Shown here: positions 1-64,000 of the stretch, one piece after another
How the letters are laid out: the number at the start of each line of letters is the position of its first letter
Position numbering within the stretch: position 1 is the first letter of the stretch
Source of the DNA: Balamuthia mandrillaris
Taxonomy: Eukaryota
Direction of reading: 5' to 3'
Length of the DNA: 64,000 nucleotides
Assembly (NCBI GenBank): GCA_031835245.2
Contig: JAVKOQ020000003.1
Coordinates: 1 to 64,000, forward strand
Program-made: the position numbers and the translations under genes
Notes under the pieces: generated by a model
Told to the model about the DNA's origin: nothing
What the model saw: the letters and a program-made list of their open reading frames with translations, nothing else
The model's database searches: none

Positions 1-3000
1 TCGATAGCGCCTTTCTATTATGGTTTTTCGGTTATTTTCTGTCGACATGTCTACAAAAATCCAAAATTTAACTCCTCAAACATTTTTTTTACAATTAAAG
101 TTCATTTTTTTATTTTTTCACAAACAGTTCACACCTTTTCCACTTGTTTTTCCCCTCTTATTTTTTTAATTGTGTTTTTTCTTTTACAAAGTCTTTTTAA
201 GTGAATTTTTTTTTTATTTTCTACCAATATTTTATGTCAACAACAATGCTACCTTCAACTCCAAAAAAAGTACATTGTTCACTTTGTTTGAATTTGATTC
301 CTTGTCCTCAATCAAATCAACTTTTTTGTAGCAAAAAATGTAAAAGGTTTGTTTATTTATTTTAAAAGTAATTTTTTTTGAATTATTATTTCTTATTCAT
401 TTTTATCTTGCTTCAAAGATCCTTTCACACTCAACAAAAACAAAAAATGATAATATCATCTGCATCTACTTCTTCTACAACTTCAACATCCACCTTGAAA
501 TCATCATCATCATCATCTTCTTCTTTTTTTTCTTCTTCTTCTTCTTCTTCTTCTTCTTCTTCTTCATTCATTCCCATTTTTTATGATGACAATGATGCTT
601 TTAATTTTGAAGAAGATAATGATAGTTTTTTTGCAACATCAGATGAAGAAGAAAAAGAGAAGGAAAGAGAGACCAATAATGATGATTTTTATTTTTCTTC
701 TTCTTCTTCTTCTTCTTTTTCTTCTTCTTTAATAGACTTGACTACAACATCAACAACTCCAACAACAACTTCTACTCTTTTCATTGATTTGGTAGATTGT
801 TCTTCTTCTTCTTCTTCTTCTTCTTCAGAAAGTGAAGCAGAAAATGAACCAACAAAAACAAAAAGAAAAGAGAAAGTACAACCACAACAACAATCATCAC
901 AAGCATTACCAACCACTACCCCATCAGCAAGAGTGTCTCGAGCTATTCGTATGCTTCCTTCTTTAATGTTAGAAAGATGGGAATACTTGAGTGCAACTTC
1001 TTCATGATGGAGTGATTCAACTTTGCGAAAACATGCCTGGGCCAGATTGATTTGGACAGCATTTTGTGATAAGTGGAAACTTGAACCTTTTCCTTTGGAT
1101 GCAGATAAACATCATCTTGGAGCATTTGTGGAATGGTTGGTGATGACTGTTGGATATGCTTTGACTTCAGCAAAAGATGTTATTGTGGCAAGTTTGTATC
1201 ATATTCATATGGAAGAAACAGGAGGAGAGCAAGTACCACAAAAGATACAAGATACTGTGAATTTGGCAGCAAAGAAGTGCAAACAACGTGCTCCATCTTG
1301 TACAAGATCAGGAAGAATGAGAGATGCTTGTTTGAGGGATGATGTGATTCAAATCATAACGATGATTCCGGATGGTAAACGCAAAAAAGCAAGAGATGCC
1401 AGTTGTTGGTTGCATAGTGTAAGCACTGGAGCTAGAGCCATCACAGCTTCCAACATTCTTCTTGGACATTTTCAGAACTTCATCATCCAAGATCCCTCTG
1501 ATCCTCACAGTCTCTGCTTCTTTTCACTTCTTCATCAAGTTACCAAAGGAAAACCAGGAGATTGGAATCACATGATTACTTTGGAAGGCTACCTTCATCC
1601 TCCTCCTCACATCAACCCCACAGCTGACTTCATCTACTGGCTTAATCTTCATCTTCAAGAAACTCATTCTTTATGCTTAGAAGAGTTTTCTGCTTGGAAT
1701 CTTTCTCCTCAACAACAAGCTACTTCTTTGTGGGGACTGAGCCCTGATGCTTTGAATGCCAGACTGAAGAAATGTGCTAGCCAAGCCAACTATCCTCCAG
1801 GCCTCTTTACTTTCCATTCTTTGAGAGCTGGTTTCATTTGCACTGCTTTGATCAAGCAGGGTTTGAATGACAGTCAACAAAGAAATGCAGTACTGGAATC
1901 TACAGCTTTTATTGCTGGTTGGCAGCCTTATGGACATTCTCAACAACGTTATGTGAAAAGCACTGCTATCAAATCCATGGTTGCTAATAGATTAGTTTCT
2001 TCCTCAGGTATTTTATTTTTTCTTTTTTTTTTAATTTGAGAAAGAAAGAAAAACTTATCTTACTTTTTATTTTCTTTTGCACATACAATCAATTAGGTGA
2101 AGCCTCTTCAACCAGTTTGATGGATCCAACTTTAGTTACCAAAGAAGTATTTCATAATTTGAAAGAACCTTTGACTTCAAAGTGGTCTTTACAAACTAAT
2201 TATGAAGCCTTTTATGACAAAGTTATGGAAAGGTTGGTGTATTTTTTACTTTATTATTATTATTATTTTGTTTATTTTGTTTATTTTTCTTGTGCTTAAC
2301 TCACTCATTTTATTCATTAATTTTTATTTATTTTAGATTCCAAAGCAGAACTGATTTATCCAAGTCAGATCATGCTAAATTATGCAAGTCTCATTTATGG
2401 CAAAAGTGCTTACATGCATGGATAGACAATCATGAAGATGAAGTTGAAGAAGAGATGAGCCAGGAAATGGAAGCATTCAAGCAAAGAAATAACTCTCAAG
2501 ATGCATCACCACCACCACCACTTAATCACATCAAAACGATTGTTGGAAGAAGACATATTGCAAGCTTGTTGGCAGGCAACTTTCAACTTTTAGATGAGCT
2601 TTTGGAAGCATTCATAGAACCTGCATTACCTCATCTACAAAACCATTCACCTTTGAAGCAAGTACCTTACAAAAAATGAAAAAATGGACCCTTTCAACTT
2701 CAAACTTCTACTCCAAGAACTCGCATCAAAACTTCCAATCATCGTCAACATCAACCTTGGAGTGATGAAGAAACAAAAGAGTTGATTCATTTGCGTCTTC
2801 ATAAAAAAGCTACTTGGGTTGAGATTGCATCAACTTTACCTCAGCAACTCAGGACAAATGTGGACTGCAAAGACAAATGGAGAAACTTAATGCTTAAGTA
2901 TGGTAGTGAAAAAGCTATTTGTCAACATTTTAATATTTGATTTTGTTTGTTTTTTATTTTCTATTTTCATGTTGAAATGTTTTTATGATATTAAGTTTTT

Positions 3001-3218
3001 TTTTATGTTGTTGTTATTTCTTTATCTTCAACATTTTTTTCTTAGTATTATAAAAATATTTTAACAAAACTGCCTTTTTATTGATATTTACAACTTTAGA
3101 AAAGATTAAAAAAAATTTCATCACAATATAAGTGTATCTATTTTAGACTTAGTTTTTTATGATATTTCTTTAAGTTACAAGGAGAGGCTAGCTTAGGTTT
3201 AAGAGTACTCGCCCCTAA
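1..3218 (+). mobile_element. YR-Myb element copy 1 (left end probably at or beyond the window start)
   Basis: YR gene followed by an AT-rich 3' region ending in TAGGTTTAAGAGTACTCGCCCCTAA, homologous to the termini at 9237 and 11317. Confidence 0.7.
234..2940 (+). pseudogene. Tyrosine recombinase-telobox Myb fusion gene (Crypton-like), 4 exons (234-346, 419-2007, 2097-2232, 2337-2940), ~813 codons with two in-frame TGA stops (1005-1007, 2677-2679)
   Basis: GT-AG introns join all exons in frame. YR catalytic motifs: STGAR (R), VTKG (K), FHSLRAG (HxxR), AGW, QRY (Y). N-terminal CxxC...FCSxxC motif. C-terminal Myb PWSDEETKEL...ATWVEIA...RTNVDCKDKWRNL (2755-2905), which is absent from the ORF track. 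Confidence 0.88.
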
Positions 3219-3320
3219 CCCTAACCCTAGGCTAGCTTAGGTTTAAGAGTACTCGCCCCTAACCCTAACCCTAAAGGCTAGCTTAGGTTTAAGAGTACTC
3301 GCCCCTAACCCTAACCCTAA
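3185..3320 (+). repeat. Three tandem 44-46 bp units: AGGCTAGCTTAGGTTTAAGAGTACTCGC + (CCCTAA)~3 telomeric repeats
   Basis: Read directly. Units start at 3185, 3229 and 3275; the 28-bp cores are identical. Confidence 0.97.
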
Positions 3321-3407
3321 CCTAGCACGGCCTTGTAGACGAGGTTGTCCGCGTGGCGTGCGAGCGCTTGAAATTTTTTTTTAGAGAGAGAGCGAAAGAG
3401 AGAGAGC

Positions 3408-3450
<43 letters not shown>

Positions 3451-4109
3451 CGAGAGGGAGGGAGAGGAAGAGAAGGAAATGGTACCTAGTTTATTCACAT
3501 CGCTCCTTTTTCCAGAAGGGCAGAGAGTGGGTAGTAAGAAGCGGGGGAGAGCAGAGGAACATACCTGTGGAACCTGGAAAAGAGAGCGAGATAAAACGGA
3601 GGAAAAACTGAAAAGCTTACTGTAGGCGGTAAAGAGAGCAGAGAGCGACGGAGAGGAGGACTATCACGAGAGAAACAAAAAATATCAGGTAAGGACCTCA
3701 AGCCCAAAAAAACGATTTTCGTTGTTGAACAGTTTTTTCTCTTTACATTTTCTGTTTTCCACCTTGAGAAATGAGAATTTGACTTTTCGTTTCTACTCTT
3801 TATCATACAGCCACTGTATAGAGAGACAATACTTGTTTCTTTCCAAGTCACAAACCAATTTGTGGTTATATTTGCCGACAAATCTCATCTCCAGCTCCTC
3901 ACAGTTTCAGTGGTGTTTTCCGTCCTTGTCAACAAAAGGAAGGTTTGGTGACGTCACAGATTTCACTTTTTTTAAGCCAACACCTTGTTGCTGGCAACCG
4001 GGGTGCGGGGAAAAGAAGCAAGAAGCGATGGCGCACCTAGCTCACCACTCTTGGTTTCCGAAGGACCCTTGTTTTTTTCATTGAGCCTTTCTCTTTCAGT
4101 TATTGTGGT

Positions 4110-4760
4110 AAGCTGCTCTCTCGCTCTCTCACCTCTCGCCTCTACTCTCGCCTCTCTCTTCTCTCCTCTTTCCTCTCGCCTATCTCTCTCCACTCGCCTA
4201 TCTCTCACCTCTCCCCTCTCTCCTCTCACCTCTCTCCTCACCTCTTGCCTATCTCTCACCTCCTCTCTCGTCTCTCGCCTCTCGCCTATCTCTCACCTCC
4301 TCTCTCCTCTCTCTCCTCCCTGCCTCTCACCTCTCTCCTCTCTCTCCTCACCTCTCTCTCCTCCCTCCTCTCACCTCTCTCCTCTCTCCTCTCTCCTCTC
4401 TCTCCTCCCTGCCTCTCACCTCTCTCCTCTCTCTCCTCTCCTCTCTCTCCTCTCTCGCCTCTCTATCTCTCTCCTCACCTCTCTTTCTTTCCTCTTACCT
4501 CACCTCTCACCTCTCCTCTCTTCTCACCTCTCCCCTCTCTTACCTCTCCGCTCACCTCTCGCCTCTCGCCTCTCGCCTCTCGCCTCTCTCCTCTCTCTGC
4601 TTACCTCTCCTCTCCTCTCTTCTCGCCTCTCTCTCCTCTCTTCTCACCTCTTCTCTTACCTCTCCTCTCACTTCTCACCTCTTGCCTCTCTCTCTTCTCT
4701 CCTCTCTCCTCTCTCTGCTCTCTGCTCTCTGCTCTCTGCTCTCTCGTCTTTCCTCTCTCA
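4110..4760 (+). repeat. Long CT-rich low-complexity tract, probably intronic (GTAAGC donor at 4108; AG acceptors at 4782 or 4823)
   Basis: Degenerate CTCT/CTCAC/CTCGC units with splice-site-like ends. Confidence 0.75.
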
Positions 4761-5237
4761 GCTCTTACCTCTATTCTTGTAGCTTGTTGCTCACCTCTTG
4801 TCTCTTGTCTTGTTTCTCACCAGGGAGTTACTGCAATACTTGTGTTTGGGGATCACAGAGAGCTGTTCTGTCACACTCTTCTCTTGTCATCATGATATGC
4901 TTCAATAATAAACATTTTGCAACAAAAGAATCAAAAGAGAGAGAGAGAGAGAGAGAGAGACCTGATGAGAGCAAAAAACTGAAGGTGAGGGTTTGAATGT
5001 ATTGAACGGAATTCAAACCCCAAGTTTTTGCAGACAATCTCCTATCCGTCATGTTATCTCTTCTCTCCGTATGAACCCTGCTCTTATCTATCTTGTGATC
5101 GCATACAGAAAAATGATCAATACAGCTGTCTAAACAGGCCGTCAGAAATACAGAAAAACCTGTTTGGTGATCGGCGGGCTGTATATACAGGAAAAACCTG
5201 TCTAGACACCTGTTTATACAGCTGTATTTCACAACGG

Positions 5238-6816
5238 AGTCCCCATCCACCACTAAATCCACTCTCAACAGGCACATCAAGGGCAGACTCAACAAGCAAC
5301 TCCCTGCCACCTCTGAACGCAAATGCCTCTTGCAGCTATTCCACACAGAAGGACATCACGGGGCAGAAACCTTGTTCATCAAGATCTGGAATGAAGGCTA
5401 TTATTGGCCTACTCTTCATGCTGACTGTTCCCGCACTTGCCTACAGTGCAATGACTGCCTTAAGCACAACGTCACCAAACACGGCTTTCATCCCCTCAAA
5501 ACCATCCACGCTACTTACCCCTTCAATCACGTCGCCATCATGATGATCTGTTTGGCCCCCTTCCCACTTCTTCCAAAGGCTTCAACTATGTTCTGGTCAC
5601 CACAGACATCACTACCTGGTTCACTTCCCTCCGCCCAGTCCACACCAAGACTGCCAAAGATGTGGCCTGCACCCTCTACCAAGTTGTCTCTGATTTCGGT
5701 CTTCCTAAGATCCTTCAGTCAGACAACAGCACTGAGTTTGTCAACACGGTCATCAAAGCTCTCAAGACACTCTCTGGCTTTGAGCATCAGTTCATCTCGG
5801 CCTATCATCCTCGAGCTAATGGAGCTGCAGAAAGCCATGTCAAGCTGGCCCGCAACACCCTTAACAAGCTCATTAACAGTGATTGGTCTCACTGGCACAC
5901 CTTTCTTCCTGCTGCCCAATATGCAATCAACCAACGTGTTACTCATCGCCACAAGTCTTCCCCTTTCCAACTGTTCTTTGGTCGCCCTGCTATCACTCCA
6001 CAAGACTATTCTTCTTCCTCCTCCCAGCTTCCTATGGAAACCCTCCTCTTGGAGAACGCCAAGCAAATGCATGATATTGTCTACCTGGCATCAGCATCTT
6101 CTACTTGAAAGCACAGCTCCAACATCAAGGCTCAACATGATTCTTCTAAGTCACTCCACGAATTTTCTGCTGGCTCCAAAGTCATGCTACGCAAGCCTCC
6201 CAGGTCTCCCAAGTCTCTTCCTGAATACTCTGGCCCTTATACAGTCATCCACTGCAATCATGGTGGTGCATACCTCCTCCAGGACAGCACTGGCATTATC
6301 CTCCCGGACAAGTTCAGCCCCAACCAGCTGAAGCTTGTTGCCCCCCCAGAGGACCCTACTACCAATGACCTCCCACCTGATGAGTATGAAATAGATGAAA
6401 TCCTTGATCACAAAGGCCCAGCCAATAAGCATGAATACTTTGTTCACTGGAAAGGCTACCCACATTCTGATAACCAATGGATCCCTGCTAAAGATGTCCA
6501 TGCTCCCAAACTCATCAAACGTTATTGGGACCTCCTCAAACAATCCTCTTCACCTTCTACTTCTTCTTAAGAGGGGGAGTATGTTGGTAAAATCACCAAC
6601 ACTTATCTCAAGACTCCTCATGTTGGATCCGTCCCAGACCCTCAGCTCTCCTTTCTTTTGTATCCTCCATCCTTCCCTTCTCCCTTTTCCCTTTTCTCTT
6701 GGTGTACTTTGAAGCAATGTCAGAGATTCACTCCCGTTGTCCTTCCTCTATTCTCTTGAATACACTTCTTGTCTTGTCACTGACTCTTTTATTCTTGAGG
6801 TTGGATTCAACCAACA
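5238..6816 (+). mobile_element. Ty3/gypsy chromovirus-like LTR retrotransposon remnant: integrase plus chromodomain, PPT and 3' LTR
   Basis: HHCC zinc-binding region (H...GH...YYWP...CLQC), integrase core (LQSDNSTEF, YHPRANGAAE), GPY motif, chromodomain EYEIDEILDH...YFVHWKGY...NQW. Frameshifts and stops present. PPT GAGGGGGAG at 6571-6579. Confidence 0.93.
6582..6816 (+). repeat. 3' LTR of the gypsy element (TGTTGG...CCAACA)
   Basis: Follows the PPT, has a terminal inverted hexamer, and its last ~55 bp recur at 11850-11903. Confidence 0.75.
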
Positions 6817-9237
6817 AATGGCAACATCAGCTGCCATCACCAAGAGGATGCATTTTCTGCTCCTCCTCTTTATTTCCTTTCATTGCACCAACAAGTCACC
6901 AAAGGAATACCAAATCATTGGAATCATGTTGTTACATTTGAAGGGTATTTAACACCACCACCACCACCACCATCATCATCATCACGAGGATCATCTTCTT
7001 CACCATCACCATCATCATCATCACCACTTAGCACCACCACTGCTATGACCTCTACTGTCGCCACCACCACCACTGCCACCACATCAACAACATCAACAGC
7101 AAGCATTTGTCTTGGAGATTTTATTTACTGGTTAAACAAGCATCTATTATGCAAGCATGGTTTGGATTTGCACAAGTTTCACAACTGGCACTTAATGGAT
7201 GCACAAATACAAACATCATTATGGGGATGGTCACGTGATACTTTAAATGCCAAGTTGCAAGATCAGGCTGTTCGGGCTGGTTATCCTGAAGGATTGTTTT
7301 CCTTTCACTCCTTGCATGCTGGCTTCCTTTGCACTGCCTTGATCTTGGAGGGACTGCAGGAAGGTCACAGTTAGAACAATGTACTGGATACTACTGCCCT
7401 TATCACAGGTTGGGTACCTCATGGTAGATCCCAGCAAGTCTACATTAAGGATACATTAAAAACGTGCTATTATGGCCAATCACTTGGTCAGCAATGTTAC
7501 TACTCATCCTCATTCTTCTTCTTCTTCTTCTTCTTCTTCTTCATCATCTTCATCCTCTGTTGCAACTACCACTGCTGATTATCATCCTCCTCAACATTGC
7601 AGTTCATTACTACTCATCTGATTTTTGTTTTTTCTTTTGTTTTTTCTTTGGCTGGGCTGGCTGCCTGACCAGCATCAATAAACCACTACTACTACCACCA
7701 CCACCACTACCACTTGATGGACTGACTTGCTCTCTTTTTGGTTCTTTTCATCCTCACTCCCTTGCATGCATACAGTTATTGCTCCAGAGCTAGTTACCAA
7801 AGAAGCATTTCACAATCTATCCCCAGATGCTTTGCAACAATCCAACTGGTTTGCAGATACCAACTATCAGAGTTTTATTCATGCTGTTCGCCTACAGTTT
7901 GTTTGTGTGTTGTTTGTTTGTTTTGTTTGCATAGTATCCACCACCATCACCACTATCTATCTATCTATCTATCTATTTATCTATCCAGTCAGTCATGGCT
8001 TGTTTGTTTGCATTCAAAAATGCACCCTTAGACCTAGCGCTAGAACGCACAGGTTTATTGTGGCAGCAGCAACATTCATAGTCTAAACAATAATTGTTAT
8101 GATTGGTCTTGGTTGAAAAATTGTTCTTCTTTTGACATTCACTCACACTTTGTTTTTTGTCTCTTTTCCCTTTTTCTTTCTTTCCCTCTTTCTTTCTCTT
8201 GCTTTCTCTTTCTCTTTCTCTTGCTCTTTCTTTCTCTCTCGCTTTCTCTTTCTCTCTTCTTCTTTGTTTACACTGCTTCTTTAGGTGGTTCATGAAATGA
8301 ACAGATTTGCCAACCAAAGATCAACAAATACGATTTTATTGCTCCTTGTGGCTTGAATGTTGTACTGCTTGAGTAGAAAATCATCCAGATGAGTTTGATA
8401 AGGATGTGCTAGCTGAAGCTGCATCACCTATGAGGCCAAAAACAAATCTCCTCTTCATTGGCCCAATATTCATCGCCAGCTGTGCTGTCAACACATCTCT
8501 GGCATTCTACAAAGCTTTTTCAGTGGCTTGAATGAGCTGGTGGATGAGTTTGTAGCTCCTATACTTCCCAAGTTGGTCAACAGATCACCCATTCACAAAG
8601 CATTCCTCACCCCTCATCAAGAGCAATCATCCTCCTCCCTTGCTTCTCTTGATGATGATGATGACAAGAGTCCTGACTCAAAAAAACAAACACCATGATG
8701 ACAACGAGTTCTCAGAGCACTTCAGCAACAACAATTGTTATGCAGTTGACTCAAATATCGGAAGAATGGCCATCAGCAACGGATTGCTTGGCAGGCACCA
8801 GAAATCCGTAGACTTGTCACTTGGTGCTTGCATGATGAATGGTCTTGGTTGGAGATTGCCAAACACTTGCCTACCCAATGTCGAACCAACAATGATTGCT
8901 ATGATAAATGGCACAATCTCCTCACAGAATTCTCCAACAATCTGGACGCTTTGAAGGCCAAATACTTGGTGGCCCATGATGAGGACTTTGACAAATTGGA
9001 TGATGATGATAATAACAACACTTCCTCCCCATCTTGGATGAAGAGGAAGAGACAAAGGAGAATGATGATGATGATGATATTATGATTATATCTTGTTAGA
9101 TTATATAGGTATTTCTATACGAAAATTGAAAAAATTGCTACTTTGACCCACTTTATCCATTAGACTTATAGACTTAGAGTTTTATAGAATGGACCATAGG
9201 GAGTTGAATGCCGTAGGTTCTGAGTACCCGCCCCTAA
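6817..9237 (+). mobile_element. YR-Myb element copy 2, divergent, 5'-truncated and pseudogenised
   Basis: QVTKG..WNH..TFEGYL, DFIYWLN, LWG, YPEGLFSFHSLHAGF, TGW..HG.SQQVY and LVTKEAFHNL are all homologous to copy 1. Myb RIAWQAPE...WSWLEIAKHLPTQCRTNNDCYDKWHNL at 8780-8925. Ends in GAGTACCCGCCCCTAA. Confidence 0.85.
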
Positions 9238-9760
9238 GCCCAGCTTTTGCTACCAACTTGCCTATCAACTTCAATGAAGCTATTGCTACTGTGATAGCTA
9301 TGAAAGCTAATTTGCAAGTCATTAAATTGCACACTTGTTTCCTTCATTGCCTTCTACTACCTCACCTCCTCTTTCTAAACCAACTTCTTCCACGTCTACT
9401 GCTGAGCAATGTACATGCTATAAATGCAAGCAACAAGGTCACCTTGCATCTTTTTGCTCCAACAAGACCAACAAACTCATCTGGCCTATTTATCCAAACT
9501 ACAGGTTAAGAAGATGACAACCCTCCTAACAATGTGCATGATGATGATACGATAATGACCCTCCTGCTACTGCTATCTGCTTTGGCCCCCCTCCTGGTCC
9601 CTCTGCTCCTCTTTTTTATTTGCAGTGTGACAACGTTGACAGCTATTATGAGTACTACTATGCTATTAATGAACTGGTTGAGGACTCGCTGGACCACAAC
9701 CCCTATGCCTCACTCTAGTGAAAGAGGAAATAATGTTGAGAATTACTCTCAACATATTAA
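9238..9760 (+). mobile_element. Gag-like retroelement remnant with CCHC zinc knuckle, followed by a purine tract and a probable LTR start at 9734
   Basis: CYKCKQQGHLASFC knuckle; GAAAGAGGAAA then TGTTGAG. Confidence 0.6.
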
Positions 9761-11184
9761 TTCTGTTGCTCCTTTCCTTTCCTTTCCTTTTTGTTAACAT
9801 CCTTGACATAGATCAATTACCTGCTGCCACATCGCTAGGCTTCTCCTTTTATTCCATTGCTTCCTTTTCTCTTTCTTTTAGTTAGTTAGTTTTGATTTGT
9901 TCACATCACACTTTCCTTCTTGACACCCTTTGTTTCCTTGTTCCCTTTTTGAAAATATGTTTTGGTCCTGTCCATTCATGTTATTCACCTTTTCTAACAA
10001 ATTGTTGTTTGTTTTTACAAAGTTTTGTTTTTTTAGAACATTGTTTTTCCCTTGTTTATTCATTCAATATTAATGAAACACCTTTTAAACATTCATTTAT
10101 TCATTTATCTATCCATTTATCAGTTTCACAAACATTTTCTAGAACTATTAAGATACAATTGTATTAATTACTCAGTCATAAAACATTTTTACTCTTTGTA
10201 AATAAGCTCATTGGACAAAGCATGTTGAGTTCTACAAGAACCTTTTTTATTTTTTCAAATAAAAGCATTTTATTCCTTTTTTATTAATTATCATCGATTT
10301 TCCCTTTTTTCAATCATTTGGCTTAGAGAACGTTGAAATTTTTTCTAAGTCTGAAATTTTTGCCATGGAACCAGGGAACCAAGCAGGTTCCTTTGGTTCT
10401 GCATTTTCGCACCGGAACCAAGAGAAAGACGGGAGCCAAACATATTTAATGAGAGGAAGAAAACAAGTGTGTTTGTGAGTGTGTTGTTTCTTCGTTTGTT
10501 CGTCTGTCTGTTCTTGGTTGTGGGAAAAGTATTTATAGTTGAGAAGGCAACCAAGGAAGGAAAGGGGCTCAGGGTTGGGGAGTGACTTCTTGGTTTCTTT
10601 GTTCTTAAGTTCTAGGCTCGGGAAAGTTCCAGGGAAGGCAGGAGAAAGATCTTCGGAATGGCTCGGTGTCGACATAAAAGATCAATGATAGCTGACGTGA
10701 GATTGTCGACAGAAAAGAGAAAAGAAACAAAGAAAGAAACGAAGAAAGAGTTGGTTATGTTGGCAGTTGCCAACACTCTATCTTCCTCTTTTCTTTTTTT
10801 CCTTTCTCCTTCTTCTTCTTTCTTTTTCTTTTTCTTTTCTTTTTCTCTTTTTCTCTTTTTTCTTTCCTTTCTTTTTATTTGTATTTTTCACTTTTCTTAT
10901 TTTTCTTTTTAGCTCTTTTTTTCTCTTGTTTTTCCTTTTATTTTTCTTCTTTTTCCTCTTTTCTCTTTCTATTCTCTTCTTTCTTTTTTCCTTTTTTTTT
11001 TCTTTTTTTTTCTTTCTTTTTTTTCTTTCTTTCTTTCTTCTTGTTCTATATTTTTTTTTCTTCTTTTTCCTTTATTCACTTTTCTTTTCTTGTACCAAGG
11101 TTCAAGAAGTTCTTTCTTTTTGTCAGTTGGTCAGCAACACTTTTTTTAATTCTTCATTCTATTTGATTTGATCACACATATTGA

Positions 11185-11317
11185 ATATGTTTTTTTATGA
11201 GAAATTTGAAAAAATTGTAACTTTATACCACTTTATTTAATTGACTTGCAGACTTAGAGTTTTATAGAATGGACCATGGGGAGTTGAATGCTGTAGGTTC
11301 TGAGTACCCGCCCCTAA
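11185..11317 (+). repeat. Third YR-Myb element terminus, near-identical to 9105-9237
   Basis: Shared GAAA.TTGAAAAAATTG...GACTTAGAGTTTTATAGAATGGACCAT.GGGAGTTGAATGC.GTAGGTTCTGAGTACCCGCCCCTAA; the similarity stops exactly after CCCCTAA. Confidence 0.92.
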
Positions 11318-11849
11318 CTCGAAGCCGAATACATGAGCATCACCAAAGCAACCAAGGAAGCTATCTGGTTACAAAGACTACTAGATGATATCGGAGAAAC
11401 CCAAGAGGGACCTACCATCATTTATGAGGACAACATCAGATGCATTGAACTATCCAAGAACCCAGGAAACCACTCCAGGATGAAGCACATCAAACCAAGA
11501 CGGGTACCATCAAGCTGGAATACATGGCCAGTGACAAGATGCCCGCCGACGTTCTGACCAAATCCCTACCACAAGACAAACACGTCAAGCTAATCACGGA
11601 CATCAGAATAATACAAGAGAATTGGGATCAAGTGGGAGTGTTAATTGAGTGACCCCTCATCTCATTGCCCCACATAAGGAGGGAACAAACATGAACACAA
11701 GCACAAACACGATAGTAAGAGACCACAAAGCTATCATAAGGACCACAACACCAATCCCTTTTATACTAGCCTTATCTTCATGTTTATATTTACAGTTACA
11801 GACTACAATACATATATTTTTCTCCATATACCTATTTACTCTGCTAACA
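11318..11849 (+). mobile_element. Ty1/copia remnant: RNase H C-terminus, PPT and 3' LTR (11639-11849, TGTTA...TAACA)
   Basis: EAEYMS...KEAIWL...IYEDN...R.KHI and ADVLTK motifs; AGTGGGAG precedes TG. Confidence 0.88.
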
Positions 11850-13271
11850 GAATACACCTCTTGTCTTGTCACTGACTCTTTTATGCTGAAGGTTGGATTC
11901 AACAATATAGGATTTGAACCTAGACCCAGCATCCTGAGTTATTTATTTATGCTTCCTCCTGGTGATCAATCTCGTCCATGAGGTCATTGATGTGGTTGCA
12001 GAGCTGTAGCATGGCGCCAAACACACTGGGATAGGGGTTCAAACGTGTGCGGGGGCGTGGCATCTTCTGCACAAACCACCGTGCCAGGTCAACCCACCTC
12101 TCTGAGGGTTTGTTGGGGGTGCTGTTATAGTAGTCTTGCCACACCATGGTCCTCAGATACCGATGGCATTGCACCGTGCCAGGGCAGGGCAGGGTGTTGG
12201 GGGCTTCCTCCACCATCCACCGCACAACATCTAGGTGGAGTCGGCACACAGCCTTGTCCAGTGTGGATTCAGTTAGGGGCATGTGGCATTCAATGTTGAG
12301 GTAGTGCAGTAGCTCCACGTTGCCACTCCGGACAGCCTTGTGCAGGCACTTAGGGTGATGCTGGTTCCACATCGACGGGTCGATGTGGGCCGGCTCGCCC
12401 AGCCGCACCTCCTCCCTCAGCCAGCGCACCACGTCGAGGCGGCCCAATGGAAGGATTGGGTCCAACACCAGGCTCATCCAATCAAGGTCGTCGGGCTGAT
12501 CCCGCATCCACCCGTTGTACCACTTCAGGACGGCCAGTGGGTCGCCCCCCTGGCACGCACTGTGGGTCATGCGAGCCACCATGCTCGCCATGCTCATATG
12601 CAACCCCCTGTGGTTGATCAAGAACAGCCACTCCAGGATGTGGAGGCGGCTGCTCGAGGCCGCTACGTGCACCATCTCCCAGATGCAGTCGCGGAGGTTT
12701 ATCGCCGTGATCCCACCCTCGTGCAAGCTGTCTTCCAGGAGGGCGCTCCATGTCATGCGGAGGAGGTCCAGGTCCCCCCGATCCACGGCCGCGAGGCACG
12801 CCTCGCTGACGTTCCACGGGCATGGCGGGCGCGGGGTGCAGGCGTCCTCCCCCTTCAACCAGCGGAACACCGGGAAGAAGCCCTCCCAGCCTGCCCGTTC
12901 TGCCGTGCTGCGCCGGATGACGGCGTTCACAACGTATGTGCCAAAGACATGATCATTCCCCCAGGGGTTATCGGCCTTGTCCTTCCACCCCTGGTTGCGG
13001 TAGAGGTCCCTCACAGCCTCGAGGTGCCAGTCCGCCGCGGCCACCATCCCCTCAACGGAGGGGATGAGCAGGGCGCCCACCATCATGGCGCCGTGGAGGG
13101 AGTGGTCGGAGCGGAAGGCGGGATTCTGACCAAACTTCTGGAACGTCCAGACTAGCAGCTCCTTGGAGCGGGACACGGCGAGCGCGTCGAGTCTTCTCAC
13201 GTGTGGCCGCCTGCTCTCATCAAGCAGGAGGATCTCGCGCCAGAGCCTGCAGGTGCAGGCCGCCAGCGCGG

Positions 13272-16200
13272 GCGAATCGGGTAAACGTCCCACCCCACAA
13301 CGCTAAAAGTCCCACCCCTTCGGTAAACGTCCCACCCCTCAGGTAATTTACCCACCCTAATATGTATTTATAACAACCTATTATTTTTGTGCTATTTTGC
13401 CACCAAAGCGTGCGCTGGCCATTTTTTTAGAGAGTGGAGAAAAGGGATCAGAAAAATCAAAAATTTATTTTTTAGGGGGCTTTTTTTTTTCGTTTTGTTC
13501 TTTTGGCCAGTCTTTTCTTTGTAACTGTTCCCTTTTCTTCGTTCTGTTCTTTTTTTTGAGGAGAGAGGAGCTTCACGACCTGTGTTTTCTGGTACCGTGG
13601 GTTGGGCTTCAGTTGTCGTTTTGGAGTGAGAGGCTTCCTTTTGTCCACTCGGGGATCCTGGTAGTTCACCACGGGTGCGACGCCATAGATCTCTTCCGTT
13701 TTACAGTTCTTTTGCCATTGAGAGGTACGCTTTGCTTTGCACTCTTCAAAAATGACAAAAATCAACTTCAGAAAAAGAATCTGCTTGATACAAAAAGTGA
13801 CAATCATACCACTTTGCGTTTTTGTTTTTTGATTTTGTTGTTTTTTTGGTGCAGCCGCCGCCACCGCCGCTGCCTTTTTCTTTGTTGTTTCAGGTTTTGT
13901 TAAATTTGATAGAAAGGTACGTTCGGTTTCTGGTGTTTGTGTGAGGTGTTAGCTAAAAGTAGGAAAGGAGGGAGAGATTTTGTTTAAAAAAAAGAGAAAC
14001 TAACTTAATTCAAGCAAACATTCTTCTGTGAGTCGCAGGTTGGTTGCTACTTTCGGCCTCTTTGTTGTATTGCGCGGCCTCCCAGGTGATGACTACCCTG
14101 TAGCATATGCGATTGCTTGTTCTGCTTCTTCCTTGCTAGAGTACTCGATTTTTGGCTCCACTGGATGTTGATGCTTTGTTCCTTGATTTTTGTTTGCATT
14201 CAGTTTGTCTTTCTCCTTTTCCTTCTCCTCCTCCTACTTCTCCTCCTCCTCCTCCTTTTCCTCCTCCTCCTTGTTGTGTTGTTCTCCTTCAGAAGTTTCT
14301 TCCTCGAGATCTCTGCCATCATCCTCACCAAGTTCATCCATCGATGGCTCCTCCAACAGTAGCAGGGTCGGCCTTTCCTCTTCCTGTTCATGGCCCTCCT
14401 CTCCTTCCTCATCTTCATCATCAAGGGTAACAGGCGCTACACGTTGCTCCAGCAAGTCAGCATCATCTGCTTCAACAATCTCGTCTTCAACCATTCTTGC
14501 CACTTTTGAGGTGCTGCTGTTGGTGCGTCTTGTTTGTCTTTTCAGTCCAAGCTCTAAAAGGTTCTGATCTGAAAATGTTTTCTGTAGATGAGCAGCAAGT
14601 CCAAAAACATGTTTGCACCTCCTACCATAATACCGAAAGTAAGGACAGGTGCATGAAGGCGATTCTATACTCACATCGTACTCGTTCCATTTGAAAACGC
14701 CGTCAGCAAGCTCCACAAAATGTGCGTTCAATCCTTCTCCTTCTGCCTCTTTTTCCTCTCTGTCATTGTTGTCATCATCGCTATTGCTGTCTTTCTCTGT
14801 TTCTGCTTTTTTTTTTTTTCTGTTTCTCACTCTGTTGGTGCTGTGCCAGCCGCAATCCCTCTTGATATCTCCTCCACAGCCGGCGAACACCACGGCTTGG
14901 GCGTTGCTGTTGCACGTTGATGCGGTTGAGCTCTACATTGTAGCGCCGAAACACATTGTCTGCTAACGTTAAGACCAAGTTGTGGTCCCCTTTGGTGCCC
15001 TTGCAGTGGAAATCACGGAGAACACTCCGAAAGATAGTCTCTGTTGCATTGTTGGTATTCCACAAGCCCTCTCGGTGCCCCGGACGACCAATGCTTTTCC
15101 ACGTTGATGCCCATGGAGGAGAAAGCCAGTTCTTGTCAAAGTACTTCCAGAAACGGGTAATCCTCTTTTTTTGGCAATAGTTCTGCAACACCTTGGTTGC
15201 TTCTTCCTCTGCTTCTTCTGTCATGGCGTGTTGCAGTCTTTTTAATAAACCCAACACACTTCCATCATCCTTCCCTTGTTGTTTGGTATTATTGTTAGTT
15301 TCTACTTGTATGAACAATGAGAGCAAGAGAGCAGATGCATGCATGAAAGAGAGAACAAACCATACTGTGCAACTTTTTTTCTCCACAGTTGTTGCGTATG
15401 AAAGTCGCACAACAACACCTGAAAGCCAGCGCTTGTCGCCCCGTTGCGCTCCACCTTGTCTTTGTCGATCATTACAAAGGGTTGCCACGTAGTGTTCGGG
15501 GAGTAGATCGTTGTGGTCTGTGTCTCAAAAAAGTGACGAACGGACGAAAGAAAAAAGCGCACAACTGCAGCTCGTTCCTTGCTAGCAACAGCGAAGGCAA
15601 CAGGCCAGCTCCGTCCCAAGTCATCTTGCACCACCAGTGCCCAAACAGGATGATGTGACTTGGATAGCTTGTAGATGCTGTCCAGGCCGACTACATCCTT
15701 ACCCCATCGCTGAAGCACAGTGACTGCATAAGGCGCGATCAGAAAAATCATCCATGGCCGATGGGCTGCAGTGCGATCAAGGATGTACGTTTCACGGCTC
15801 TCCAAAGGTGGAAAAAGGATAGTGGAAGCCAGCTCGGGTCGATTCAAGGCCTCTTGGAGGGCTTCTGCTCTGGTTTGGCCTTTCTTGCCGATTCGCAGTT
15901 TTTTCCTTCCGTTGTGGATTACGGTGGCAATCTCCTGCACAGTTGGTACATCACGAGCATCCTTGACCAGCTCGCAAGCGCCCCCCAGCAACAGTTGTTG
16001 CAGCTCATGCGCCGTCATTGCTCCTCCCCTCCCTTTCATCCCGTCTTCTTTTGCTCCTTGCCCATCCATCTGGCGGAGCCACTGTCGAAGCGCAGGCGTC
16101 ATAGGCATTGCAGAAGGCGCACAAAACCCAGGTCCGTGGCTTTGGGCTTCCTTCTGGATGTAGATGTAGGCAGTGTTTAGCTCGTCTCTAAACACCACCC

Positions 16201-16989
16201 AACGGCTTTGCACTCCACAGTCCTTTATTTTTTTGTTTTTCTTTCTGCTTGGAGGAGCACAGGCAAAGCCGCCAGAGCAGTGAAGATTCTCGCTGAGTGC
16301 AACCTCAAGGACTCCATTCTTCGCCTTCTTGACTGTTGGTGCCACCTACACTTTCACTCCTTCAAGGGTGGTGCGAGGATTACTAAGCACCTTCACTCCT
16401 GTTCGCTTTGTAAGCCCACGAGTTGATCTCCATTGGACTCGATAGAAGGTCGGAGCATCCTCTCCTCCATTGTACAACCTTGAAAGCTGCTGCAATGGAA
16501 CTGTTCTTTCAAAAATCCAACCGTAAATCTCTGCAAATCTTTTTTTCTTCTCTTCCATAATGAAAAAAAAAAAAGGAAAAAACAAAAACAAAAGCCAAAC
16601 AAACAAAATAGGTGTGTGATGGTCGTGTTGTGTCACTGTTTCTGGTTAAAAGAAAAAAGAAAGAGAAGACCTTGTCACACAACGCAAGAAAAAATAACGG
16701 TAACTTTAAAAAAAAAAGGCGGGAACAAAAAGAAAAGTATGTTGGGCAAGAATGGTGGGAAAAATAACGGTTATGACCAAGGATACAGCATGCCTTCAAT
16801 TCCTGACAGTTTTCTTTTACAACGGTTATTCCTCTCTGTGACAAAGAAACACAGTAGCAATGTAACGATAAGGGGATTACTCATAATTCATGTCACCCTA
16901 ATAGGTTGGGACTTTTACCTGAGGGGTGGAATTTTTATCGGTGGGGTGGGAAGTTTATGGTCGTGGGGTGGGATATCTACCATTTTTGC
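13272..16989 (-). mobile_element. Mutator-like (MULE) DNA transposon, full length, with degenerate transposase
   Basis: ~90-bp imperfect TIRs (13272-13362 and ~16899-16989); 9-bp TSD CCAGCGCGG at 13263-13271 and 16990-16998. Confidence 0.93.
14005..16558 (-). pseudogene. MULE DDE transposase with SWIM zinc finger
   Basis: GLDSIYKL, MIDKD, LLCDFH, TNNATE motifs; SWIM CTC...CKH; AT-hook-like PGRPR. In-frame stop at 16346-16348 and a frameshift in a poly-A run near 14810. Ends approximate. Confidence 0.85.
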
Positions 16990-17441
16990 CCAGCGCGGCC
17001 CACCGTTCCGACAGGGACTTGCACAGGATGTGGTACCACAGCTCGTTCGGCAGCAGCGACAACGGACACCAGGGATCTTCCATGTCTAAACCTGTAAGCC
17101 CAGGAGTAGACAAAACCCAAACACGTCTCTCTATTCTAAACCGCTGGATGTCTTTCTTTGCTTTTTTTTTTTTAATGAAAGCCAAAATAGCAAAATGTCA
17201 AGGTTTGCCCTCAGCCCGAGCCCCCTGGCAATCACCTGCTCGGAAAAGAGGCGGATCAGGGCCTCATTGACGCTCAACCGCCGCGAGCAGTTCCGGGTGC
17301 ACATGCTGCTCTCTGTGACTGTACGCCACGGTGCGACTGGCTTGTCCATCCATATGTGTTTGGTCAACAGTCCCCTCGTTTTTTGAAAAAAAAAAAAAAA
17401 CAGAGACAATCAAAACCATTTTGAGTTGTGATACAAAATGT

Positions 17442-19786
17442 TTAAAAGAGTTGACATAAAGTCAATGCAATAGAAGCATAGTGCTCTGAAGAAGGAAGAG
17501 GTTCTCCTGATGATCCATCAGCAGTATAAGTAAGAGCTCGTGATGGCTGATAAATAGGAGATTCTTCTGGCCATGATCGCCCTTGTATGGCTTTAAGAGA
17601 CGGCAAAGGAGCAGGATACCATGCTGGCGTCATGTCAAACTGCTGTAGGCCCAACTCCTCCATTAAGACTGCCATGAAAGCATCAGTCCGGGCAAAGACT
17701 CTTATGGAAGCCAATGAGTCAAAGGGAGTAGCCTGCAAGTTAACTATCATGAGCTTTCCTCCAGGATTACGCAAGCATTTGTCAGGATAGCAGGCAGAGG
17801 GCTGGACGTTCATGCTGGTACCCATCACCAGCGCCAGATCACAGGTTCTGGCGTGATAGTTGGAGAGAGGGCGAGTGGCCCTTGCTCGGAAGCTCTCGCT
17901 GAAGTGGACGATAGTGTCTTGAAGACGGCCTCCACAGAAGGAACAGAGACGACCCGTGTAGTGCTGCCTACTGTGAACAACTGTTTGCATCACATCAAAG
18001 TAGCGGTAATGCTCACGACCACAGCGCTCACAGATCTCATTGAAGGAATTGCCATGCTGCTCAACCAGAAGGTGTGGTGGCAGCCCACTGCGAAGATGAA
18101 GGCCATCCATGTTGGTGGAGATGACACACCGTACAAGGCCCCGCCGTGCCAGCTCCGTGATGGCATAGTGGGTATAAGTGGGTTGAGCTCCCTTGATGCC
18201 GTCGTCCTTCTTTGCAGCAGCGAACATAAGGCTGCTTAGCTGACCCTTGGCTTGGAGAGTCCAGACTCCTTGCGGCCCTCTAAAGTCAGGGATGTTGGCG
18301 GAGGTGCTCACCCCTGCTCCCGTGTAGATAACAACATGCTTGGCCTCTAAGATAGCTGCCGCTACCCCTCTTGCTTTTTTGCGTACGTTCTCCATTTCTT
18401 CTTCCCATTCCTGTCGTTCGTCATCATATGCTCTATCCAGTTCTTCTCTTGACAGCTTGAAAGGCGTGTCTTCCAACTCTTTTGCTGCGGCCAATACTTG
18501 CTCCGCTGTTGGTACGTGCTGGAGAGAGTTGAAGACGTCATCTCCAGGAAGCACTGCAGAGATGAAGCCCGAAAGATACTCGAGGTGCTGCCTTGCTTCT
18601 TCTGCGTACAGTTGTTGCTTCCTTTCCTTTCCTTCCTCCTCGTCGTCTTCTTCTTCCTCCTGTAACAATGGAACATGGTGCAGGTGACATGATTCATCAA
18701 AGAACGATAGCATATGACCGTTCAAATGTACTTCCTCTTCCTTGTCTTTCTCTTTGTCTTTTTCGTTGCTTCGTGGCAACTGTCCTTGTGATCTCTTGCC
18801 AGGAGCACGAGGTACTGGCGATGAACGAAGGCTAGAGTAATGGATCGTCCACGAGTCATCACTATGTTCCAAGTCAGCCAGCCGTACTTCGTTATCATAA
18901 CAACCTTCCCTCCATATCACACGGGCGTTATCCACCAATGGAGCCTCGCCAATGTACGTCATATTGCTCTTTGTAGTTCTTTAGAAAAGTTCCAGTTGTA
19001 AGTTATAAGTTGGAGAGGAGAGGAGAACAAAGGAGAGCAAAGGAGAGGAGAGGAGAGGAGGAGAGGAGAGGGAGAGGAGAGGAGAGGAGAGGAGAGGAGA
19101 GGGAGAGGAGAGGGAGAGAGGGAGAGGGAGAGGGAGAGAGGAGAGAGGAGAGGAGGAGGAGGAGAGGAGGGGAGAGAGAGGAAGAGGAGGGGGAGAAGAG
19201 GAGAGAAAGGAGAGGAGAGAGGAGAGGAGGAGAGAGGGAGAGGAGAGGAGAGGAGAGGAGAGGAGAGGGAGGAGAGGAGAGGAGGGAGAGGAGAGGAGAG
19301 GAGAGGAGAGGAGAGGAGAGGAGAGGAACGTACCGCCAACATTCAACTTTGCGACAGTCCATGTCTTCAAAAACAAACTCGCAATTGTGGCAATCGAGCA
19401 CTCGGCAAGTGCGGGAGGTGACCACTACTGAGTCCATCAGTATAAAACGGCACGAAGTGCAATTGACGGCCATGACCATGCTCAGTCTTTGATTTTGTTG
19501 GAAGGTAAAAGTACTTTTGTGGCAGTTACGGAACATCAACACGTGGTTGGACTGCGTCCGCCCGATCTTTTTGTCCTGCTCCTCCACATCTTCCTGTATG
19601 ATTTTGATTCATCACCAGAAAGGGGCGCGGAAGAGAGTTGCACGAAAAAAAAAAATTAAAAAAAGCTTACAAGGACGACGAACAACAGAGGAAGAGAAAA
19701 CGTACCACCACAATAAGTCTTTTTGGAATGGTTGTAAACGCACTTCTTTCCTGTTTGGAAGCAACAGTGGACGCGGCGTCCTCCAT
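17442..19786 (-). CDS. Class IV (SIRT6/7-like) NAD-dependent deacylase with an N-terminal CAP/cofactor-C-like beta-helix region; 3 exons
   Basis: GAGVSTSANIPDFRGPQGVWT, STNMDGLH, EQHGN, two CxxC pairs, GTS, VNLQ motifs. Confidence 0.88.
19015..19326. repeat. (GGAGA)n-like microsatellite in a sirtuin intron
   Basis: Direct reading. Confidence 0.9.
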
Positions 19787-19903
19787 GCTTGTCTCCTTCT
19801 CTCTCTCACCTGCAAAGTCTTAGGTAGTCTTTAATAAACAGCATTACTCCTTTCACAGAAAAGAAGAAATTGTTTGGTCGCGAAGGACTGTTTATCTGCC
19901 TTT

Positions 19904-21136
19904 TTATTCCGTGGATGTCTTTGGTGCCGTTGCTCGCCCAGAAGGGCACCAGCAGTACCGCCAGCTGCGGTACCTTCGTCGGTGTTGCTGCCCCCTGCGG
20001 GCGGGCATGCAACAGCTGCATAACCTCAGAAGCATAAACAAGAACGCCAGCAAGCCCGCAAAACCCATCGCGAAGAAAGCGAACCAGTACAGGAGAGCCA
20101 AGCGGGCAGCCCTCGCCACCACTACGGCCACCGCTGCATCGTCATAGCAAGGGTGACGAGGATCATCAAAGGCATCACCGAGGTCGCGGTTGGCAGCTCC
20201 TATGAGGCTACGGTCATGAAGGGCATCAAGCGCGTCAGCATAGGACTGGAAGGCTCGTAGAACACCCTGTCGGATGAGGTGCTCCAAAAAGAGATCGAAG
20301 GCGGTGTCCACGGGAAGGTTAGCGAGGATGGTCTTTGCTCCCTCGTAGGAGTACACGTTGGCGGTGTTTCTGGCCCAGTAGTAGGAAAGCTCGGCTAAAT
20401 CTTTATGTTGGACCCCATCACTGCCACTGATAGTGGCCAGGGAGGGCTCTGGAAGCAGCCACGGGGAAACGCGGCTTCTGCCATCGGTGTACATGTTGAG
20501 CACACCCCAGCCGTTGGGCAGTTGGTGGAGGTGTCGAAGCAGCGCCTCCTCAAAGTGAGGTAGAGGGACTGCATCGTCCTCAAACACCAGAAGCACCCTT
20601 CTGCTTGGTAGTGGACTAGTAGGGCTGTTGTTTATGTCATGTTCCACCGTGTCCACCCATTGCTGCAACGCATTTATCAGTGCGAGGGCTGCTCCTATCT
20701 TTCCTGGTTGGGAGAGAAACGCTTGGCGTGGGCCTTGGCCACCCGTTACCAGCTCTTCGATGAAGTACTGCAACGGAGTAAGAGTGTGATATCTTACGCA
20801 TGATATCAGACCTCCTCGTATGGATTCGTGAACTGTGGTCGCATTCAGTGAAGCGCTGTTGATAGCTGGAATGACCTTACATTTTGAACCAAACCTGTTA
20901 CATAGGGACTGTGCATTTCGCCACCGACGGTCCCTCCATTTCGCACCAACGACGTAGACTGCATCCAACTCCCCTTGGAGAAGTGATGTGCTGTTAAAAG
21001 GGTTGCTCTTCAGAGGGTTTTGTAAAAGCGGCTGAGTGCGAGAGTATGTTACACAAAGAATGACAACGACCATAGTCAATACAGCTAAGGTCATCATCAG
21101 CGTCAAGTTTTTTTTTCTGTTTTCACTCTTCTTCAT
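19904..21136 (-). CDS. Glycosyltransferase family 25-like membrane protein, intronless
   Basis: N-terminal TM anchor, DRRW, PGKIG, LVFEDDA motif, C-terminal TM segment. Confidence 0.7.
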   Translation of the reverse strand: MKKSENRKKNLTLMMTLAVLTMVVVILCVTYSRTQPLLQNPLKSNPFNSTSLLQGELDAVYVVGAKWRDRRWRNAQSLCNRFGSKCKVIPAINSASLNATTVHESIRGGLISCVRYHTLTPLQYFIEELVTGGQGPRQAFLSQPGKIGAALALINALQQWVDTVEHDINNSPTSPLPSRRVLLVFEDDAVPLPHFEEALLRHLHQLPNGWGVLNMYTDGRSRVSPWLLPEPSLATISGSDGVQHKDLAELSYYWARNTANVYSYEGAKTILANLPVDTAFDLFLEHLIRQGVLRAFQSYADALDALHDRSLIGAANRDLGDAFDDPRHPCYDDAAVAVVVARAARLALLYWFAFFAMGFAGLLAFLFMLLRLCSCCMPARRGQQHRRRYRSWRYCWCPSGRATAPKTSTE

Positions 21137-21469
21137 GTCGCTCTTCTTTCTTGAAGAGACACCAAGTCTATTGCTTTTATTGGTGGTTTGAATTCTTGAG
21201 GTTTCGTAATTTCTTGAGGAGCAAACACGGTCCCGCTAGCAGGACAGCCAGCACCTGCCATGGCATTTGGCAGAGCACTGCAATGGGCCAGAGGGAACAG
21301 GTGGTTGGTCATTTGGGCATGCACTGCTATAGCAAGTAAAGGAAGTGCTGAAATGGGCTTGGAGATGTGGTGTATTTGCTTCGTTTGGTTTTGTAAGGAT
21401 TGACTTTCTTATTTAATGGTTGGGACGATATTATATATTATAATAGGTGGGCACGAGATAGGGAGAGTT

Positions 21470-24403
21470 TTAATCAGAACCAGAATCGTGAAGGCTATTG
21501 CGTCGAGACTTTTTTTCGGTGATGGAAGAAGGTGTGGCGCTCTTCATGCGATAAAGGAAGGTTGAAGTGGAATCGTTTCTTGCAAATTGCCTTGCCTAAA
21601 AAGTGGGGTGGAGTTAGTTTCGTCTCACAAGGGGAGAGAGAAAGAGAGATAGAGTGTACCGCTGATTTTGCCTTTGTATTGCCTTTCTTTTTGTCTTTGT
21701 CCTTTTGTTTCTTCTCCCTTCGCTTCTTTCTGGCATCTTTTCTCTCTTGTTCATCATCTGATTCTGCTTCATCGTCGCTTAGGTTCAGGCCAATCTTACG
21801 CTCTTTGCGCTGTGCACTGAACAAATGGTTTTCCATTGTATGGAGAGTGGTCTTTACGTTTTTGTACACCACTTCATCTTCGTTGGTTGTTTTCTTGGCC
21901 CTTTTGAGAAGTTTCTTTCTGGCAAACGCTTCCGTCCTTGCTTCTGTGTACTCGCCGCGAAACGCCATTCGTGCACTTTGTTGTGCTGAAAAACAATAAA
22001 ACAAACATCACGGTAAGGAACGGTGAAGAACAGAAATACAAAAGAAGAACAAATACAAAGCAAACCTATGTTAAGGCCAAGAACGGCGATGTTGGCGTTT
22101 TCTTCAGCCAGGTTTCGATCCTCTGTGACAGGTAGCGCTTGCGTGATACAACGGATACACTTGTTGCCATCCAAAGTATGAAAGCGAATCTGCACCTGGA
22201 ATGGAAGCTCCTTCACTTCCTTGGGAATGGAGAAGCTTTTGTCGAGTCCAAACTCGAAGGTGATTTGGGTTTCCTTGGTAACGTTGCCGAGGCTGCGTTT
22301 CGCCACTTTCAAAGATGGCCTTTGGGGCTCTCCCTTTGGTGATTGGGATCCTTCCTTTTTGGCTTCTGTCTCCGTTTGCTTTGCTTCGTTCTTCGTTTTT
22401 GTTTTATTTGTTTTGTCCTTCTTCGGCGCTTTCTTTTTCTCTTTCTCCTTCTTCTCGTTTTCTTTTCCACCTTCTTCACCGTTCTTCTTTTTCTGCTTGT
22501 TTTTCCTCTTAAAAATATTCCGCTTTTGACCCTTGTTTCCTTCTTCCTTCTGTGTCACTTCCTTCTTCTCTGCCTCCACCGCTGCTTCTTCAGGAACGAT
22601 ATCGTCATCTTCTTCCGTCTCCTCATTTCTGAAGTAAAGTCCACGATGCAACAACAAGTCTACCGCAACATTCGTAGCTATTATGGGATCGCTGAGAATG
22701 GAAGCGAATTCCTTATGTAAAGAAAGCGGATCCACAACATTGACTTGCCCTCCACTGCTATCCGCCAGTCTTCCCAAGTTCTCCATGTTGGCTTCCGTTC
22801 CTTTGATGCTGAACACTGAGACAGAAATGCCAGAATGTGCTGCTACTTGTCCCAGTTGGGCATAGAAACGAGCCACTTGATGCTTTTCATGGCTGTTGCG
22901 AAGTTCGTCCTGTGCTCCTAACCCTACGTTTGCCAGACCATCCGTACAAATGATGACCTGAGAACCTGAGCTTGAAGCTTGAGCGGAGGCCATTCCCAGC
23001 GAGACAAGCAAAGCAGGTCCAAGAGCAGTAGCACCGTTCTCTTCAACACGGAAGAGGCGCTGGCTAAGATCTTCATGACTCTCTTGAATAGGGTGAGAGA
23101 GAAGGTTGCTGTGACTTTTGCCGAGTTCTAATAAGGTGTCGTATTGGTTCAGCTTGTCGCCGGTTATCGTTTGTGGGACGCCCGTTCCGTCTCCGATGAT
23201 TGTTACATCATTGTTGAACGTTACTGCAATGAGAGAGAGAGAGAGAGAGAGAAAGAGAAGAGAAAGGTTAAGAGGCTAAACTTATTTCCGAAGAAGATTT
23301 GAAGACAACAAAACCACTGACCAAGACCAACGCGTGTAGAAGGTGACTCGCGCACTAACTTGTCCATGTAGGTCTCGACTGCAGCTTGCACGCACTGCAA
23401 CCTGCTGACCCATGTCGTGTCCTTGTTTTGACGGGGCATAAACCTTTTTGTTTGTTCGTTATGTCCCTCGTGTTAGTGCTATGAATTTGTGTTTTCCTAG
23501 AGCTTCTTCTGCTTCTGCTTCTTCTTCGTTTCCTTTGCTATCACATCAACGTAAAATAAAACAAAAAAAAATACAAGACGTACTGATCAGCTCCTTCAGT
23601 GTTCAGCTCTTGTTGCATTTTGAGCAAGCTTTGCCCACCTTTGAGCTTATGTCGTCCCATTACTTCGGTGGTTACGCACATGCTGCCGCTTATGTCAATA
23701 CAAAATATGACCACTGGTCCGTTCTTTCTTTTACCACCATTTTCTTCGGTACTGCCATTTCCACTTCCTTCGGGGTCCTCCGCTAGCTCCAGTATGTAGT
23801 CTCCGCTTTCTGTTGTTGGTTTCTGAGGGTTTTGTTTGTGTCAAAGGAATGACGAGAAGAAAAGAGAAGAGAAGAGAAATGAAACCTCTTCTTCTTCTAT
23901 GTGAACAGCATTGGAGGCACCACAAAACTCACACAGCCATTGTTGGTCGCTATCCTCTTCCTCCTCTTCTCCTCCTTTGTCCTCAGACGATGAAGCCCCG
24001 GTTTTAGCAGTCGTTGTGATTTTGCTGTTGTTCATTTTTTTAAAAAAAAAAAGAAGTTAACGATTGAAGGAACACACAACCAAAAGAAAAACACATACCT
24101 GAGATGATTAAGAGCAGCGCAGCAACTCTTACAAAAAATGGGATCGCCGGTCAATAGCTGGGCCTTTTCAGCCAACGTCGCCAAACTGATCTGGACCACG
24201 TTGGTGTCCGCCTTTCTCACCTTCTTTTTGACCAATCTCTTTCTGTCCTCTTGCTTCTCGGTTTCGGAGGTGGAGTCCTCTTCCTCGCTGTCGGAGGAGG
24301 AAGAGGCACCGCCGTTCTCCACGTCAGAATAACAGAGCTCCTCCTCGGACAAACTCTCCTCGTCCGAGTCGCAGGCCAACACAAACTTGGAGGCGAAGTT
24401 CAT
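21470..24403 (-). CDS. Sec23/24-type zinc finger plus vWA domain protein (similar to the non-Ras part of circularly permuted Ras protein 1), multi-exon
   Basis: GDPIFCKSC..WLCEFC, FCIDISGSM, VSRLQCVQAA, TALGPAL, ICTDGLANVGLG. Confidence 0.8.
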
Positions 24404-24671
24404 TTAACTTTCTTCTTCTAAACTAACTCTGTGTTGTTGAAGAAGAGGGAAAGAACAAAAGCTTGCCAGAATTTTTCTCTTTCTTCGCCGTTCAGTGATC
24501 GAAAAAGTGCTATAATGATAAAGAGGTATCATCCAGTCAGCAATCAAAGAGTCGCTGCATATTACGGTGACGTCATCACCAACCAACAATGAATCAAAAA
24601 AACGATGCTTGCTGGAAGACGTAGTTTCACTACGGTTGGCATTTTGGATGGTTTTTTTTTGTCGTTTGGGT

Positions 24672-27206
24672 TCAAAAAAACTCGTCGTCGTCATCTTCTT
24701 TTGCTTCGTCGTCGTCATATGCGTGATAATTATTTTGTTCTTCTTCTTGTTGTGCTTCTTCTTCTACTTGTTCTTCTTCTTCTTCTTCTTCTTCTTCTTC
24801 TTCTTCTTCTTCTTCTTCTTCTTCTTCTTCTTCTGCTTGTTTTTCTTCAGCCTCTTCACATTCAATTTCTTCGTGGTTATTTTGTTGTCTGTCTTCGTGT
24901 TTGTGATTTTCTGCTTCATTTTCTGCATGTTGATTGGGGTTCATGAAGGAGGGGAGGTGATCCGCAGAACGCAAGGCACGTTGAATCTTACGTTCAAAGC
25001 TAACAAGGCTGTCCAACTCTTGTTCGCCATTTACTTTAAGCAACGCTTTCATCTCGAGCAACTGTTGCTCCAAACGTGCCACTTTTTCATCCTGTACACA
25101 ACATATAAGTAAAAGGAGGAATTTTGAAATAAGAATGAAACAAAACACAAACAAAATCAAGAGGAGCAAAGAGGGAACGAAACGAATACCAAGCTTGAAG
25201 AACTTCCGTTTTGGTGATCCTTAGTAAACTTCTGCAGAGCAGAAGCTTGTTGTGAATGAAGCTCGCTCAACTCTTGAGCTATCTTTGCAAGTCGTTCCTC
25301 ATTCTCTTGTCTCTGCCTCTCTTGTTGCTGCTTGTGCTGTTGAAGAGCGGACATCACTCTCTTCTCTACGCTTTGCATCTTTTTGTTAATCTTCTCTTCC
25401 ATCGCATCCATCAACCGTACTTCCAACGATTTCAATCTATCGTCTCCTTCGGCTTCTTTTGCTTTGCTTCTTTTCCCACCATCGTTGTATCCTTCTGCTG
25501 CTCCGAATTCTTTCTCTTTTTCTTTTTGTTTGTTGCGTTTTGCAGTTTGTTGTTGTTGAGAAACTTGCAATAAAGCTAACTTGTTTTCAAGAGCATTTGT
25601 CTTTTGAAGAATGCTATCCAAAGAGTGCCGCACGACCGAGAATGCTGCTGCGTTGTTGTTGAGCGCATCCTTTTCGCCGTTTTCGTTATTCGCTTCTTCA
25701 CCATTTTCTTGTTCTCCTTCTTTTGATTTAAAACGAGGAGAAAAGAGGTGATGATCAGGACCGAGAAAAGGTTGGTGTTGATGCTGTGAGTTGAACAACC
25801 CAAAAAGAGCCTCTTTGGTTGTTTTGATCAAGTTTTGAGTCTTTTGGTTTTCTAGTTTGAGAAACTCTTGGGTTTCTTTGGAGAGTTTCTGTAGTTCTAT
25901 TGGGAGCTCATATTCCGGTTCGTGCAAATGATTGGCTGTGGATGGTCTCTTCTCTCTTCCTCTCTCTGGTGATGGCATAAAATGAGGAGGCAGTGAATGC
26001 TTGTTGTTGTTGTCGTTAAACAAGAATGGAGAGCGAGGAATGCTGAGAAAAGGAGTTGACGGGTTGTTGTGAGCAATGAATGGTGTAGTAGGAGCAGAAG
26101 CATTAAAATGATGCTTGCTAAGTGGCTTGCTGTTGTGATGCGAAATAGGTGGTGTCATAAAAGGAGTGGATGGGACAGAGTCGCCGAATGGTTGTTGATG
26201 TTTGTTGTAGGAGACAGCTTCCAGGTCCGCTTCTGGTGGCAATGTTGGATCTATGCAACAGAGACGGCCAGAAATACAAATTAAAACAATGAGAAAGTGA
26301 AGAAAGAATAAAAACAGCTCTTACCAATATAAAGGAACCAAAGGTCATCTCTGTAAGCGCTGCCGTCACCAACTCCACCCCAAACTATCATCCTATCACC
26401 ACCAAATACGTTTGCTGAATGAGCATAGCGTGGTGCAGGGCCTACTACGTTTTCTGTTATGTCCAACTTTTCGGTTGCTCTCGAAAAGTCGATTTGCTTC
26501 CATTGACCCATTGCTACATTTAATATTAGTGAGTTGAATGTGTATAGTAGTCCTCCTATTAAGAAAGTAGAAGAAAGAGATATAGGAAACATACCGGGAG
26601 AATATTGCCATAGATCTGCGGTTGCAGTGGGAGACTGCCCACCAAAAATGAGAAGTTTAAAGCGTAGAGTGACGGCGGTGTGGTAGGCACGTCTGGAGGG
26701 TCTGCTCATGCGAGCGGCTACTGAATCAGTCGCGTTTGCCAGGTCTCGCCATTGAAGTGTGACTAATTAGATGGTGCGAAAGACATGGTTTTGTGTTATG
26801 AAACGCCGAACACAAGGGAGATCAGTCAGCAGAAAGGAGAGAGGGGCTCCAGAGAAGTGAGAAAGTAAGGGTTAAAATAAGTTACAAGGATCAAGTTCCC
26901 ATAGATCGTTTAGTCTTCCTCCAGGTCCATATCCACCAAAAACAAGAATACTATTGGGTGATAATGTGGTCATGGTGTGTCCGTGCCTCTCTGACGGGAA
27001 GCTTCCGCAACTTGCCTTCATCAGAGAAACATAACAAAAATGGAAGAAAATGAGGATCTGTTAACAAAAAAATCTTTTTAAACGTGTACCTCGATACGGG
27101 TCCACGTATGTGTAACTGTATCAAAAGACCACAAGTCGTTGTGACAACCAGAGCTAAAGATAAACAAAACGAAGTACTCAACAAATGAGGGAAAGAAAGA
27201 AAGAAG

Positions 27207-27249
<43 letters not shown>

Positions 27250-27476
27250 AGCTTTAAGATTACCGTCTGTCTGCCCCACCAAAGATAAGAAAACAGTTGC
27301 CAAAAGACACAACAGAATGACCGAAACGGGGAGAGGGATACATGTTTTTTTCTGTTGCAAGAGCTTCTATGTATTCCCATTGTTTTGAACCTAAGTCAAA
27401 GGCCCACACATCATTTACGGATTTATGTTGATCCGTTTCACCTCTGTTGGTATATTCAATTGTTAAAGAACAAGAA

Positions 27477-27524
<48 letters not shown>

Positions 27525-28513
27525 ACCCAAAGATCCACATTTTCTCATTGATAACGACTGCACTGTGTCCAGTTCTTCTCCCAGGATGTTGCGAGCGCCG
27601 TTCTGGTACCATTAACCTAGACCATCGCATTGATACTTCACAAGGACAGCAAAAAACAACAACAAATAAGAGCGAAATGAGTGGAGAGAGAAGCGAAAAA
27701 AGAAGCACAAAGAAAACATATAAGAGTTAGAACGTACTGCTGTCAAGGACCCACATGTCGGAGAGAGGCTTTCTTCGAAAGCCGCCATAGATCAGCATAA
27801 AGTTCTTGTACTGGACGGAGGAATGGCCTCTCCGCAGTTCCGGTCTCAACTGGCCTTGTTGTGCATTGTTCCACCCAAACCTTCCTGTTCATTTGTTTGG
27901 TTTGGACGACGTAGTTTGTGTGTTAGAGCTCTAAAACCGGAGTAGAACTTGAACGAAACAAGGGAGAACAAATCCACCCACTTTTTTTGCTGGGAGGGAG
28001 AGGCTTGGAGGGGGTGCCTTGGGCAGCAGAAGCAGCAGCAAAGAGTTGTTGTTGCGCAGGCGATGCGGCAGCGAAGGAGAGAAGAGAGGCCGGGGGAGGA
28101 AGCGGCTGCGGCGACTTGGCTTGGTGATCGCGAGGGGAGGGCGTTCTCGGTTCTAGTTTTTTCGGTTTCTGCGTTTTTTCTTTGCCGGAAGTGGACAATG
28201 ACGGAACAACTTTTTGCTTGTGTGTGTTGTGTATGCTAGTGGCCAAGTCTTCATTCTGTACTTCTTCCTCTTTTTGTTTTTGTTGTTGTTCTTCTTCTTC
28301 TCCGTTTGATTCGTGGTCGTGGTCGTGGTTCTGATAATTGGCCTCGCTAAAGTCGTGGTCCTCCTCCTCTTCGCTGCCCGCCATTTCTTTTTCTTCGTAG
28401 GGCGACAACAAAAAGTCTACATCAGAGTCCTCCACTTCCTCTTCTTCTCCTTCTGCCTCATGACTCAGGCTCAGCCCGGCGTCCTCCAATTCCGAAAACT
28501 CAGAGAGGGACAT
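24672..28513 (-). CDS. Kelch-repeat protein with acidic N-terminus and coiled-coil C-terminus, multi-exon
   Basis: Repeated R.GH(S/T)...IFGG...DLW units across exons. Confidence 0.8.
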
Positions 28514-28670
28514 GGCCTCCCTGCTTCTTCTTGCTGCTGTTGCAGACTGTTTTTTTTTTCCACAACGAGATTCTTGTCATGACGACGTGGTTATTCCTAT
28601 CTGTTCGGTTTTAGATTTGATCTCCGTTTTTGATTTTTTATTGGACAAAAGAAAAGTTGAAAAAAAAAAG

Positions 28671-29158
28671 ATGGAGAGTGGCTTTGGCGTGGACTTGCTT
28701 GAAGAAGAGGAGGAAGTGGTGTCCTTCAATCCTGTACGTACGCTTCCGCATCGTTTGGTGTTACTCAAAGGTTATCGCCTGAGGGTGAGTCGTTTCCAAC
28801 ACCGCTCTTCTTTTCTTTAGAAATTGATAGAGCGGCTCCTAAAAGAACATTGGAAAGCAAACACCAAACGTAAAGTAGCCTCCTTTTTCGTTTTGTTGTC
28901 ACGATATGACGTTCTCACTTGCGTTTGCAGTAGGAGCGGATGCCCTCACGTTGAGCACTGAGTTTCTTCGCTGCTTTGTGGTTGGTCAGTGGTCGACGCT
29001 TTACTTTTCGTTTCCCTCCTTTGGTGCGTGACTAATGTTTGACGGTTGTTACAGAGGCTGTGCAACGAGCGGCAAAGTTGGCGGAAGCAGAGGGCTCTGC
29101 CACCGTTCAACCAGTGCACATAGAACGGATCCTACCCCAGTTATTGTTGGACTTTTAA
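28671..29158 (+). CDS. CENPX: Centromere protein X / MHF2 histone-fold protein, 4 exons
   Basis: Spliced product MESGFGVDLLEEEEEVVSFNP-KLIERLLKEHW...DALTLSTEFLRCFVVEAVQRAA...HIERILPQLLLDF*, matching the characteristic CENP-X C-terminus. Confidence 0.88.
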
Positions 29159-29842
29159 CTTGGTTGAACCAGCCAGCTGAACGCCAACTGAGGCTGCCGT
29201 CGTGTCGTTGTGGAATGATAGGTCGAAGCACTCAGCTCCAAGAAGAGCTACATGCAGGCGATGCGGCAGCTTTTGTGTTTAAAAAAGAAAACCATGGCCT
29301 CATCCAGGGCGAAAGAAAGATGTACTTCGTTATCCTCGTTTTTCTTGAGACACATTTTGGTGCTCCTCCTTTCGCATCAATTCAAGCCACGTCATGTCGC
29401 TGCAAGTCGGAACTTGCCGCAATTGCTGACGTAATGTGTGAACTTGCGAATCATAAGCAAACCGTACCGGTTTCCTTTTGTTTTGGTCGAGGGGTCAAAT
29501 TTGAACTTCACGTCGCGACGAAATACTTCGAAAATAAAAAATATTATAAAAAAATCGAAAAAAAAAACTTACACAGGGGCAAACGCTCACTCCCGTCGCT
29601 AACAAGAGGTAAGAACGCTCGACTTCCCTTCCCCAACTAAAAACCTTCTCCACTTCTTCGTCTCTCCCCGTGTATCGCGCTCTCACTCTCACTCATTTAT
29701 ATTTATATTTTATTTGATTTTCTTCCTCAGTCTCTGTCTCACTCTTCTTTTTTATTATTTTTTCTCTCTTTCTCTCTTTGTTATTATTTTTTCTTTCCTC
29801 GTTGTTCCTTGCTCCTCTCGCTTTCTTCTCTATTCCAAAACA

Positions 29843-32244
29843 ATGTGGAGCCGCGGCCTACGTCTGTCCAGTCGCTCTTCGCTCGGTGGTGGTGGGCAGG
29901 TAACTTAGTAACCACCTTTATTCATTAACCTTAAAAAAAAATGTCTTATTTTCTTTTCCTTCTTTTTCTTTTCTTCTCTTCTTTTTTTTTTTTTGGTTGT
30001 CAACACCGAAAACAAAAATAACAGCTTCTGCGACGCCACTCTCCTGTCTTCTTGAGCGCTTCTTCTTCGTTGCCTTCCTTCGGTACCTTTTATTTGACCA
30101 CGTGTCTCCGCTGCACGCTTTTTTGTTTTTGGATTTTTTTTTCTCGCATCGTTTCTTAGCTTCTGCTTCTATTTTTTTTTTGTTCTGCGCTCTGTGTTTA
30201 ATCCGTGTTAACTAAAAAAATACCTTCAAACAGGATTTTTCAACATGAGCAGAGAATACGCCACTGAGGGTAAATTATTACGCCTCTCACTTCTTGCTGT
30301 TTAATCGGATTTTATTTTTTTTGTGCTCAAATTGTTTAAATTCGATCTAATCGTCTTCGCGCCAGGTGTGATTGAGAGGTTGCAAAGGGAACAGGTGATC
30401 TCCGTTATGGGCGGACAGTGGGGAGATGAGGGCAAGGGCAAACTGGTGGACATGTTGGGCGCCAACTATGACATTATTGCTCGTTGCGCCGGTGGTTCCA
30501 ACGCAGGTACCAACACATTTCTTCTTCCTTCTCTCACTCTCTCTCTCCTCCTCTCTTCTCTCTCCCCCTCTCGTTCTCTCTTTTCGTTTGACAATGATGG
30601 TCGTTGGTCGGTTTGAATTGGTTAATAATGAAACCAAAAGCAATTATGGTTAAACTTTTGCACAACTGAGATTTTGTTTTTCTTCTCCTCTCTTTTCTCT
30701 CCTTCTCTTGAGGTTTTTCTCACAAACTAACAACGTGCGCCAACCAAAGGTCATACTGTGGTCGTAGAGGGCAAGAAGTATGCCTTCCACTTGATGCCCT
30801 CTGGAGTGCTTCACCCCAAGACTGTCTGTCTGATCGGTAACGGTGTGGTGTTGCACATCCCCACCCTCCTCAAGGAGTTGACCAACCTGGAAGCCCAAGG
30901 CATCGACCACAAGGGGCGCATCAAGCTCTCTGACAGGGCTCACATCGTCTTTGACTTTCACCAGGAGGTGGATGGCCTCAATGAAGAGCAAGCCAAGGCC
31001 GAACACAAGATTGGTACCACCAAACGCGGTATTGGACCTGCCTACTCTGCCAAGATTAGCCGCATCGGCATTCGTTTGGGCGACCTCCGCTTCCCCGACA
31101 CCTTCAAATCCAAGTTGGAGCATCTTGTAGCATTCTACCAAAGGGCTTATGGCATTCAAGTTGACGTGGAAGCTGAGGCCAAGAAGTACAACGAGTACTA
31201 CGAACAGATCAAGGGCATGATCGTGGACTCTGTGCACTACATCAACAAGGCCTACGAGGAGGGCAAGAAGATCATGATTGAGGGAGCCAACGCCACCATG
31301 CTTGACGTTGACTTTGGAACCTATCCCTATGTCACCTCCTCTAATGCCAGCATCGGAGGCGCGGTCACTGGCCTTGGCATTGCCCCCTCCAAGATCGATG
31401 GTGTCATCGGTATCATGAAGGCTTATACCACTCGTGTTGGCTTGGGTATTTTTCTCATTTCCCTTTTCCCTCTTTCCTCGTTTTTATTTTTTTTTCCCAT
31501 ATCTTTGCTTTTTTTGAGAGCTTTCATCTCACATTATTTCTTTTGAAACAACAGGACCATTCCCAACGGAGTTGCACGACGCGATAGGAGAAAAGATCAG
31601 AGAGATTGGCCGTGAATTTGGAACCACAACTGGCAGACCCCGCCGGTGCGGCTGGTTGGACGTTGTTGCCCTTCGCTACACCCACCTCATCAATAACTTT
31701 GACGTCATTAACCTTACTAAGCTTGACGTTCTTTCTGGTATTTTCCTCTTTATAGTTTTGTTTTTTCATTTTTGTTTTTTGCAACGTTTCTGAAAACATT
31801 TTTTCGTTTTCAAAATCATCTAGATTTGGACGAGGTGAAGATCGGTGTGGCCTACACCTACAACGGACAGCGACTGGAGAGCTATCCATCGAACTTGGAG
31901 GTGCTCAGCCAGGTGGAGATTGAGTACGAGACGTTGCCCGGATGGAAGTGCGACATCTCTCAGGTTCGATACATTGAGGACCTCCCTGCTGAGGCCCGCA
32001 GATACGTAGAGCGAGTGGAAGAACTTTCTGGCTGCAAGATCGGATGGGTATGTTTTTCTTTTTCCTGTTCTAGTTTTTGTTGTGTATCCTTTTTCTCACC
32101 TCCACTCTTTTTGTGACGTTCCGTTTGAAGGTTGGTGTTGGACCTGGAAGAGAGGCAATGGCCATTCGCAAGCCAAAGAAAGAAAAGGAAAGGGAAAAGG
32201 AAAAGGAACAGGCTGAATCCAAGAAAGAAACGGAAGCCAAGTGA
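29843..32244 (+). CDS. purA: Adenylosuccinate synthetase, multi-exon
   Basis: [58 protein letters not shown]. Confidence 0.97.
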
Positions 32245-32457
32245 TCTCTTTTTTTTTTTTAAAAAAAAACCTTTTTCTTTTGTTCATCACTTTTCTTTCT
32301 CTGTTGTTTCTCTCTCTTTTGCTGTGATGAAAGAAACAATAGCAAGTGAGAAGAGAGAAGAGGAGAGTAGAGAGAAGGAGAGAAGGAGAGAAGGAGAGAA
32401 GGAGAGAAGAGATACGAGAGATATAGTCGCAAAAAAAAAAAGGAAAGTCGCAAAGTA

Positions 32458-34082
32458 ATGGAAGGAGAAAGAGAATTGCATCATCATGATGACCAACGGT
32501 CTCGATGGCGGCATCTGCAACCTTGTGACTCGTTACCAGAGGCCAGGCATGCCCACAGTTGCGTGGCGTATGGGGACCGCTTGTTCGTTTTCGGCGGCTA
32601 CGCAAAGGGCACCACCTACCTCGGTGATCTTTGGCAGTTTTCTTTCGGTATTGACCACACTCAAAACGAATCTTTCAAACTTCTTAATCTTTCTTCTCCT
32701 CTCCCTCCTCATTTTTCTGCTTGTTGCTTCTCACTAACGCACGGTGTGCTTGTGGATGACGTGCAGCAACTGGCAAATGGACAAAGCTGCGTCGGAGAGG
32801 AGGCCCTTCGCCGCGGCATTCGCACACGGCAGTTGTCTATGGCCATTCCATGTTTGTGTTTGGGGGTATCGGCCAGGGCGGCCTTCCTTTGAACGACCTC
32901 TTCTGTTTTAACCTTGGTATTGTATTTTTTGTTGGTTTCTGGACTTTTTTTTCTTTCGTTAACACACAACCACAAAACCAAAGAAAAGAGCAGATGGAGC
33001 AAAGTCGCTTTGAAGGAAGACTCGTCGTGTAAAGCACCCCCGCCGTTATGGGGTCATAGTGCAGTCGTGCATGCGGATTGCATGTACGTATTCGGAGGCT
33101 TTGGCGACTACATTTCCAATCAACTCTATCGCTTTGACTTTGGTCTCTCTCTTTCTCTTGCTCTCTTGCTCTTCCTCTCTCTCTCTCTCTCTCTCTCTCT
33201 TGCTCTCATCAGCTTATATTAATATCATATTTAAACACACATGACAGAGAGTAAGCGTTGGTCTTTGCTAACAACGACAACAGCAGAAGAGCACAGGAAA
33301 CCACCACCACGACATCTTCACGTGGCCATCGTCCAACAAGACACAATGTACATTATCGCTGGGTTCACCGGCTCTCGTAACCTTTCCGACTTTTTTGCTC
33401 TGTCCTTGCGAACGAAAAACACAAACAAGAAAGAAGCAGAAGAAGCAAAGCTTTTGGAATGGAGGGAACTCCCACCGCCACCGTTTGGCAAAGAAGGCAG
33501 AAGAGGACACAAAGTGGCGATATTACAGCTTGGTGATGATAAAGAAGCAGAAGCAAGACCATTGTTATATGTGCATGCAGGAAGAGTTGAAAAGGATGCT
33601 GTTGATGACCTTCACGTTTTTGACTTTGGTATGTATATCAAGCAAGCTGAGGTAGAGAAGAACTAACCACTTTTTACAGAGAAAGAAAAATGGTTTGTGG
33701 TGCAATCAAGAACAGATGAAGAAGAACGAGAAAAGCCAACGGCACGTTACTTTCATTCGATGGTGGAGTGGAGAAGCTCTCTTTGGGTGTTTGGAGGTTT
33801 AGGTTATGATTCTTCTGAAGCAGAACGTAAAGTGGACTTGAATGACTTTTATCAATTTCATCCAGGTACACCTTCCTTTCATTTCTTCTTTCTCGAGACT
33901 TGTGGGTTCTCAAAACAAACACGAACAGAAAGGCGTTTGCTGGAGGTAGGATGGGTCAAAGAAGTTGCACGTCGCCACGAAAGTGTTTTTCTTGTTGTGT
34001 TATCGTTTATCATTTTCCTTCTCGCTTTCTTTGTTTTCTCGCTTCGAACCATATAGCACAGCAAGAACGATCTTTCATTTGA
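32458..34082 (+). CDS. Kelch-repeat protein, multi-exon
   Basis: RHAHS..VFGG, RHSH..VFGG, WGHS..VFGG, RHLH, RRGH, RYFHS..VFGG. 3' end approximate. Confidence 0.82.
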
Positions 34083-34203
34083 GAACACTTTACTGCTTTG
34101 CGTTCATGCCAGGTTTTGCACTCTTACTTTCCTTCCCTAACGCTGGAAGGAGAACGTTCTTGGCTATCAGACTTAATAGTCTTTAAAGTTTATTCTTTCT
34201 GCA

Positions 34204-35154
34204 CTAAATGTGCATAAACCGAATGTTTGCCAGGGGTTGGAACTCGGAGAGAAACTGTCGGAACCGTTCCACTGCTGGCATTACAGGCACGTGATCCTCC
34301 ACTGGTTCCCCATGCAAACCGGTGATTGGGATGAGGAATCGCACCGTGGCATTGGTTCCACTAACTATCAACGTTTGTTCAACGAGGGTGCTTTTCGAGA
34401 GTGAAACGTGGACCGCGTCACAGCAAGTCATGAATGTGGTCCGTCTGCCCACTTTCGTAACCAACATTTGCTCTTCTGGTGGGGGTGTTTTTATATCTCC
34501 TTTTGCCTCCATCTCTGCTTCATCGTCTCTAGTTGTTCCATTCATTGCTTGCTCTTTTTCCAGAGCCTGCAGCAGAGAACTTGCTTCACAGAACAGTTGT
34601 CGCGCTGCCTCGCCATCCATTTCAACATGAACGCTCTTCGCGGTGGGTTCCTTCCGTCCGTAGGCGTCGGCCAGGAAAGAAGCCGAAGACACCGCTTTCC
34701 TTTTGTTCCTCCTCTCCTCTCTCAAGTGTAGCAGATAGACTTCCAGTTCGTAGTCTGCGTTGTCTATAGTAAGCCCTTGTTCTTTTTCCTCTTCCTTGTT
34801 TCCTTCTTTTTCCTCTGCTTCTTCTTCCACTGCTCGACTTGCGTTTCCTTGCTTAGCGATGGGGTAGAGGTCAACGTGACGCCAGAAAACAGGTTCCAAC
34901 AGCCAACCTGCCTCCTGATGGTCGGGTGTGCCCTCTATTTTGAAGTAGACATGCACCCGCCGTCCTTGCCTGCAGAAGAGACACCCCCCGAACCTGTCGA
35001 CCAGCTCTTTGCAGGTGGTGCAAACCAGCCGCAAGGCATGCAGTGCATCAAAGGAAAGGTAACTCACCACCGTTGCTTGCAGCTCCAAGGGCAAGCACTG
35101 GAATAAGCTCGGGGTGCAACAACGAACCTGACTTCCTGTTTTGTTCTGTTGCAT
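34204..35154 (-). CDS. F-box domain protein, intronless
   Basis: LFQCLPLELQATVVSYLSFDALHALRLVCTTCKEL. Confidence 0.75.
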   Translation of the reverse strand: MQQNKTGSQVRCCTPSLFQCLPLELQATVVSYLSFDALHALRLVCTTCKELVDRFGGCLFCRQGRRVHVYFKIEGTPDHQEAGWLLEPVFWRHVDLYPIAKQGNASRAVEEEAEEKEGNKEEEKEQGLTIDNADYELEVYLLHLREERRNKRKAVSSASFLADAYGRKEPTAKSVHVEMDGEAARQLFCEASSLLQALEKEQAMNGTTRDDEAEMEAKGDIKTPPPEEQMLVTKVGRRTTFMTCCDAVHVSLSKSTLVEQTLIVSGTNATVRFLIPITGLHGEPVEDHVPVMPAVERFRQFLSEFQPLANIRFMHI

Positions 35155-35329
35155 CTGCTCTGCTTTTGCCGCCAACTGGACAACCCTACCGCGAAATTGT
35201 TTTTTAATATTCTCGCTGTTTAAGGTTTTTTAACAAGAAGGACAAGAAACTCACTTCTTGGTAGTGCTCGGCCCATCCAGCTGGAGGCGAAACAAATGCC
35301 GCACAACAGAAACTGTTGCCCTGGTTTTG

Positions 35330-39995
<4,666 letters not shown>

Positions 39996-40592
39996 GTTGC
40001 TTTATTCTTGCGTTTTATCGTTCCTCTTATTTTTATTCTGAAAAAAAGTTTGACCACCTGTCTTGTGGTCCGTTGTAACGGCTTTTCGGGATGGGTTCCG
40101 GTTAAATGAATGAAGTCTACAAATATTTCTTTGAAATTCTATTGGTCTTTCTACAATATGATCTGAATCTGAACTGAATTATAAGATCGTTATGATTCTG
40201 TCGACGCAACTGAATTTATTCTGAAATCTTATTGGTCGTAGATTAATCTGATCTGCATCGCTTAATTTTGTAGACATCACATATTTAATGTAGACATATA
40301 TTCATGTCGACATTTTTTTTTCTTCACTTTTTTCATTCTGAGATTTTTCTTCGTAACAAAAGGAATGAAACGACGTTTGGTGCCGCTCTTTTTATTGGGA
40401 AGGGAAGCTCCTCCTTTTTGCTTTTGAGTTTGCTGATAACGCACCACGAAAACCAAGTCAGTTAGCGAGACCTCTCCTCCGCATTGTTTGAAATAACCGA
40501 AAGAAGAAGCCTCATTATTACTGTTCGTCAAACTACTATAGACACAGAAAACCATTGTTACGCGAAACCTACAAACAAAAAAAAAGTGCTGT

Positions 40593-45310
<4,718 letters not shown>

Positions 45311-45421
45311 ACAATTTCCCATGTGTTTGGGAGAACAAGTCAAGGACATATGTTGTTTTATCCTTCCAAGGGAAGAAAAAAATTTATTCTATTTTTCTCG
45401 CTGAGACGGATGCTCTCCAGG

Positions 45422-47433
45422 TTATAGCAAACGTCGAGAAACAAGGAAGGTCTGCATGGCAGCACCCAAGAGTTGTGGTCGACGTATCAGCCGCTTGTCC
45501 CAAGGACAGTCGTTGGCATGCAGATAGTGAACCACCGCCAATCGGTTATGCGTTGCAGCAGCGGCAAAGGCTTTCGCGTCCCAAGGACACCCATGCCTAT
45601 GCAACCAGTCCAACGCCTCCAGGTGTCCAAACTGTGCTGCAGCTCTACAGGCCTCAAAATCCCAAGGGCAGCCCTTCTGGTGAAGCCATTTCAGTACCTC
45701 CACAAAACCAAGAGCAGCTGCAGCAGCGAACATGCGTGTACACCAGGGGTGGCCTGCCTTCCTCAGCAACCTCAGTATTGCCCACAGCGGCTCTTTGGCT
45801 AAAAGTTCGCTGAACCCCCACGTAGTAATGCTCTCCTCGTCATTGTTCAATAACCACGTAGGGCGCCATGGCTGTCCGCGCTCCAATGCCCATCGCAGCA
45901 CGTGCGCGTGTCCCTCTTTTGCAGCAGCATCCAAGCTCTCAATATCCCATTCGCACCCATTCTCCACCGCCCACTCCAAGACTTCCAGATGTCCATAAAA
46001 CGTAGCCTTGAAAGTCGTGTCTGTGTCCCAAGGACAACCGTTTTGCCTAGCGTATCGCAGCATTTCCAGGTCGCCTGCCTCAGCTGCTGAGGAGCAGACA
46101 TCTTGGTCCCAAGGACAGCCATTCTCGTGCAACCACTTGAGCACCGATAAGCTGCTTGCCATTTGGGTGGCGTCTTTATCCCAAGGACAGCCAAGTTCAC
46201 GGACCCATTGAAGGATATGAAGATGGTCGCTTCTAGCAGCGAATGCGCATACGTCTGTACTCCAAGGGCAGCCTTGCTCTTTCAGCCACTTCAGGGTCTC
46301 CAAGTTTCCACCGTCTGCTGCGGCACGCATTATCCGTTCTGGCTGCCAAGGGCAACCGTTTTCATGGAGCCACTTGAGCAACTCTAAGTTGCCATCCCTT
46401 GCAGCGCTGTTGCAAATAGAAGCATCCCATGTAAGGCCCTTTTCTCTGGCCAAAAGAAGCAGGTCCCTGTCTGCGGTGCCCAGCATGGTACCTAGATGAA
46501 TTTCAGCCAGGCCAACAATGTTGCCGCTGGTATTCTCAAACACCCATCGGAGGATGTGCTGGTTGCTACCTGCAGCCCACAGGATATCTTTCGTCTTTGT
46601 GGAGCCAGGGCAACCCTGTTTCATGGCCCAACGCAACACTGATAAATGTCCCGCTGAAGCTGCTGCCAGAAGCGTTTGCTCAGTCCATAGGCAGCCATGA
46701 GCACGCAGCCACTGAAGCACCGCCAAGTGACCTCCTTTAGCTGCTTCTGTGCAGCAGTTCTCGTCCCAATCGCAACCGTTCTTTCGGACCCATTTAAGGA
46801 CGTCCAGATGGCCTCCTGCTGCAGCGTTGATGCACGTCTTCGAGTTCCAGGGGCACCCTTGTCCGCGAGCCCATTTCAGTAAGTCCAACTTGCCTACATG
46901 GGCCAGCTGAGCCGAGAGGTCTCGGTTCAGTGGGCATCCGTTTTCCTCCACCGCAAAAGCTCCAAGGAGGAGGAGCAAGCGGCCTTGAGGAACAAGCGGC
47001 TTCTGAGTGTTGGAGAAAGGCGGTAAAACCAAGCACGACAGGTTCTGGCTGCGATGCCAACAAACATGCGGTCCAGTTGGGCAAACAAGGCACATAACAG
47101 CTCTTCTGGCAAGTCTGCCCAGTTGCCTCGATAGGATGTGGTTTGTTGTTGTGCGTCGTGTGGAAGGTGCGCAACGCTTGTCTGAACGTTGGGAGTGCAT
47201 TTGAACTTCTTGTTACGCGGTGACCCAGAGGGGCTCGACAACACTGATTGGAAGGATAGGCTGCTGCTTCCCTCTTCAACGTCTTTTCGACGGCCTGGGT
47301 CCTCGTAGTCATCCTCCTCAGGAAGAAAGCGCTTGCGAGAGAGGAGGGCCGCCAAGCAACGCACTTCCTCCCGAAGCGCAGCGACCGAGGCAGCCAGCGC
47401 GCGCAAGCTGCTGTTGTTTTCTTCTTCTTCCAT
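45422..47433 (-). CDS. F-box plus ankyrin-like (GCPW-repeat) protein, intronless, one frameshift near 46950
   Basis: WADLPEELL F-box; many AA.GGHL..L.W...GCPW repeats. Confidence 0.85.
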
Positions 47434-47579
47434 TCGTTTTTTTTTTTTTTGAGATTCGAATTTTTTCCTGGAAATTTTTTAATTTGTATTTGATTTTTTA
47501 TTGGCTGAACGGATTTTCATCTGATTTTCTTTCGCGACGACACGATATTTTTTGACGAAGAAATGAGCAGAAGAGAGAG

Positions 47580-47903
47580 ATGCACTCCCCAACCAGTAGT
47601 GCTTCAGATGGAGGGAGCAGCGGCAGCAGCAGCTCCAGTTCGGACTCTGCCGCGGCGCTGTTCAGCGCGTGCTGCCAGGGCTCACTGCAAGAGGTGAAGA
47701 GGCTGGTGTTGGAGGAGCGGCTGGACGCGAACACGCGCGACCGGGGAGGCGCCACCCCTCTGCATCACGCCGCTTGGCATGGACACGTCCCTGTCCTCAA
47801 GCTCCTGCTTCGCTACTCTGCAGACGTCAACGCGTGCAACGAGGAGGGCAGCACCAGTCTTCATTGGGTTTCTTACTCCTGCGAACCTTTTTCACTGCAT
47901 CTT

Positions 47904-47943
<40 letters not shown>

Positions 47944-50939
47944 CTCTCTGTCTCTCCTCTCTGCTTTCTTTTTACGCTTCTCTGCTTCTCTCATGCTCTG
48001 GTTCTCTCTTCTCTCTCTTCTTTTTTCCATTTTCACTTTCTTCTTTCTCATCTTTCGTTCTTTCGCAACATAATCTCTCTGTGGCGAAAAAGGCCTCGTG
48101 GAACGGTCATGTGGAAGCAGTGAGTTTGCTGCTCGCTCACAACGCTGACCCTAACGCCACCACCAACAGCGGGGAGACCGCTCTTCACTGGGCGGCCTAC
48201 AATAGACACACAGAAGTCTGCAAGCGGCTGCTTTGGGCGGTGGGACCAGCGGGGAGTGATGCTGGAGTGAGGGTGAAGGACAAGCATGGGTGGACGCCGC
48301 TGCAAAAGGCAAGGGCGGCGGAGGTTCAAGAGCTGTTGCGGAGGGGACTGTCGGAGGAGGAGAGGGCGGTGTTGGACAAGCAGTTTGAGGCGTTGAGGAA
48401 GGAAAGGAGTGCTGCCTCTCGGCCCTATTCTGAAGGTGTTTTTGCTATTCTATTTTCTCGTGTTCTTCTCTATTTGTTCGCTTCTCCTCGCTTATCTCTT
48501 TTCACATCTCTTGTCTTCTCTCCTGTATTCCTTTGCTAATGTTGAATTGAAAGAGATTTCACAGCGTTACTATGACTCTGGAATGTTGGACTTTACGGAT
48601 CGCATAGAAGATGGATTCTACGATGCTGGTCGCGAAGTTGAGTTTGCTCCTTTCGATCAGTTGCTGGAGAAACTGGACAAACAAATGATGGAGCAACCTG
48701 ACGTGCCATTAAGAGAAATCATTCTAGTGGACAGCACACGAGATCTTCGGCTAAAGGAAACTAAAATACAGGCCGAGTTTCTTCTCTCTCAATTCCCTCA
48801 CCTGGAAACTAAAATAAGGTTAGCTTCTGTCGTTCTTCTTTCCACCTTGCTTTCTTCCTTCCATTTCTCTTCTTCTCTTCGTTAGGTGCTTTCTATACTG
48901 TTATTCTTATTCTTTTCGTTCTTCTTTTCTTTCGTTTTTTGTTTTGGTGCAAAATACAAACAGGATGTTAGCAATGTTTGTAAGTAATCTTATGGGCGGC
49001 ATCCAAATTGACGAAATAGCAAAAGCAAACGAAATCTCTCTTCTTAACAAACACGTGTTGGATCACGTGCGACACGAGCTACGCTCCAACGTTGTCCCAT
49101 TGGGCTGCATTACGCATGGCGTTTGTCGGCATCGCTCTATCTTGTACAAATATCTCTGTGACTACCTGAACATACCTTGCCGCCTTGTTCGAGGATCTTA
49201 CGAAGACGGCGGACATGCTTGGAACGTTGTTTATCTTGGTTTGTTTTCCTCTCTTCGCTATTTTTCTTCTATTTTCTCCTTAAGTTGCTTTTATTCTTCT
49301 TTTGTATAGTAGTTCAGTTTTTCATTGTTGCTTGTCTTGTGCGTTTGTTTTACAGGAACTACATTTTATTTGGTGGATGTAATGAACCATCCTACTCATC
49401 TGTACGCTGAGAACTCTCCTGAAGCAAAATATTACAAGCGAATGGGACGCGTCTCTCCCGTCGACAATAGCAATGGCGTTATGAGCTCTCGCGATGCTCC
49501 TCTTAGATTTTTAGGTGGTATTGGTGGATCGAGCGTTCGTCTTCCTCCTGGCTTTCTTTCCACGTTATTAGATTATTCTTCTTCTGCTTCTTCTCAACAA
49601 CAACGCCTTGAAACCTCCGAGCTTTCGCGCTGCATTCCGTTGAAAGACTTTCGTAGAGCGGATCTCATTTTATATGAGAAGTTGGGCTCTGGGAGCTTTG
49701 GGGCTGTGTACAGATGTTCATTGAATGGTTTTTCGTGTGCGGTGAAGATCATGGACTTTGGTACTATGGCACAATCTTCTAATGCTGCTTCTCTCTTCCG
49801 ACGAAATGATCATCAACGTCTTCATCTTAAAGATAAACAAAAAGAAGATGAGGAAGAAGAAGAAGAAGAAGAAGAAGCCGAACACAGAGAAGAGGATGAC
49901 GAAGAAATCTCGTACATCAAACGCGAGATTGACATCTTGGAAAGTCTACACCACGACAATATTGTGACTTATCTTGGTCACGACGTACTCAAGTCACAAC
50001 GAAAGATTCATTTATTCATGGAATATGTGCCTCTTTCAATGGCGAGCATCATCAAACATCAACGAGACAAAGTGAAGAAACCCTTTGTCCCTGCTATCAT
50101 TCGAACCTATGCGTTGGAAGTGGCCAAAGGAATGCATTATCTTCATTCTCTACGTTCTCCTATTCTTCATCGTGATATTAAGGTTTGTTGTCGCTGTATT
50201 CTTTCTTTTTACAAGTTTTACTTTCAGTAGTTTTAAGTTTTGGTTTCCCAAAAACAGAGCAGTAATGTTTTGGTGGCATTTGACGAACACGGAACGCCAA
50301 AGAAAGTCAAGCTTTGCGACTTGTACCTTTCTTCCTCTCCTCTCTTTGCGCTCTGCTCTGCTCTCTGCTCTCCTTTATTACTGACGTGCAGCTCAATTTG
50401 CATAGTGGCGTAAGCAAGATGCTCGCCAATACAATGGTCGCAAGGACGCTGGTTGGTACACCTGGTTGGATTGCTCCTGAAGTACTTCATGGCAGCCACT
50501 CTGGTTACACGGATAAAGCTGATGGTACCCTACTTTTGCGTTTTGTTCTCTTTCATCTTTCCTCTTTCTCTCTATCGTTTTTGTTTGTCGTTCTTTTTCG
50601 CCGACGGTTCTCATTCTCTCCTTCTCTCCTTCTCTTCACTTTGTTATCTCTCCTCTCTAATATTATTCAGTGTGGTCTTTTGGAATGTTGCTGCTGGAAC
50701 TGTTGACATTGGACAAACCTGGTTCAAATCCACGGATTGCTGATCTCTATTTAACGATGGACAAAACGTATCACCCACTCATCAATATTTTGGTGGAGTG
50801 CACAAAAAGTACGTTGTGGTTCTAGTTCTTCTTGTGCTTCTTCCTGCTCACTTGGTGATGCTCTAAAACAGAGAAAGCAGAAGAAAGACCGATTGCTGAA
50901 GAGATTGTTTATAAACTTAGTGTTCTGAATTTGGCATGA
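47580..50939 (+). CDS. Ankyrin repeat + EDR1/CTR1 domain + protein kinase, multi-exon
   Basis: TPLHHAA and TALHWAA; DGFYDAGR, GVCRHRSILYKYLCD..IPCRLVRG; GSGSFG, AVK, HRDIK, DFG (spliced), GTPGWIAPE. Confidence 0.92.
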
Positions 50940-51110
50940 ACACTAAGAATTATTTGACTCTCTCTTTACACATGGGCAAATAGAGCACACCTCATTTGTC
51001 TTCTCTTGTTTGACGCAACACCATTCTTTCCTTCACATGTTGTGTAGGTTAAACTAACAAATTACACAGAAACAGGAAGAACAATGTTCGGTGTTGGCAT
51101 TGCAGTAGTT

Positions 51111-53644
51111 TTAAAAGTTGACAGAGCTGGGTGTCTCCAAGCTTGGTTCTTCCGCCTTTCTCTTCCGCCAAACCCAAACACCTACCAACAAACCAACCAC
51201 CGCTACCACCGTGACCACCAACACAACAGGAACCACTATCTTCCACCACAGCTCGTCTCCGTCATCATCGTCCTCCTCTTTCTCTCCATCCGCTCCATCT
51301 TCTCCACTCGCTCCTCCTAACAACACAGAAAGGTCAGGATCATACCGTAGAGTCTGTTGAAAGCGGGCCATAAACCGCAGCACAAACGTTTCGTTTTCTG
51401 GCTTCCACTCCACTTGGACGGCTCCTTCCTCTTCCACCACTTCATCCACCATCGCCACCTTCAAAAAGTTCAATGGAATGTTCGTTCCGTTTGTGTACAG
51501 GGTGAACGAAGTCATCTTCCCTCCTCCTTCTTCTTCTTCTTTGGTTGCCAGCAAGTATGGTCCATCTTTGCTGACCACCGACAGCTCCAATTCAAGATGA
51601 GAGGAAGAAGAGAGCCAAGGCCAATCCTCCAACAACAGGCTCCACTTACAGGTTTGCGGTTCGACGTAAAAGTTGGTTCCTCCAAACTCCAGCTCCGTTC
51701 CCTCCGCGAATAGCGTGAAGTTCAGAGAGAGCCGCGCTTGCGTTGCAACGGAGCTTGCAGAATTGGACACCAGGTCTGCCGAGAAGACGATGGAAGGAAG
51801 ATGACTAGACTCAACGTTCGAATGCACCACCGAGAAGTTTTGGTCTTGCAAAGAGTACGTTTGCAATACCTCTTCATCGCTCAAGACTTCGCTCAGCCTT
51901 AGGAACTGAGCAGAGAGAGCAAGCTCTTCCATGGGAGTTGGTGCTCTACTTTCTTCATCGTTATCATCCAACAAGATGAGTGTTGGATCTGGAAAGAACT
52001 GAGAGACCACCTCCCCTTCCTCCTCATCAAACGAGGTCTTCGTGGCGAAGCGAACTACCATGTTGGAACCTGGAACAACGAGACCAGGAGTGGAGGGCAC
52101 CACCACTTCCACACGATAAGCGGAGCTGGCAAGAAAGACGGAAGGCGAGGGCAACAAGTCCAAAGCGAACACCGAAGAAGAGGAAGGGAAAGCAACAGTC
52201 CAAGCAGTCAATCTGGCGTTGACCTGGCCTTCTTCCGTGAATGTAGCTTGAGCAGGATACACTTCCCATGAGCTTTCTTCTTCACCGTTGCCGTTGAGGT
52301 TGGTGATGGCCAAGCTGAGGTTCAAAGGAAGCGAGGATGAAGAGGGCGGGAAGGAAAGCCGAACGAGCAGCTTGAGCGTTTGAAAAGGAGAAAGCAACCA
52401 CAAAGCAGAAGGGAGGTCATCTTCGGATGCTTCCATCACCTCCACAGACGCAACTGGACGAGCGCCGTCCTCGCCCTGACCTGGGCAAGTGCAGTTGGAT
52501 TGAACGGTGGAGTCGCAGGGAGATATCATCAAATGGTTATGAGCGTTTTGCTCCTCGCAGAGGATCGGGGTTAAAGGTGGATTGATGTTGATCCCAAGGA
52601 AGGAGAGCTCATGGCTCGCTATCCACGTTCCGTTGATGAGGAAGACAAGACTTTCTACAGCAGTCATAAGATGAAGGGGTCAGAGGATGAAAGATAGAAC
52701 AACTAGCAAGCAACCAAACGAAAACGATGTGAACCTGTGCTGTTGATATTCTCGAAGCGAAGCGGGCCTTCGCTGATCCAAACAGACTCTATCACAGAAA
52801 TAAGAGTGCTTGATGTATCCGCTGCGCAACAAAAGCACACGTAAGTCACCTACATTTCTTTCGTTCTGGTTGGGTAAGTGCTTTATTACCTTGTGTTATC
52901 ACGGTGCTGCCTTTGCTGACCCATTGAGCATCTCCTATCAACACTGTTCCCCATAGTAATGTAGCTAAGTAAGAAAAGTAACAAACGAAGAGAAGGACCA
53001 AGTACCAAGAACAGAGCTGAGCACATCTTGAAAGACTACATCTTCGGTGACGAGGCCCACATGATTCTCCCCGGAACCAGCGTACACCACCAGACAAGGG
53101 GAGCCTCGACCCTTCACCCTGGCGTTCCGGATGGTCAGCGAGCCGTTCACAACGTCGGACCATTCCACTGCGGGATGGTTGTTGCCGTACAAGCTTATGT
53201 CCTCAATGACGACCTCCACGTATGTGCCGGAGGTTATCTTGATGTACGCGTCATGAAACACGTCTGGGTGCGTCGCTCTGTTTCATGGTTTTAACGTTAA
53301 GTACGAGAAGCAAAGCGGAGCACTAAAACAAAACACGACGGTACCTGATAGTAACAGAAGTAGAAACCATGAAGAACCAGTTGTTCAACGATACATTCCC
53401 GACCACAGTCACCACAGCGCCCTCCTCCACTGTGACGGCGTAAAACTCCGCCGGATCCGCACAACCTTCACAATATCCGACAGCTATGTTGAAACGGAGA
53501 GGGAGAGAAGGTTAAAAGAAAGAACACCGGAGTTTGTGAGAACCAAAAAGATGTCGCTAACATACATATCTGTTGCGCTCCTTTCGTAACGCTCACAAGA
53601 GAGAGTGCCCAGCAAAGCAGAAGAACTGCCAATTGACGCCTCAT
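51111..53644 (-). CDS. Type I membrane protein of unknown function, multi-exon
   Basis: Signal peptide MRRQLAVLLLCWALSLVSVTKG; LRYDPDLSVLL; C-terminal TM followed by RKRK. Confidence 0.7.
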
Positions 53645-54134
53645 CCTGTGTTGTTTTCTCCGTAATGCTATTGTTGCTTGTCTCTTGAAGACCGACGGCC
53701 TCAAAGCGTCCTTTCAACTCTTGCCACCGACAAAGATTCCCTGAAAGAGAGCACGTTTATTAGATGCGTTACCGCACAACTATCCCGAAAGACATTTCAA
53801 GCAAAAAATAGAAAAGTTAGGCATCTGCGACAGATGTCTAATAATGGCTGATAAAACTTTTAACTTGTTTAACACCTATATATTTTCGAACTAGACAAGA
53901 AGAATGGACACTGTGGGCTGCCTGTTCACGACGAGCAAAAGTTATCGGCGAAAATCGGAATTAAATCATTTTGTTAATGAATAATAATATAGCTCCAGTT
54001 TTAGTGCATAAAGGCGATGTTATGCAGAAATGGATGTTTGTTGCGGAAGTAGCCTGACCGGTGGAAGACTATAAGATATTGAAAGTTGACGGCACTGAGT
54101 AAGTTTGTCAAACAAAACAAAAAAACAACAAAAG

Positions 54135-55613
54135 ATGGAACCCTGCGAACTGGAAGTGATCCAGTCTTTATTGCTCCAACAAGAGGAGGAACCCTCCCCC
54201 ATCAAACGCGTCGCTCTTGCTCCTCCTGATAATTCCATGGTTGTCTGCTACATAAAGGTGTTGTTCCTATACAAGCGCCTGGACCCTTTGCTTCTGCTGC
54301 CCGCCCTTCGCAACACACTCTCTCACTATCCCATCTTCTTTGGCCGTTTAGAACGGTCCCTCTGCAACGGTCGTTGGACGGCTCTCCTCAACAACGCAGG
54401 AGTTCGTTTCGTTCATGCCAGGACCAACGCCACCATTCTCTCTTCCTTCAACTCTCTTTCTTCTACTGAGAACCTACTAAACGCAAACGTAATTCCTTGC
54501 AACCTCTTTTGTGACGAAGGGCTGGACCTTTTCAGCAGCGAGTCGCCTGTTCTTGCAGTTCAGGTGACCGAGTTCCAGGATGGAGCAGTGGCAGTTGCTG
54601 TTTGTGCCCATCACATTGTGGGAGATGGTCCGGCCTTGTTTCGGTTCATTCACCAATGGAGTGACAACGCTGCAGCTCTTCTACACCAGCCTTCTGCGAA
54701 GCAAGTTGCTGTTTCCGTTTGTCACGAAAGAGAATTGTTACGACCATGTTGGACAACGCCAAGGTTGGAGCACCCAGAATACAGCCTGAAGACACAAACG
54801 CTTTTGGAGAAGGTCCAGCGCTCTCCACCGACTTCTGTCAAGAGCTTTCATTTTCGAAGGGATGATCTGGCAAGGCTGAAAGCAGCTGCGTCGACGTCAT
54901 GCAATGCCGGCGAGTTTGTGTCCACAAACGATGCACTTACCTCGTTGTTCTTTCAAGTCATCACTAGCGCGAGGAAGATTGAAAACAAAGACACAACTGT
55001 GAAACTAGGGTAGGTTTTGTAAGCTCCTTGACGTTATTCATTTGCTGTATTCATTCCATCGTTTTTGTCCTCAATGTTCTTCCTACTTCTTTTTTCATTG
55101 TTCCTTGTGACTCACAATGCAACCAACGCAACCAGTTATGCAGTAGACGGTCGTCCTCGCCTTCCGTTTTTACCAGAAGAATACTGCGGCAACGTTACAT
55201 TCTTTGGACTTGTCCGCACTGATGTCACCCAGCTCCTGGCCATGTCGTTGGGCGAGTGTAGCAAACTCATACGCAAGACCACAGACTCTATGACTGCAGA
55301 ATACTTACAAGATGCCTTGGCATGGATAGAAGCTCAAGAGGATACTTCCTTGATTGACGTGCGACGGTCTGGCAACGACATTGCTGTCAGCAGCTGGGTG
55401 AGAGCGCAACTTTACGACGCCACCTTTGGGCAAGGCCAGCAGCCTTTCTATGCAGGGCTGCCTCCTCTCGATGTTCCAGATGGTCAGCTCTTCTTCGTCG
55501 ACGCTCCGGAGGGAGACGGAGTGCTCGCGGTGCTCTGGTTACAACAAGACCACATGGAAACGATCGAACACGACTCTTATTTCCGAAGTTTTTGTCCTTT
55601 ACATCATTCTTAA
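54135..55613 (+). CDS. BAHD/transferase-family acyl-CoA acyltransferase, 2 exons
   Basis: YP.FFGRL, LAVQVTEF, HHIVGDG (HxxxD), STNDAL, YCGN, ATFGQG (DFGWG-like). Confidence 0.9.
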
Positions 55614-55647
55614 GATAAGAAAACGAAGTCACCGACAAAGTCTTGTC

Positions 55648-57168
55648 TTAAGGTTGTTTGTTCTGTTCGTCCATCAGCGCTCGCTCCAACATACAAATCA
55701 GTTTTGCTTTGAGGCCTCTTACTTGGTCAGATCGCATAAACTCCAACAAAGAAGGGAGCAACTTCACCATTCGTTCTCGTTCGTGCTCGAGGAAGAACGT
55801 CAACAACTCGCGACATCGCATTCGACACAGCTCTTGAATGATGACCGGTGCTTCTTCCACTATCCATCCTCTCAGCGCGGGTGCCGTCGCTAACACCTGT
55901 TTCATCATCTTTCGTTGTTCCTTTCTTCCATAAATCGTTTTCAATAGCTTAAGCAGTGCCGTTGTAACTGCTTTCCTCTTCTCGCCGCTTTGATCATCAC
56001 GGGATGCTTCTTCCAACAGGCGCCACAAGTCGTTGGAGTAGGTCGAGTGGCGAAGCAGCTGCACGATGGAGAAGTCCTGTGGAAAAAAGGGATGGTAGAG
56101 GCAAGCGCCAAAAGAGCAACCCCCGTAATGGCCTTCTTCACAGCAGTTGAGCTTTAAGGGAATGCCGGCCAGTTGCAGCACCGCAATGATATCCCTCAGC
56201 AGTGCCCTTCGTCTTCGTTTCATGGGGTTGTGTTTGGCAAACTGCACAATGATCTGTGCCACTTGGATAGGAGTGCTGGTAGGGAATAAGATGGAAAGAT
56301 CTTCCACCCATTCCTGCTCCTCTGGCGGTTCGTGTTCTTCTTCTTCCGCTTGGGTATCTTGTTCTTGTTGTCGTTCTTGGTGAGGACGAAGAGGCGTGGG
56401 TTGGTAATGCACAAAGTGAAACAAACGAGCCAGCACCGCCACACGAAACAAGCCAAAACTTCGACGACTCAGCTGTGGGCTGTCCCAAGGTCTCCACGAC
56501 ATGCACTTCAACACCCGCTCCGCCACCTGTTCATATTCCGTTATCCAATCCCACGGAAACCAGGTCTCGCTCCACTTCATTCTGCTGTTGTTTGGCTCAG
56601 CAGCACAAATGAGCTCAGCCAGAACCACAAACTCGCCCATTGTTTTGGTAGTGGTTTGCAGCACCTGTGAGAAGACATGAGAAATGCTGTAGCCAAACCC
56701 CGTAGGGAGAGTCCGTGAGGGTGACGCCCCTTGTTCAAGCAGAGCGTTCAACCGCCCATCGTCCAGCATTTGCAGAGGGGTGTGGGAGTATTTCCTGAGG
56801 AGTTTGACCAGTCGGACGTCCAGATCCAGCACTTCTGGTGCTGAAAGTTGGGCTCTGGCTGTGTTGCGACGCTCCATTCGGGTCCACACGTTCTGCTTCA
56901 GTTGCTCGAACGCTCGCTGGGATCGGCCGGACATTTGTTGGGTGGCGAGAGCATGCCATTGCTTGCAGACCAGCTTGACGGAGCGGACGGTGTCGGGAGG
57001 AAAGAACCAAGAAGAGCCGTCGTCGTAGAGTAGGTCCTGTGAGAATCTGTGTTGGCGTCGCACGCTCTCGAAGCTGGGATCAAAACCTTCACGGCCAAAG
57101 GAGGAAAGCAGTGGAATATGAGAGAAAATAAGTTGAAGAAGATCGTTGTTGCTCAACACCTCTTCCAT
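55648..57168 (-). CDS. Hypothetical protein with an F-box-like N-terminus, intronless
   Basis: 506-aa ORF; EVLSNNDLLQLIFSH...LVCKQW. Confidence 0.7.
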   Translation of the reverse strand: MEEVLSNNDLLQLIFSHIPLLSSFGREGFDPSFESVRRQHRFSQDLLYDDGSSWFFPPDTVRSVKLVCKQWHALATQQMSGRSQRAFEQLKQNVWTRMERRNTARAQLSAPEVLDLDVRLVKLLRKYSHTPLQMLDDGRLNALLEQGASPSRTLPTGFGYSISHVFSQVLQTTTKTMGEFVVLAELICAAEPNNSRMKWSETWFPWDWITEYEQVAERVLKCMSWRPWDSPQLSRRSFGLFRVAVLARLFHFVHYQPTPLRPHQERQQEQDTQAEEEEHEPPEEQEWVEDLSILFPTSTPIQVAQIIVQFAKHNPMKRRRRALLRDIIAVLQLAGIPLKLNCCEEGHYGGCSFGACLYHPFFPQDFSIVQLLRHSTYSNDLWRLLEEASRDDQSGEKRKAVTTALLKLLKTIYGRKEQRKMMKQVLATAPALRGWIVEEAPVIIQELCRMRCRELLTFFLEHERERMVKLLPSLLEFMRSDQVRGLKAKLICMLERALMDEQNKQP

Positions 57169-57376
57169 GGCACTCGGCTCTTCTCCGGTTTCTTACTTTG
57201 TCTGCGGAGTTTTTTTTTCGACTGTAACGCATTACACTCAAGTCGACACTTTAGTGCCCCAACCAGTTCTTGCATTCCAACACTCGCTCCGCCACCTGTT
57301 AAGCAGGAGTAACACGGCCTTCCGCTCCATTTCAAGCTGAGGAAGAAGTCCGACCATGCAAAACTTTATTATAGGG

Positions 57377-58470
57377 TCACCCTGTCCGCGTAGCTCCCTC
57401 CAGCGTGTGTATTAACTGTTGCTTTTTGCCTTCTACCTGGTCGGACCGCATGAAGGCCACCAACACAGGGAGCATTTTCTGCATCTGCTCTCGTTCGTGC
57501 TTGCGAAAGAGCTCGATAAACTCGCGACACCGCATTTGACACAGCTCTTGAATGATGACTGGTCCTTCTCCCACTATCCATCTTCTCAGCTCTGGAAACA
57601 CTAGCAATACTTCTTTCATCTTCGCTCGTTGTATCTTCCTTCCAACATTTGTCTTAACTTTGCATTAACGCCATCATACACTCTTGCTTCTGTACTTCCC
57701 AGTGTTGGCGCACGTCATGGGTGAACAGTGTGCGATGCAGCAGATGAGAGACAGAGAGTTCCTCCGATGGTAAGACAGGATGAAAGAGATACAGCCCAAA
57801 AGCACAAGACGCCGTCAGATCGCAGTTGACGACGAGTGGAATGCCTGCCTGATGAAGCAATTCGAAGACATCCTTTGCAAGTGCCCGGTGCAAACTGTCC
57901 TGTTGCGCAAACTTGGTGATGGTGTCCCAGAACCGCAGCTGTTCATGATTCCTTGGTGCCTTTTCTTCTCCTTCTCTCTCCACGGTCTTCTCTTCATCAC
58001 CTCGTTCTTCTTTGTTTTCTTCGTTTGTTGCGAGTTCCACCGTGATACGGCTTTCCTGCACTCCATCTCGGCGTGCTCCGCAGCGCACACGAGCTCCGTC
58101 CAACCACAAAGTAAGCCATGGTTGTGGCTAGTGTGTTGAATGGCAAGAACGCGCTAAAGGCGGAGGTGGAGTGGCTGTTTGTCTCGAAGAGTTGTCAGTT
58201 GAAGGCTCCTCGCTCCAACCGACTCCACACTCGATGCCTCAGTTAGTCGAAAGCTTGTTGGTGCCGGTGGGCGATGTGCTGATGGACAAGTCGGTATTGC
58301 TTGCAAACCAGTTTGACGGCAGGAGCAACGCCTCCACAGATACCAGGACGACCCGTCGTCGTAGAGCAGCTCCTCTGGATGGGAGCGTCTCCGTCGCTCA
58401 TTCTAAACAGAGGGTTGCGGCCTTCCTGCCAAGAAGGTCGGTGTTGTCCAAGACTTCATGTCCATGGCGG
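57377..58470 (-). pseudogene. Degenerate tandem paralog of 55648-57168
   Basis: EVLDNTDLL, KLVCKQ, AGIPL..NC...FG.YLFHP and WIV.E.PVIIQELC.MRCRE...FMRSDQV are shared, but split over several frames. Confidence 0.78.
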
Positions 58471-59048
58471 CTCTTGGCTCTTTTTGCTTCACGTTCTACC
58501 TCCCCCAAGGGCTTTGACAAAAGCCAAAGACCTTCAGCTAACGCTTCCTCTGGCCTTTTCTCAAACGGAAGGGCACCCATCGTCACACCGTTACTCCCAT
58601 TCCGACACTTGGTCATAACTTTTCGTGTCGTCCCGAAGCCAGCATGTAACCCTCACCCGGCTGTGCACGTATTGTGGCCATTTTGTTCTGGTACACCTGA
58701 TCTCGTGGACAACCTTTGCAGCAAATGTCGTACGTTTGTGCACAGAAATGTCTACAACAATTAAAAAAAAAAGAAAGCAAACAACGAAGAGAGTGGTGGG
58801 CCTTTGCTTTACGCTTTTGTTGTGTTGGAGTGACCAAGGCCTTTTGTCTAGATTTGAACTTCTTTATTTTTGTTGCGGTACTAAAGTTTTGGCCGCTTCC
58901 TTTCCCCCCCAAAATATCTTACTCACGCCCCTCCCCCCTCTCCTCATCTTCTCCTTTGGGGTGTGTTCTGTGTGTGTATGCGGATTTTCTTATTCTTTTT
59001 TTTATTTCTTTGGTTTCTTTCAAGCGAGCACGCAACCGGGAAGCAAAA

Positions 59049-59235
59049 ATGTATGGACATGGAGGCAGCTCGTCGGGAGGCAATCAACAACGTCGCTCCA
59101 CTGCTTCCTCCCACAACAGAGCTGCCTATCAGCCGGGCGTTGGTCCCATGCAACCCACCAACGATGGTATCATTCCCTTTCACTCCTCTCTCCTTCATCT
59201 CCTTCTTCTCCTTCCGTTCTCTCCCTCCCTCCCTC

Positions 59236-59292
<57 letters not shown>

Positions 59293-62200
59293 TCTTCTCT
59301 TCTCTTCTCTGCTTTTCTCTCTGCTTCCTTACATTGTTTCTCGACGTACAGGCATGCAGCAACAACCACCGCAACAGCAACGAAGAGCACAATCGCATGG
59401 AAGAGCTCCAGCATCGAGCTTCGGGCCTGGCTTTCGTCCCAGTAGTGGTAGAGCCTCTGCCTCGCAGCACGGCCAACGAGGCTCCTCAGCTGGAGCTTCA
59501 GCTGTTCAATCTCTCTCTGGTGTTGGACAGGCCCCTCCACCTTCTCTCCCTCACTTGGCCTCCAACATGCCTTCTTCTTCTGCTTCTCGCATGTCTTCCT
59601 CCGCTTCGTACCATCACTCTGCTCGAGGGTATCTTTCACTTTCTTCGTCATCTGTGTGCGCAAAAACTGGACATCTCTTTTCTCTCTTTGTTTTATTCTG
59701 TCCATTTATTTACTTCGAATCCTTTATCTCTCATAGTCAACCCAGTGTACAACACGGTATGCCATACGTGGCCCCGATGCCTTACGTGCTGCCAACCCCC
59801 ATCGGCAGAAAAGTCCTCAATGAGCGGCTGAGCGTGGCCGACTTTTATCCAGTAGAAACGGTATCTGTGGGACGAGGCGGCATCATCCTTGGCAGACATG
59901 ACGTTACCACAAGTACTCAGCCTACTCCAGAGGAAGAGCTCAACATTCTCAACATTCACAACGGCTATCGAGAACCGCTATCCTTGGAGGTACGTCATTC
60001 GCTCACATTTGTTCATCTCCATTTTGACGCTCATCTTCTTTACTTCTTCGTGTGCTTGCTGCTGATCCCAACTGGATGCAATACAGAATGAATATGGATC
60101 TATGCGAACTTTTCCGCTATTTCTACCGGCACCATTATCTCCACAAGAAGAACAATTGCAAAGCCTTAAAGAAGAGAATGGAAATAACAAAAGAGAACAA
60201 AACGAAGCCCAGTTTGCTGATAGGCCAAAAGTTCGGCATGCAGTTGGAAGACAGGCCATGCTGCAAGTTGTAAGCGAAATTGCATGGATGATGAAGTGTC
60301 GCGTTGATGACAAAGACGTAGTTTTCTTTTCTACTCTTATTTGATGTTATATTGTTTCTCTCTTCTGACACTTGTTGCATTTCTAGTATCAAGCTTTCCA
60401 CACCCTTCGTAAACGACGAGGCAAAGCCTCTTCCGTTCAACGAGTCATGAGCGGCAAACCCTCTTTTCCTGAGCTACGGCCTGTTGGCAAGGCCAAGGAA
60501 CAGTGGATTCATAACCTTGCTGGCTCTGATCCGTTGCACTTACTCATTAACTCTGTTCCACATGGGTATCTCTCTTCTCCTGCCCGCGTTCTCTCTTATC
60601 TCTCTTTGCATTTTTTTAAAAAAAATGATGTAATCCCTTTCGTTGTTGAAAAGATATCGTAACGTGCAGCTTCTGGATGCTTTGGTGAGGTTTAGAGTGC
60701 CTTTGTTGCGAGCAACGTGGTATATCAAAGTCGTTCAACTCAACAACAAATACAAAGCCACCAGTTCTAAGGTTTATTTTTATTCTCTCAGTTGGTTTGT
60801 TTTCCTTGTTTAACTTTCTTTTTAACTTCTTATAATTACATTAGCGAAACCGACCACCAAGTCCGCCAGATGATTGGACAGAAACCCTCATTAAGTTTCT
60901 TTATGCGCACCTGAAAACCCCTCTGCGGCTGACTACTGTCAATCCCGCCGATGGCAAAGTGGTTGCCAAGCCAGCAGACAAAACCAAAATCAAGGAATTG
61001 ATGGAACGATTTGGAGAGATCAGTCAAGAGAGTGGTGGAAATAATGGTTATCTCAGTGACGCCTTCAAAGCAATGGTGAAGAACGAAGAGGTGGAGGCGC
61101 TTGCATTTTATGACAAGTTAATGTACATTCTACGACTCATTCATTGGAACTATGAAGAGGTTCAATTTTTTACCCGCTCTTCGCTATTATGCTTATACAA
61201 TACTAACTATTGTCATCTACTGTTTGGCAGCATTTGCTCAATCGGAAGATGTTTTTGGACAGCCTTGTAGATAAACTTTTGGAGCTTCACACGGTGGAGA
61301 CGAATACCCTTCTTTTATCCATAGTCACTGAATACTTACAAGACATTTGCGAGTGTAAGACTCGCTTCCACAAATTGCTCAATTATTGCGTTGTAACAAC
61401 CTATAAGGTGACCCTATTTTTTCTGTTTCTCTCTTGTTCTTCTTCTTGTTCTTGTTCTTCTTCTTCTTGTTTCAGTTGCCGCTTCATGCTTATTTTATGT
61501 AAAAACAGCTTTTAGAGGCGGGAGCTTCGCCGAGAGCGCGATGGAGAGCTTCGAGTCAAAATTATCTCTTTCGTAGTCTCTGCAATATTCTTCGTTATGC
61601 CATTCAGATTACGCCTCCACCACACATCCCATTTATCGAAGATCAACTTGCAGCTTGCATCGCCTTACAAAAGAGAAAACGGTTGGAGGATCCTTCTCTC
61701 CTCTCCTTTGCTCACTCCCTCTTTTCCAAGAAAAACGTATGTACCTTTGTGAACATTTGGGTTTATGGAGTGATGTAACTAATATTGATGACAAGTGCGC
61801 AAAACTTGTGGAGCTGAAGAAAGAAGCACGGAGGCGACAACGAGAATGGGTACTTCCCATTGCCACCCCTTTGGACACAAGTATGGCTTCTGTTGTACAG
61901 GTAATGATCTCTCTCTCTCTCTCTTGTATCTCTCATTTGTTAACCTAATTGTTGTATGTTTTAAAAAGGCGTTGGATAACTTTGAAGCAACAGAAAAAGG
62001 AGATATGGATTTGCTGTTTGCCAATCTATTTCCACATTTATCTTCACCAACTACCCTCATTACCGCAAAACGAACAAACATCACCAAAACGGAAGATGAG
62101 CAACAAGAAGCTTTGGCCGTTGGTGAAGATGGGGCTTGGTGGCCACTGCAACAACCATTGCTAGCCACACAAGCAACAGAAGACTCTTCCTCTTCATCTC

Positions 62201-64000
62201 TCTTCTCATCTTCAAGAAGCGGAAAGAAAAGACCATTCGCAGAGACTTCATCATCCTCCGAAGGTAGTTCAACAGTATCAGCATCAACAACGAGGAATGA
62301 GGATCAAACAGAAGAAAAACGAGAAGACACAGACGAAGAGGAAGAGGAGGAGGAAGAAGGCGGTGAAAACGAAGATGATCAAGTACAGCTTGCAAAACAA
62401 ACAGTGGAACGGAGTAAAGATGTCCTAAAGACACTCTGTGAATGGGCCATCACTAAACATCGCCGAACGAATCTATGTCGAACTTTTGTTACTGTTTCTC
62501 TGATTCGCCGTTATGTACAGATTGTAAAAGTGCGTACTCTTCATATTCTATATTTTTCTAAAGTTGTTTTGCTTTCTCAATACTCTAGCTTTATTTACTT
62601 ACTTTTACACCTGTTCTCAAACTGCATATAACAGAAAACTACTTCTAAAAGCGAACAAGAGAATGATGTAGATCTTCAATCCTTATTCACTTCGTTATTG
62701 TCGATTCCAAGAACGAAAGAAGGTATCTTTATCTTTTGCCTTAAAGCACAAACGAATTCCTTTGTTTAACAAACAAAAAAAAATATAAACAGAACAAATA
62801 GAAACTGTTCGACTTTTTGCGGAACTAATTCGGCACAAACTTTTCTCTCATGATGCATATGTTCGATACCACATTTCCTCTGGAACCCTTTTTCTCTCCT
62901 CTGTTGGAACTGAGGTACGAAGTGTTCTCATTCTTTGATTTTTCTCATTCTCATTCTCTTGTATTCTTCTTTTTCTCTAGCAGAATCAGATAGCGGCGCA
63001 GCAGCGGTGGTATTTGCAACAATTGCCTCTTCCGAGCTCTCACAAGAGAGAACACAACCAACGACGTGCAGTGTTACGGACTCTTCCTGATAACGGCGTA
63101 CGTTTTTTTTTTTGTGTTTCGTAAGTTTCTTTTATTTAACTCAGCGAGGTGTTTTCTTATTTTTTTTAAAGTGGCTAGATGAAGAACAGACGCTGAATAA
63201 GCTACTGACTCGTCTTTCACAATTCTTTACCCGACTCCACCAACAGTATGACCAATCATCAGCCTCTTCTTCTCTTTTTCCTTTTCAATTTCCCTTTTAT
63301 CCTTCTTCCTCTTTGTCTGAAACATCGTCGATCGATGACAAAGCAAGTCTCTCGTTGGCGACTTATTGGGATTACGCTCCCAGAATAAGTTCTCCAAAAA
63401 TGACGAACAGAGTGTTCTGCTTTGCTCCTCCTTTTTCTCCTTCTATCGGGCAACCAACCAGCAACAAGCTAGAGGAAGATAGTGCAGACGAATATGGCAA
63501 AGAGATGAAAGCGTCATTGAGCGAAACGCTGGCTCACATCATGGCCAATGTGAATTCAAACAAGTGCTCACGCTATTGTCAGTCCTTCCTAAACGAGTGG
63601 CTTTGTAGTTGTGTGGAAAAATGTTTTCCTCCGTTTTTGATCTCTCCTGAGTACGGGCCGCTTTCGCTTCTTCCTTGTCTTTCTTAAAATCTCTTGCTCA
63701 TCCGCATTTTGTGATGTTTTTTTTTTTTGGTTGTTGTTGTTGTAACATTTATGTATCTACTCTGTACTTTTCGAATATGTATAGGAATACCTACCAGTGC
63801 ACAGCAGAGGAACTACAAACAGTGTTCTTAATTCTTTGCTGGACAAAGGATTATTATTCTGTTGCAGCTCTCTACTTTGTGGTCCTGCGTTCCGCTTCTC
63901 CTGCTCTACTACTCACGCTTCTTCATGTTGCTTATGAGGTTTGCTATTGTTTCTCTATCTTATTGAGCGTTCGTTTCTATTCTCGGTGCTTCTATGTTCC
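59049..64000 (+). CDS. MED12: Mediator subunit 12-like, multi-exon, continues beyond the window
   Basis: DFYP...PEEEL...NGY; WIHNLAG..PL..L..SVPHG...LLDAL...VPLLRATWYIKV (Med12 domain); LCEWAIT..R; LFAELIRH.LFSHDAY. Confidence 0.85.

Follow-up and report, generated by a model that had tools for sequence, protein, structure and literature searches.

A broken tyrosine recombinase-Myb gene of Balamuthia mandrillaris belongs to a family of probable telomere-repeat-inserting DNA transposons

The window analysed here, a 64 kb stretch of Balamuthia mandrillaris DNA, contains near its left edge a gene of four exons and three GT-AG introns that runs from an ATG at 234 to a TGA at 2940 and specifies, in 814 codons including the terminal stop, a tyrosine recombinase (YR) joined to a C-terminal Myb domain (Table 1). 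An initial annotation, made from the sequence alone, had proposed a spliced gene of about 813 codons, and the reconstruction agrees: NCBI gene model P0020 is contained, residue for residue, in the window translation, starting at codon 338, which supports introns 2 and 3. That annotation had also taken the gene as open, missing two in-frame TGA codons (1005-1007 and 2677-2679). Because of them no full-length protein can be made from the window copy, which is broken.

Table 1. Features of the YR-Myb locus and of related copies within the window
Feature	Position	Strand	Remarks
Exon 1	234..346	+	ATG and CxxC-x(12)-FCSxxC zinc-finger-like motif
Intron 1	347..418	+	72 nt, GT-AG; sole frame-keeping GT-AG pair among those tried
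Exon 2	419..2007	+	Ser/Thr/acidic low-complexity linker, then Cre-like core-binding and catalytic YR domain (~940-2007)
Premature TGA, codon 234	1005..1007	+	Just before the YR; Arg in sister copies, likely CGA>TGA
Intron 2	2008..2096	+	89 nt, GT-AG; junction identical in NCBI model P0020
Exon 3	2097..2232	+	End of YR C-terminal extension and start of helical middle domain
Intron 3	2233..2336	+	104 nt, GT-AG; junction identical in NCBI model P0020
Exon 4	2337..2940	+	Four-helix middle domain, basic linker, Myb, terminal TGA
Premature TGA, codon 727	2677..2679	+	Before the Myb, which it cuts off; Arg in 9 of 15 listed cluster members
Single Myb domain	2752..2889	+	Pfam PF00249, E 4e-08; C-terminal, ends RTNVDCKDKWRNL
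Three tandem 44-46 bp units	3185..3326	.	Each ~27 bp of element end and ~3 CCCTAA; tracts 3213-3229, 3257-3274, 3303-3322
Conserved element end	3185..3218	-	G-strand: TTAGGG, 6 nt, AC, inverted degenerate telomere arm; putative YR-site-like geometry
Older paralogous YR-Myb copy (second in window)	6812..9237 (approx.)	+	5' part missing beside LTR; several stops
Third element end	11180..11317	+	85% to 9100-9237; joined to copia-like fragment

Both internal TGA sites are occupied by arginine in the sister models that span them. At the second site, nine of the 15 listed members of the window gene's cluster have Arg, three end there, two splice around it and one ends earlier; P0013, P0014 and P0020 share the premature stop of the window copy. 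The observed-to-expected CpG ratio is 0.17 in the window copy, 0.18 in the second copy and 0.34 in a gypsy fragment, as against 0.60-0.84 in ten host coding stretches. The low values in both copies suggest CGA>TGA decay after methylation as the cause of the stops; in the window copy, silencing by CpG methylation was then likely followed by loss of function through such changes. A reading of TGA as a sense codon was considered and rejected, given the Arg at both sites in sister copies and a CpG depletion that fits CGA>TGA.

The full catalytic set claimed for the recombinase (R, K, HxxR, W, Y) can be located in the window copy, at R 1434, K 1545, H 1815, R 1824, W 1920 and Y 1950. Across 118 full-length YR domains, counted after removal of 15 near-duplicate proteins (14 from Balamuthia), R, K, R, W and Y are present without exception and H in 117. 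Cre is the top Foldseek match (E 2e-05) for the AlphaFold model of a sister protein, P0001, and VIA-align superposes the two with Z 17.4 over 285 aligned residues (rmsd 7.8), covering both the core-binding and the catalytic domain; the family YR is accordingly modelled as a Cre-like tyrosine recombinase with a core-binding plus catalytic fold. Pfam PF00589 is detected in 7 of 12 family YR domains (best E 3.9e-11); the window YR itself matches nothing in Pfam or PHROGs, Phage_integrase being found in relatives only. Atlas neighbours are eukaryotic Phage_integrase/ALOG clusters at 0.90-0.92, to be taken as a lead only, and profile searches for distant named YRs returned family members, with no named Crypton or DIRS sequence among the matches. 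GCR1_C is an accessory domain of CryptonF and DUF3504 of CryptonA; neither of them, nor NDC10_II, appeared in the 74 family proteins and 12 YR domains scanned against Pfam.

Two further parts complete the protein. The N-terminal CxxC...FCSxxC finger, overlooked at first, also lies upstream of the YR in six relatives (L001, L002, L003, P0027, P0069, P0132), and the exon 1 region gives weak Pfam zf-HIT and treble-clef matches (E 0.02-0.04). Between YR and Myb is a four-helix domain for which Foldseek gave nothing at E 0.001 or better; the modelled domain of P0021 (residues 58-171) has many RNase III-like bundle matches at Z 6-7, values within the range of common helical arrangements.

The telomere repeat of Balamuthia is given as TTAGGG (bioRxiv 10.1101/2025.02.25.640156). 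Tandem CCCTAA in the window is confined to 3213-3320, beginning 273 bp after the stop, where a distance of about 270 bp had been reported; CCCTAACCCTAA has five matches in the window, all of them within this interval, and none in 100 shuffles. Adjoining CCCTAA is a conserved end motif that the initial annotation had passed over, with five matches in the window against none expected, which recurs at 9221 and 11301. The reading frames of NCBI models P0017, P0018 and P0019 cross the same end, two of them running on into PNPNP, the translation of (CCCTAA)3. Within the triplicated end the inner junctions differ, T-TAGGG in one case and T-TTTAGGG in the other after an identical 27 bp, as if the end had broken twice at one spot with telomere repeats added each time. 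Window positions 1-233 contain neither an upstream end nor CCCTAA, and the upstream end of this copy may lie outside the window. Judged by its orientation, the end would suit a chromosome terminus lying left of position 1, with a CpG-poor, transposon-rich stretch reaching to about 12 kb.

The window holds two further traces of the element, together with other transposons. The second YR-Myb copy, also unremarked at first, has HSLH in place of HSLR and finishes, like the first, in the end motif, here accompanied by one CCCTAA. It abuts the 3' part of a chromodomain-bearing gypsy element (5171-6811; integrase, chromo) with a polypurine tract at ~6570 and an LTR at ~6582-6811, 54 bp of whose end occur again at 11850-11903. 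A gag-like zinc-knuckle fragment (9400-9460) directly follows element end 2 and a copia-like RNase H fragment (11320-11640) directly follows element end 3, both recognised by eye. A MULE transposon occupies 13266-16996, with MULE and SWIM Pfam matches at 14234-16345. Its inverted repeats span 13266-13362 and 16899-16996 (74%), and one CCCTAA lies in either repeat region (13355, 16896).

The closest protein match to the window gene is likewise from Balamuthia mandrillaris (93%), and its 90% cluster comprises 17 Balamuthia gene models, of which 15 are listed, on 16 contigs. A second subfamily stands at 52% identity (P0002, P0027), and the wider family numbers 329 protein cluster representatives at E 0.001 or better, 150 of them listed. 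The 27 proteins whose sources were looked up derive from Balamuthia (2), Monocercomonoides exilis (3) and metagenome or run assemblies (22); Monocercomonoides has several divergent subfamilies (P0011, P0047 and P0087, the last named with a 5-member cluster). A single-copy host gene had been put forward as the finding that would speak against a mobile element; the 17 gene models and their divergent relatives show a multicopy family instead. Models P0018 and P0025, named Rap1 GAP and DEAD-box helicase, are element ORFs fused to neighbouring host genes and are probably mis-annotations. A viral origin was also considered and rejected: 28 pattern matches in viral_contigs yielded none that could be confirmed, and the end-motif pattern had no match there.

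Relatives were also sought in metagenomes, where 34 loci comprised 30 true relatives and 4 weak matches. Perfect telomere-type tracts of at least two units occur at 23 of the 30 true loci, at none of the 4 weak matches and in 1 of 1700 shuffles, which bears out the suggested association of copies with telomere repeats. At 20 of the 30, reading frames are open only if TAA and TAG are read as Gln (code 6), and these loci carry TTGGGG, a ciliate telomere repeat (PMC13085455); their host is likely a ciliate. The code-6 YRs form one clade in a quick tree, so these 20 loci count as one group and the switch from TTAGGG to TTGGGG as one event. Beyond that group a perfect tract is found in four of eight independent locus sets (L002/3, L004/5, L007, L027), in one case 7.7 kb away; of the remaining sets L001 has a degenerate tract, and L006, L010 and L028 have none. 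The tract of L014 is degenerate as well.

The code-6 loci reveal bounded units. Seven are complete, of three types and 3066-3192 bp, with (TTGGGG)n on both sides; each has one YR ORF, and their other ORFs of at least 250 aa measure 254-337 aa, those of L013 overlapping low-complexity DNA. Altogether 13 unit types follow one another in changing order (unit A is succeeded by B, C or D, and the neighbours of unit G differ on both sides), an order that short-read assemblies could mimic by mis-joining units at common ends or tracts. Under TTAGGG, the loci L003 and L002 (99% overlap) together read flank, (TTAGGG)3, end, ORF, 1.2 kb, and at least 19 TTAGGG units up to the contig end. L004 (1-15046) has an intact 1119-codon YR-Myb ORF 7.7 kb from terminal (TTAGGG)n, with no tract in the 5.4 kb upstream, and is possibly a much larger element. 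A tRNA gene at 3599-3671 of L007, 250 bp past (CCCTAA)3, is the sole Rfam match among five loci scanned.

Alignment of 17 ends on the G-strand reveals a common order of telomere unit, 6 nt and AC (offset in L007), followed in many by an inverted degenerate telomere arm; the AC at positions 7-8 inside the end is conserved in both repeat groups. The inverted-arm score is 39/72 in the TTAGGG group (shuffle maximum 35) and 51/132 in the TTGGGG group (shuffle maximum 50), reached in each case by none of 5000 shuffles, a test that overstates independence because the ends are related; in several code-6 ends the signal is weak. A usual YR site consists of inverted arms of 11-13 bp around 6-8 bp (PMC3212892). 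The tract follows the ORF, on the C-strand, in Balamuthia and L007, and the same end precedes the ORF in L001, L003, L027 and the code-6 units, so that the gene is inverted relative to the end in some lineages. Both element ends abut a telomere unit, which makes the exact crossover position ambiguous inside the repeat tract.

The single C-terminal Myb first noted in the window copy is confirmed by its Pfam match (Table 1). Its supposed telobox signature, (V)DLKDKWRN, is present in part: KDKWRN is there, but the actual sequence is VDCKDKWRN, with C in place of the telobox L. TRF1 reads bases through K421, D422, R425 and R380 (PMC2377444). Equivalents of the first three lie at the same spacing in helix 3 of the window Myb (K 2869, D 2872, R 2881), and the N-arm arginine, His in the window copy, is Arg in 8 of the 9 cluster members that have a Myb, standing in most sister copies three residues ahead of the first Trp. 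A Myb is present in 84 of 118 family proteins, and in 56 of the 58 that continue for 230 aa or more beyond the YR. Recognition helices vary across the family: the K-D-x-x-R triad is found in 26 of the 84 Mybs and missing from 58, L004, L007 and L027 are linked to TTAGGG yet have no triad, and the TTGGGG-flanked units, from one clade, have helices of R-(E/D)-R-A-R type. Three proteins (P0008, P0010, P0045) have two Mybs each, and three of the 74 scanned against Pfam (P0103, P0106, P0123) have a C-terminal chromodomain with or in place of a recognisable Myb.

Neither sequence scores nor fold scores separate telobox domains from c-Myb or SNAPc repeats. Single-domain profiles gave 29.6 bits for TRF1, 28.0 for TRF2 and 27.7 for c-Myb R3, margins too small to count; Foldseek placed NgTRF1, TRF2 and TRF1 first, but at E 0.6-1.2; VIA gave Z 7.0 for TRF1 against 6.5 for SNAPc and R2R3; and a single-sequence search ranked multi-repeat Mybs above telobox proteins. 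Readout residues are in any case no proof of telomere binding by themselves, since restoring the triad in TERB1 did not regain binding (PMC8867601). The proposal that the Myb recognises telomere repeats thus stands in part: with the TRF1 triad kept and TRF structures first among its matches, binding by the Balamuthia domain is plausible from its residues, but the scores tie with those of other Mybs. Because just 26 of 84 Mybs have the triad and three TTAGGG-linked relatives are without it, the Myb is not established as the targeting part of the protein.

Taken together, the YR-Myb gene of the window is a broken member of a multicopy family which, in our judgement, probably consists of small DNA transposons without reverse transcriptase (RT) that insert into host telomere repeats. 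The multicopy family, the bounded units and the tracts bear out the initial picture of a Crypton-like, RT-less YR element tied to telomere repeats. Counterpoints are that the sequences analysed revealed no empty site, circle or new insertion, and that window copies 2 and 3 close with a single CCCTAA, beyond which lies retrotransposon DNA.

The last point suits another interpretation, that the element carries two or three telomere repeats as its own terminal sequence, bound by Myb and YR for synapsis, with no targeting of host telomeres. Ciliate TBE elements do carry telomere repeats in this way, and a tract of about three units stands beside the conserved end in the window, P0018, P0019, L003, L007 and L027; the single unit of copies 2 and 3 beside non-telomeric DNA, the degenerate tracts of L001 and L014 and the internal position of the window tract agree with it too. 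We nevertheless consider it unlikely, since identical or similar units have tracts of varying length (14-47 bp), one tract rather than two separates neighbouring units, L002 runs into at least 19 repeats at its contig end, and the tracts of code-6 loci are of TTGGGG type.

Rather unlikely, too, is a passive origin, in which a subtelomeric host gene family or a long-dead element was moved by chromosome-end exchange and the tracts are scars of telomerase healing. It would account for the premature stop shared by several Balamuthia models, for the three 44-46 bp units, which look as though the end had broken 27 bp inward and then gained repeats, and for the joining of AT-rich flanks to TTGGGG at TA in code-6 loci. 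It sits poorly with sharp conserved ends common to code-6 loci and Balamuthia, with 13 unit types in changing order in one locus group, with catalytic residues invariant in 118 diverse members, and with a CpG depletion like that of the neighbouring gypsy fragment and unlike that of host genes. That the protein is a domesticated telomere-maintenance recombinase (acting, for example, in telomere resolution or extension via t-circles) with the Myb as a TRF-like anchor is very improbable, for although the TRF1 readout residues are kept in Balamuthia and telobox structures come first among Myb matches, broken copies are numerous, single genomes have several divergent subfamilies (Monocercomonoides P0011, P0047, P0087), known hosts are patchy and recognition helices vary.

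If the family does insert into host telomere repeats, as we prefer, the recombinase would release it as a circle by recombining the telomere-unit direct repeats at the two ends of the element, as proposed for Cryptons, and the circle would then enter a (TTAGGG)n or (TTGGGG)n tract, a few repeats away from its inner border. YR monomers would bind the end motif as a loxP-like site, in which 6-8 bp separate a telomere arm from an inverted degenerate telomere arm. The Myb could serve as a tether and so increase occupancy of telomere repeats, like the arm-binding domains of phage integrases; such a tether probably helps without being essential. YR insertion into telomere repeats has precedents in TATE elements (PMC6681497) and nimaviruses (PMC10871703), and the YR core may set the target alone, since these recombinases reach telomere repeats and the available text of both papers names no Myb. 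The Balamuthia subfamily with the shared stop would have been duplicated after the stop arose, either in trans or by subtelomeric exchange.

A bolder reading, which we offer tentatively and rate below even chances, is that of an as yet unnamed superfamily of eukaryotic DNA transposons in Amoebozoa, Metamonada and ciliate-code protists, in which a captured TRF-like Myb homes a Cre-like recombinase to the host telomere repeat, the recognition helix having been re-tuned as TTAGGG gave way to TTGGGG, and which forms tandem arrays at chromosome ends as a DNA-based counterpart of TRAS/SART or HeT-A. The change of helix with TTGGGG is a single event, because the TTGGGG-flanked YRs form one clade.

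Eukaryotic DNA transposons with specific targets are rare, and the Crypton mechanism, with its circle and crossover site, is still a model. Intact members of the family are compact (~3.1 kb) and sharply bounded, their target sequence is known and they have a loxP-like end motif, which makes eukaryotic YR transposition directly testable in vitro. The family also provides a natural test of how a reader of telomere repeats adjusts when the host repeat is altered, and it represents a source of turnover at protist subtelomeres; a Cre-like integrase directed to telomere repeats is of possible interest as a tool for site-specific integration.

We found no description of a YR-Myb element in the literature searched, a search with Repbase Reports, most subscription papers and supplements outside its scope; the ALOG paper, in its available text, uses 'Myb' for host transcription factors only (PMC3537659). 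Tec, Sardine and Thon elements, as described in the text available, combine a YR with a DDE transposase and terminal inverted repeats (TIRs) (PMC3464196), unlike the units here. Endogenous nimaviruses share YR-associated insertion into telomere repeats, concatemers and a zinc-finger plus YR architecture, but they are viral genomes hundreds of kb long, whose YR is of the arm-binding type and which have, in the text available, no Myb (PMC10871703). TATE elements of Leishmania likewise encode a YR and occur clustered in tandem within telomere hexamer repeats, always at one position of the hexamer, but they are classed with DIRS-like retroelements, and 'Myb' does not occur in the available text (PMC6681497). 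The hallmark of DIRS, Ngaro, VIPER and TATE, an RT-RNaseH with split or inverted LTR-like repeats, is lacking in the complete units, which at 3.1-3.2 kb have one conserved ORF and no RT-sized second ORF.

Cre/loxP is the best structural match and resembles the family in its end motif of inverted ~12 bp arms and a 6-8 bp spacer; identity to Cre is ~14%, the family adds finger, helical domain and Myb, and recombination here is predicted. The telobox proteins TRF1, TRF2 and NgTRF1 share the single C-terminal Myb with K-D-x-W-R in helix 3, and most family members differ from them by C for L in the (V)xLKD motif. Cryptons differ in their hosts, those here being amoebozoan, oxymonad and code-6 protists, and in the C-terminal Myb, a word absent from the available text of the Crypton paper (PMC3212892). 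The likeness to them, which rests on architecture and unit structure rather than on a YR tree with named Cryptons, lies in a single YR gene (with introns in the window copy), no RT, no TIRs and a proposed circle (PMC3212892), putatively in short terminal direct repeats, which measure 4-6 bp in Cryptons and for which the telomere unit is the candidate here, and, with the microsatellite-targeting CryptonV (PMC8869645), in the probable use of simple repeats as target.
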